This document shows positions 1 to 64,000 of a DNA stretch of 64,000 nucleotides, piece by piece (the stretch's first letter is position 1; each line of letters starts with the position of its first letter). Origin of the DNA: an uncultured delta proteobacterium (GTDB lineage: Bacteria; Myxococcota_A; Polyangia; Polyangiales; Polyangiaceae); assembly GCA_963716725.1 (NCBI GenBank), contig CAVQUB010000008.1, forward strand, positions 96,001 to 160,000, read 5' to 3'. The notes beneath the pieces are model-generated. The model saw nothing but the letters and a program-made list of their open reading frames with translations. It had not been told where the DNA came from and did no database searches. The translations under genes and the position numbers were made by a program.

Positions 1-657
1 CCCGGTGTCGGCGTCCACGTGGGTCGCATAGAGCGATGGCACGTAGACGCCCTCGAGGTTCGCCAGTCGCACGAGGCGCGCCCGGCGGCCGAGGCCCTCG
101 CGCTTCGCTGACGTCCAGCAGAGGGCGATCTCGGCCGCGGCCTCCTCGCCGTCGCCGATCAAGAAGGCGTCGATGAAGTCCGCCATCGGCTCGGCATGGG
201 TGGCCACGGGACCGCCGGCGATCACCAGCGGGTGCTCGTCACTGCGATCGGCGCTGCGGAGCGGGATGCCGCCCAGGTCGAGCATGGTCAGGATGTTCGT
301 GTACGTGAGCTCGAACTGAAGCGAGAAACCGACCACGTCGAAATCCGAGAGCGGCCTCCCGCTCTCGAGAGACACCAGCGGCAGCTGCCTCGTGGTGAGC
401 TCGGCTTGGAGATCGACCCAGGGCGTGTAGCAACGCTCGGCCAAGGTGCGCGGATCGTCGTTGAGGATCTTGTAGAGGATGCGATAGCCCAGGTGGCTCA
501 TGCCGATGTCGTAGACGTCGGGAAAGGCCAGGCAGATCCGCGCCTGCACGGCGCTCCAGTCCTTGCGCCGGCTGCCGTGCTCGCGGCCGGTGTAGCGGGT
601 GGGCTTCTCGACCTTCTGCAAGAAGGCGGCGTAGGGATGATCGAGCAGGGCGGTCAC
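1..657 (-). CDS. B12-binding-like radical SAM protein (TIGR03960-like), N-terminal part; runs off the window start
   Basis: Manual translation from GTG at 657: VTALLDHPYAAFLQKVEKPTRYTGRE...ICLAFPDVYDIGMSHLGYRILY...GFSLQFELTYTNILTMLDLGGIP...GDGEE. Not in the ORF track because there is no stop codon in the window. Confidence 0.85.
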   Translation of the reverse strand, partial: MTALLDHPYAAFLQKVEKPTRYTGREHGSRRKDWSAVQARICLAFPDVYDIGMSHLGYRILYKILNDDPRTLAERCYTPWVDLQAELTTRQLPLVSLESGRPLSDFDVVGFSLQFELTYTNILTMLDLGGIPLRSADRSDEHPLVIAGGPVATHAEPMADFIDAFLIGDGEEAAAEIALCWTSAKREGLGRRARLVRLANLEGVYVPSLYATHVDADTG

Positions 658-903
658 GGAAATGTGGGCGATACGTAGCCCAAAACCGCCGACTGCGAAG
701 TCCCGTACGCAACAATTATTGGATTTTGTCGGGGGATTCAGCGGCGAGTTCGCGTATACCGCCCTGTGGAGGTCCCCGAGTTGCAGCAAATTGGGCCCTC
801 CGAGGGCTGCGCGGGGATGATTTCGCGTAGCTAGCCGGCGTACCCCACCCCGCAACGGAAACTCATTCACGCGCCGGTTCTCGTGTACCAGGAGGAAAAC
901 TAA

Positions 904-1668
904 ATGATCCGTCGAATTTCGTCACTCGCTTTGGGACTTGCATTTGTGTTCACCGCCGCCGGGGCCTTTGCCGAAGAGGCCGCCGAAGAGGGCGGTGGCG
1001 GCGAAGAGAAGGCTGCGGACGCGCCGGCCGGCGACGAGAAGCCCGCGGGTGATGCCGCCGGCGGAGGCGAGGCCAAGGCCGAAGGCGCCGCCGAGATGAG
1101 CGGACCCCCGGACGCGGGCGGCAAGATCAAGGTCGGCCTGCGCGCCGGCTACTCGCTCCCCATGGGCGACGCGGTCAAGGACGGCAAGATGAGCGACGGC
1201 GTGAGCGGCGCCATCCCGCTGCAGCTCGACCTCGGCTACATGGTCACCCCGAACATCATGGTCGGCTTGTACGGGTCGTACGCCATCGTCATGCTCTCTT
1301 CAGACACCAAGGACCTGTGCGACGCCGCCAAGGTGGATTGCTCCGCCAGCCAGATCCGTGTCGGTCTGCAGGGCCAGTATCACCTGTCGCCGGGCCAGTC
1401 CCTGGACCCCTGGTTCGGTCTCGGCTTCGGCCTCGAAATGGTCGACCAGAAAGCAGGGGACACCAAGAGTGGCCTCAGCGGCTTCGAGTTCGTCAACGTG
1501 ATGGCGGGCGCCGATTTCAAGGCCACCGACAGCATCGCCGTCGGTCCCTTCGTGAACTTCTCCGTTGGCCAGTACTCGAAGACGACTGGCGACAACGGCG
1601 CGGACATCAAGGACAAAGCCATGCACCAGTGGCTGACCCTCGGTATCAAGGGCACGATGGGCTTCTGA
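904..1668 (+). CDS. Outer-membrane beta-barrel protein (OmpA/porin-like)
   Basis: Signal peptide, acidic linker, alternating beta-strands, C-terminal Phe; AGGAGG Shine-Dalgarno upstream. Confidence 0.75.
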   Translation: MIRRISSLALGLAFVFTAAGAFAEEAAEEGGGGEEKAADAPAGDEKPAGDAAGGGEAKAEGAAEMSGPPDAGGKIKVGLRAGYSLPMGDAVKDGKMSDGVSGAIPLQLDLGYMVTPNIMVGLYGSYAIVMLSSDTKDLCDAAKVDCSASQIRVGLQGQYHLSPGQSLDPWFGLGFGLEMVDQKAGDTKSGLSGFEFVNVMAGADFKATDSIAVGPFVNFSVGQYSKTTGDNGADIKDKAMHQWLTLGIKGTMGF

Positions 1669-1691
1669 TCCCGACCTGATCCTCGCGCGCG

Positions 1692-1729
1692 AGCGCCGTC
1701 CCGCTGGTCGGGGCGGCGCTTTCGTGTTT
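1692..1729 (+). terminator. Probable intrinsic terminator
   Basis: AGCGCCGTCCCG-ctggt-CGGGGCGGCGCT hairpin followed by TTCGTGTTT. Confidence 0.5.
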
Positions 1730-1738
1730 CCGGGCGCC

Positions 1739-2416
1739 ATGATCCAAACCCGCATCACCGATCGCCTCCAGTGGGCCCCAGGCCTCGTGACGCTGAAGCT
1801 CGAGGGCAGCCTCGAGCCCTTCGAGGCCGGGCAGTGGACCAACCTCGCCCTGGAAATCGACGGCGAGAGCGTGCGCCGCGCGTATTCGCTGGCCTCGGCG
1901 CCGGGCGCGCCGCCGGAGCTCTTCGTATCCCTGGTGCCCGGCGGGCGCTTCACTCCGCGGCTGCTCGATCTGCGCCCCGGAGACGCGCTTCAGATCGATC
2001 CGCGCCCCCAGGGCTTCTTCACGTTGAAGTGGCTGCCGGAGGCCAAGGAGCTTTGGATGCTGGCGACCGGCACGGGGATCGCGCCCTTCGTCTCCATCTT
2101 GCGCCAGGGCGAGGTCTTCTCGCGCTTCGACCGCGTCGTTCTGGTGCATGGCGTGCGCGACGAGAGCCAGCTGGCGTACCGCGATGAGATCGCGGGGCTG
2201 GGGGCGAAGCACCTGCCCGCGGTGAGCCGAGCGCAGGGCCGGATCACTGCGCTGATCGAGCGCGGCGAGCTCGACATCGATCCCGCCCGAGCGCACGTGA
2301 TGTTGTGCGGCAACCCCGCGATGATTGACGAAGTGAGCGGGATGCTGGAGCAGCGTGGCTTGCGCAAGCACCGGCAGCGCAAGCCCGGCCACGTCACCGC
2401 CGAGAGCTACTGGTGA
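1739..2416 (+). CDS. fpr: Ferredoxin(flavodoxin)-NADP+ reductase
   Basis: RAYSLAS FAD motif, LATGTGIAPF, LCGNPAM, C-terminal aromatic (ESYW). Confidence 0.9.
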   Translation: MIQTRITDRLQWAPGLVTLKLEGSLEPFEAGQWTNLALEIDGESVRRAYSLASAPGAPPELFVSLVPGGRFTPRLLDLRPGDALQIDPRPQGFFTLKWLPEAKELWMLATGTGIAPFVSILRQGEVFSRFDRVVLVHGVRDESQLAYRDEIAGLGAKHLPAVSRAQGRITALIERGELDIDPARAHVMLCGNPAMIDEVSGMLEQRGLRKHRQRKPGHVTAESYW

Positions 2417-2417
2417 C

Positions 2418-3173
2418 TCAGGTCACGGGTCGGCGCGTGCTCGTGATGGCGCCCCAGGTGTCGTCCTTCTGCCGCTGGTCCACCCGCACCACCTGCACGT
2501 GCAAGATCACGCGGGTCACCTTCGAGGTGACCACCAGCCGCGGGCGCTTGTTCGAGTCGCGGGTCTGAAACACGGCCTCGGAGCCCGGCGTCGGCAGCGG
2601 GAAGGTCAGCTCGTTGTTGTCGTTGACCCTGCGCTGTCCGCCCACCAGCTGCCCACCGATGAACGGGTGCTTGGTGTCGTTCTGTCCCGTCGCCAGATCG
2701 ATGACCTCGGTGCAGACCAGCGTGGGATCCAGGGAATAGACCCGGTTCTTGGTCCAGACCTCGTAGGCCGGCGGTGCGCGTCGCGCGGCGTTCGGTGAGA
2801 GCTTTCGGACTTCGACCTCGACTGGCGGACGCTCGACTCGCGGCGACGCCACCGGGGACGAGCGCTCCGGCGGCACGACGCCGCCCGCAGCAAGATCGAA
2901 GTTCGGCGGTGGGCCAATGTGCGTCTGCCCGGGCGGTGGGCGCGAGGTGCGCTGCTTCTTGGGAGCGCCCGGGGAGATCTCCTCTACGGTTCGCTCCACC
3001 TCCCAGTCCGGCGGCACCTGTTCGTCGGGCGCGGCATTGAGCTCCCACCCCGCGGGTGCTCCGACGGTCGTGGTCTCGACTTCCCAACCTGGGATAGCGG
3101 TGCCGACGTGGGTCGCCTCGACCCCCGCGAGGGGCTGCGTCTTGGTCTTTCCTTTTCGACGCTCGCTCATCAC
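2418..3173 (-). CDS. Hypothetical protein with low-complexity N-terminus and globular C-terminal domain
   Basis: ORF with host-like codon bias; three (P)xWE(V/L) repeats; C-terminal YEVWTKNRVY...C.EV.D domain. Confidence 0.65.
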   Translation of the reverse strand: MMSERRKGKTKTQPLAGVEATHVGTAIPGWEVETTTVGAPAGWELNAAPDEQVPPDWEVERTVEEISPGAPKKQRTSRPPPGQTHIGPPPNFDLAAGGVVPPERSSPVASPRVERPPVEVEVRKLSPNAARRAPPAYEVWTKNRVYSLDPTLVCTEVIDLATGQNDTKHPFIGGQLVGGQRRVNDNNELTFPLPTPGSEAVFQTRDSNKRPRLVVTSKVTRVILHVQVVRVDQRQKDDTWGAITSTRRPVT

Positions 3174-3180
3174 GTCCTCG

Positions 3181-4092
3181 TCAGTCGATCACGACGCCCA
3201 GCGAGAACCGCCCCAACAGGTAGACGGGATGCAACCCGCCGTTCACGTTCGCCAGCGCGGTGGTGTTCCGGTCGATGGAGATCAAGAGCTGGCCGTCGCA
3301 GCCCGAGGTCTTGGCGTCGGTCTTGGGAGTCGCCGGCGGCTCGGGATAGCAGCGCTCTTGCTTGTTGAGCTCCACGCCCAGGCCAATGCCCGCCGACAGG
3401 GTGAAGAACCCCCAACGCGAGTGAGAGCCGAAGAACCCGTACAGCTGTCGTTCGGTGTGCTTGAGCGAGTCGATCTCTCCGGCGTCGTCCGCGGTCCGGT
3501 ACTCGTAGCCGTAGTTGGTCAGGATCACCCGCAGCACGTGTCCCTCGAAGGGCTTGCCTTCGAGCCAAAAGCCCAGACCCAAGGACGCTCCGGACATCGA
3601 GCCAAGGCCGTTCGAGTGCTGCGTGAGCTCCTCGTCGACGCCCCGGAGGTTCATGAGCGGCGGCTGATCGTTGACGACGAACACGGGCACCAGCTCGAAG
3701 CTCATGAAGTCGAGCAGCCCTACTTCGAGCTCGAAGCCGAGTCGGCCTTGCAAGAGCCAGTTGAAGGGGTCGACGCGGAACGAGAGCGGCGGCATCTCGA
3801 AGCCGCTGTCCGGCTTCTTGGGCGGTGGCGGTGGTGGTCCGCCGTAGTAACCCTGAGGCGGTTGCCCGTAGCCCTGGGGCGGCGGTTGCCCGTAGCCCTG
3901 GGGCGGCGGTTGCCCGTAGCCCTGGGGCGGCGGTTGCCCGTAGCCCTGGGGCGGCGGTTGCCCGTAGCCCGGAGGCGGCGGTTGCCCGTAGCCCGGAGGC
4001 GGCGGTTGCCCGCCGTACTGAGCGTTCGCCGCGCTCGAGGCCAAGGCGACCGCGAGCGACGCTGCGCCCGCCGTCACGATCGAAACACGCAT
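3181..4092 (-). CDS. Exported protein with PPPQGYGQ repeats and a probable beta-barrel
   Basis: Signal peptide, Pro/Gly/Tyr/Gln repeats, amphipathic beta-strands. Confidence 0.7.
   Translation of the reverse strand: MRVSIVTAGAASLAVALASSAANAQYGGQPPPPGYGQPPPPGYGQPPPQGYGQPPPQGYGQPPPQGYGQPPPQGYGQPPQGYYGGPPPPPPKKPDSGFEMPPLSFRVDPFNWLLQGRLGFELEVGLLDFMSFELVPVFVVNDQPPLMNLRGVDEELTQHSNGLGSMSGASLGLGFWLEGKPFEGHVLRVILTNYGYEYRTADDAGEIDSLKHTERQLYGFFGSHSRWGFFTLSAGIGLGVELNKQERCYPEPPATPKTDAKTSGCDGQLLISIDRNTTALANVNGGLHPVYLLGRFSLGVVID
3850..4020 (-). repeat. 24-bp coding tandem repeat, about 7 copies (PPP[Q/P]GYGQ)
   Basis: GGCGGTTGCCCGTAGCCCTGGGGC repeated on the + strand. Confidence 0.9.
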
Positions 4093-4111
4093 GCCCGGAG
4101 TGTACCAGGGA

Positions 4112-5137
4112 TCAGGGGTCGTTCTTGACGAATTGCTCGAAGGTCTCGACGTCGTGCTTCGAGCCGACGATGAGCGGGACCCGAGCGTGAAGCTCGCTTG
4201 GAACCACGTCGAGGACCCGCCCGCGACCCGTGCTGGCCCGCCCGCCCGCGGCCTCGAAAATCAGCGCCATCGGGTTCGCTTCGTAGAGCAGCCGCAGCTT
4301 TCCGCCAGGGTTCTTGCTGTCCGCCGGGTAGGCGAAGATGCCACCCTTGAGCAGCGTCCGGTGGGCGTCCGCGACCAACGAGCCGACGTAACGGTGGGAG
4401 TAGGGCCGTCCCTCCGCCGCATTCTCGGCCTTGAGGTGGTTGGCCCAGCGCTTCACGCCCTCGGGCCAACGCACGGTGTTGCCTTCGTTCACGGAGTAGA
4501 TGTTGCCCCGCGTGGGGCAGCGGATGTTCTCGTGCGAGAGGAAGAACTCACCCGCGGAGGGATCCCAGGTGAAGCCGTGCACGCCCTCGCCGGTCGAGAG
4601 CACGAGCACCGTCGAGGTGCCGTAGATCACGTAACCCGCCGCCGCATACTCCTTGCCCGGGATCAGGAAGCTCTGCTCAGTGAGCTCGGCGTCCGACTCC
4701 AGGCGCAGGATGCCAAAGATGGTCCCGATCGAGACGTCGACGTCGATGTTGCTGGAGCCGTCGAGCGGATCGACGACGACGAGATAACCGCCCCGCGCCT
4801 TCGGGAACCAGATCGCCTCGTCGTTCTCCTCACTCGCGATGCCCATGCAGTGCCCACGGCGACGGAGCACGTTGATCATCGTCTCGTTCGCGATCATGTC
4901 GAGCTTCTGCACGCTCTCGCCCTGAACGTTGGTGTCGCCCGTGTAGCCGAGCACGTCGGCGAGGCCGGCGCGGCGCACGCGGCCGGTGATGAGCTTGGCC
5001 GCGAGGCTGATCTGGTTGAGCAGCGAGGTGAAGGTCCCCGTCGCGCCAGGCACCTTGAACATGCCTTCCAAGATGAAGGTCTCGAGCGTCGCTCCCGCCT
5101 GCGACGCGTCCGGCGGGCTCCAAGAAGTGTGGGTCAT
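4112..5137 (-). CDS. fbp: Fructose-1,6-bisphosphatase class 1
   Basis: NVQGE.VQKLD, ASEE, DPLDGSSN, RYVGSLVAD, KLRLLYEANP motifs. Confidence 0.95.
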   Translation of the reverse strand: MTHTSWSPPDASQAGATLETFILEGMFKVPGATGTFTSLLNQISLAAKLITGRVRRAGLADVLGYTGDTNVQGESVQKLDMIANETMINVLRRRGHCMGIASEENDEAIWFPKARGGYLVVVDPLDGSSNIDVDVSIGTIFGILRLESDAELTEQSFLIPGKEYAAAGYVIYGTSTVLVLSTGEGVHGFTWDPSAGEFFLSHENIRCPTRGNIYSVNEGNTVRWPEGVKRWANHLKAENAAEGRPYSHRYVGSLVADAHRTLLKGGIFAYPADSKNPGGKLRLLYEANPMALIFEAAGGRASTGRGRVLDVVPSELHARVPLIVGSKHDVETFEQFVKNDP

Positions 5138-5298
5138 CGCGCTCCTCAATCTCGTTTCGTGGCCGCTGTTGAAAGGCCGTCGATAAGGATCTACGTTCCT
5201 GGCCCGCAGACAAGCGGGGCCGCGCGGCTCACCTGAGCGAGCCGCCCAAGAGACCCGAAACCAGTACCGCCTTCTCGGCGTGCGAAGGGAAAAATGAC

Positions 5299-6213
5299 AT
5301 GGCTACCGACCGCGTGAAGGAAATCTTGTCCTGGTACGGCTCCGACAACCCGGGGACCAAGACCAACATCGCACGCTTGCTGAACACCGGCGCCCTCGCC
5401 GGAACGGGCAAGATGGTGATTCTCCCTGTCGACCAGGGCTTCGAGCACGGGCCGGTGCGATCGTTCGCCGTGAACCCCGACGCTCACGATCCGGAGTACC
5501 ACTTCCGGCTCGGCATCGACGCGGGGTGCAACGCTTACGCGGCGCCGCTCGGGTTTTTGGAGGCCTGTGCCGACAAGTACGCCGGGCAAATCCCGCTGAT
5601 CCTCAAGCTCAACAACAGCGACTCGCTCTCGAAGGTCGAGCCCTGCTCGGCGCTGACCGGCAGCGTGGACGACGCGCTGCGCCTCGGCTGCTCTGGCATC
5701 GGCTACACCATCTACCCCGGGTCGGGGCTTCGCAATCAGATGTTTCAGGATCTGAAGGAGCTCACCTACGAGGCCAAGGCCAAAGGGCTCGCCGTCGTGA
5801 CCTGGGCCTACCCCCGCGGCGAGGGCATCAGCAAAGAGGGCGAGACCGGTATCGACATCGCCGCCTACGCCGCCCACATCGCGGCTCAACTCGGCTCGCA
5901 CCTGATCAAGATCAAGCCGCCGACCGCGCACATCGAGCAGGCCGAGGCGAAGAAGGCCATCGAGAAAGCCAAGATCCCGGTGGCCACCCTGGCCGACCGC
6001 GTGCGCTACTGCGTGCAGGCGGCCTTCGGCGGCAAGCGCATCGTGATCTTCTCGGGCGGAGCGGCCAAAGGCACCGACGAGGTCATCGAAGAGATCCGGC
6101 AGATCAACGCCGGCGGCGGATTCGGCTCGATCGTCGGGCGAAACGCCTTCCAGCGGCCGCGGGCCGAGGGCATCGACCTGCTCAAGAAGATCATCGCCGT
6201 CTACAAGGGCTGA
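5299..6213 (+). CDS. fbaB: Class I fructose-bisphosphate aldolase (DhnA/FbaB type)
   Basis: ILPVDQGFEHGP, WAYPRG, Schiff-base Lys in LIKIK, GRNAFQR. Confidence 0.9.
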   Translation: MATDRVKEILSWYGSDNPGTKTNIARLLNTGALAGTGKMVILPVDQGFEHGPVRSFAVNPDAHDPEYHFRLGIDAGCNAYAAPLGFLEACADKYAGQIPLILKLNNSDSLSKVEPCSALTGSVDDALRLGCSGIGYTIYPGSGLRNQMFQDLKELTYEAKAKGLAVVTWAYPRGEGISKEGETGIDIAAYAAHIAAQLGSHLIKIKPPTAHIEQAEAKKAIEKAKIPVATLADRVRYCVQAAFGGKRIVIFSGGAAKGTDEVIEEIRQINAGGGFGSIVGRNAFQRPRAEGIDLLKKIIAVYKG

Positions 6214-6311
6214 AGCCAAAGCCATAACCTGCTTGAAGCTCCTCGGGTGTGGGTGGCAGTATCGCGCCCCCGCTCCCGGCCGCCGCCGGGCGCCCGAGGA
6301 GAGATCGAGCC

Positions 6312-7790
6312 ATGGCCTTGAACATTCAGACGGCGTCGGGAGATCCCACCAACGCCGCAGTCGACCTCATCGCAGTGCTCGTCACCGAGGGAGCGCTCGA
6401 CAAACAGAAGATCGTCGCTGACCTCGACAAGGCGCTGGGAGGCTCGCTGCTCCAAAACGCCAAGATCGCGGAGTTCACCGGCAAGCCCGATCAGTCCCTC
6501 GACCTGCCCACCATGGGCCGAATCAAGGCCCGCCGCGTGCTCCTGCTTGGCGTCGGCGCCAAGCGCTCGCCCGATCACGCGCGCCTGCGGGCGGCGGCGG
6601 CAACTGCGACGCGTGTCGCTCAGGCAGCCAAGGCCAAGAGCCTGGCGCTCGCCCTTCCGCTCGACGGGGTCGACCTGCGCGTCGTGGCCGAGGGAGTCGG
6701 CCTCGGTGCTTACCGCTTCACCAAGTACATGACCGGCGATCGCGTCCCCAAGACCGCCGTCAAGGACGTGAAGCTCTTCGTTCTCAAGCAGGCCCAGTCG
6801 GACAAGGCGGCGATCGAGCTCGGCTCGAAGATCGCCGACGCCATTTGCGTCGCGCGCGACGCGGTGAATGAGCCGCCGAATGAGCTCAACCCCGAAGCGC
6901 TCGCGCGCATCGCGCGCGGCCTCGCGAAGAAGGGCGGGCTCGGCATCAAGGTCCTCGACAAGAAGGGCATCGCCGCGGCCGGAATGAAGCTGCACTACGC
7001 CGTGGGTCAGGGCAGCGCCAACGAGCCGCGCTTCATCCACCTGTCCTATGTGCCGAAGAAACCCAAGAAGAAGCTGATCTTCGTGGGCAAGGGCCTTACC
7101 TTCGACTCCGGCGGGTTGTGCATCAAGCCCGCGCCGGGCATGGGCGAAATGAAGAGCGACATGGGCGGTGCGGGCGCGGTGCTCGGGCTGATGGCCGCGG
7201 TGTCGGCGCTGAAGCCTAGCGTCGAGGTGCACGGCATCATCGGCGCCGCCGAGAATATGCCGGACGCCGAGGCCTATCGCCCGGGCGATATCTTCGGCTC
7301 GCTCGACGGCAAGACCGTGGAGATCGTCAACACCGACGCCGAGGGCCGCTTGGTGTTGGCGGACGCGCTGACCTACGCGACGCGGCTCAACCCCGACCTC
7401 CTGATCGACGCCGCGACGCTCACGGGCGCTTGCATGGTCGCGCTGGGCAAGACCTGCTCGGCCTTCTACACCAGCGACGAGAAGCACGCGCGCGACCTCG
7501 AGGCGTCTGCCAAGGAGGCCGGCGAGCAGTTCTGGCGCATGCCGCTGCTCGAGGACCTGAAGGAGCAGCTCAAGAGCGACGTCGCTGATCTGAAGCACGT
7601 GGGTGACCGCTGGGGTGGATCCATCAGTGCTGCGCTCTTCCTCCGCGAGTTCGTGGGCAAGGCGCCGTGGATCCACTGTGACATCGCGGGACCCGTGCTC
7701 TTCGACGCTGCCAAAGGCGCCTACCCCAAGGGCGCCACGGGGCACGCGGTGCTCACGTTCTTGAAGATCATCGAGAACGCAGCGCGCTAG
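6312..7790 (+). CDS. pepA: Leucyl aminopeptidase (M17)
   Basis: GKGLTFDSGG, MKSDMGG, NTDAEGRL, DAATLTGA. Confidence 0.95.
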   Translation: MALNIQTASGDPTNAAVDLIAVLVTEGALDKQKIVADLDKALGGSLLQNAKIAEFTGKPDQSLDLPTMGRIKARRVLLLGVGAKRSPDHARLRAAAATATRVAQAAKAKSLALALPLDGVDLRVVAEGVGLGAYRFTKYMTGDRVPKTAVKDVKLFVLKQAQSDKAAIELGSKIADAICVARDAVNEPPNELNPEALARIARGLAKKGGLGIKVLDKKGIAAAGMKLHYAVGQGSANEPRFIHLSYVPKKPKKKLIFVGKGLTFDSGGLCIKPAPGMGEMKSDMGGAGAVLGLMAAVSALKPSVEVHGIIGAAENMPDAEAYRPGDIFGSLDGKTVEIVNTDAEGRLVLADALTYATRLNPDLLIDAATLTGACMVALGKTCSAFYTSDEKHARDLEASAKEAGEQFWRMPLLEDLKEQLKSDVADLKHVGDRWGGSISAALFLREFVGKAPWIHCDIAGPVLFDAAKGAYPKGATGHAVLTFLKIIENAAR

Positions 7791-7798
7791 GGGGAGTC

Positions 7799-8545
7799 AT
7801 GCGCGGGGCCCTGCGCCGAGCTGCGGCGGGCGGGCTGTGCATGACCGCGGTGGCGGTCGCGCCCCCCGGCGATGCGCACCTGCGCTTCCCAGCGGTGAAG
7901 GCCGAGCGCTGGATCGAGCTTCGTCTGGCCGAGGAGCCGATCCGTATCGGCTACCGAATCGGCTTCGGCGCGGCCCTCGCGGCCGAGGTCCGCAAGCGCG
8001 CGGACCGCGACGGAGACTTCGAGATCAGCGCCGCCGAGGGCAACGCGGCCCTCGATGCGCGATCCGCGGAGCTGCTCGCGTCGCTCTCGGTGTGCACCGG
8101 GGCGGTGCTCGAGGAGGTCAGTTGCCGGCGCCTCTCCCTGCGCGACATCGAGCGAGTCGAAGCCGAGGGTTGGGCGCCGGAAGACAGCGGGCACCTGCAC
8201 TTCTCTTGGACGATCAGGCTCGGCGAGCGTGCGACCGAGATCGGCGCGCTGCGCTTCGAAGACGACTACTCCGTCTCGGGAGTCGAGATCAGCGACGTGC
8301 AGATCGATCGCCCGGCGCACACGCCGCTCCTGCGCGCCGGCGACGCTGGCCGCGCCGAAGGAGTGGCGGCGAGCTTCAATTGGATCGAGCGACTCCGAGA
8401 GCCCGGGCCGCGGGTGGTGATCGCGGCCTGGGCGCCGCCCCGCGCTCGACCCTTCGGTGTGCTGCTGGTTTTGGTGCTCGCGCTCCTCGCGACCTTCGCG
8501 GCCTGGACCGCGCGCCGCCGCAGTCGCCGCTCCGAGGGGATCTGA
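7799..8545 (+). CDS. Exported protein with C-terminal membrane anchor
   Basis: Signal-like N-terminus, EF-hand-like DRDGDFEISAAE, C-terminal TM helix plus Arg cluster. Confidence 0.6.
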   Translation: MRGALRRAAAGGLCMTAVAVAPPGDAHLRFPAVKAERWIELRLAEEPIRIGYRIGFGAALAAEVRKRADRDGDFEISAAEGNAALDARSAELLASLSVCTGAVLEEVSCRRLSLRDIERVEAEGWAPEDSGHLHFSWTIRLGERATEIGALRFEDDYSVSGVEISDVQIDRPAHTPLLRAGDAGRAEGVAASFNWIERLREPGPRVVIAAWAPPRARPFGVLLVLVLALLATFAAWTARRRSRRSEGI

Positions 8546-8561
8546 GCTAGCCTCTCGGCGA

Positions 8562-9269
8562 ATGTCGATCGGCAAGGTGGAGCGAGCGCGTGCGCTGGCG
8601 ACGCGCTCCAACATGCTGCTGCCCGGCTTGCTCGCTTGGGTGAGCACCGTGGGGGCGCCCGCCTTCGAGCGTGGCGTCAGCACTGGGCCGCGCATTTCCG
8701 CCTGCGCTGCCCTCGCGGCCATGATCGCCGGACCGTTCTTGTCGGCCACGCACCCCTGGGTGAGTCGCGCCGTCGGCATTCACGCCACCGTCGTCTTGTG
8801 TCTGGTCACTTGGCTCTCGCTCGGCCCGACCATCGGAGTTCACCACCTCGAGCCGGTGCGTGCGGCCATCGGCGCGGTCGCCTGGGTGCTGTTCGCCTTT
8901 GGCTGGGGCGCAACGCGCGCTCCCGGCGTGCCCGAGGACGATCCGCGGGCCATTCATGGCGCGCCGTTGCCGGCCCGAAGTCAGCTCCCGGCGGGCGCGA
9001 CCCCGATCTTCGTCATCGGGTTGCTCGGGGCTGCGCTGACGCTCTTTGCCGCGTGGCGGGTCGCCCGCCCGAGTCATGCGCTGCTGTCCCACTCGGCGGC
9101 CGTCGTGTGTGCAATAGCGCTGGTGCTGAGCGCAGCAAAGATCGCGGTGGATCGTCAAGACTGGAGGCCGCTGACACCCCCGACGGCCCGCCTGGGCGCG
9201 GCCGTGCGTCCGCTCACCCTGCTGGCGATCGCGCTGATCGTGCGCTTCGCCTGGATGTTCGTCGAGTAG
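8562..9269 (+). CDS. Multi-pass membrane protein
   Basis: Several hydrophobic helices; operon-like spacing. Confidence 0.6.
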   Translation: MSIGKVERARALATRSNMLLPGLLAWVSTVGAPAFERGVSTGPRISACAALAAMIAGPFLSATHPWVSRAVGIHATVVLCLVTWLSLGPTIGVHHLEPVRAAIGAVAWVLFAFGWGATRAPGVPEDDPRAIHGAPLPARSQLPAGATPIFVIGLLGAALTLFAAWRVARPSHALLSHSAAVVCAIALVLSAAKIAVDRQDWRPLTPPTARLGAAVRPLTLLAIALIVRFAWMFVE

Positions 9270-9270
9270 A

Positions 9271-9462
9271 GTGGGAGCCGTGGCCCGAGTTGTCGACGTC
9301 GTCAGTGTCGTGCTCCTGGTCGCGGCGGCCGGCGCGTTCGCCATGGGTGTGAACGCGCTCGGCGATCGCCGTGACCTCGACGCGCTGTATTGGTTGGCCG
9401 TCGGCGGTCTCACGCTTCGTTCCGCGACGGACATGCTTCGTCCGAAAGGCGCGTCACGCTGA
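9271..9462 (+). CDS. Small two-TM membrane protein
   Basis: 63-aa ORF with two hydrophobic segments, tightly packed between its neighbours. Confidence 0.55.
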   Translation: MGAVARVVDVVSVVLLVAAAGAFAMGVNALGDRRDLDALYWLAVGGLTLRSATDMLRPKGASR

Positions 9463-9464
9463 GC

Positions 9465-22384: not shown

Positions 22385-23254
22385 ATGTCACGTCTTTCGG
22401 GCGCGCTTGCCGCGATGCTGTTGGGCTGCGCGTCGGGTCAACCGCCGCCCAAACCCGCGTCCCGGGACGGCGCTGAGCTCGAGCCCGCCCGCGCCGGGCC
22501 CACCGAGCCCGATCTTCGGGGCGCTTCGCCGAGCGCATGGCTCGGAGTCGAGGTCAGTGTCGCGCCCGACGCCGACGGCGGCGTGCTGGTTCGCAGCACC
22601 GTCCGGGGCTCGCCCGCCGAACGCGCGGGCATCATCGCGGGAGACCGCATCCTCACCCTCGACGGCGCCGGCGTCGTCGGTCCAGAGGACGTCGTGCGCC
22701 TGGTCGCTGCGCGCGCACCGGGCTCGCGCATCCCGTTGGTCATCCGCCGGGGCGATGCGAGGCGGCTGCTCTCCGCGGAGCTCGGCGCGGCGCCCGACGC
22801 GACCGGGGTGATGCGGCTCTCGTTCGTCGGCGCCGCAGCGCCGCGACTCGACTCTCTCGAGACGGTGCAGGGCAGCGTCGAGCCCGACCTTGCCGCCTTG
22901 CGCGGACGAGTCGTCGTCCTCGAGTTCTGGGCGGCGTGGTGCAGCGTGTGCCGATTCCTGGTTCCCACGCTGAACGAGCTGCACGCGCGCTACTCGGCAC
23001 AGGGGGTGGTGGTTCTCGGGATCACCATGGACGCGGTCGTGCCCGCGACGCACGCCGCGACTGCGCTCGGGATCGAGTACCCGATCGCCTCCGATCACAG
23101 CGGAAAGACGGCGAGCGCCTATCAAGCCAACGCTTTGCCCACGATCTTCGTGATCGACCCAAAGGGCGTGGTCCGCGACGTGCTCGTGGGGTATTCGCCC
23201 GATGGCCTGCTTCGTATCGAGCGCCTGGTGCGGGACCTGACCGCCGCGCGTTGA
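22385..23254 (+). CDS. PDZ plus TlpA-like thioredoxin lipoprotein
   Basis: Lipobox LLGC; WLGV...GSPAERAGIIAGDRI (PDZ); EFWAAWCSVC redoxin motif. Confidence 0.85.
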   Translation: MSRLSGALAAMLLGCASGQPPPKPASRDGAELEPARAGPTEPDLRGASPSAWLGVEVSVAPDADGGVLVRSTVRGSPAERAGIIAGDRILTLDGAGVVGPEDVVRLVAARAPGSRIPLVIRRGDARRLLSAELGAAPDATGVMRLSFVGAAAPRLDSLETVQGSVEPDLAALRGRVVVLEFWAAWCSVCRFLVPTLNELHARYSAQGVVVLGITMDAVVPATHAATALGIEYPIASDHSGKTASAYQANALPTIFVIDPKGVVRDVLVGYSPDGLLRIERLVRDLTAAR

Positions 23255-23272
23255 CGCGGTAAGCTCGGCATC

Positions 23273-25681
23273 GTGCGCACCGCCCCCCTGCTTCGAGCCT
23301 TCGCCTGCGGCGCGCTCGCGACCACGGCGGCGCGGGCTCAAGTGGACGCAGGCATGTACGCGCGGGCGCTCGGTGCACGCTTCCCGGACCGAGACCTCTC
23401 GATCGTCGTCGAGCTGCCGAAGGGTGCGCCGACCCCACCCGGGCTGATCGGTCTGTCGCCCGGATTCGCTGGCTTCCACGCTTCGGCCACCACGGTCGCC
23501 CAGCTGGCGGACGCACACCCCGAGTGGCGCCTGGATTGGGCGCCGCCTCGCCGCACCTTGCTCAACTCCGCCTCAGACCTCACACGGGCGGCACGATTCC
23601 GTGATTTCACGGGGCTGACCGGCGCCGGAGTCGTGATCGGCATCGTCGACACCGGATTCGACCCCAAGCATCCGGATCTCAGGGACGCGGCAGGCAAGTC
23701 CCGGGTGGCCTGGGCCCTCGACCTGTCTCGGCAGCCATTGGGCAGGCACCCCCAGCTCGAAGCCGACTTCGGCTGTGCGGGCGCAGGTTATTCCTGTGCG
23801 GTGTTCGCCGCTGCGGATCTGGACGAGCTGATCGCCACCGACTCGGTGCAGCTGCCCCGGGACACGCTGGGACATGGAACCCACGTCGCGTCGTTGGCCC
23901 TCGGCAACGGCCTCTCGCAGGATCCGGCCAAGTACGTGGGCATCGCGCCGGAAGCGACCATGATCGGTGTGCGCGTCACGCGCACCGGAGACGGCGCGAT
24001 CCTCGATCCCGACGTGTTGCTCGCCACCCGCTTCGTCTTCGATCGGGCGAAACAGCTCGGCATGCCCGCCGTGGTGAACCTGAGCCTCGGCAGCGACTTC
24101 GGCGGCCATGACGGTTTGACAGGTCTCGAACGGGGCCTCGCGGCCTTCGTCGGACCCGGCTTTCCCGGCAGAGCCATCGTGGTCGCTGCGGGCAACAGTG
24201 GGGGGATCTACGGCACAATCTCCCCGAGTTATCCCGCGCCCTTTGGCGTTCACACGGAGGTCCACGTGCCGCGCGAGTCCAGCGTCCGCGTGCCCATCGT
24301 CAGTCCGCCGGTCGGCAAGAGCAGCACCACGGCCACGCTGTACGTCTGGATCAGCGGCCGGCCCGGCGATCAACTCAGCGTCGGCGTAGACGACTCGGAC
24401 GGCGAGTGGATCGAGCCGTTGCCGCCGGGCAGAGGCGCCGGCTACGCCGACAAGGGGGTCGAGGTGACGATCTTGAACCAGATCACCGACGCCAGCAGCC
24501 CCATCGCCGCCGGATCGAACGGCGCGGTCGTCGTCATCGAAGGCACCTGGCAGGCGGGGTCGACGTTTGCGCTGCGGCTCGAGGGTCACGGCACCGCGCG
24601 CCTCTGGCTTCAGAGCGAGGGCGATCTCGCCCCAGGGGCAGGGAATACCGGCGCGCTGTTCCCGCGCGCGAGCAAAGAAGGCACCATTGGCATTCCGGCC
24701 TCGAACGCCCAGCTGATCGCGGTGGGTGCCAGCCTGAACCGCGTGGGATGGAAGGACCGAGCGGGGCACGACGTGCTGTTGCAGAATTTGGGCGCCATGA
24801 GCCCGCCGGTCCCGGATTCCGCGGCGTATTTCAGCGGCGCGGGGCCGAACTCACTCGGCCAAATGAAGCCCGATTTGGTCGCCCCGGGGGCCTTCGTGAT
24901 CGGTGCCATGTCGGCCTTGGCCGACCCCGAGAAGAACGGCGGAGGCGGGATCTTCGTCGCCGGCAGCGTGTGCGGCGATCAGCCCGGATGCCTGGTGGTG
25001 GACGACTTCCACGCGCTCTCGAGCGGGACGAGCATGGCGGCTCCGATCGTCTCCGGCGCGGCGGCGTTGCTCTTTCAGAAGGACCCCGGGCTCGACCAAG
25101 AACGCGTCCGCACCTTGCTTCAGGCGGGCGCGCGCTCTCTCGACGGCGCGATTCCCATCGAGCAACAGATGGGACCCGGCGCTCTGGACTTGGTGGGCAC
25201 GTTGGCGGTGATGGGTTCCGCGTCGTCACCCCTCGCCGTGTTGCCCGACGCGACCGAGAGTTGGATAGCGCTGGCGAGTTCGTATGCGCATCCGGATCCG
25301 AGCTGGCCCGTCGAAGCCGTCCTCGAGTTGCGATCCGCCGACGAGCGCGTCGTCGACGGCTTCAATCCCAACGCGTTGGTGCTCGAGGCCGACGGTGGGC
25401 GTGTGTCAGCGCCGCTCCGCCGCGTCGCGCCGGGGCTGTGGCGTTTTTCCGTGGCTGCTGACGCCGGGACCGGCGGCAGCCGCATGACGGTTCGTGTGAG
25501 TTTTGCGGGCTCGCCTCTCGTCACTCGGGACCTGCCGATCGCGGTGGATCGGGCTTTGGTGGACGATGGGGCCGACGCTCGCGGGGGTTGCGCGGTGTCG
25601 GGAACGGGCGTCCCACTCCCGTGGTGGCTGATGCTTTCGATCGCAAGCGCCCTGGCGCGCATCACTAGGAAGCGATGCTGA
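23273..25681 (+). CDS. Subtilisin-like S8 serine peptidase with a MYXO-CTERM-like tail
   Basis: IVDTG, GHGTHVA and GTSMAAP triad; C-terminal GGCAV...hydrophobic...RKR. Confidence 0.9.
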   Translation: MRTAPLLRAFACGALATTAARAQVDAGMYARALGARFPDRDLSIVVELPKGAPTPPGLIGLSPGFAGFHASATTVAQLADAHPEWRLDWAPPRRTLLNSASDLTRAARFRDFTGLTGAGVVIGIVDTGFDPKHPDLRDAAGKSRVAWALDLSRQPLGRHPQLEADFGCAGAGYSCAVFAAADLDELIATDSVQLPRDTLGHGTHVASLALGNGLSQDPAKYVGIAPEATMIGVRVTRTGDGAILDPDVLLATRFVFDRAKQLGMPAVVNLSLGSDFGGHDGLTGLERGLAAFVGPGFPGRAIVVAAGNSGGIYGTISPSYPAPFGVHTEVHVPRESSVRVPIVSPPVGKSSTTATLYVWISGRPGDQLSVGVDDSDGEWIEPLPPGRGAGYADKGVEVTILNQITDASSPIAAGSNGAVVVIEGTWQAGSTFALRLEGHGTARLWLQSEGDLAPGAGNTGALFPRASKEGTIGIPASNAQLIAVGASLNRVGWKDRAGHDVLLQNLGAMSPPVPDSAAYFSGAGPNSLGQMKPDLVAPGAFVIGAMSALADPEKNGGGGIFVAGSVCGDQPGCLVVDDFHALSSGTSMAAPIVSGAAALLFQKDPGLDQERVRTLLQAGARSLDGAIPIEQQMGPGALDLVGTLAVMGSASSPLAVLPDATESWIALASSYAHPDPSWPVEAVLELRSADERVVDGFNPNALVLEADGGRVSAPLRRVAPGLWRFSVAADAGTGGSRMTVRVSFAGSPLVTRDLPIAVDRALVDDGADARGGCAVSGTGVPLPWWLMLSIASALARITRKRC

Positions 25682-26211
25682 AATCTCGCTGGGTCTTGCC
25701 CTGTGCGGTGCTGGCCTTCTCCTGCGCCGAGCCCCCGCCCCCGAGGGCCGCCGAGAGTTCGTCCGCTCCGTCGACGCCGAGCGATCCGCCGCCGGCGCTC
25801 ACCATCGGGGCGCCGCCCCCGGCGCCCACCGGCACGCCCAAGACGGTGCCGACCCCTCCGCTGTCGTCACCCAACCCCACGGCGACCAACTCCCAGGACG
25901 CCCAGCCCCCACCCGCGGCGCCGCCCGCGGATCCGCGCACCGCGGCCATCCGCCGCATCGGCGAGGGCGCACAGTCGTGTCACGCGCGGCACGCCGCTGG
26001 CATCAAGGGCCGCCTCACCCTGAGCGTCGGTCGAGACGACACTGGCAAGGTCACGCGCGTCGTCGTGTTGCGTGCCCGGAGCTCGCCGGAGCTCGCTCGA
26101 CCTGCCTTCGAAGCCTGTGTGATCGATGCGGTGAAGCAGCAGCGTCTCTCACCGGCGCGCGACGAAGACCACGAACTCGAGCTGCCGCTGATCTTCGACC
26201 CACCGCCCTGA
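25675..26211 (+). CDS. Pro-rich lipoprotein with an AgmX/PglI (TonB-C-like) C-terminal domain
   Basis: LAFSC lipobox, Pro linker, C...GRLTL...GKV...FEACV...LPLIF. Confidence 0.6.
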   Translation: MLKSRWVLPCAVLAFSCAEPPPPRAAESSSAPSTPSDPPPALTIGAPPPAPTGTPKTVPTPPLSSPNPTATNSQDAQPPPAAPPADPRTAAIRRIGEGAQSCHARHAAGIKGRLTLSVGRDDTGKVTRVVVLRARSSPELARPAFEACVIDAVKQQRLSPARDEDHELELPLIFDPPP

Positions 26212-26215
26212 GGCC

Positions 26216-27589
26216 TCAGAACTTGGTCAAGTACACCGTGCAGCCGTGGGGCTCGAAGGGCGCGTAGTCGGGATCGAAGGGGTGGGTCAGGGAGACGCCA
26301 CCGAGGTTCGTGCCCACGATCAGCAGGCCACGGGCGTCCTTCAGATCGCTGAGCGTTTGCTCGACCTTCGTCCCGCGCTCGACGAAGGGCGTGTAGATGC
26401 GTCCGAGCTCCCTGCCGTCGCCGGCGACGCTGACCAAGGCCCACTGGAAGGAGACCGGAGACTCCCATTCAGCCTGAAAACCCAGCTCTTGTTCCCCGAG
26501 GCTCTGGTCGAGGTCGAGCCAGACGTACATCGCCCCGGTCGGCTCGACGGGACGCAGCGACGCCACCCGACGTGGCAGGCCCGACAGCCGGAGCGACCAG
26601 TCGAAGCGCACACGGCCGAAGGAGCCCGCCCACTCCAGCGCTGGCAAATGCTCGCCGTCGTCGCGCACGCCGATGAAGGCGCGGGTCACGGCGAGATCGG
26701 CGAAGAGCATCGCCGTGTCGCGGGGGCTGCCGTCCAGCGCCGAGCGAATGGCGTCGAAGACGTCGGGGGAGTTGCTCCAGAGCAGCGAGCGCGGCTCGGT
26801 CTTCGCCACCGCGATGGACATGAGATGGGTTGCAATCGTGCCCGGCGCGCCGACTCCGCGTCGTGCGTCGAGATACTCGAAGAGCAGCGCGGACCCCTCC
26901 GAGCTGCCGCCCAGCTCGCGCGTCGCGATCGCTCGCTCGGGACTCGCTTGCACTTCGTCCACGGCCTCGAGATCCGCGCTGGTCGGTGTGCCGCGGAGTG
27001 CCCACAAGTGCGTGGCGTAGGCGCGGCGCAAGTGCGGCGTCTCCGCCGGATCGAGCGCGAGGGCTATGGCCTCTCCGACGCACAGCGATGCCTCCCGCTG
27101 CATCGCCTCCTGCCCCACGTCCCCCACGCTGCAATGGGCCGCGGCGCGATCGAAACGCCCGCCGACGAGCGGGTCCACTCCCACCCGCAGGCGCGATTGA
27201 CCGGCCGACAGGTAGAGATCGAGAGCTTCGCTGCCTCCCGCGCCGAGATCGCCCAGCGGGGGCGGCAAGCGCAGCACGTCCACCAGCGTGAAGTACGCGC
27301 TCTCAATTGCCTCGAGCGCGCCGAGGGCCGCCGCGGGGGTCACGCCGGCGCCGCGGTGAACACACACCGGCGCGCGGAACGAGCAGGCGGGCAGCTCGCC
27401 AGAGGGTGGCCGCTCGACCGAACCTTGGACCATGGCCCCCGTGGGCAGCCAGGGGTCGGTTTGGACTGGAGCCTTTTTCGAGGCCTGCCCGCCCCCAAAC
27501 AGAAAGGGGCGCTCGCGGCGCGGTTGCGCTTCGATCCGGCCGGGTGAGGCCGTTGCCAGCGCAACGAGCACCGTCGCCAGGTGCCTCAC
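26216..27589 (-). CDS. Exported hypothetical protein, possibly a degenerate zincin (start approximate)
   Basis: Long ORF with a signal-like N-terminus; no intact HExxH. Confidence 0.6.
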   Translation of the reverse strand: MRHLATVLVALATASPGRIEAQPRRERPFLFGGGQASKKAPVQTDPWLPTGAMVQGSVERPPSGELPACSFRAPVCVHRGAGVTPAAALGALEAIESAYFTLVDVLRLPPPLGDLGAGGSEALDLYLSAGQSRLRVGVDPLVGGRFDRAAAHCSVGDVGQEAMQREASLCVGEAIALALDPAETPHLRRAYATHLWALRGTPTSADLEAVDEVQASPERAIATRELGGSSEGSALLFEYLDARRGVGAPGTIATHLMSIAVAKTEPRSLLWSNSPDVFDAIRSALDGSPRDTAMLFADLAVTRAFIGVRDDGEHLPALEWAGSFGRVRFDWSLRLSGLPRRVASLRPVEPTGAMYVWLDLDQSLGEQELGFQAEWESPVSFQWALVSVAGDGRELGRIYTPFVERGTKVEQTLSDLKDARGLLIVGTNLGGVSLTHPFDPDYAPFEPHGCTVYLTKF

Positions 27590-27679
27590 GCGCCGGAAAT
27601 CTCGCGGGGATTTGACATGCTCGCGCACGGCCGCCCTATACTGGCACACCCGGAGAAGGGCTCCGCAGCACGAGGCAGC

Positions 27680-28240
27680 ATGGCCGTTTCGCGATTCGAC
27701 CCGTCCCACTCGGTGAAGTTCGACTTAGGGCGAGGATCCGTGCACTTGGACGGTGCCGGTCCGCGCCTGTTGGTGCCGCCGGACGCATTGATCGAGCTCT
27801 GCAAGCATGCGGGCGACGATTCGCTCACGAATTTTGGGCGCACGCTCGGCACCGAGGTGGGACTCAGGATCACCGAACACTGGGGCGACGGCGGACAGAG
27901 CATCGGCGTCGAAGGGTTCGTCGATCACCTCGGCGGCAACTTGGCACTCCTGGGCTTCGGCTCGCTGTCCCTGGAGCGCTGGGGCAAGGCTCTGGTCTTC
28001 GTGATCGAAGGTTCGCCGCTGGGCGCTGCTGGGGACCCGCTGCTGGCCGCCGTGCTCGAAGGGGCGCTGCAGCGCTGCATGGGGCGCGATGGCCGAGCGG
28101 TGGTGCTCGGACGAGACGACGCTCACGTGCGGTTCTTGGTCATCGGCGCATCGGGCGCGGATCGGGCTCGCGCGTTGCTCTCGCAAGGCAAGAGTTGGGG
28201 CGAAGCCATCGCGCGGCTCCATGAAGGAAGCGCAGAATGA
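27680..28240 (+). CDS. V4R-like small-ligand-binding protein
   Basis: LLVPPDAL...FGRTLG...LALLGFG...SP...LEGAL pattern; GAGG Shine-Dalgarno. Confidence 0.45.
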   Translation: MAVSRFDPSHSVKFDLGRGSVHLDGAGPRLLVPPDALIELCKHAGDDSLTNFGRTLGTEVGLRITEHWGDGGQSIGVEGFVDHLGGNLALLGFGSLSLERWGKALVFVIEGSPLGAAGDPLLAAVLEGALQRCMGRDGRAVVLGRDDAHVRFLVIGASGADRARALLSQGKSWGEAIARLHEGSAE

Positions 28241-29166
28241 TCAGCAGCCAGGATCAGATCACGCGGCTGCAGGGGCTGCTCGGTCTCGTGCAGAAGAACG
28301 CGGCCCGCCCCCGGATTCGCGCGGCGGCCGTCGCGGCGCCCACCGAGCCCGCGCCGGATCCGGGAATTGTCGACGAACCCGTGGTGATGGACGAGCCCGT
28401 GGTGATGGACGAGCCCGTGGTGATGGACGAGCCCGTGGTGATGGACGAGCCCGTCATGGCCGCGCCCGAGCCGGCGGAAGAGACCTCCATGGTGCGCGCC
28501 ATCGTGGACGACGAGGTCTCCGTCGAGATGGGCGAGGCTTCCATCGAAGATCTCGACCTGCTCGAGGACGACATCGTCGATATCACCGAGGCGTCTGTCC
28601 CCCCGCAATCAGCGGAAGAAATCTCGGAAGAATCGGAAGAAGAAGAATCGGAAGAAGAGGAGGCGCCGGCGTCTTCTCGCCGCGCTATCGCCGGCAGCAT
28701 GGGCGAGGCCCTGGCCGGCGCCGCCGATTCCGTCGCGATGGACGAAGGCCGCGAGATCCCGCTCAAGACCCCACCGCCGGAGTCCGGGCCTCAAGCAGCA
28801 CCGCTGCCCCAGGGCTTGGCCGCGCCCGCGGTTCCGGATTTGAGCGACCTTCGCGAGGTCGACATCGTGTCGCGCACCCAGCCCACGGCGGCGCAGCTCG
28901 GCGCGACCGTCGATCTCGAGCCTGCGCCGGACGACGACCTCGAGCTGGGCGAGCCGGTGGCCGAGGCGCCCCCGGTCCACGTAGTTCGCGAAGAGGCTCC
29001 CCCGGCCGCAGCCGCTGCGGTTGCCGCGACGCTGGAACCAGAGGTGGTGGGCCGTCCCAGCGTCTCGGCGGCGCCCGCCGCAGCCTTCGTGTCGGCGGCT
29101 CGCACCTTCAAGCCGCAGACCTTCTTGGAGCTGCTCGACGCGTCACTCGGTCTCGGGCGCGACTAA
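28237..29166 (+). CDS. Acidic low-complexity protein
   Basis: ATGA overlap with the upstream gene; E/D/P/A-rich; short amphipathic terminal helices. Confidence 0.7.
   Translation: MISSQDQITRLQGLLGLVQKNAARPRIRAAAVAAPTEPAPDPGIVDEPVVMDEPVVMDEPVVMDEPVVMDEPVMAAPEPAEETSMVRAIVDDEVSVEMGEASIEDLDLLEDDIVDITEASVPPQSAEEISEESEEEESEEEEAPASSRRAIAGSMGEALAGAADSVAMDEGREIPLKTPPPESGPQAAPLPQGLAAPAVPDLSDLREVDIVSRTQPTAAQLGATVDLEPAPDDDLELGEPVAEAPPVHVVREEAPPAAAAAVAATLEPEVVGRPSVSAAPAAAFVSAARTFKPQTFLELLDASLGLGRD
28372..28456 (+). repeat. 18-bp coding tandem repeat, (DEPVVM) about 4.7 copies
   Basis: GACGAGCCCGTGGTGATG repeated. Confidence 0.9.
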
Positions 29167-30054
29167 TACCCGCAGATCTCCAGATGCAGCGGCCCCCGGG
29201 TCGAGCCATCGAACCGGCTGGCTGCGGAGCCACGTGCGCTGTCTCCGAGCAAAGACCCGGGTGGCCCGAGTGATCCGCTCCGCGAGATCGCCGCCCGCGC
29301 CGCTCGCCACCGCCTCGTGCACTTGCCTGTAGCCCACCGAGGTCATCGCGCGCGCGCCGCCAAAGCCATCGGCGACGAGCCCTTGGACCTCGGCGATCCA
29401 CCCTGATTCGAGCATGCTGGTGACCCGCGCCGCTATCCTGGCATCGAGCCCAGCGGGCTCGTGTCGCACGCCGATCAGTCGATGCGGATGTCTGAGCTCG
29501 CGGAACTGATGTTCGGCGTGCCATTGGCTGAGCGTCACGCCGCTCAGCTCGAAGACCTCGAGGGCGCGGCTCACTCGAACGAAATCATTGGCGTTGAGCC
29601 GGGCGGCGCTGGCCGGATCCACCCCTGCGAGCTCCGCGTGCAGCGATGCGCGCCCCTCCGCCGCGGCGCGCTCCTCGTGGGCTCTGCGGATGCGGGCGTC
29701 CGCGGGCGGAGTCGCCGCCAAGCCCCAGAGCAGGGCACGCACCCACAGAAAAGTGCCCCCGCAGACGATGGGAGTCTTGCCCCGGCCCTCGATCTCACGA
29801 ATCGCAGCCTCGGCCAGCCGCGCCCACCCTGCCGCGTCCATGGGCTGATCCGGCTCGACGATATCGATCAGGTGATGCGGGGCGCGAGCGCGCTCTTCTG
29901 CGGTGGGCTTGCCCGTTCCGATCTGAAAGCGCGTGTAGACCTGCACGCTGTCGGCGCTGACGATCTCTCCGCCGAAGACCTCCGCCAGCCGCACCGCCAG
30001 CTCGGTCTTGCCCGACGCGGTGGGCCCGACGACGACCAAGAGCTCGCTCGACAT
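29143..30054 (-). CDS. miaA: tRNA dimethylallyltransferase
   Basis: GPTASGKT, SADSVQVY, GTGKP, HHLID, GGTFLW, RRQRTW. Confidence 0.95.
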   Translation of the reverse strand: MSSELLVVVGPTASGKTELAVRLAEVFGGEIVSADSVQVYTRFQIGTGKPTAEERARAPHHLIDIVEPDQPMDAAGWARLAEAAIREIEGRGKTPIVCGGTFLWVRALLWGLAATPPADARIRRAHEERAAAEGRASLHAELAGVDPASAARLNANDFVRVSRALEVFELSGVTLSQWHAEHQFRELRHPHRLIGVRHEPAGLDARIAARVTSMLESGWIAEVQGLVADGFGGARAMTSVGYRQVHEAVASGAGGDLAERITRATRVFARRQRTWLRSQPVRWLDPGAAASGDLRVLVAPETE

Positions 30055-31901
30055 CAGCGCCGTCCAACGCGACGATCGAGCTCATGCCAGCTCGTGAAGG
30101 TCACCACGGGCCGACCGTGGGGGCAGTGTCCGGCGAAGTCAGCGCCGTCCAAGGCGCCAAGCAGCGCCATGCCTTCGCTGGCCGAGATGGGGTCGCCCGC
30201 GCGAATCGAGGCGTGACAGGCCATGGTGGCGAGGGCGAGATCCACCGCGTCCGAGAAGCCCCGGCCACCGCTGCGCATCACCTCGCTGAGCAGATCGCGG
30301 ACCAAGCGCTCGGGGCTGGTCTTCTGCAGGAGCTTGGGGACCGCGTGCACGCTGATGCTCTCGGGTCCGCGGACGCGCAAATCGAGCCCGACCGAGGCGA
30401 TCTCTTCGGCGCGGGCCGCGACCAGATCGGACTCGGCGCCCGTCACCTCCACCACCACCGGGAAGAGCAGCGCTTGGGACGAAACGGCGTTGTCGCGGTA
30501 GGCCTTGCGCAGCTTGTCGAACATCACGCGTTCGGCCGCGGCGTGTTGGTCGAGCACGTACAGCCCGTCGTCGGCTTCGCAGACCAAGAAGGTGTGACGC
30601 ACTTGGGCGACGAAACGCAGATTCGACCAGCGCATCTCCGGCCGTGGCCGGATCGGCGAACGCGCGGAGTCTTGCACTGCGACCAGCGGCTCGTCGGACT
30701 TCTCGTAGCGAGGTGACGGCGCTGCGGCCGAGGGAGTCGGCGCTGCGGCCGAGGGTGACGGCGCTGCGGCCGAGGGTGCTGGCGCTGTGCGAGCTGGCGG
30801 CGGAGGCGCCCCACCCGACAGCCCCCACGGGTCCGCCGGATCCGGATCCGGCTCCGGCGGCGGAGGAGGCGCCGGCGGGGCGGCCTTCTGCGGGTTCCAG
30901 CGTCGGCCCGGCGGCAACGAGAACGCCGTCGACAGCTCCCGCGAGAGGATCGCGTAGAGCGCGTCGTTGACCGCCCGCGGATCGGCGAAACGCACCTCGG
31001 ACTTCTGAGGGTGCACGTTCACGTCCAGCAGCGCCGGATCGATGTCGAGGTACACGACGCCCCGGGGGTAACGCCCGCGCTCGAGCACGCTGCCGTAGGC
31101 CTGGGCCACCGCCAGCGCCAAGGCGCGGTCGCGCACGGGTCGGTCGTTGACGAACAGCCGCAGCCCGCCCGCGCCCGCTCGCGCGCTCTCGGGTCGGCCC
31201 AGGAAAGCCTCGACCGAGAGCGGTCCCCGACTGCCCGCGCAGCGTGTGAGCTCGCCGTCCCCGAGCACTTGCGCCACGCGCTCGGCGCGACTCGCGACGT
31301 GGAGCCACTCGCGGACCGGACGCCCATCTCGTGTCAATTTGAAGGTGACGTCGGGGCGCGCCAGCGCGGCGGCCTCCACCACGTCGGTCACGTGTCCCGA
31401 CTCGGTGCCCGTCGATCGCAGGAACTTGCGCCGTGCCGGGACGTTGTAGAAAAGATCGCGGATCGTGACCCGGGTGCCGACGGGGGCTCCTGTCGGCCGA
31501 ATCACCGGCTCGGCTCCGCCCTCGATCGCCAGCTCGATGCCCGCGTCATCGTCGCGCGAGCGGGTCGTGAGCTCGAAGCGGCTCACCGACGCGATACTGG
31601 GCAGCGCTTCGCCGCGAAAACCGAAGGTGCGCATATGACCCAGCTCGGCAAAGGAGGCGATCTTGCTGGTAGCGTGACGCTGCACGCAGAGCCGAGCGTC
31701 GCTCTCGCTCATGCCAGAACCGTCGTCCGAGACCCCGATCAGGCCGACGCCACCGGCCTCGATCTCGACCTCGCAGCGGCGTGCTCCGGCGTCGAGGGCG
31801 TTCTCCAGCAGTTCTTTCACGGCGCTGGCCGGACGCTCGACCACCTCGCCGGCTGCGATCTGGTTCGCCAGCTCGGGGGGCAAGATGCGGACGCTCCCCA
31901 T
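30054..31901 (-). CDS. mutL: DNA mismatch repair endonuclease MutL
   Basis: GEVVERPAS, HATSK, GFRGEAL, DQHAAAER, ACH, CPHGRP. Confidence 0.97.
   Translation of the reverse strand: MGSVRILPPELANQIAAGEVVERPASAVKELLENALDAGARRCEVEIEAGGVGLIGVSDDGSGMSESDARLCVQRHATSKIASFAELGHMRTFGFRGEALPSIASVSRFELTTRSRDDDAGIELAIEGGAEPVIRPTGAPVGTRVTIRDLFYNVPARRKFLRSTGTESGHVTDVVEAAALARPDVTFKLTRDGRPVREWLHVASRAERVAQVLGDGELTRCAGSRGPLSVEAFLGRPESARAGAGGLRLFVNDRPVRDRALALAVAQAYGSVLERGRYPRGVVYLDIDPALLDVNVHPQKSEVRFADPRAVNDALYAILSRELSTAFSLPPGRRWNPQKAAPPAPPPPPEPDPDPADPWGLSGGAPPPPARTAPAPSAAAPSPSAAAPTPSAAAPSPRYEKSDEPLVAVQDSARSPIRPRPEMRWSNLRFVAQVRHTFLVCEADDGLYVLDQHAAAERVMFDKLRKAYRDNAVSSQALLFPVVVEVTGAESDLVAARAEEIASVGLDLRVRGPESISVHAVPKLLQKTSPERLVRDLLSEVMRSGGRGFSDAVDLALATMACHASIRAGDPISASEGMALLGALDGADFAGHCPHGRPVVTFTSWHELDRRVGRR
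30712..30787 (-). repeat. 21-bp coding repeat (PSAAAPS) in the MutL linker
   Basis: GAGGGTGACGGCGCTGCGGCC-like units. Confidence 0.8.
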
Positions 31902-31910
31902 GCCGCGACC

Positions 31911-32525
31911 TCAGCTCTCTTCACTGGGGCTCGGCGCCGGACGTGTCAGCACCGCCCGCGCCGTGCGGCGAGTCACGCCGAAGGCACCCATGCCCAGCAC
32001 GGCGAGCTGGAGTCCCAAGCGAAAGCGGAAGGTCCACCAGTGCTTCAGTCGCACCAACTTGTCGAAATCCGTCGCCGAGATCCCGGCCGGACGCTCCTCG
32101 ATGCCGCTGGTCGCGATGGCTTCTACCACTCGGTGTCGCACCGGCTGGTACAGCGCATAAGCCGCGGTCAGCACCGCGACGTTCGCGGCAATGACCTGGA
32201 CGGCGAACCATGGCGACGCACGCCGCGCGAACAAGGCCTTGCCGCTCACTGCGACCAGAAGCACGCCCAAAATGACCTGCGCGATCCCGACTGGGAGAGC
32301 GATCTTCGCGATGGAGAGCACGCCGTCCACGTAGGCGCGGGAGAGCAGCCCCTGCAGCGCGTCTCCACGCAGCGAGCTGAACGCCGACGAGAAGGGGTTT
32401 CGTACGATCTCGATGGAGGCGAAGCCTTCGGCCGCGGCCGTCATGCCCGATAGCCACAGCGTGACCAGGGCAATGACCAGGTAGACCGGCCGTTTCGGCG
32501 CGCTGTCGTCGTTCGGGTCCGCCAC
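31911..32525 (-). CDS. Membrane protein (about 4 TM helices)
   Basis: Hydrophobic helices; co-oriented directly upstream of mutL. Confidence 0.65.
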   Translation of the reverse strand: MADPNDDSAPKRPVYLVIALVTLWLSGMTAAAEGFASIEIVRNPFSSAFSSLRGDALQGLLSRAYVDGVLSIAKIALPVGIAQVILGVLLVAVSGKALFARRASPWFAVQVIAANVAVLTAAYALYQPVRHRVVEAIATSGIEERPAGISATDFDKLVRLKHWWTFRFRLGLQLAVLGMGAFGVTRRTARAVLTRPAPSPSEES

Positions 32526-32581
32526 GTCGTGCTCGCAGAAATTCCGGTAGCACGCCTCGGCCGGTGCGGCGAGGCGCCGAG

Positions 32582-33422
32582 TCAGAGCATGCCGGAGCGG
32601 CGGGCGGCCTCCTCGATGCCGCCGCCCGTCGATGAATCCGCGTCGAGGGTGTCGGTCGCCGCGGCCTTCACCTCGTCGGGCGCCTGCCCCATCGCGAAGC
32701 TGCGCCCGGCGCTCTCGAGCATCGAGATGTCGTTGACCCAGTCCCCGACTGCCACCGTCTCTTCGACGAGACGCCGTAGTGCTCAGCGATGCGACCCAGC
32801 GCGGTGGCCTTGCTCACGCCCGCGGCTCGCACGACCATGCCCCAGTCGGCGTCGAGCTCACGGCGCGCGATCGAGAAGAACCCGATCTGCATGTGGTCCC
32901 CCACCCGCTCGAAGATGCGGGAGCGGCCCCGCGGATCTGCTCCTCGTCCCCCAAGGAAACCAGTGCGGCCACCGAGCTCTCGTCGCTGAAACTGCGCGGA
33001 TCGAGCACGCGCGGGAGGCGCACGGCCGGCTTGCGACCAGAGACCGACGAACGGCAGGAAGTCGTCGCCGCGCTCGTCGTGAAGGATCGAGTCCTGGGCG
33101 AACAGGAAGGTGATCGGATCGAACTCCTCGATCGCCTCGAGTAGCGGCTCTGCCGCGTGGGCCGCGATGGGATGCGTCGCCAACGAGCTGTCGTCGCTAC
33201 TGTCCACGACTTGGCTGCCATCGAGGCAACCGACGGCCCCAGCGACGCCCACACTTCGGGCGATCTCCCGGTTCCTGAGTACATGCGGCCGGTACAGATC
33301 GACACGTGCAAGCCACGGCGCCGAAGCTCGGCGAGGGCTCGCAGGTCCGACTCGTGCACCTGGCCGCTCGAGTCGAGCAGCGTGCCGTCGAGATCAGTGA
33401 CGAGCAGCTTGAAGCGGGTCAG
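32582..33422 (-). pseudogene. Cof-type HAD hydrolase with several frameshifts (probably assembly indels)
   Basis: Stitched translation across frames: RFKLLVTDLDGTLL...CTGR...VSKATAL...VGDWVNDISML...AMG. Confidence 0.8.
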
Positions 33423-33682
33423 CTGGCCGTCACCGGATAGACGGAGACCTTCTTCTTGGTCTTGGTCGCGTACTCGTACGCAACCACTCCGTCGACCAGT
33501 GAGTACAGCGTGTAGTCGCGACCCACGCCGACGTTCTTGCCGGGAGCGATGGTCTGGCCGACCTGTCGCACCAGGATGCCGCCCGCGCGGATTGCCTCGC
33601 CGCCGTAGACTTTCACGCCGCGATGCTGGGCGTTGGAGCCGCGACCGTTACGAGTGGAACCGCCACCTTTTTTGTGTGCCAT
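33419..33682 (-). CDS. rpmA: 50S ribosomal protein L27
   Basis: [14 protein letters not shown]. Confidence 0.98.
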
Positions 33683-33691
33683 CGTTCAGCC

Positions 33692-34003
33692 TCAGCCTTG
33701 AATGCCAGTGATCTTCACCGCCGTGAGCTCCTGACGGTGGCCCATCTTGCGGCGGTACTTCTTGCGGCGCTTGAACTTGAAGATCGTGATCTTCTCGCCA
33801 CGGCCTTGCTCGACGATCTCGCCACTGACTTTGACGTCGGGGAGATAGGGCTTGCCCACCTTGAGGGTGTCGCCCGTGAGCATGAGCACCTCGGTGAATT
33901 CCACCTTGGTGCCGGGATCGCCCGCGAGCAGTTCCACCACGACGGTGTCGCCCTGAGCCACACGATACTGTTTTCCGCCGGTGCGGATGACTGCGGTTGC
34001 CAT
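33692..34003 (-). CDS. rplU: 50S ribosomal protein L21
   Basis: AVIRTGGKQYRV...GHRQ. Confidence 0.98.
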   Translation of the reverse strand: MATAVIRTGGKQYRVAQGDTVVVELLAGDPGTKVEFTEVLMLTGDTLKVGKPYLPDVKVSGEIVEQGRGEKITIFKFKRRKKYRRKMGHRQELTAVKITGIQG

Positions 34004-34175
34004 CGGAAGGGCGCGGAACCTAGCCCGCAGCCCCAGTCTGCGCAAGACATGAGCGGATTATCAGGGGCCGGCCAGCAGGCCGAGTTCTGCTTGCACCGTT
34101 TGCGTAGTGGAACTATACAACGCCTAGCGGAAGCCGGTACGCCCCCCATGGGCTCGGCACCCAGGAGGAATCGCG

Positions 34176-35393
34176 ATGATTTCGTTCGAGCCCACCGAGG
34201 ATCAGAAGCTCATCACCGGCACGGTCTCCGATTTCGCGAGGACCGCTCTCATGCCGAGGGCCCGCGAGTTCGAAAAAGCGCAAGCCGTTGGGGACGAGGC
34301 GCGCCGCGCCGTGCACGAGCTGGGGCTCAGTCTCGCCGCCGTTCCCGAGGCGCTGGGCGGCCAGGGTCTCGGGCTGCTCACGGCCGTCATGATCAACGAA
34401 GAGCTCGCCTACGGGGATCCCGCCGCTCCCTTCGGTCTGCCGGGCTTCGGCTCTTATCTGATCGCGGTCCAAGAGCTCGGCTCCGACGACCAGGCCAAAG
34501 CGCTGCTCGCGCCCTTCGCAGATCCGGCCGCCCATGACCTGTTCGGAGCAGTGGCGTGGAGCGAGCGCAAGCCGAACCGCGAACGCGCCGGCTTCCTCAC
34601 CACAGCCAAGCAGGTCAGCGGGGGTTGGGAGCTCACGGGCGCCAAGGCCTTCGTCGGCAACGCGGATCTCGCGGAGTCGATGATCGTGTTCGCGCAGGTC
34701 GATGCGAGCGCTGGCTGGGCCGGCCTCGGCGCGTTCGTGGTCAAGAAGGCCAACCCCGGACTGCGAATTTCCGGTCGGCACAAGACCCTCGGCCTCGAGT
34801 GCGGGCACTTCGGAGAGATCGCGCTCGAGTGCCGCCAAGGTCCCCGACGCCGATCGCTTGCAGGGGCGTGGCGACTTCATCGCAGCGACCATGCGCTTCT
34901 TCGCGAAGTACGCGCTGACCGTCGCCGCCCGGCAGGTGGGCCTGTCGCGCGTCGCCTTCGACGTGACGCGCGAGTACTGCGACATCCGCAAGGCCTTCGG
35001 CAAACCGATCGGCCACTTCCAGGCCGTCGCCTTCACGCTCGCCGATCGTCACATGGACGTCGAGAGCGCCGCGGGAGCTCGTGCGACGCGCCGCGTGGGC
35101 CTGGGACAGCGGGAAAGCGCGACGCCCAGTGCTTGCTCGCCACGGCGCAGGCCGTGGCCCACGCGCATGAGGTCGCGATGCGCTGCGCGGACGACGCCGT
35201 GCAGCTGCACGGCGGCGCCGGCTTCATGCGCGACGTGATCGTCGAGAAGCTGATGCGCGACGCGAAGCAGATGGCCTTTGCGGGCGCAACGGCCGAGCAG
35301 ATGGATCAGCTCGCCGCGGCCGTTGAGCTGGGCGATCCCCCTCGATCCCGCCTGGTCCTGCCCACGCCCGAGACCCAGGCCGTCCTCACCTGA
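34176..35393 (+). pseudogene. Acyl-CoA dehydrogenase with compensating frameshifts (about 34830 and 35070)
   Basis: EELAYGD, LTGAKAFV; alternative frame gives RKAFGKPIGHFQAVAF; QLHGGAGFMRD...EKLMRDAK. Confidence 0.8.
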
Positions 35394-35415
35394 GAGCACG
35401 GAAGGAGAACCCCAG

Positions 35416-36642
35416 ATGATCGAATTCGAGCTCAACACCCAGCAGCGCATGCTCAAAGAAGCGCTCCACGGACATGGGCAAGAACGTGATCCGCCCCCAG
35501 AGCTTGGGGTGGGATCGCGACAAGACCATCGACCGTGGCTTCTTGCGCAACTTCTACCTGATGAGCCAGTCGCTCCGGGGCGACAGCAACCCCGCTCGAA
35601 GACTTCAACGAGGGCCCGAAGAACCGCGATCCGAACAAGCCCGTGCAGACCAATCGCACCGCCGCCATCGGCGCCGAGGAGCTGGCCTGGGCGGATGCGA
35701 GCATCATGCTCAGCTTGCCGGGCCCGGGCCTCGGCGGTCCGCCGGTGCGCGCGACCGGCACGCCCGAGCAGAAGGAGCGCTTCTTCGCGATCTTCCGCGA
35801 CATGGGCGACGACCTGCGCTGGGGCGCCTACGGCTGACCGAGCCCGGCGCCGGCAGCGACGTCGCGGCGCATCCGCACCAGCTGCCGCAAGGACGGCGAC
35901 GACTACGTCCTGAACGGGCGCAAGTGCTACATCACGAACGGCGCGCGCGCGCGTCTGGGACGTGATCTTCGCGACGGTCGATCCCGCGCTGGGACGCGCC
36001 GGCCATCGCGCCTTCGTGGTCGAGAAGGGCACGCCCGGGTTCTTCGTCGGCAAGATCGAGGAGAAGATGGGCCTGCGCGCCAACGAGACCGCGGAGCTGG
36101 TGCTCGAGGACTGCCGCGTGCCCGCCGAGAACCTGCTGGGCGGCGAGGAGAAGTACCAGACCAAGGAGGGCTTCATGACCGCCATGAAGACCTTCGACAA
36201 CACGCGCCCGCTCGTCGCCGCCATGGCCTGCGGCATCGGTCGCGCCGCCTACGAATACGCGCCGCGACTTCGTCAAGGACAACTACGTGCTGTCGGCGTC
36301 CCGTCCCGCGCTACGCGGCCATCGCCGAGCGGCTCGCGCGGGTCGGCCGTCAGCTCGAGGCGGCGCGCTTGCTCACCTGGAAGGCCGTCTGGATGGCCGA
36401 TCACCAGCATCCCCAACGCCAAGGAGGCGAGCATGACGCAAGGCGCTCGCCGGCCAGGCGGCCATCGGGCCTGCATCGACGCCATCGAAATCTGCGGCGC
36501 CCACGGCACCCTGACCGAGGACCACGCGCTGCTCGAGAAGTGGTTCCGCGACATCAAGGTCTACGACATCTTCGAGGGCACCGGGCAGATCCAGCGCATC
36601 GTGATCAGCAAGCGCTTGCTCACCGACTTGAAGGCGTTCTGA
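35416..36642 (+). pseudogene. Acyl-CoA dehydrogenase with multiple frameshifts
   Basis: Pieces in different frames: EELAWAD, LTEPGAGSD, LNGRKCYITNG, EKMGLRA, EKWFRDIKVYDIFEGTGQIQR; strong Shine-Dalgarno AAGGAG. Confidence 0.8.
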
Positions 36643-36660
36643 TCTATTCTGCTCACCCCC

Positions 36661-37146
36661 GTGCGCACCCTCGCGGACATCCACTGGCCCAGCTGGCGAG
36701 CCAAGGATCTGGCAACGCTCTTGTTCGTCGTGCGCGATGATCAGGTGCTCCTGATCCGCAAGAAGCGCGGCCTCGGGGCCGGAAAGATCAACGGCCCCGG
36801 CGGGCGCCTGCAGGCCGGCGAGACCCCGCTCCAAGCTGCGGTGCGCGAGGTGATCGAGGAGGTCTGCGTGACGCCCCACGACATCCGCTCCTGCGGCGAG
36901 CTCAAGTTTCAGTTCGTGGACGGCTATTCCATCCACGTGCACGTTTTCAGCGCCGGGGGCTGCACCGGTGAGGTCCGCGAGACCGACGAGGCGATCCCGA
37001 TTTGGACCCCACTCGGGCAGATCCCTTACGACGAGATGTGGGCCGACGATCGCATCTGGCTGCCGCACATGTTCGCGGGGCGGCGCTTCGACGGGCGCTT
37101 CGTCTTCGACGGCGATGCGATGCTCGACCACGCCCTCGACGTGTGA
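36661..37146 (+). CDS. Nudix hydrolase (8-oxo-dGTPase / MTH1-like)
   Basis: [15 protein letters not shown]...GETP..AAVREV.EE Nudix box; MWADD.IW. Confidence 0.88.
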
Positions 37147-37326
37147 CTCATGGCGAGGGCCTTGCCCGCAGCCCCAACGGGTGAAGGGGCAAGCAACGGG
37201 TGGGCTCCAGCAACGATGGAAATGCTCGCGCCCACATCATCGCACCCAATTTGCGCTGCCACGCACCACGCGCCCACATCGAACCGATTTCGTGGCAAAC
37301 TCGGGACGTCGAATAGGGAGGGTGGC

Positions 37327-40272
<2,946 letters not shown>

Positions 40273-40276
<4 letters not shown>

Positions 40277-41235
40277 GACTGTTCGCGTTGCTGCCACTCG
40301 CGCTGATCGCGGCCTGCGGCGGGCAGACCGCGGAGGACGGCCCGCGGTCCCCGTGGCCCGAGAGCGGCTGCCCGCCCAGCCACGAGCTGCGCGGCGGCCG
40401 CTGCACGATGCGCGAGATCCACGTGCCGGGTGGAGGCTTCCTGATGGGAAGAGGCTTCTGTCCGAAGTCGGGATCCAGAATGCCTCCACCAGACCTCGAG
40501 TGCCTGCTCGCTGACGAGCCGCACTGGGTCGAGGTCGCTCCATTCTGGGTGGATGCAACGCTGTACACGTGGACTGACTACACGCACAGCTACAAGGAAG
40601 GTGGGTTGGGCTTGCCCCACGACGACGACGCGCGCTGCCCGAGTCGCGAGATCCAATGCGCCGCGCCGCTGGCGTACGCCCCTGTGGGCGGCAGCGGTTG
40701 GGGGCTGCCCGGGAACCCCCCCGGCAATCTGTCGAGCAACGATTCGGCCTGCGACCCGCACGGAAAGCGGGCGATCCGCGAGGCCGAGTGGGAGTGGCTG
40801 GCCACTTGGGGCGGCACCCGGACGTATCCCTGGGGGGAGGCGGAGCCGACCTGCGAGCGCGGGCAGATTTCATCGGACTGCGAGCTGGTCAACCCGATCG
40901 AGTGGGACATGGGCCAGGACGTTCCCATCTCGAAGGTGGCCTCCCACCTGCCCACCCCAGAGGGCGTGTACGATCTCACGGGCGGTGGCGGAGAGTCGGT
41001 GATGCCTTCGCCCGACTCGGTCTACACGGACGGATATCCGAACCCGGTTCAGAAGCCGTCTGAATGCCCATCAGGACAGGACTACTGCGGCATGGGTTGG
41101 GTGACGGGGCATCGTGGAGGTTCGGTCGATCTGCCTCCGCGCCGCTTCGAAGGCGCATTCCGTGGTACGAGTCGGGACGGGAGTCCCGGCGCGCCACCCG
41201 AAGGCATCCGCTGCGTTCGACCCGCGCTCCAATGA
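40273..41235 (+). CDS. FGE-sulfatase (SUMF1/EgtB/PvdO-like) domain lipoprotein
   Basis: LIAAC lipobox, VPGGGFLMG, DEPH.V.V..F..D, EAEWE..A, YPWG, GVYDLTG, RGGS, GIRCVR. Confidence 0.85.
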
Positions 41236-41403
41236 GAAACCCGACCTGGTGGTTTGGCTGGACGCGCTTGAGCGCCGTGGCGGTGCCCATCCCGCCGCCG
41301 ATGCATGACGGGTGCCCCCCCCCGTGATGCCAGAATCGAACAGCTCAGCTTCTCAACCCTTGCCTCTTCTGAGCACCGCACGCCGAATTTCGCGAGTCGT
41401 AGC

Positions 41404-41937
41404 TCAGAGCACCACCTCCTCGCAGCGGAAGAACTCGAAGCTGGTGCAGACGCAGCCCGGCTCGCCTCCCACGCATTTGCAGTCGGTGCCGCAGCTGCAG
41501 TCCACGCCCGCGTAGTTCGGCGCGCAGTCACCGCGATCGACGCACGCGGCCTCGTCCCCGAGCTCGCCGCAGGTCTCGGCCGCGGCCGGCATGCAGGTTT
41601 TCGACGCCGCGTCGCAGTTGAAGCCCGAGATGCAGTCGGCCTCCTTCGCGCAGCTCGAGGCCTGCGTGCACTGGCCCGAGCCCAAGAGGCAGTACTTGCC
41701 GGCGCCGCAGTCCGCGTGGGCCTTGCAGGCGCCCACTCCGGTCGCTCCGCCCGCACCGCCGGTCGCGCCGCCCGTTCCGCCCGTGGCGGCGGTGGACTTC
41801 TTGCCACCGGTCCCGTGCCCGGGGGCGCAGTCGGAGTCTTCGTCGTCGAAGACCCCGTCACCGTTGTCGTTCGCCTCGATGTAACAACCCGAGAGCAGCA
41901 AAGTCCCCAAGAACCCCAACGCGATCAACCTCGACAT
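41404..41937 (-). CDS. Cysteine-rich lipoprotein
   Basis: LLSGC lipobox, Gly/Thr linker, CxxxxDC repeats; AGGAGG Shine-Dalgarno. Confidence 0.8.
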   Translation of the reverse strand: MSRLIALGFLGTLLLSGCYIEANDNGDGVFDDEDSDCAPGHGTGGKKSTAATGGTGGATGGAGGATGVGACKAHADCGAGKYCLLGSGQCTQASSCAKEADCISGFNCDAASKTCMPAAAETCGELGDEAACVDRGDCAPNYAGVDCSCGTDCKCVGGEPGCVCTSFEFFRCEEVVL

Positions 41938-42052
41938 GACTTCCTCCTGTTCGAAGGAGGCATCAGCAACGGTCGTGCCGATCAATCGAGTCGTGGACTT
42001 AGCGCTGCGTTCGCCTCGCTTCGGTAGGCCGCGGGCCGCCGCGTGGCGGGGC

Positions 42053-42123
42053 GCCGCCGTCCATCACGCGAGCTTCCAGTTGTCGTCCATGACTGCGCGG
42101 CGACGGTCCGTGATGTCGGAGCG
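42053..42123 (-). repeat. Degenerate direct-repeat copy of the sulfatase gene 3' end
   Basis: 42073-42123 matches 43009-43059 (46/51 nt); 42053-42067 matches 42794-42808 (15/15 nt). Confidence 0.85.
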
Positions 42124-42197
42124 AGCGCGCGCCTGGTCAGGGCCTGGCGCCGCGGGAGCGCCTTGCGCGCTGGCCGTCGCACGGGCACGCTTCTCCC

Positions 42198-42758
42198 GTG
42201 GCCGATCCCGCCCAGCGCCGCGCGACCTACGAGGACCTCCTCGCGGTCGATCCGAAGCTCGTCGCGGAGCTCCTCCACGGCGTCCTGCACACGAACCCGC
42301 GCCCAGCGCCGCGACACGCCGCTGCGGCGTCGGTGTTGGGCGAGGAGCTCGGTCCCCCGTTCCGCCGAGGGCGTGGCGGCCCCGGCGGATGGATCATCAT
42401 CGACGAGCCCGAGCTGCACCTCGGGCCCGACGTCGTCGTCCCCGACCTCGCCGGCTGGCGCCGCTCGACCATGGCCGAGCTGCCCGACACCGCGTACTTC
42501 GCCCTGCGTCCCGACTGGGCCTGCGAGGTGCTGTCGGCTTCCACCGAGGCGGTCGATCGAGCCGAGAAGGTGCCCCTCTTTGCGCGCGAGGGCGTCGCGC
42601 ACGTCTGGTTGGTCGATCCCATCCAGCGCACGCTCGAGGTGCTGCGCCTCGACGGGGAGTCGTATCGCGTGCTCGGCACCTGGCGCGACGCTGCGCGCCC
42701 CCGCGCCGAGCCCTTCGACGCCATCGAGCTCGAGCTCGGCCTGCTCTGGCAGGCGTGA
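42198..42758 (+). CDS. Uma2 family (DUF820) PD-(D/E)xK endonuclease-like protein
   Basis: ATYEDL, AELLHG, VVPDLAGW, PDWACEVLS.ST, GVAHVWLVDP. Confidence 0.9.
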   Translation: MADPAQRRATYEDLLAVDPKLVAELLHGVLHTNPRPAPRHAAAASVLGEELGPPFRRGRGGPGGWIIIDEPELHLGPDVVVPDLAGWRRSTMAELPDTAYFALRPDWACEVLSASTEAVDRAEKVPLFAREGVAHVWLVDPIQRTLEVLRLDGESYRVLGTWRDAARPRAEPFDAIELELGLLWQA

Positions 42759-42804
42759 GCCTCGTATCAGCGACGGCTGCCTCTCCCTCGCGAGCCGCCG
42801 TCCA

Positions 42805-44157
42805 TCACCAGCGCTGGCCCGCGGGCGCGCCTTTGAGCGGTGTCAGGCCCGGGATCGGGAGGTTCGGGATAGCCGCCGAGAGCCGATCGTAGAGCTCCTT
42901 CATGGCGGTGAAGCGCTCCGGATCCGTCTTGGAGAGATCGTTCTCTTCCTTCGGATCCTTGACGACGTCGAAGAGCAGCCACTCCACGCCGTCGCCCATC
43001 TCGATGATCTTCCAGTTGTCGTCGATGACGGCGCGGCGGCGGTCCATGATGTCGCAGCGTGTGAGCTCGGCCACGACCGGTCGAAGCTCGGGCTGCGCGC
43101 CGAGCACCTCTGGCAACAGGCTCTTGCCGCGGTACGGCGGATCGTGCGGCACGCCCATCAAATCCGCGAAGGTGGGCGCGAGATCGATGTGGCCGCGCGG
43201 CAGCTCGATGCGGCGCGGCTCCGCGCCGGGCACGTGAATGATCAGCGGCACGCGCACCAGGCTCTCCCACACGTCGTAGGCGTGGCGGAAGCGTCCGCGT
43301 TCACCGAAGCCCTCGCCGTGATCCGCCGAGATCACGATGGCGGTGTCCTTGCCCCAGGGCTGCTTCTGCACCCAGTCCACCAGATCGCCGACCCACTTGT
43401 CGGTGTAGTGGACCTCGTTGTCGTAGAGCGCGCGGATGTCGAGGCCCCAGTCGGGGTGGTCCTTGTGTTGGAAGTACGTGTAGTGCGGATCGAGGAAGTG
43501 GTAGTACGCGAAGAAGCGCTTGCCGTTCTCTTGGCTCACGTTCTTCGGTACCGACAGCATGCTCTTGGCGAGCTTGTTCAGTGCCTCGCTGGTGACGTTC
43601 TCGACGCCTTTGACGTCCAGCTCGGTGCCGGGCAACAGGCGGTAGTCGTCGAAGCCCTGGTTCAGGCCCATCACGGGCTTGAAATAGCCGTGGCCGTGCC
43701 CTGACAGCGTGCGGTGCCCACGCTTTTGGGCGCGCTCGCCGAAGAAGAGGTTGTCGGGTCCCCACAGCGTGAAGAAGAACCCGTCGCGCTGCATCTCGCT
43801 GGGGTACTTGCCCACCAGCGCGGGCGCGACGCTGTTCGCGGTGTAGCTCGAGATCGAGTAGCCGCGGGGGTAGAGCGTGCTCTTCTTGGCGAAGGCGTCG
43901 AGCCACGGCGCGATGGGTCGCTCGTAGCCGGTCCAGGGCATGTCCCAGCGCAGGCTGTCGATCAGGATGAACAGCACGTTGAAGGGCGGGCGCACCTTGG
44001 GCGCCGCAACCTCCGGCACGAGCTTTGGTCCCACGGCGGCGCTCGGCGGCGGCCCCGGCGGGGCGACCTCGAGCCCGGTCTCGTGGGGCGGCGTGCTCGC
44101 GCCTTTGGAGCAGCCGACGAGGGCAGCGAGCAGGGTCAAGCTGGCGAGGCGGCGCAC
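42805..44157 (-). CDS. Sulfatase-like / alkaline phosphatase superfamily lipoprotein
   Basis: NVLFILIDSLR, HFLDPH, YDNEV.YTD, SADHGEGFGE.G...H, VPLII, LFD...DP.E. Confidence 0.85.
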   Translation of the reverse strand: MRRLASLTLLAALVGCSKGASTPPHETGLEVAPPGPPPSAAVGPKLVPEVAAPKVRPPFNVLFILIDSLRWDMPWTGYERPIAPWLDAFAKKSTLYPRGYSISSYTANSVAPALVGKYPSEMQRDGFFFTLWGPDNLFFGERAQKRGHRTLSGHGHGYFKPVMGLNQGFDDYRLLPGTELDVKGVENVTSEALNKLAKSMLSVPKNVSQENGKRFFAYYHFLDPHYTYFQHKDHPDWGLDIRALYDNEVHYTDKWVGDLVDWVQKQPWGKDTAIVISADHGEGFGERGRFRHAYDVWESLVRVPLIIHVPGAEPRRIELPRGHIDLAPTFADLMGVPHDPPYRGKSLLPEVLGAQPELRPVVAELTRCDIMDRRRAVIDDNWKIIEMGDGVEWLLFDVVKDPKEENDLSKTDPERFTAMKELYDRLSAAIPNLPIPGLTPLKGAPAGQRW

Positions 44158-44207
44158 GGGAGGGGAATTGTGACCCGGCCCGCGCGCGGGGCGCCAGGTT
44201 TTGGGGG

Positions 44208-44921
44208 TCAGACGCGGCTCGCGAGTGTCGCGCGCTCGATCCCCGCCTTGGCTTCGCCTGCTTCTTTCAAGAAGTCGAAGGTGCGCTTGATGATCTCAGA
44301 TGCCCCCTGCTCCTCGTCGCGCAGGTCGTCCATCCGCCGCTTGGTCTCCGCGCCCCGGTGACTCGCCTCCGTGCTGGCGATCTCCGCGCGCTTGCCCGCG
44401 GCGTTGGCGCTAGCGGCCCAGAGTTCCGTGCCGCCTTCAGCGCCCGTACCCGCTCCCCTGAAGGCCATGGCCAGTCCGTTGGCGCGATCCGCGGACGTCT
44501 GAGCGATCTCCTGCGCTCGGTTCGCGGCTTCTTTCGCTGCCTTCTCGGTCGCGTCGTTCGCGGCCTTCCCGGCGGCGTCGGCTCGCGCGGACGCTCCGGC
44601 GCTTCCAATCGTCACGGCTCCCGCCGCGACCTGCAGCCCGCCCGAGGCGATCTTGCCGTAGGCAGCCCGTGTGGCTGCCTCGAGCACATGCTTGGCCTGC
44701 TCGCGCAGCTTCGCGACCTGCTGACCCTCGAAAGACCGCAGTCGGTCCTCTTCCGAGTGGCGCATTTCGCGCGCGTTCGCGCGTTTGTCGTGACCATGCT
44801 TCAGCATCATTGCCGCGACTTGCGCGTTCACGTCTCCGCCGAGTTCGGCGGCCAGAGCCGCCTCCGACTGCCAGATCATCATGCTGCTCGAACCCGAGTT
44901 GTTCACACCGTTGGTCGACAT
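44208..44921 (-). CDS. SctB (YopD/PopD/IpaC-class) minor translocator-like protein
   Basis: Ser/Asn-rich N-terminus, coiled coil, one Gly/Ala hydrophobic segment (IASGGLQVAAGAVTIG), C-terminal amphipathic helix; position in the operon. Confidence 0.6.
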   Translation of the reverse strand: MSTNGVNNSGSSSMMIWQSEAALAAELGGDVNAQVAAMMLKHGHDKRANAREMRHSEEDRLRSFEGQQVAKLREQAKHVLEAATRAAYGKIASGGLQVAAGAVTIGSAGASARADAAGKAANDATEKAAKEAANRAQEIAQTSADRANGLAMAFRGAGTGAEGGTELWAASANAAGKRAEIASTEASHRGAETKRRMDDLRDEEQGASEIIKRTFDFLKEAGEAKAGIERATLASRV

Positions 44922-44949
44922 TTGGCTTGTTCCCTTCGAACTTGGTTGT

Positions 44950-46044
44950 TCATGCGCGCAGGATTAGGGCGTCGAAGGTGGCGGCCTGGATTTGGACGAC
45001 ACCGTTCGAAAGCGTTCGGCTGCGGTTCTGGTTTTCTCCGTGATCTGCCATGTCGACGAGCAGCTCATCGATCATGCGTTGGTAGGCGTGCATTCGGTTC
45101 AAGGTCTCTTGCAGGTTCGCGGCGTGCCGGAGCTCAGCCGCTTCCTGCTTGCCCGCATCGAGCATCTTGATGCCCTCGTTGATGTCGGCAGCGCCCTTCA
45201 AGATGCTTGCGCCCCCGGTGAGATAGCCAATCGCCGAATCTCCGCCAGCCGCTCCCGTAAGGGCCGTGGCCGCCAGGTTCATGCCCAGACGCACCCAGGG
45301 AGCTGCATCCTTCCCGCAGACTTCCTCCGCCAAATTCCATTTGCGATCGGCTTCGCACAGCATGATTGCTGCGACCGCCAGCACCGCGAGGGTGCCGCCG
45401 CTCCCAACCGCCGCCGCGATCGCGCCGGCCTTGGCCAGTAGGCCCACGACTTCCATGAAATCGGGGTTCTCGAGGCAGTTGTCCTTGAAGCTCTCGAAGA
45501 GCTCTTTCGCCTGCGATTTGGCCTCCGCCCAAGCCGCCTCGGCATCGGGGCCCTCGCTCGCGAGCGCGATGGCGAACTTCGCGTTGAACGCGGCGAGATC
45601 GGCCGAGAATGCCATCGCACCCTTGGTGAAGCCTTCGATCTTCTTCTCCAGGGACGGACTCATGGTCACGGTGGCCACCAGCTTGCCGACGACGCTGCCG
45701 ACGACGCTGCCGACCGACCCGGCGATCTTTCCGAGAAGCCCCTTTTTCTTTTTCTTCTTCTTCGCCTGCTGGGCCCGTCGGATCCCATCGGCGATCATCT
45801 TGAGGTACTTGTCGAGCTGTCCCTGCAGCTTCGTTCCAGCGCTGCGGAGCTGGAGCTCCGTGTGGCGGGTCGAGGTCTGGTTGATGCGCTCGAGGATCGC
45901 CATCATCTCCCCCAACGGGTCGGAGGGGTTCAAGGCATCGAGCGTCGGCGGCGGCAGGCCACCCGTTGGCCCCACCCCCGGCGCTGCCGTGGGGAACGGG
46001 GGGGTCGGCGTGGTGGCGCGAACGCCTGAGATGACGAGACTCAT
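44950..46044 (-). CDS. SctE (YopB/PopB/SseC-class) major translocator-like protein
   Basis: Coiled coil then AKKKKKKKGLLGKIAG, hydrophobic AAAVGSGGTLAVLAVAAIML, second hydrophobic stretch, C-terminal coiled coil; ATGA-coupled to the chaperone. Confidence 0.7.
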   Translation of the reverse strand: MSLVISGVRATTPTPPFPTAAPGVGPTGGLPPPTLDALNPSDPLGEMMAILERINQTSTRHTELQLRSAGTKLQGQLDKYLKMIADGIRRAQQAKKKKKKKGLLGKIAGSVGSVVGSVVGKLVATVTMSPSLEKKIEGFTKGAMAFSADLAAFNAKFAIALASEGPDAEAAWAEAKSQAKELFESFKDNCLENPDFMEVVGLLAKAGAIAAAVGSGGTLAVLAVAAIMLCEADRKWNLAEEVCGKDAAPWVRLGMNLAATALTGAAGGDSAIGYLTGGASILKGAADINEGIKMLDAGKQEAAELRHAANLQETLNRMHAYQRMIDELLVDMADHGENQNRSRTLSNGVVQIQAATFDALILRA

Positions 46045-46442
46045 GATGCGTTCCTTTCGGCGGCGATCGCACTCAGCAGGACGGCGTCGTCCGCCAGGGA
46101 CTCGGCTTCGTCCAGCTCTTCGTCGACCTCCACGGAGTGCCCAAGGTGTCGGAGAGCCCGGGCGCGCCCGAGGTGACACCACCCTGATTCCGGCACCAGG
46201 GCACTCCCAATCAGGTAGCGCGCCGCCGCCATCGGCCAGTCTTCGCTACGCTCGCGGCTCACACCGAGCCCGATCCAAGCGCGCTCGTCGCCGGGTGCGA
46301 GCAACGCGAGCAATCCGAAGAAGCGCTCAGCAGATCTGGGGTCGTCGTTCTCGAGGGCTTCGTAGGCGCTTGCGTAGACGCGCTCTGCGAGGATCGACAG
46401 CGAAACCGGCGAACGTAGCGTGATCGGCAGTCCGGCGTGCAT
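46041..46442 (-). CDS. SycD/LcrH-like TPR translocator chaperone
   Basis: VYASAY...AERFFGLLALLAP.DERAWIGLG...A...Y..G..L.P; small and acidic. Confidence 0.75.
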   Translation of the reverse strand: MHAGLPITLRSPVSLSILAERVYASAYEALENDDPRSAERFFGLLALLAPGDERAWIGLGVSRERSEDWPMAAARYLIGSALVPESGWCHLGRARALRHLGHSVEVDEELDEAESLADDAVLLSAIAAERNAS

Positions 46443-46445
46443 GGC

Positions 46446-47045
46446 TCACCTCCCGACGTTTGCGGCGATGGCGTCGGTGCCCTTGTTCAGGGCGGAGATG
46501 AGGTTCGTCGAGAGCTGGATCGCGGTCTGGCGTGCCGACATGGTCGACTGCAAGCCGATCATCTCGAGCTGGGCGCTCGACTCGAGCTGCTTCATCATGT
46601 TGCCGACGTACTCTCTCGAGGCTCCAACCTCGGCGGTGTAGTGGAGGCCGTCGGCGATGAACATGATCTGGCCCTTTTCGCTCAGGTCCTTCTCCAGTTG
46701 CGCGCCCAGCTTCGGGTCGTACGATTTGACCTCCTCAATCGCCGCCTTGATGTTCTTCTCGTAGTCGGCGTCGTCCTTGCCGACCTCGTGTTTCGTTCCC
46801 ACGAGCTTCTTGTTCCCTTTGTCGTCGTCCAACTTGTCCAGCTCGTTCTGGATCTTCATCAGGGCCTTGCGGACACCCTCGATGTTCTTCTGCTTCTGAA
46901 ACACACCGTTGATCTGGTCGTCGAGGCTCGAGAGGCGCGCCGAGAGGTACATCATCATTCCCTCAGCGGTGAGCGCGTTGGGGTTGGCTGACTCGAGCAG
47001 GCTGGGAGCAGTCGTGGTGGGCATGGCTGGGTTGATCTGGGGCAT
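46446..47045 (-). CDS. Bsp22/EspA-like T3SS tip or filament protein
   Basis: C-terminus QLEMIGLQSTMSARQTAIQLSTNLISALNKGTDAIAANVGR resembles the Bsp22-type terminal helix; N-terminal coiled coil; AGGAG Shine-Dalgarno. Confidence 0.6.
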   Translation of the reverse strand: MPQINPAMPTTTAPSLLESANPNALTAEGMMMYLSARLSSLDDQINGVFQKQKNIEGVRKALMKIQNELDKLDDDKGNKKLVGTKHEVGKDDADYEKNIKAAIEEVKSYDPKLGAQLEKDLSEKGQIMFIADGLHYTAEVGASREYVGNMMKQLESSAQLEMIGLQSTMSARQTAIQLSTNLISALNKGTDAIAANVGR

Positions 47046-47073
47046 TGGGTCTTCTCCTATTGGTTGATGTGGT

Positions 47074-47298
47074 TCAGGCGCGGATTGCGCCGAGTGGCTG
47101 GGGGTTGCTCGCGGAGTGCCGAGGGAGGCAGGCTGCTTCGAGGTCGTCGAGGAGACCCGGGTCGGCGCAGACCAGTGTTCCGACGTCGAGCTCCGCGAAG
47201 GCGGCGCGCACTTGGGACCAGGTTTGGTTTTGTTCGGCCAGGGTCGCCGCGCATTCGTCGAGGGTGTTCTGGATCTCGCGAGTGAAGTCGTCCGTCAT
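47074..47298 (-). CDS. Small acidic protein (74 aa), first gene of the translocon-like operon
   Basis: GGAG Shine-Dalgarno, MTDDFTREIQNTLDEC..., helical and acidic. Confidence 0.55.
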   Translation of the reverse strand: MTDDFTREIQNTLDECAATLAEQNQTWSQVRAAFAELDVGTLVCADPGLLDDLEAACLPRHSASNPQPLGAIRA

Positions 47299-47402
47299 TG
47301 GTTTCTCCGTTCGGCACTCCCTCGGCCCGCCCACCGCCCCAGTTGCGCCGTTTTTCTCCGACTCGCCCTCCGCCTCCCTTTCCGGCTATGCTTGCCCTTC
47401 CG

Positions 47403-47888
47403 ATGCGTCGCCCGACCCTCGCCTGGGCCCTCGCCTTTGCCCTCGTCGCTGCTGGTGGCGTTGCCCTGACCGGCAGCGACGTGGAGGCGCAGCCCAAGAA
47501 GGGCCAGAAGGTCAAGAAGGTCTGGAAGAACGGCAAGCTGGTGCCGGCGGAAGAACCGCCGGACGAGGCCGCCGCCAAGGACGAGCCCAAGCTCGGCGCC
47601 AAAGACGCCAAGGAACCCAAGGCCGAGGGGGCCAAGGAGTCCAAGACGGGTGGCGACAAGCCGAAGACCACGACGGGGGCGCCGTCCGTGCTCGAGACCA
47701 AGAGCGAGGGTGACGGCGGCGTGAAGACCTACAAGTTCGGACCGGTCGAGGTCGAGGGACGCCTCAAGTCGCCTCAGGTCGTCTACTTCATGCGCCGTGT
47801 CCGCGCCGAGTTCGCGGCCGGCGCCCTCGGGCACCGCTCGTTCATGCGGGAGCTCAGTGATACCCGTCGAAGCCCTGCCGTGAAGTGA
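47403..47888 (+). CDS. GltF/CglF-like exported protein
   Basis: Signal peptide, Lys/Glu linker, C-terminal YKFG.VEVEG.LKSP..VY..RR...F...RSF..EL. Confidence 0.6.
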   Translation: MRRPTLAWALAFALVAAGGVALTGSDVEAQPKKGQKVKKVWKNGKLVPAEEPPDEAAAKDEPKLGAKDAKEPKAEGAKESKTGGDKPKTTTGAPSVLETKSEGDGGVKTYKFGPVEVEGRLKSPQVVYFMRRVRAEFAAGALGHRSFMRELSDTRRSPAVK

Positions 47889-47897
47889 GAGTTGACG

Positions 47898-49307
47898 ATG
47901 GCCCTACCTGTTGCGCTTCCGATCGTCCTTCGTACCGCCGCCGTCTGGGGCACCACCGTGATCGCCATGCGTCAGCTCGGAGGCGGTGAGTCCTTCGCCT
48001 TCGGTGACTTCAAAGAAGCGTCACTGCCCAAGCCCGACGGCAGCCCGATGCCCGACGTGCCCGTGCGCGCGGTGGGGACGGGCTGGGAACTCGACGCGCG
48101 GGGCGCGACCGGAGGCGTGGTCTTTCTGCGCGGTCGTCAAGAGAACGCCGCCGACCTTGGTCGTGGCGGCGCCCCGGTTCCGATCGTCGCTGGCGACTTC
48201 GGAGTCGTTCAATACGGCCCGACCTTCAGCGTCTTCTTCCAGTTTGCCAACGTACCGCCGCCGATTCGTGATCGGATACGCGCGGAATGGGGGCTGATCT
48301 TCGCCTTCATCTTCTCGCTGGTGGCGATCTGCGGCGGGCTCGCCATGGTCTGGGCCATCACCACACCTCCGGCCATTCCGAAGCCCCTCGAGCTGACCAG
48401 CGCGGCAGAGCTCGCGGTTCAGTTCAACTTGAAAGACGAGCCCGTCGAGCCCGAGAAGACCACCGGCAAAGATCAAGACTCGGACAAGGGTCAAGGCATC
48501 AAGGATCCCGGCGCCAAAGACAAGAAGGACATGGGCGGCGGCAAGAAGATCAAGGGCGCGGAAGGTCAGCTGGGCAAGCAAGGCCTGGCCGACAAGACCG
48601 AGCTGAAGGGCGAGATCCGCAACGGCCTTGGTGGCATGTCCGAGGTGCTCAACAGCGAGGTGGGTGACGAGGTGCGCAAGACCCTCGGCACCATCAGCTC
48701 CGTCGCCGACGCGCTCGGCGGGTTGCGCTCGGACAACATCGTGCTCGGTCGGGGCACGGGCACCGGCTTGAAGGGTTCGGGAGCGGGTGGCGGCGGTGAC
48801 GGCGAAGGCGTGCCCTTCGGTTCGGGAACGCTCGACACGGGTTGGGGTCCTGGCAAGGGTGGTGGCTTCGGATCGGGCAGCGGCGGACCAGGAGGCCGGG
48901 GTCTGGGAGGCTACGGCAAGGGCGGTAAGGGCGGCGGCGACGGCTCGGGTTCTGGCTCGGGCTCGGGACCGGGTGAAAAGAAGGTCGAAGGCAAGGACGT
49001 GCCGAAGCCGGGACAGGGGCTGACGCCGGCTCAGATCTCCCGCGTGGTGATGTCGCGCTACGGCGCGTTCCGCGCCTGTTACGAGTCCGCGGCGTCGTCG
49101 AACCCCAACATGCAAGGCAGCGTCGGCATCTCGTGGAGCATCTCCGCCGGCGGTTCGGTCGCGGGCGCGAGCGTCGGCGGCTCGTCGCTGGGCAATCCCC
49201 GCGTCGAGGGCTGCATCGTGCGTCAGTTCAGCCGGTTGAGCTTCCCCTCCGCGGACAAGCCCACGAACGCTAGCTGGACGTTCAGCTTCAAACCCAGCAA
49301 GAAGTGA
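47898..49307 (+). CDS. GltG-like inner-membrane protein with an AgmX/PglI (TonB-C-like) C-terminal domain
   Basis: FHA-like N-terminus, single TM helix, Gly/Lys-rich linker, GLT..QISRVV...FRACYE...GSV...VEGCI...FP. Confidence 0.75.
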   Translation: MALPVALPIVLRTAAVWGTTVIAMRQLGGGESFAFGDFKEASLPKPDGSPMPDVPVRAVGTGWELDARGATGGVVFLRGRQENAADLGRGGAPVPIVAGDFGVVQYGPTFSVFFQFANVPPPIRDRIRAEWGLIFAFIFSLVAICGGLAMVWAITTPPAIPKPLELTSAAELAVQFNLKDEPVEPEKTTGKDQDSDKGQGIKDPGAKDKKDMGGGKKIKGAEGQLGKQGLADKTELKGEIRNGLGGMSEVLNSEVGDEVRKTLGTISSVADALGGLRSDNIVLGRGTGTGLKGSGAGGGGDGEGVPFGSGTLDTGWGPGKGGGFGSGSGGPGGRGLGGYGKGGKGGGDGSGSGSGSGPGEKKVEGKDVPKPGQGLTPAQISRVVMSRYGAFRACYESAASSNPNMQGSVGISWSISAGGSVAGASVGGSSLGNPRVEGCIVRQFSRLSFPSADKPTNASWTFSFKPSKK

Positions 49308-49395
49308 GACGGTGCATCCGGCGTCGGGCGCGAGTTTGAGCGCTGGCACGCGCGTGGCATACTTCGAGACCAAGCTCTTCATAGGGGTCCGAAAA

Positions 49396-50322
49396 ATGCC
49401 GAAAACATCGCTCCTCGTGTCCCGTGCTCTGGGGTCACTCGCCCCCGGCCGTTGGGGGTCCTTGCCCTCGCGTGTTGCTCTCGCTGGCGTGGTGGCCCTC
49501 TTCGCCGTCGGCTGCGGTGAAGAAGAAGAACGCCGCACGCTCGAGCCCATCCAGCTCGGCATGACCAAGGGCATGGCCGCCATCTACGAGGGCGACGAGA
49601 TGAGCCTCTTCGAGGTGAAGAAGGCCGTCGCCTTCCCGATCCGAGCTCCCTCCGCCGGCGAGCAGGCCGCCCTCAACGGCAGCCCCGTCGCACCGTATCC
49701 GAGCAAGCCCTGGCTGCTGAGCAGCGACCTCAAGGTGCAGGTGAGCTGGACGCTGACGAACCTGGATGAAGAGACCCACAACGTCGAGCTGCTCATCGAT
49801 CCGTGGAACGAGTTCGGGCGCTACTGGCCGGGCATCGCCGTGACCGACGTTGAACGGAACGACCAGATGCCGAACCTCTCCGGGATCGACATCTTGATGG
49901 AGGTGCCGGGAACGAAGAGCGGTCGCCCCTCGCGAAAGCACGGGCTCTTCACCACCGAAGACATGAAAGAGCTCGGGATCGACTTCGCGACTGCGATGAA
50001 CATCCTGCTCAACGCCCCGCCACCGGATCCGACCATCGAGGCGGAAGACAACCCCACGGTGGGGCTGATCAACCACGCCTTCGCCGTCGAGAACCGGTCG
50101 TACAAGGATCTGTACATCAAGCAGTACATCCCCCAGACCATCGCGGGGCTCACCGGTTTCGACATCGGTCTTCGGACCTACGAAGAGGCCAACGTCGCCA
50201 TCGAGATCTTGGTCGAGGTGGTCGACACGGGCAGCGGCAAGGTGGTTCAGCGGGACGAGAAAGACCCAGTGATGCCCGAGCCCACGACCTTCGTCACGGC
50301 GGGCAACGGCCCCGGCTACTGA
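49396..50322 (+). CDS. Lipoprotein of unknown function
   Basis: LFAVGC lipobox; strong codon bias. Confidence 0.7.
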   Translation: MPKTSLLVSRALGSLAPGRWGSLPSRVALAGVVALFAVGCGEEEERRTLEPIQLGMTKGMAAIYEGDEMSLFEVKKAVAFPIRAPSAGEQAALNGSPVAPYPSKPWLLSSDLKVQVSWTLTNLDEETHNVELLIDPWNEFGRYWPGIAVTDVERNDQMPNLSGIDILMEVPGTKSGRPSRKHGLFTTEDMKELGIDFATAMNILLNAPPPDPTIEAEDNPTVGLINHAFAVENRSYKDLYIKQYIPQTIAGLTGFDIGLRTYEEANVAIEILVEVVDTGSGKVVQRDEKDPVMPEPTTFVTAGNGPGY

Positions 50323-50377
50323 GGCTACTGAGCACCTCCAAAGGCTCGTTTGACACGCGGAGATGCCGTGACCGAGC

Positions 50378-52027
50378 GTGAGTTCGGTGACTGAACGATT
50401 CGACCTTGGCGCGGCCCTGCCCGCCCTGACCCGCGCCTTCGAGGCGATCGGGGCCCCGCTCGTCGTGCACGGGGACGATGGCTTTTCCGTCCAGTTCGAC
50501 GAGGAGCCCCCGGTCTCGATCTCGCGTGACGGCACCGGAGGTCACGTAGAGGCGCTGGTCGAGGCCATTCCGGAGCCCGTCTTCATCGTCGGGCTGAACG
50601 GGATCTCCTACGGCAACCCGGCGGCCGTTCGGCTCTTTGGCTACGCGCGGATCGAAGAGGCATTGGGCCAGGACCCACGGAGCATCACCCACCCCGGCGA
50701 CGTGCCCGAGCTCGAGCAACGAGTCGTCGCGATGCTGACGCATCGTCGCACCTTGCCGCCCTTCGAGTACCGGGTCTTCCGTCGGGACGGCAGCTTGATC
50801 ACCATCGAGGTCAGCTCCATCCCCGTCGACTACCAAGGGGCGCCATCGATCCTCAGCTTTGCCCGCGACGTCACCGAACGCAAGCGCACGGAGGCAGCGC
50901 TGCTGCAGGCCGACCGGCTCGCCGTGCTGGGGTTTCTCGCGGGTGGGCTCGCGCACGCGATGAACAACCCGCTGTCGTACGTGCTGCTCAACCTGGACGA
51001 AGTGGAGCGCTCACTGGTGCGGGGGCTGCCCACCGACCCGGAGCGCGAACGTGTGCTTCAGCGACTCCGCGAGGCGTATCAAGGCGCGCAGCGCATCGCG
51101 GAGGTCGTGCGCCGCATGCGAGCCTTGTCGCGGGTCGACGACGACAAGCGGAGCCCCGTCGACGTCCGCGGAGTGCTCGAGTCAGCCCTCAATCTGATGG
51201 GCAACGAGCTTCGCCACCGTGGCGAGTTCACAGTCGAGCTTGGTGAAGCGCCGCCCGTCTTGGCCAGTCGCAGCCGACTGGAGCAGGTGTTCCTGAACTT
51301 GCTTGCGCACGCCTCACAGTCGCTGCCCGAGAGCGGCGAGGGCAGAATCCTGCTGACGATGACGGGCGACGCGGCCCGGGTCGTGGTCGAAGTGCTCGAG
51401 CACACCGATGCGGTCGACCCCGGGGAGATATCAAGGATGCTCGAGCCCTTTCCCACGCCACGGGAAGGCATGCGCAGGATGTTGAGCCTGCCGCTGTGCC
51501 GCAGCATCGTCGAGGGGCTCGGTGGAGAAATGAGCGTGGCGGACCAGGCCGGCGGGTTGCGGGTGCGCCTCGTCCTCCCTACCGCAGGCGCTCGCACCAG
51601 CCCAGGTGCCCCGCTCTCGACGAGTCGGGTCGTCGGACCCTCGAAGCCAGCCCCGGTGCGGATCTTGGTCGTCGACTCAGACGTGACGGTCGGACCGGCG
51701 CTGCGTCTCATTCTGCAACCCGAACACTCCATCACCTGCATTCGCGACGCGAAGGAGGCCGTCGAGGCGCTGCTCGCGGGTGAGCACTACGACGCGGTGC
51801 TTTGTGACGCGAACTCATGCTCCGAAGCAGGGAGCTTCCTCGACGAAATCGAGACCCAACGTCCCGAGCTTCTCCCTCGCATCGCGCTCATGGTTGGTGG
51901 CGAGCCCACCGACGAGCAGCGACGACTGCTGGCGCGAGTGCTACGTCGAGTCATCGGCAGGCCCTTCGACCGCGACAAAGTGCGCGCGCTCGTGAACGAG
52001 CTTCGGAGCGAGCCGGAAGCTCACTGA
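50378..52027 (+). CDS. PAS-HisKA-HATPase-receiver hybrid sensor with degenerate ATP-binding boxes
   Basis: PAS (HPGD...RDVTERK), H-box LAHAMNNPL, receiver VVDSD...LCD. Confidence 0.85.
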   Translation: MSSVTERFDLGAALPALTRAFEAIGAPLVVHGDDGFSVQFDEEPPVSISRDGTGGHVEALVEAIPEPVFIVGLNGISYGNPAAVRLFGYARIEEALGQDPRSITHPGDVPELEQRVVAMLTHRRTLPPFEYRVFRRDGSLITIEVSSIPVDYQGAPSILSFARDVTERKRTEAALLQADRLAVLGFLAGGLAHAMNNPLSYVLLNLDEVERSLVRGLPTDPERERVLQRLREAYQGAQRIAEVVRRMRALSRVDDDKRSPVDVRGVLESALNLMGNELRHRGEFTVELGEAPPVLASRSRLEQVFLNLLAHASQSLPESGEGRILLTMTGDAARVVVEVLEHTDAVDPGEISRMLEPFPTPREGMRRMLSLPLCRSIVEGLGGEMSVADQAGGLRVRLVLPTAGARTSPGAPLSTSRVVGPSKPAPVRILVVDSDVTVGPALRLILQPEHSITCIRDAKEAVEALLAGEHYDAVLCDANSCSEAGSFLDEIETQRPELLPRIALMVGGEPTDEQRRLLARVLRRVIGRPFDRDKVRALVNELRSEPEAH

Positions 52028-53004
52028 TCCGGCGATGCCGGCTCCATCAGGAGCGAGAGCAAGGCCCGCTGGAGCTTCGACGGATCGAAGCCGATCCGAA
52101 GGCGCACCGCGGCCGAATCGACGTCGACCTTTGACTCGCTGACCGGATCGATGGCCAGGGCTGCTCGGGCTTTGGTCGCCATCTGGTCGGTCCACTTGCC
52201 GAGCTCGGAGCAAGCAGCCGGCGTCGGGCACGAGAGCAGCAAGCTCGCGCGTGGCTGAGGATCGAGGTCGATGCGAAGCGCGCCGGCACGCACCGCTCCC
52301 AGCGGGGCTTCGCTGGCCTCGTCCTGGGGCACCCACCGCGTGAGCCAGCCGGGGCGCGTGATGAAGGTCAGACTGATGGCGCCGTGTCCCGCCACGGCTT
52401 CGCGCAGCGCCGCGTGCGCCTCGTCCCCGAGCAGCGTCGGACCGCGGCCGTCCGCCGCGTCGAGCATGGCGCGGAAGTAGGCGCCTTCGCCCACCATCAC
52501 GGGTCCTCCGCTGCGCACCGCGACCTCGGCACCGTCGCGCGATCGATCGCGAACCGACGCAAAGTCACCGATTCGACTCAGGGCCGGGGTCCCTCCACGC
52601 CTTGTGATCACCTTCGCCACACAGCCGATGATGCGGTCCGCGTCGAAGTCCCCGGTTGCGACGATGCCGAGTTCGGGCTCGGCGCCTGACTCGGGCATCG
52701 CGATGGCGAGCTCTCGAATCTGCTCGGTGGGATCGAATCCACAGATCTCGCCGAGGCTGCCCAGCCCCGACAGTTCACGCCCGCCGCCGGTCAGCGCGGC
52801 GCCGAGTGCGCTCTTCCTCACCTGAGTCAGATCGATGCGCGCGAGCACTTGGGCGCCAGGCGGCAGCGCCGAGAGCGCGGGCGCGAGCCGCGTGGGCCGG
52901 CCTTCGACCTCCGCCCTGCGCGGGGTCTGGGGCCGCGTGAAGAGCCACGCGGCCGCGAGGACCGAGCCCAGCAGGATCCAGCGCTCAGGGCCCGCTGAGC
53001 TCAT
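52021..53004 (-). CDS. Membrane-anchored hypothetical protein
   Basis: N-terminal TM helix; ALPPGAQVLARIDL...CGFDP pattern. Confidence 0.65.
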   Translation of the reverse strand: MSSAGPERWILLGSVLAAAWLFTRPQTPRRAEVEGRPTRLAPALSALPPGAQVLARIDLTQVRKSALGAALTGGGRELSGLGSLGEICGFDPTEQIRELAIAMPESGAEPELGIVATGDFDADRIIGCVAKVITRRGGTPALSRIGDFASVRDRSRDGAEVAVRSGGPVMVGEGAYFRAMLDAADGRGPTLLGDEAHAALREAVAGHGAISLTFITRPGWLTRWVPQDEASEAPLGAVRAGALRIDLDPQPRASLLLSCPTPAACSELGKWTDQMATKARAALAIDPVSESKVDVDSAAVRLRIGFDPSKLQRALLSLLMEPASPDQ

Positions 53005-53026
53005 GCCTCACTCGCTCGAGGCGAGC

Positions 53027-53329
53027 CTACTCCCGCGCGTCGTCGTGGCGGCGCCCGCCGTCGTGGCGGCGCCCCTCGGGCCGCGGCGGGAATACGCGGC
53101 GGTCCAGCGGCGCGCGGCGACCGACCAGCGACCGGCGCCCGTCGGGCTCTGGAAAGACCTGCTGCAGTCCATCGACGTCGCCTGCGCCAGAGCGGCGCAG
53201 CTGATCCGAGTGCTGTGCGCAGAGCGCCACGATCCGATCGCCGATCAGCACACGTCGCACGCGCGTCGTATCGGGCGCGGGGGTCGAGGTCTTCGCCATG
53301 TTCGCACAGACTTCGCAGGGGCGTTGCAT
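53027..53329 (-). CDS. Small protein with putative CxxC...CxxH zinc site and Arg-rich tail
   Basis: CEVC...LCAQH; fills the gap between neighbouring genes. Confidence 0.5.
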   Translation of the reverse strand: MQRPCEVCANMAKTSTPAPDTTRVRRVLIGDRIVALCAQHSDQLRRSGAGDVDGLQQVFPEPDGRRSLVGRRAPLDRRVFPPRPEGRRHDGGRRHDDARE

Positions 53330-53572
53330 CGCGCCGACGCTGACTCGGACTCGGGCCCGAGGCCAAGTTTCTGCGCCGCCGCTTATCGAAGCCTGGGCTC
53401 AAGAGCTGTCGAAAATTCGACAGCTCTTTCACTTTGTCATCGGGGAGGCACGCGCCTCCCCGCCCCACCGAAGTGAATTCGTTGGGGCCCCACCCCACGC
53501 GACGCGCTTCGCGATACCCGACGGGGTGGGCCGGCTCCGCCGGCTTGCGCTCCGCCATTCTTCGACAGACCT

Positions 53573-54514
53573 TCAGCTGGAGTGGCATCGCGCTTCGACC
53601 CACGCGACCACGTCCTCTTCGACGGGTCGGCCCACGAAGCGCGAGAGTTGCTGAATGCCCGTCGGGCTGGTGACGTTCACCTCGATCAGCTTCTCGCCGA
53701 TCAGGTCTAGCCCCACGAACCAGAGCCCGTGAGCGCGCAGGCGCACGCCGACGTCGCGCACGAGTCGGTCTTCGATCGGCGTGAGTTCGGTGGGGCGAGC
53801 GTCACCGCCGACGTGGATGTTCGCGCGGAAGTCGTCGGCCCGCGGGACGCGCAAGATCGCGCCCAGGGGCTCGCCGTCCAGGACGAGCACGCGTTTGTCA
53901 CCCGAGACGACGTCGGGGAGGAATTCCTGCACCAGCGCGAGGTCCCGTCCTTCGCGCGTCAACAGGTCGGCCAACGCCCGCGCGTTCCGATCGCCGGTGC
54001 TCAGCGTCACGACGCCGGCACCGCCGGCGCCATCGAGGGGCTTGAGCACCGCGTGATCGCCGACGGACCTGACGAATTCGAGGATGCGAAGCGGATCCGA
54101 CGTCACCAGCGAACGCGGCATGTATTCGCTAAAGTGAAATGCAAACAGCTTCTCGTTGGCGTCCCGCAGGCCACGCGGATCGTTGACCACCAAGGTCCTG
54201 TCTTTGATCAGGTCGAGCTGCTGCGTGAGGTGGGCGTAGGCGGGATCGAAGGGCGGGTCCTTGCGGATGAACACCGCGTCGAGATCCGCGAGGCCGACCA
54301 CGTCGGGACTGCCCAGCTCGACATGAGGCGCCTGATCGGAGACCCGAATCGGGCGCGCGAGCGCGCGAACATCGGCGCCGTAGTTCATCAGCTGAGAGGG
54401 CTCGGCGTGCAGGCAATGGTGCCCGCGAGCCTGGGCGGCGCGCATGAAGGCAAAGCTCGTGTCCTTGTCGGGCAGCATGCCCAGAGCGGGATCCATCACG
54501 AACAAGAAGCGCAC
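53573..54514 (-). CDS. gshB: Glutathione synthetase
   Basis: FVMDP...KDTS, RKDPPFD, NEKL, KPLDGAGG, GDKR, RANIHVGG, EVNVTSPTG. Confidence 0.95.
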   Translation of the reverse strand: MRFLFVMDPALGMLPDKDTSFAFMRAAQARGHHCLHAEPSQLMNYGADVRALARPIRVSDQAPHVELGSPDVVGLADLDAVFIRKDPPFDPAYAHLTQQLDLIKDRTLVVNDPRGLRDANEKLFAFHFSEYMPRSLVTSDPLRILEFVRSVGDHAVLKPLDGAGGAGVVTLSTGDRNARALADLLTREGRDLALVQEFLPDVVSGDKRVLVLDGEPLGAILRVPRADDFRANIHVGGDARPTELTPIEDRLVRDVGVRLRAHGLWFVGLDLIGEKLIEVNVTSPTGIQQLSRFVGRPVEEDVVAWVEARCHSS

Positions 54515-54569
54515 GTCGTTTCGTCCCTTTGCAGATTGGCGGGACGAGCGTATCAGACCAGGAGTGATC

Positions 54570-56228
54570 GTGCGTCGCAGGCTTTCGGCGGGCCCGCTCT
54601 CGATGGCAGTGCTCTCGTGGGTGGCGCTCGCGCTGCTCGCCCCCGGTGCGCCAGCCCAGGGCGCGGCGCGCGCGGCGGCAGCCACTGAGAACGAGCTCGC
54701 GACCCGGGAGGCGTTGGCGCAGATGCGGGCCGGGGGCAACGCGGTGGATGCCGCGATCACGGCAACCCTGGTGGCTGGAGTCGCGAGCCCGACCTCGAGT
54801 GGCATTGGAGGTGGCGGCTTTGCACTGGTGTGGATCGCCGCCGACCAGAAGGTGACGACGCTGGACTTCCGGGAAGTGGCTCCGGCGGGCGTCGATGAAA
54901 GGGCCCTCGAGCAGCGGCCGCTCGCGCCGGAGCACCGCGGCAAGCTCACGGGCGTGCCCGGCGAGGTCGCGGGACTCTTCGAGCTTCACCGACGCCACGG
55001 CAAGCGTTCGTGGAGAGAGGTGGTCGAACCCGCCGTGCGGGTGGCGCAGAGTGGCTTCGCCGTGAACGCACACCTCGCGAGCACCTTGTCGAACTCGGCG
55101 AAGACTCTCCGCGCCGACGGCGGAATCGGCGCGCTGTTCTACCCCGGCGGGAAGCCGGCGGCGGTGGGGCGGTTGATCAAGAATACGAAGCTCGCGGGCG
55201 CGCTGGCGAAGATCGCGGCGGAGGGCGCGCCGGGGTTCTATCAGGGCACGACGGCCACCGACGTGATCGCGGCCGCGCGCGCCCACGGAGGCGCGCTCAC
55301 GCAAGCGGACTTCGACGGCTACCGGATCGCCGAGCGCACGGCCATCAAGGTCAGCTGGGAAGGGCACGACGTCTACACCATGCCGCCGCCCTCGGCGGGA
55401 GGGCTGATGCTGGCGCAGACCTTGCGGCTGTTCTCCAAGGCCGAGCTGGCGAAACACCGTTGGAACAGCGGCGTCTATCAGCATGTGTTGGCCGAGAGCA
55501 TGCGCGGTTCCCTCGCCGATCGTGCTCGCTTCGTCGGCGATCCGAAGGTGCAGAGTGTCGACGTCGAGAAGCTGATCTCGAAAGAACGCATGGCAGCACG
55601 CAAGAAGACCATTGCGCTCGATCGCACCCACGCTGTCGGGCGCTTTGGCCTCGAGGAGCACGGCACCCACCACCTGGTGACCGCCGACTCGAAGGGGAAC
55701 GTAGTGACCTTGACCACGACCGTGAACCGCGCGTTTGGCACCAAGCTCACCGGAACCCACAGCGGCGTGGTCTTGAACGACGAGCTCGACGACTTCAGCA
55801 AGCAGTCCGACGTCGCCTCGCTCGGGCTGAAAGAGAGCCCGAACCGCCCGCGCCCCGGCGTTCGGCCTGTCTCGAGCATGACGCCGACGCTGGTGGTCAA
55901 GGATGGCGCGGTCGTGCTCGCCCTCGGTGGCTCGGGTGGCACGACCATCGCCACCAACGTCACCCAGCTCTTGCTCGGGCGCTTGGTCTTCGGAAAGTCG
56001 CCGGCGGAGCTGGTGAAGGCGCCGCGCTTCTACGTGCCCACCCAGGGCGCGAGCATCCTGCTCGAGCAGGGCGCGAGCCCCAGCCTGATTGAGGATCTGA
56101 AGTGGCGTGGCGAGGTGGTCGGCAGCATGAAGTTCACCTCGAGCGGCGTGCAGATGATCGCCATCGACAAGGGACGCAAGCTGCCTGCCTCGGATCCGCG
56201 CAAGCACGGCAGCGCCAAGGCCGAGTGA
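54570..56228 (+). CDS. ggt: Gamma-glutamyltransferase
   Basis: GGNAVDAA, SGIGGGGF, DFRE, autocleavage GTHH, LNDELDDF, SSMTP, GGSGG, SDPRK. Confidence 0.93.
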   Translation: MRRRLSAGPLSMAVLSWVALALLAPGAPAQGAARAAAATENELATREALAQMRAGGNAVDAAITATLVAGVASPTSSGIGGGGFALVWIAADQKVTTLDFREVAPAGVDERALEQRPLAPEHRGKLTGVPGEVAGLFELHRRHGKRSWREVVEPAVRVAQSGFAVNAHLASTLSNSAKTLRADGGIGALFYPGGKPAAVGRLIKNTKLAGALAKIAAEGAPGFYQGTTATDVIAAARAHGGALTQADFDGYRIAERTAIKVSWEGHDVYTMPPPSAGGLMLAQTLRLFSKAELAKHRWNSGVYQHVLAESMRGSLADRARFVGDPKVQSVDVEKLISKERMAARKKTIALDRTHAVGRFGLEEHGTHHLVTADSKGNVVTLTTTVNRAFGTKLTGTHSGVVLNDELDDFSKQSDVASLGLKESPNRPRPGVRPVSSMTPTLVVKDGAVVLALGGSGGTTIATNVTQLLLGRLVFGKSPAELVKAPRFYVPTQGASILLEQGASPSLIEDLKWRGEVVGSMKFTSSGVQMIAIDKGRKLPASDPRKHGSAKAE

Positions 56229-56252
56229 GGCCCGGGCGGCCGGCGCAGCGCT

Positions 56253-57104
56253 TCAGTGGATCGAGGCGACGAGCTCGGCGCTCTCGCGGTCGTCGAGATC
56301 AGTGGCCACCGCGTGACCGACGCCACGCCTCTCGACCGCCGCGATGCTGTAGCCACGCCGCGTGCCGACGTAGACCGGCGTGTTGCGCACGACACGAGGC
56401 TCGAGGGTCGCACGAAGGGGGAACTGCGCGGCGTTGTACACGTAGAGCGTGACGCGATGGCCGTCGTAGGAGTAGCGCAGCGACGCCGCACGCTGGTTGA
56501 GCTGCCGAACCGGCACGACGCTGGCTCCCTCCAAGCGCAGTCCGTACTGCTGAAGGCTCGGAATACGCACGGGCACACCGACCTCGGGTTCGAATTTCTT
56601 GATCAACGAAGGCTCGACCACGCCGGGTTCTCGCGACTGTGCGTGCTGCGTGACGAAGTCGTCGACCATCTGGTCGAGCGAGGCAGTGACGCCCGGAGCA
56701 CTGATGGCCATGTTGGCGGCGATGTGGCTATCTCCCGGCGCGCTCTTGCCCTGCTGCTCGAGCGCGCCCCAGACCAGGGTGGCGCCAGCCGCGGCGGCGA
56801 CCGGGACGATGAAGCGCCAGGCGAGCGGCCGTCCGCGCTCGCGCTCGCGCTCACGCTTGTTTTGTCGCTCGCGCTCGGCAGCGAGCGCCCGCACAACGCG
56901 CTCGCCGAACTCGTCCGACGGCGCGACCTCCGCGCGCACGGAGCGCTGCAAGCTCAGCTTGAGCGCGCGGCTGAGCTCGACGGACTCTCGGCAGCACTCG
57001 CAGTCTGCGAGGTGCGTCTCGACTTCCACGACCTTGTCGGTGGGCAGCTCACCGTCCGTGAAGGGCTCGAGCAGTGCGCCGGAGCGGCGACAAGGAGCGC
57101 TCAT
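56253..57104 (-). CDS. Zinc-binding (zf-HC2) transmembrane anti-sigma factor
   Basis: DGEL...[10 protein letters not shown] helix, extracytoplasmic domain; ATGA-coupled to the sigma gene. Confidence 0.85.
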
Positions 57105-57748
57105 CGCGCCACCTTCTTGGCGCGATACTCGGCCAGGTTCGTGGGAGATCCCACGACCGGTTCCGGGCTCACGATGCCCATGTCGAGTGCGTGTTCGTAC
57201 AGGCGGCTCTTGAGCATGCGGCGACCACGATGCAAGCGCGACATGACGGTTCCAATGGGGCACCCCATGATATCGGCAATCTCGCGATACGACATCTCTT
57301 CCACGTCGGCTAGAACAACTGCGAGCCGGAACTCTTCCGGCAGCTCTTCGAGCGCCTGTCGGATCTCGGCTTCGAGCACGGGGCGCAGCGCCGCTGATTC
57401 CGGGTCGCGCATGGCGGACATGGTCGCCGCGCTCACCCATCCGTCCGCGAGGGGATCCGCATCCGGACCTTCGAAAACGGCCTTCTCGAGGCTGCCGCGC
57501 CGGTAGCGGTTGATGAAGGTGTTGGTCAGGATGCGCAGGAGCCAGGCGCGCATGTTGGTTCCCGTTTGGAACTGCTCACGGGCGCGCATCGCCTTGACCA
57601 GGGTGTCTTGCACCAGGTCCTCCGCTTCGGTCGGGTTGCGCGTCATGCGCGTCGCGACCGCCAACAGCGGGCCGAGGTGCTGAACCGCGTCACGCTCGAA
57701 CTCGGCGATCGGCGCGGGTTTCTTGGGAGCCGAAGAAAAGAGCTTCAC
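57101..57748 (-). CDS. ECF sigma factor (SigR/SigH-like)
   Basis: [55 protein letters not shown]. Confidence 0.92.
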
Positions 57749-57750
57749 GG

Positions 57751-57788
57751 GTTGTGCCTTTGAACCGGCACAACATGGGGTCTATTCC
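57751..57788 (-). promoter_or_regulatory. GGAAT-N18-GTT autoregulatory ECF promoter overlapped by an 8-bp inverted repeat
   Basis: Minus strand reads GGAAT agaccccatgttgtgccg GTT; inverted repeat GTTGTGCC-N8-GGCACAAC at 57751-57774. Confidence 0.65.
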
Positions 57789-58372
57789 TTGCGCCCGCTC
57801 GCGCCGCCGACGCGTTTCTCGAGCTCGTCCAGCCGTTCGTTCAGGCGTTTGACCTCGTTCTGGAGATCCCTGAACACGGAAAAGTTGGGCAATACCGCCC
57901 GGATGCGCTCGTCGATGGTGTGCTGCCACTGCTCGAGGGTCGCGCGCAGTCCCTTGTTGTGATCTTTTTCGGTCACGTCTTCCTCTGGCTCTGGCTCTGG
58001 TTCTGGCCCTGGCGGGGACTCGCTCTGGGGGGCGCCGGGTTCTTTGGGGATCAGACGCCCGATGGGGCCTTCGCGGAGCGAGGAGAGCAGCTTCTCGCCG
58101 CGGTGGCGGATCAGCGCCTTCAAGGTGGCGAGGGGGATGCCTCGCGGCTTGGCCTTCAGCTCCTCCGAGATGATCAGCGCCAAGGTGACGTCGGTCTTGT
58201 CCTCTTTCGTCGCGTTGTCGATGATCTGGACGTCTTCGCCCGCGCGAACGAGGTCGGCGATCTGGAGCAGCGTGACGTACCGACTGTCCTTCGTGTCGTA
58301 GAGCTTCCGGTTGGAGTATCGCTTGATGACGCGCCGATCCGCCGAAACTCCGTCTTCCGTCTCTTCGGTCAT
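57782..58372 (-). CDS. PhaR-like DNA-binding domain protein
   Basis: IKRYSNRKLYDT..SRYVTL..I..LV..GEDV.I.DN.T.ED.T. Confidence 0.85.
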   Translation of the reverse strand: MTEETEDGVSADRRVIKRYSNRKLYDTKDSRYVTLLQIADLVRAGEDVQIIDNATKEDKTDVTLALIISEELKAKPRGIPLATLKALIRHRGEKLLSSLREGPIGRLIPKEPGAPQSESPPGPEPEPEPEEDVTEKDHNKGLRATLEQWQHTIDERIRAVLPNFSVFRDLQNEVKRLNERLDELEKRVGGASGRKE

Positions 58373-58420
58373 CTGCTCCGAATAGAAGCAAAAATGCCGC
58401 AGAGCGTCAAGTCTTTGAAA

Positions 58421-58963
58421 TCAGAGGCTGGCGTGTTCGCGCGCGGAGTCGAGCTCGGCCTGGCAGAGCTCGCAGACGGTGTCCAGGAAGTCACGGAAGC
58501 TGGAGCGGCGCAGGCCGATCTCGTTGATCCACGCGATGACCTCCATTTCGCCACGCGAATCGACGTAAGCGGGGTTGAAGACGAAGAGGGTGGTCGCCGC
58601 CAGGTCGATTCCAAAGGGGATGAGGACTCGTGGCTTGGTGCGGCTCGGCGGACCGTAGTCCGGAACCGGGGTCTCGGCGGCTTCGAAGGTCGCCCGCGCG
58701 GCATCGACGTGGTTGCGCTCTCCAAGGCTCTGCGTGCCGAGCAGCGTCGCGCCGTCGTAGAAGCGTGGCCACCCGTCGTGCAGCATCAGGAACTCGCGGT
58801 AGCTCGGCGGCAGCGACCGCCCGAGTCGCTTCTCGGCGGCGATGATCTCGGCCGCGGACGCGCCGGCGTTCGGCTTCAGGCCGAAGTCGCGGTACGGCGT
58901 TATCCTCGAGATCTCGCGTTGAACTCGCTGAATGTCCCGGAGCAAGATGCGAAAGTCGGCCAT
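58421..58963 (-). CDS. SMI1/KNR4 (SUKH) family protein
   Basis: GASAAEI.AAEKRLG.SLPPSYREFL..HDG; C-terminal SF.DFL. Confidence 0.85.
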   Translation of the reverse strand: MADFRILLRDIQRVQREISRITPYRDFGLKPNAGASAAEIIAAEKRLGRSLPPSYREFLMLHDGWPRFYDGATLLGTQSLGERNHVDAARATFEAAETPVPDYGPPSRTKPRVLIPFGIDLAATTLFVFNPAYVDSRGEMEVIAWINEIGLRRSSFRDFLDTVCELCQAELDSAREHASL

Positions 58964-59035
58964 GGTTCCCTCGAAGGCGCCGAAGCTACGCGGCAGGCCG
59001 CACGTGGGCCCAGAAACTGACCTAAGCTCGGCTGC

Positions 59036-59818
59036 GTGAGTATCGAGGCGCAGGAGGTCAGCGCTGGGTACGGGCGCGACCCTGTGCTGTCGCGGCTCTC
59101 GATAGCCGCGGCGCCCGGCGAGCTCGTTGCCGTGCTTGGGCCCAACGGCGCGGGCAAATCGACGCTGGTGCGGGTGCTCGCGGGCATGCTGAACCCCGAT
59201 CAGGGGCGGGTCTCGCTCTGCGGCCGCGAGATGCGGGACATGACCCGCGCCGACATCGCCAAGGAACTCGCGGTCGTGCCTCAGGAGAGCGACGTCGCCT
59301 TCGGGTTCACGGTTCGTGAGGTGGTGATGATGGGCCGCGCCCCGCATCAATCGGGACTCTTGCGCCCGAGCTCCCAAGACGCGGACGCAGTGCATAGCGC
59401 CCTCGCGCGCTGCGACCTGCACACGCTCGGGAGCCGCGCCGTCGCCGAGCTCTCGGGCGGCGAACGCCGTCGAGTCACCATCGCGCGCGCTCTTGCCCAA
59501 GAGGCGAAAGTGCTCTTGCTCGACGAGCCCGCCGCTCACCTCGACGCGCGCCACGCGGTCAGCGTCGGGGATTTGATCCGCGAAGAAGTGGATGGTCGAG
59601 CCGTCGCCTGCGTCGCCGTGATGCACGACTTGGCGGCGGCGGCCCGCTGGGCCGATCGCATCGTGTTGCTGGCCGCGGGCCAGGTCCGCGCCGACGGCCC
59701 TCCAGATCAGGTCCTCTCGGCCGAACTGCTCGAATCGGTGTTCCAGATCCCGATCCGCGTCGCGAACGACGCGCAGACGCAGCTGCCCTACGTCGTGACC
59801 GGGCGCTTATCGAAGTAG
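59036..59818 (+). CDS. ABC transporter ATP-binding protein (FepC/BtuD-like)
   Basis: GPNGAGKST, LSGGERRR, LLLDEP, HDL. Confidence 0.9.
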   Translation: MSIEAQEVSAGYGRDPVLSRLSIAAAPGELVAVLGPNGAGKSTLVRVLAGMLNPDQGRVSLCGREMRDMTRADIAKELAVVPQESDVAFGFTVREVVMMGRAPHQSGLLRPSSQDADAVHSALARCDLHTLGSRAVAELSGGERRRVTIARALAQEAKVLLLDEPAAHLDARHAVSVGDLIREEVDGRAVACVAVMHDLAAAARWADRIVLLAAGQVRADGPPDQVLSAELLESVFQIPIRVANDAQTQLPYVVTGRLSK

Positions 59819-59860
59819 CGTTTTTCGCCTATCCCATTGGCCTCTGATAAGGCACGAGGC

Positions 59861-61738
59861 ATGCGCCGGGTCTTGCCCCTCGTGGTCGCTCCGACCGCGC
59901 TCGTATTCTGGGGATGCACCCTGGAGCCGGCCCCGGCCCTGGTCTCGGCCATGGATGTGTCCCCGCGGGATGCCGAGGTCGGCGACCGGATCGAGGTGAT
60001 CGGCTCCGGATTTCCCGAAGGCAAGCCCGCCACGGTGAGCTTCCGGGGTGATCTGCACCGCCCCGGGCAAGAGCCGCTGCGGCGAGTCGAGATCGTGGTG
60101 CCGGCAGTCAGTACCTCCGCCAACCGGGTCTCGCTCTTCCTCAGCGAGGCGTTGCAGCGCGAGCTGTGCGGGCGTGGGCAGAGCGCTGACCACACCACCT
60201 TTCGCGGTGACGTGACGGTGGCGTTCGCCGCACGCGCGGCCGGCGCGCCGCCGATCACCGGCATCGTGCCAAACGTGGTGATCGACGTGCACGGACCCGC
60301 GGTGCCCACCGAACTCTCGCAAGCGAGGGAAGCCGAGTCGAAGCGAGCACTCGACTTCATTGGCGTGCAGATCGACACGAAGGCGAATGTGCCGCCCTTC
60401 GCCGTCACGGCGGTGCTGCCCGGGAGCCGAGGTGAGCGCGCTGGCATCTTGCCCTCCGACGTGATCGTCGCGGTCGACGGCGTGAGCGTGCGCTCAGCGA
60501 GTGACTTCACCTTTGCGTCGGACACCAGTTCGACCTTCGTGCTGGCCCGCGGTCGGCTCAAGGAGCCCATCGAGCGTCCCGTGGACATTCAGGGGTTTCG
60601 CGAGCGAGCCCCCAAAGAACTCGCGGTAAGCGGCGTGTTGATCGGCTGCGTCGTGATGTTGTTTGCGCTGTGGCTCGCGCCCGTCGCGCGCATGCTGGGC
60701 TGGATCGAGCGCCGAGTAGCGGTGCGGCTGCGCGAGCGCGTGGCCGCCAAGAAGACCCTCGGGAGTCGGCCCGTTCGGCTGTGGACCGCGGTTCAAGCCT
60801 CCATCGCCGACGACATCGCTCCGCGGGGCGAGCCCTTCTTCGTCAGGCTCCTGCCCTACGTGCTCTTCCTCGCGACCAGCGCAGCCGCCACCACCATCGC
60901 CTTCGGCAGGCCGCTGGTGTCGGTGGATCTCGATCTCGTGCTGGTGACCGGGGCCAGCACCATCACGCTGGTGCTGGTGGCGCTCATGAACGCCGGTTGG
61001 CAGTCCAAAGGGCATTGGTCCATTCGCTCGGGCCTGAAGGGAGCCCTGGCGACGTTGGCGATGCAGCTGCCGATGGTGGCTTCCTTCGCCGCCGTCGTGC
61101 TCACGACGGGCAGCGTGCGGCTGGCCGAGATCGTGCGCGGACAGGGCACCACGCCCTGGAGCTGGAACGCATTCCGAAACCCCGCCCTGTTCTTCGCCTT
61201 CGGCCTGATCTTGTTCGCGTCCTTCCCAGAAGCGCGTCGCCCGCTGGCGCGGCTGCCCGAAGCCGATCTCGATGAACCGGGTTCTCGTGGCGGGCTGATG
61301 TTCTACGTCGAGTGGGGTCACCTCCTGGTCGTGAGCACTATCGTCACGATGCTCTTCCTGGGCGGGTGGAAGCTGCCGCTGGCGCCCGCCGCTCCGGGCA
61401 GCATCCTGCTACCCGCGCTCGGGGCGCTGCTTCTGCAGCTCAAGTGCTGGGGAGTGGTCGGGCTGGTGGTCGCCTTGCGTTGGGCGTTGCCGCGGGTGCA
61501 CACCGACCAGATGCTGGGCGTGCTCTTTCGCTACGTCGTGCCGGGCACCCTCCTGGTGCTGGCCGGTAGCGCCGGGTGGGCGTCGTGGCGCGAGACTCCA
61601 GCCTGGCGGGCGGTGGAGCCGGTGCTGGGATACGTCCTCTTCGGTCTGGTGGTGGGAGCGGCCCTGAAGTTCGTTCGCGCAGTTCAGGGCCACGTTCGCG
61701 CCACGGGTGCGCCCATGCACGTCAATCCGTGGCTGTGA
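59861..61738 (+). CDS. Fusion of lipoprotein-like signal, Ig-like domain, PDZ and degenerate NuoH-like membrane domain
   Basis: VFWGC, EVGDRIEVIGSGFP, VLPGSRGERAGILPSDVI (PDZ), GWIERRV, GWQSKGHWS..SGLK, LPEAD, LFLGGW, RWALPR...DQ. Confidence 0.75.
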   Translation: MRRVLPLVVAPTALVFWGCTLEPAPALVSAMDVSPRDAEVGDRIEVIGSGFPEGKPATVSFRGDLHRPGQEPLRRVEIVVPAVSTSANRVSLFLSEALQRELCGRGQSADHTTFRGDVTVAFAARAAGAPPITGIVPNVVIDVHGPAVPTELSQAREAESKRALDFIGVQIDTKANVPPFAVTAVLPGSRGERAGILPSDVIVAVDGVSVRSASDFTFASDTSSTFVLARGRLKEPIERPVDIQGFRERAPKELAVSGVLIGCVVMLFALWLAPVARMLGWIERRVAVRLRERVAAKKTLGSRPVRLWTAVQASIADDIAPRGEPFFVRLLPYVLFLATSAAATTIAFGRPLVSVDLDLVLVTGASTITLVLVALMNAGWQSKGHWSIRSGLKGALATLAMQLPMVASFAAVVLTTGSVRLAEIVRGQGTTPWSWNAFRNPALFFAFGLILFASFPEARRPLARLPEADLDEPGSRGGLMFYVEWGHLLVVSTIVTMLFLGGWKLPLAPAAPGSILLPALGALLLQLKCWGVVGLVVALRWALPRVHTDQMLGVLFRYVVPGTLLVLAGSAGWASWRETPAWRAVEPVLGYVLFGLVVGAALKFVRAVQGHVRATGAPMHVNPWL

Positions 61739-61796
61739 GTGTTTGGTAGCGCGGATGAAAATGCTCTAGCGTGCCCCGCGGCTGCGCGCCGCCCCA

Positions 61797-64000
61797 ATGC
61801 CCGAGTACTCCGGCTCGCTCCAATCGTTCGAGCTCGCGCTCGCCCTGTGGCTAGCGCCGCTCTTGCCTCTCGTCGCGGCGGTCTACGCCGGCGTCGGCGG
61901 TTTTGTGGGCGGAGGCGACGACCGCGGCTTGGCCAAGAGCTTCCAGCCCCGCGTCGTAACGCTGGTGGCCGCCATCGCCGCGCTGGGTCTGGTGGCGTTC
62001 CAGCTGGCCGTCTTGCTCGGGCTGCCCGCCGACCAACGTCAGCTCGTCTCCCACGCATGGGGCATGCAGCGCATCGGATCGTTCGACACGAGCTTCACCT
62101 TCTCCTGCGATGCGACCACCATCGGTCCTGCGGTCGTGATCAGCTTGGCGGCGATCGCGGGTCTGCTCCTGCTGCGCGACCCGCAGCGCGAGCGTGCAGA
62201 GTCCGCGGGCATCGGCCTCAGCCTCGCCGGTGGGCTCTTCGTATTGCTGGGAGATGATCTGATCCTGATCCTCGCGGGCTCGCTCTTGTGCGGCCTCGGT
62301 GCTCTCTTGCTCGCCGCAGGCGAATCAGCGCGCCGAGCCGCTCGCGGATTCGTCCTCGCACGCACGGGCGACGCAGCGCTCCTGTGCGCCATCATTGCGC
62401 TGACCTGGGGGCTCGCGGGGAGCTGGACCGGCGACGGGGACTACGTGCCCGACTTCCGCGCCAGGCTGGTGTCCGTGCAGGTGGGCGACGCGCCACCGCC
62501 GCCCGAGAAGGAGCGCGGCATGGCGGTTCGCGACGCCTACGGGTCGATCACCATGGGCGCGCTGCCGGGCGCCTCCGTCGTGCTCGGCGGCGCCGAGCTC
62601 TGTTCGAAAGATGCGGACGCCAAGCGCGGTGGCGTGGGGACCAGCGTTCGGCCCTGCCAGGAAGTCGCGCGGGCGCCCTTCGCGCGGCTGCCCATCCCCG
62701 TCGCGTTGCACGACATCGAGGTCAGGACCGGTCCGGGCACGCACGACCTCGAAGTCGAAAAGACCCGCGTGGGCGCCAACGTCGAGACGATGATCGTGGT
62801 GGCGGGCGCGACCACGGTGGTGCGTGAGATCCGCGACCAACTGGCGCTTCGTGACGGCAGCGGCACGCACCCCCTGCGAGTCATGCTCACGAAGCGCAAG
62901 ATCGCCGGGCAGCCGCTGCTCGGCTTCGTGGCTGCGCTGCTCGCGATCTTCGTGCTGCTCCGAGGGTTGAGCGCTGCCTTTGCGGTGAGTCAGCGCGCAT
63001 CTGCCGGGAGCAGCGCCTCCTCCCTCGCCGCGCTCGGGGGCGGGATCGAGCTCTGGATCGCCGCGGGGCTGCTGATGCGCCTCGACTTCTTGTTCTCGTT
63101 CGTGCCCGGCACCGCCAGCGCGATCGCCGCCGCGAGCGCCCTCGCCGCGCTGATCGCCGCCGCTCAGGCCGCGCATGGCTTCGACGCGCGACGCACCCTG
63201 GCGTTGGTGGTCGTGGCCAACGCGGCGCTGTCCACGGCTTCGTTCCTGCTCGGCGCACACGCCGCGGCCGTCGTCGGGCTGGTCACGACGGCGCTCGGGC
63301 TGCTCGGCATGGTGCTCTCCGTGGGCAGCGAATCGAGTGATCTGCGCCAACTGGTCGGCGGCGCCAAGGCGCGACAGCGCGCGATCTTCCTGTCGGCGCT
63401 CACCTTGACCGGCGCGCCCCTGCCGCTGGTGGGCGTGTTTTGGGCCCGCGACGGCCTGCTCGCCGCGGCGGCCTCCGCCGGGACCTGGCTGGGCTACCTC
63501 ACGCTGCTGCTCGCTGCCCTCGCGGGCGGTAGCCTCGCGTTCGCAACCTGGCGACTCCACTACCTGCTCACGACCGGGAAGTCGTCGGCCGAGTCTGCGG
63601 TCCACCCACGGCTCGAGTCCGCGGCGCTCGGCCTCGCCGCAGTGGGGCTCGCGGTCGGCGCCATCGCGCACGCGCACGCGGTGACTGGCGACTCAGTGCC
63701 GAGCTTGCTCGAAACGTGGCTCGCTTCCACCGCGGCCGTGGACTTCCATGGGGTCCCCTTGGAGCGAAGTGTGCGCCTGGCGATCACTGCGGTGGCCTTC
63801 GTTCCCGGCCTGATCGGGTTCGGAATGGCGCGCGCGAAGTACGGCGAAGCGCGGGCAAAGGACTGGGCCAAGCGCGAGGAGGAGCGACCCTTGTTCGACC
63901 GCCTGTCGGAGCCCCGAGATCGCTTCGATGCAGCCCTCACCCGTCCGGCTCTGGCCGTTGCCACGGTGGTGCAGCGCTTCGACGAGGCACTCGAGCTGTT
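61797..64000 (+). CDS. Degenerate NuoL/MrpA-like membrane protein with a large inserted soluble domain; runs off the window end
   Basis: Manual translation from ATG 61797: LWLAPLLPL, AWGMQRIGSFD..F..D, FVLARTGD, DLRQLVG, LTGAPLPLVGVFWARD, FATWR; end of window reads in the same frame. Confidence 0.75.
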   Translation, partial: MPEYSGSLQSFELALALWLAPLLPLVAAVYAGVGGFVGGGDDRGLAKSFQPRVVTLVAAIAALGLVAFQLAVLLGLPADQRQLVSHAWGMQRIGSFDTSFTFSCDATTIGPAVVISLAAIAGLLLLRDPQRERAESAGIGLSLAGGLFVLLGDDLILILAGSLLCGLGALLLAAGESARRAARGFVLARTGDAALLCAIIALTWGLAGSWTGDGDYVPDFRARLVSVQVGDAPPPPEKERGMAVRDAYGSITMGALPGASVVLGGAELCSKDADAKRGGVGTSVRPCQEVARAPFARLPIPVALHDIEVRTGPGTHDLEVEKTRVGANVETMIVVAGATTVVREIRDQLALRDGSGTHPLRVMLTKRKIAGQPLLGFVAALLAIFVLLRGLSAAFAVSQRASAGSSASSLAALGGGIELWIAAGLLMRLDFLFSFVPGTASAIAAASALAALIAAAQAAHGFDARRTLALVVVANAALSTASFLLGAHAAAVVGLVTTALGLLGMVLSVGSESSDLRQLVGGAKARQRAIFLSALTLTGAPLPLVGVFWARDGLLAAAASAGTWLGYLTLLLAALAGGSLAFATWRLHYLLTTGKSSAESAVHPRLESAALGLAAVGLAVGAIAHAHAVTGDSVPSLLETWLASTAAVDFHGVPLERSVRLAITAVAFVPGLIGFGMARAKYGEARAKDWAKREEERPLFDRLSEPRDRFDAALTRPALAVATVVQRFDEALEL

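What the first reader, a model, noticed from the sequence alone, without database searches (positions are those of the whole stretch)
44208..47298. Stand-alone type III secretion translocon-like operon in a myxobacterium
Seen: five co-oriented, tightly spaced minus-strand genes (74-aa acidic ORF, 199-aa coiled-coil protein, TPR chaperone, two-hydrophobic-segment protein with K-rich GLLGKI and AAAVGSGG motifs, one-hydrophobic-segment Ala-rich protein). None has a Sec signal. Established: this matches the order lcrG-lcrV-lcrH-yopB-yopD of animal-pathogen translocon operons, and the characterised Myxococcus T3SS used in prey killing is described as needleless. No sctC/J/N/R/S/T/U/V or flagellar genes are in this window. 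Inference: this Polyangiaceae lineage may encode a pore-forming delivery module, exported by a T3SS elsewhere in the genome, for attacking eukaryotic or bacterial prey or for grazer defence.
Basis: partly seen in the sequence, partly recalled or inferred. Interest (0 to 1): 0.92.

Follow-up and report, generated by a model that had tools for sequence, protein, structure and literature searches.

The report
Type III secretion translocon operon, Polyangiaceae
Five neighbouring genes of an uncultured soil and wastewater myxobacterium encode distant relatives of the chaperone, tip-like and pore-forming proteins that type III secretion systems use to breach target-cell membranes, parts that reviews say the studied myxobacterial system lacks.

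Summary
Five co-oriented, tightly packed minus-strand genes lie at 44208-47298, and all five evolve under purifying selection.

- g3 (133 aa) is a distant LcrH/SycD-type class II chaperone.
- g4 (364 aa) belongs to a divergent branch of the SseC/SctE major-translocator family, shown through bridging sequences rather than a direct Pfam hit.
- g5 (237 aa) is related to SctB minor translocators: hhalign 96% against a protein that scores for Pfam SctB2.
- g2 (199 aa) is not LcrV. It belongs to an unannotated family that sits beside the chaperone and translocator genes in complete type III loci of a Methylothermaceae MAG and a Sinorhizobium plasmid. Both loci also have a separate needle gene.
- g1 (74 aa) has no family.

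By my recollection, order and sizes fit Salmonella SPI-2 sseA-sseB-sscA-sseC-sseD better than lcrGVH-yopBD.

The genome holds a second, non-flagellar set of core genes (SctR, S, T, U, N, J, Q), scattered as singletons or small groups. SctV falls in an assembly gap but is present in every other carrier examined. No canonical needle or SctC secretin was found in 5 carriers.

The g2 family was found only in the window's own order, and only in MAGs. It is a new, divergent member of a known kind. Function is untested.

The parts
47074..47298 (-). g1: 74-aa acidic (pI 4.09) helical protein of no known family. It occupies the position of the small partner or chaperone gene (SseA/LcrG/CesA position).
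   Evidence: ORF. No family match. A counterpart lies at the same position in 7 of 7 related loci, and a 97-aa gene lies at this position in the Methylothermaceae T3SS locus L078. dN/dS 0.235.
46446..47045 (-). g2: 199-aa protein with long N- and C-terminal helices and a very conserved C-terminus. Candidate tip/filament (SctA-like) component.
   Evidence: 45 relatives; 8 of the 45 listed carry precomputed PF09392. 9 of 35 hit T3SS_needle_F weakly, best E 0.0019. hhalign 97.4% to the L078 181-aa protein inside a complete T3SS locus. That protein's rhizobial plasmid homologue lies between the translocator genes and the secretin gene. AF2 model pLDDT 57.8. Atlas lead to clusters where 12% of members carry EspA or LcrV.
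46041..46442 (-). g3: 133-aa TPR protein, a distant class II (LcrH/SycD-type) translocator chaperone.
   Evidence: TIGR02552 E 3.6e-11, 42.9 bits, below the 104.8 cut-off. It is the best such hit in the genome. It aligns to SycD 2vgx over residues 9-111 versus 12-113, E 0.01. 11 of 11 family members hit TIGR02552.
44950..46044 (-). g4: 364-aa all-helical protein with central hydrophobic segments. Divergent SseC/SctE-family major translocator.
   Evidence: No direct Pfam hit. Relatives P0013 and P0014 (37-38% identity) carry PF04888. 4 of 14 alignment members hit SseC. Of 64 of the 128 profile hits scanned, 33 hit SseC at E<=0.01 and 17 exceed the 30.2-bit cut-off. Hydropathy.
44208..44921 (-). 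g5: 237-aa Ala-rich protein. Candidate SctB minor translocator, with an Ala/Lys-rich insertion of about 40 aa that relatives lack.
   Evidence: hhalign of its family against a protein scoring for PF05802 SctB2 (L079): 96.1%, E 2.9e-9, 123 columns. 4 of 18 members hit SctB2 and 2 of 18 hit SseC. Alignment. dN/dS 0.087.

Best explanation
The five genes are the translocon module of a non-flagellar type III secretion system whose genes are dispersed around the chromosome.

Shown by homology and context:
- g3 is a class II TPR chaperone.
- g4 is an SctE (SseC-family) translocator.
- g5 is an SctB translocator.
- g2 belongs to a family that accompanies chaperone and translocator genes in complete type III loci.
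- The module occurs only in genomes that also have an SctV-type export gate.

Inferred mechanism:
1. In the cytoplasm g3 holds g4 (and perhaps g5), keeping it unassembled.
2. g1 does the same for g2, as SseA does for SseB.
3. The dispersed apparatus (SctRSTUV, SctN, SctJ, SctQ) exports g2, g4 and g5 without Sec signals.
4. g2 assembles at the distal end as a tip or short filament.
5. g4 and g5 insert into a target-cell membrane and form a pore for delivery of further substrates.

How the outer membrane is crossed is open, because no SctC secretin or canonical needle was found.
For: Chaperone (g3):
- TIGR02552 LcrH_SycD E 3.6e-11.
- Near full-length alignment to SycD.
- 11 of 11 family members hit TIGR02552, 3 also hit SscA and 1 hits SicA.

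Major translocator (g4):
- Its profile found 128 representatives.
- Of the 64 scanned, 33 hit Pfam SseC and 17 exceed the cut-off. For example P0130 scores 49.8 bits over profile positions 3-298.

Minor translocator (g5): 96.1% hhalign to an SctB2-scoring protein.

g2: 97.4% hhalign to a protein inside a compact T3SS locus with the order small gene, g2-like, TPR_3 chaperone, SseC, SctB2. That locus also has its own needle, SctD, SctJ and SctQRST. The family also sits in an annotated Sinorhizobium plasmid T3SS.

Apparatus in G000, best NCBIfam match non-flagellar in each case:
- SctR 239.8 bits and SctS 77.3 bits, both over their cut-offs.
- SctU, SctN, SctJ and SctQ, below their cut-offs.
- An SctT paralogue.

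Co-occurrence:
- An SctV-type gate is present in 15 of 15 g2-positive family genomes, against 6 of 14 g2-negative ones.
- A flagellar-type FlhA is present in only 5 of the 15.

Conservation: same order in 7 of 7 loci; dN/dS 0.09-0.24.

Transcription, weak hint only: four short contigs from two RNA libraries of one study cover 46235-47112. They bridge the g3/g2 and g2/g1 junctions. DNA carry-over was not excluded.
Against: - None of g2, g4 or g5 itself reaches any Pfam or NCBIfam type III model.
- g3 is far below the curated cut-off, and TIGR02552 gives sub-threshold hits in 12 of 14 control genomes.
- Profiles of g2 and g4 found no solved T3SS structure.
- The AF2 models are poor (pLDDT 57.8 and 42.5).
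- A1 against the bona fide SseC protein of L079 gave only 50.7%.
- SctV was not found in this assembly.
- No needle at E<=0.1 and no SctC over its cut-off in 0 of 5 carriers. A complete injectisome is therefore not demonstrated.
- The genome also has a flagellar export apparatus.
- All full-length carriers named in genome contigs are MAGs, and there are no functional data.
Confidence: 0.85

Rival explanations
1. The module is real type III hardware but has been repurposed. With no needle or secretin, its products stay within the envelope. They might act on the producer's own periplasm or outer membrane, or work with a Tad/Kil-like or T2SS-type secretin as proposed for M. xanthus T3SS*, and so would not form a pore in a target cell.
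For: - No PF09392 needle and no SctC over its cut-off in 0 of 5 carriers.
- Other secretins are present.
- Passages of PMC12075869 describe a Kil-pilus/T3SS* partnership in M. xanthus.
- Purifying selection shows the genes are used, but not what for.
Against: - SctE/SctB homologues are known only as membrane-inserting translocators (established knowledge of the family).
- g2-like proteins in complete systems coexist with a needle and a secretin.
- Needles are short and fast-evolving and may have been missed.
Confidence: 0.1
2. The proteins are substrates of the flagellar export apparatus encoded on contig C13, not of a non-flagellar system.
For: - The only FHIPEP gene in this assembly is flagellar FlhA, inside a full fli/flg cluster.
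- 9 of 35 g2 relatives hit FliD_N weakly.
Against: - 10 of 15 g2-positive family genomes lack a flagellar-type FlhA, yet 15 of 15 have the SctV type.
- Of the eight g4-positive genomes, G073, G200, G122 and G194 have only the SctV type.
- The missing SctV region of G000 is an assembly gap.
Confidence: 0.03
3. The similarity is compositional (coiled coil, Ala/Gly-rich, TPR), and the operon encodes unrelated helical membrane-associated proteins.
For: - All direct hits are sub-threshold.
- ApoLp-III hits in 8 of 14 g4 relatives, and many coiled-coil families hit g2 relatives.
- TIGR02552 rings in most control genomes.
Against: - Four independent gene families point to the same system, in the same order as in bona fide loci.
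- SseC is the only family that recurs among the g4 profile hits.
- Co-occurrence with SctV.
Confidence: 0.02

Closest known systems
Salmonella SPI-2 translocon genes sseA-sseB-sscA-sseC-sseD
   Same: The order is the same: small chaperone, roughly 196-aa platform/filament protein, TPR class II chaperone, major translocator, roughly 195-aa minor translocator. That order and those sizes are my recollection. The families actually hit are the SPI-2-named ones: Pfam SseC and SctB2, and NCBIfam SscA/SscB. Passages of PMC3854505 state the division of labour: SseA serves SseB and SseD, SscA serves SseC.
   Different: All scores are sub-threshold for the window's own proteins. g2 has no EspA/SseB Pfam hit. 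g1 is acidic and has no detectable SseA similarity. The operon lies outside any apparatus locus. The host is a free-living myxobacterium.
Yersinia lcrG-lcrV-lcrH-yopB-yopD
   Same: Same general order. The chaperone aligns to SycD.
   Different: No LcrV or LcrG similarity. g2 is 199 aa, whereas LcrV is about 326 aa (recalled). g5 relatives are about 200 aa, whereas YopD is about 306 aa (recalled).
Myxococcus xanthus 'needleless' T3SS* and the 'Myxo' NF-T3SS of Abby and Rocha 2012
   Same: Same phylum. No secretin and no canonical needle were found. LcrH-like chaperones are present.
   Different: T3SS* is one contiguous cluster, and passages of PMC10433427, PMC12075869 and PMC3459982 say it lacks tip and translocon homologues. 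Here the core genes are dispersed and a translocon module exists. g2 was found in 0 of 345 sampled genomes of other Myxococcota families.
Unannotated g2-like proteins in complete T3SS loci (Methylothermaceae MAG L078/L079; Sinorhizobium garamanticum plasmid NZ_CP120375)
   Same: Homologous C-terminal 80 residues. Position next to the SycD-type chaperone, SctE and SctB genes.
   Different: Those loci also encode SctF, a secretin, SctD and SctV in one cluster. The proteins are 179-181 aa and share only the C-terminal part.
EspA/Bsp22-type filamentous tip proteins
   Same: Size near 200 aa, two long terminal helices, encoded beside the translocators (the properties of EspA and Bsp22 are recalled). 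Atlas neighbours include clusters with 12% EspA-annotated members.
   Different: No Pfam EspA hit in g2 or in 35 relatives. Polymerisation is untested.

Membership tests
Class II T3SS chaperone (LcrH/SycD, TIGR02552) | Score over the curated cut-off of the family model | tested here: not met
   42.9 bits against a cut-off of 104.8. It is still the best hit in the genome, and 11 of 11 family members match.
Class II T3SS chaperone (LcrH/SycD, TIGR02552) | Small all-TPR protein that can be aligned end to end with a solved member | tested here: met
   133 aa. Residues 9-111 align to SycD 12-113, E 0.01.
Class II T3SS chaperone (LcrH/SycD, TIGR02552) | Encoded directly upstream of the translocator genes | tested here: met
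   The g3 stop overlaps the g4 start by 4 bases. Same order in 7 of 7 loci.
Class II T3SS chaperone (LcrH/SycD, TIGR02552) | Binds translocators | not testable with these tools
   Needs pull-down or co-expression.
SctE major translocator (Pfam PF04888 SseC) | Direct match of the protein to PF04888 | tested here: not met
   No hit at E<=1.
SctE major translocator (Pfam PF04888 SseC) | Homology through intermediate sequences | tested here: met
   P0013 and P0014 carry PF04888. 33 of 64 scanned profile hits match, and 17 exceed the cut-off.
SctE major translocator (Pfam PF04888 SseC) | Central hydrophobic segments between helical/coiled-coil regions, and no Sec signal | tested here: met
   Segments at 102-132, 143-162 and 195-234. 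The AF2 model is all-helical but of low confidence.
SctB minor translocator (Pfam PF05802 SctB2) | Profile similarity to family members | tested here: inconclusive
   The window protein has no hit. 4 of 18 relatives hit SctB2, best E 8.3e-5. hhalign 96.1% to an SctB2-scoring protein.
SctB minor translocator (Pfam PF05802 SctB2) | One transmembrane segment | tested here: inconclusive
   The best 19-residue hydropathy is 1.18, in a Gly/Ala-rich stretch.
Tip/filament protein SctA (LcrV PF04792, EspA PF03433) | Match to a tip or filament family model | tested here: not met
   None in g2 or in 35 relatives. Only an Atlas lead. Foldseek found nothing at E<=0.001.
Tip/filament protein SctA (LcrV PF04792, EspA PF03433) | Encoded beside the chaperone and translocators in complete T3SS loci that have a separate needle | tested here: met
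   L078/L079 and NZ_CP120375.
Needle SctF (PF09392) | Protein of 70-90 aa scoring over the family cut-off | tested here: not met
   g2 is 199 aa. 9 of 35 relatives give weak hits, best E 0.0019. The true needle in L078 scores 66 bits.
Non-flagellar T3SS in the same genome | Export gate and core: SctR, S, T, U, N, J, Q | tested here: met
   Seven dispersed loci. The best NCBIfam model is the Sct one for the six scanned (SctT was not scanned).
Non-flagellar T3SS in the same genome | SctV | tested here: inconclusive
   Absent from G000. The G093 region that holds it has no counterpart in G000. Present in all other carriers examined.
Non-flagellar T3SS in the same genome | SctC secretin and SctF needle | tested here: not met
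   0 of 5 carriers.

The most novel reading that the evidence does not exclude
Polyangiaceae may run a complete contact-dependent injection device without a canonical needle or SctC secretin. In this reading the 199-aa needle-like g2 protein itself builds the extracellular conduit, and the SctE/SctB pair perforates prey or grazer membranes. That would contradict the view that myxobacterial type III systems cannot deliver proteins into other cells. It would also place a translocon in a secretin-less lineage, against the proposed evolutionary order of secretin first and translocon later.
Probability: 0.25. Interest if true: 0.85.

Novelty: new member of a known kind. Interest (0 to 1): 0.62.

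Why it matters
Reviews and the main evolutionary study state that the characterised myxobacterial type III systems have no tip or translocon. They therefore question how, or whether, those systems reach other cells (passages of PMC3459982, PMC10433427 and PMC12075869).

A conserved, selected translocon module in Polyangiaceae shows that at least one myxobacterial order has the parts for membrane perforation. It supplies specific genes to knock out and localise. It also adds an unannotated tip-like protein family that is present in proteobacterial type III loci too.

My searches found no paper describing it. The supplementary figures of PMC3459982 are PDFs that I could not read, and they may list Sorangiineae systems.

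Tried and rejected
- **Complex prediction.** g3 with g4 residues 1-75: no verdict. The score was 0.39 and one control scored 0.48. This is neither support nor evidence against.
- **AF2 model of g4**: pLDDT 42.5, too poor for a fold search.
- **Foldseek of the g2 model against the PDB**: 0 matches at E<=0.001. The weak IpaD rows (E 0.4-1.1) are not meaningful for a model of pLDDT 57.8.
- **Sequence and profile searches of the PDB with g4, A1 and A2**: only coiled-coil noise.
- **tblastn of g2 against plasmids**: no match.
- **Pfam Yop-YscD_cpl as a probe for SctD**: 62 generic FHA hits in G000, uninformative.
- **Atlas search for g1**: no usable hit.
- **Earlier findings of the scan**: nothing relevant.
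- **RNA libraries X19 and X20**: their contigs do not cover g4, g5 or most of g1. With contigs this says nothing about expression of those parts.
- **Chaperone-binding motif.** I compared the g4 N-terminus (PPTLDALNP) with the recalled PxLxxP motif. The last position differs, so I make no claim.
- **g2 as LcrV, g1 as LcrG:** rejected for lack of any similarity.
Full report
**The observation**

The window carries five minus-strand genes between 44208 and 47298.

| Gene | Coordinates | Length |
|---|---|---|
| g1 | 47074-47298 | 74 aa |
| g2 | 46446-47045 | 199 aa |
| g3 | 46041-46442 | 133 aa |
| g4 | 44950-46044 | 364 aa |
| g5 | 44208-44921 | 237 aa |

- The gaps are 28, 3, -4 and 28 bases. 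Each gene has a purine-rich stretch upstream, and GC3 is 0.77-0.89.
- g4 has hydrophobic segments at 102-132, 143-162 and 195-234.
- g5 has only a weakly hydrophobic Gly/Ala-rich stretch, with a maximum of 1.18.
- None of the five has an N-terminal hydrophobic segment.
- No sigma-70-like promoter was found, and terminator-like sites were no more frequent than in shuffles.

**Direct family searches**

These gave little.
- Pfam found nothing relevant for any of the five.
- NCBIfam matched only g3, to LcrH_SycD (TIGR02552), at E 3.6e-11 and 42.9 bits. That is far below the 104.8-bit cut-off.
- TIGR02552 also gives sub-threshold hits to TPR proteins in 12 of 14 control genomes. However, g3 is the best hit in its own genome.
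- g3 aligns almost end to end with solved SycD (residues 9-111 against 12-113, E 0.01).
- In an alignment of eleven positional counterparts, ten from myxobacterial-type loci and one from a Methylothermaceae type III locus, 11 of 11 hit TIGR02552, 10 hit SctY, 5 hit SscB, 3 hit SscA and 1 hits SicA.

**g4, the major translocator**

- The word-indexed search found 15 relatives. Two of them (37-38% identity, nearly full length) carry precomputed PF04888 SseC.
- 4 of the 14 aligned members hit SseC, best E 4.3e-5.
- A profile of that alignment, run against 1.84 billion representatives, found 128 proteins at E<=0.001.
- I scanned 64 of them, leaving out mostly short fragments and near-duplicate strong hits. 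33 hit SseC at E<=0.01 and 17 exceeded the 30.2-bit gathering score. Some matched over the whole model. No other family recurred.
- Against one bona fide SseC protein, hhalign gave only 50.7%.
- I read g4 as a divergent branch of the SseC/SctE family. This rests on intermediate sequences, not on a direct match.

**g5, the minor translocator**

- It has few relatives: 10, none annotated.
- An 18-member alignment that includes positional counterparts matches a 279-aa protein of locus L079 at 96.1%, E 2.9e-9, over 123 columns. That protein scores for Pfam SctB2.
- 4 of the 18 members hit SctB2 and 2 hit SseC. These two are the top families.
- The window's copy carries an Ala/Lys-rich insertion of about 40 residues that relatives lack.

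**g2, the tip- or filament-like protein**

- It has 45 relatives, and 8 of the 45 listed carry precomputed PF09392, the needle family.
- In my scan, 9 of 35 hit PF09392 weakly (best E 0.0019) and 9 hit FliD_N.
- The last roughly 45 residues are almost invariant.
- A metagenome scan returned 46 loci.
- Two of these, L078 and L079, are Methylothermaceae MAG contigs by the titles. They hold a compact non-flagellar type III locus containing:
  - SctQ, R, S and T;
  - a 97-aa gene;
  - a 181-aa g2 relative (hhalign 97.4%, E 1.1e-11, 81 columns);
  - a TPR_3 class II chaperone;
  - SseC (96 bits in L079);
  - SctB2;
  - CesT, SctD, a 73-aa needle (66 bits), YscG and SctJ.
- That 181-aa protein has homologues on six rhizobial plasmids.
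- In Sinorhizobium garamanticum the homologue is annotated as hypothetical. It lies after a SycD-family chaperone, sctE and another hypothetical gene, and before the secretin. Needle, sctD and sctV genes are nearby.
- So g2 belongs to an unnamed type III family that sits with the translocon genes, in systems that have their own needle. This is the place of a tip or filament protein.
- The AF2 model is of low confidence (pLDDT 57.8). It shows long terminal helices at 27-73 and 137-197.
- The protein atlas points to unnamed clusters, and to clusters where 12% of members carry EspA (5 of 30 hits) or LcrV (1 of 30). That is a lead only.
- There is no similarity to LcrV itself.

**g1**

- It has no family.
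- A small gene occupies its place in all related loci and in L078.
- Passages of PMC3854505 state that in Salmonella SPI-2 the small chaperone SseA serves SseB and SseD, while the TPR protein SscA serves SseC.
- By my recollection the SPI-2 order is sseA-sseB-sscA-sseC-sseD, with sizes close to those here.
- This is a better analogue than lcrGVH-yopBD, although both have the same general order.

**The apparatus**

- G000 is 7.9 Mb in 35 contigs, 84% complete.
- Its only FHIPEP gene is FlhA, inside a full flagellar cluster on contig C13: flhF, flhA, flhB, fliRQPONM, fliL, flgE, flgD, fliJIHGF and flgC.
- tblastn with the flagellar proteins, followed by Pfam, revealed a second dispersed set:

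| Component | Location in G000 |
|---|---|
| SctU | C6, 80 kb |
| SctT | C6, 29 kb |
| SctS | C33 |
| SctR with a FliO-like gene | C13, 469 kb |
| SctQ-like | C7 |
| SctN | C9 |
| SctJ | C14 |

- Each sits among housekeeping genes.
- For the six scanned, the best NCBIfam model is the non-flagellar one. SctR and SctS are over their cut-offs; the others are below. The flagellar FliI and FliP controls score best as flagellar.
- In the family sample there are two kinds of FHIPEP protein. One is a flagellar type, about 820-840 bits over the full model. The other is split into about 500 and about 145 bits.
- The second kind scores best as SctV in G093 and G073 (659 and 679 bits, cut-off 692).
- The G093 region holding SctV includes neighbouring ORFs whose N-termini look like aroA and cmk (my reading, not scanned). 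It has no counterpart in G000, so the absence of SctV here is most simply an assembly gap.

**Distribution**

- The g4 profile hit 8 of 39 other genomes of the family and 0 of 161 genomes of other families of the order.
- The more conserved g2 profile hit 21 of 400 other Myxococcota genomes:
  - 15 of 29 in the family;
  - 3 of 23 in a second family;
  - one each in three further families, all of the same order;
  - 0 of 345 in the remaining families.
- All 15 g2-positive family genomes have the SctV-type gene, against 6 of 14 g2-negative ones. Only 5 of the 15 have a flagellar-type FlhA.
- Of the eight g4-positive genomes, four have only the SctV type.
- These genomes are related, so the counts are not independent.
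- In seven carrier loci, all five genes are present in the same order, never beside apparatus genes.
- dN/dS between G000 and G093 is 0.235, 0.131, 0.148, 0.122 and 0.087 for g1 to g5.
- All 21 full-length g2 loci in genome contigs are MAGs labelled Polyangiaceae, Sorangium sp., Myxococcales, delta- or Deltaproteobacteria, or 'uncultured bacterium' (1 of the 21).
- The DNA stretch is held (half its words or more) by 15 runs of six studies, from biofilter, wastewater, groundwater and sediment.
- Four short contigs from two metatranscriptome libraries of one study cover 46235-47112, across the g3/g2 and g2/g1 junctions. This is a weak hint of transcription, with DNA carry-over not excluded.

**What is missing**

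- No PF09392 needle at E<=0.1, and no SctC secretin over its cut-off, was found in any of five carriers (G000, G093, G073, G200, G174). Other secretins are present.
- This matches the 'needleless', secretin-less state described for M. xanthus T3SS*.
- That system is also said to lack tip and translocon (passages of PMC10433427 and PMC12075869).
- Abby and Rocha found the 'Myxo' type only in Cystobacterineae, and proposed that the translocon came after the secretin (passages of PMC3459982).
- The original T3SS* study (Thiery et al. 2022) is recalled and was not read.
- Three literature searches found no description of a Polyangiaceae translocon.

**Verdict**

- The operon is a divergent but recognisable type III translocon module: small partner, tip-like protein, class II chaperone, SctE and SctB. 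It belongs to a dispersed non-flagellar system in Polyangiaceae. My confidence is about 0.85.
- Export, chaperone pairings, polymerisation of g2, pore formation and the identity of the target are inferred, not shown.
- The main open point is how a system with no recognisable needle or secretin would present a translocon to another cell.

Noticed in passing
G000 contig C13, about 233-252 kb (loci L001, L010, L011): A complete-looking flagellar gene cluster (flhF, flhA, flhB, fliRQPONM, fliL, flgE, flgD, fliJIHGF, flgC, and a sigma-54 activator) in a Polyangiaceae genome. A flagellar-type FlhA (full-length hit of roughly 720-840 bits) occurs in 20 of 41 family genomes sampled. Myxobacteria are usually described as non-flagellated (recalled). 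I did not check for flagellin or motor genes.
   Followed up: partly
G000: C6:29300-29941, C6:80126-81148, C33:55359-55616, C13:468862-470174, C7:135736-136233, C9:190974-192548, C14:70890-71681: The non-flagellar type III core genes are scattered, as singletons or pairs, among housekeeping genes. In G093 and G073, SctV likewise has no recognised core gene within about 9 kb. This is more dispersed than the chlamydial arrangement described in PMC3459982.
   Followed up: partly
window 44208-47298; alignments A1, A3, A5: g1, g4 and g5 all end in a conserved Arg followed by one small residue (IRA, LRA, SRV). The Arg is invariant in A5 and A1 and nearly invariant in A3. g2 ends in GR. Possibly a shared export or assembly signal; untested.
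   Followed up: no
window 44208-44921 (g5), residues about 113-155: An Ala/Lys/Glu-rich insertion of about 40 residues that is absent from the roughly 200-aa relatives, including the same-genus copy.
   Followed up: no
L042:4423-5697; L079:4128-5410: Tandem duplicates of the g2-like gene in one myxobacterial-type metagenome contig and in the Methylothermaceae T3SS locus.
   Followed up: no
window 47298-50322 (+): Three divergently transcribed genes of no Pfam family: a 196-aa gene, a 471-aa Gly-rich protein and a 336-aa gene. Look-alike ORFs (similar N-terminal sequences of the 471-aa and 196-aa proteins, by eye) lie next to the operon in G093 and G182 and in metagenome contig L051. A functional link is possible.
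   Followed up: no
window 11895-17320 (+): A complete rRNA operon: 16S 11895-13454, two spacer tRNAs, 23S 14029-17031 and 5S 17205-17320. It could be used to place the organism.
   Followed up: no
L078:3316-5738; L079:283-2301: A SpoIIE-type phosphatase with Cache/HAMP sensor domains lies inside the Methylothermaceae T3SS loci, and in L078 it is paired with an HATPase_c_2 kinase-like protein. This recalls the partner-switching regulators of Bordetella and Chlamydia type III systems (recalled).
   Followed up: no
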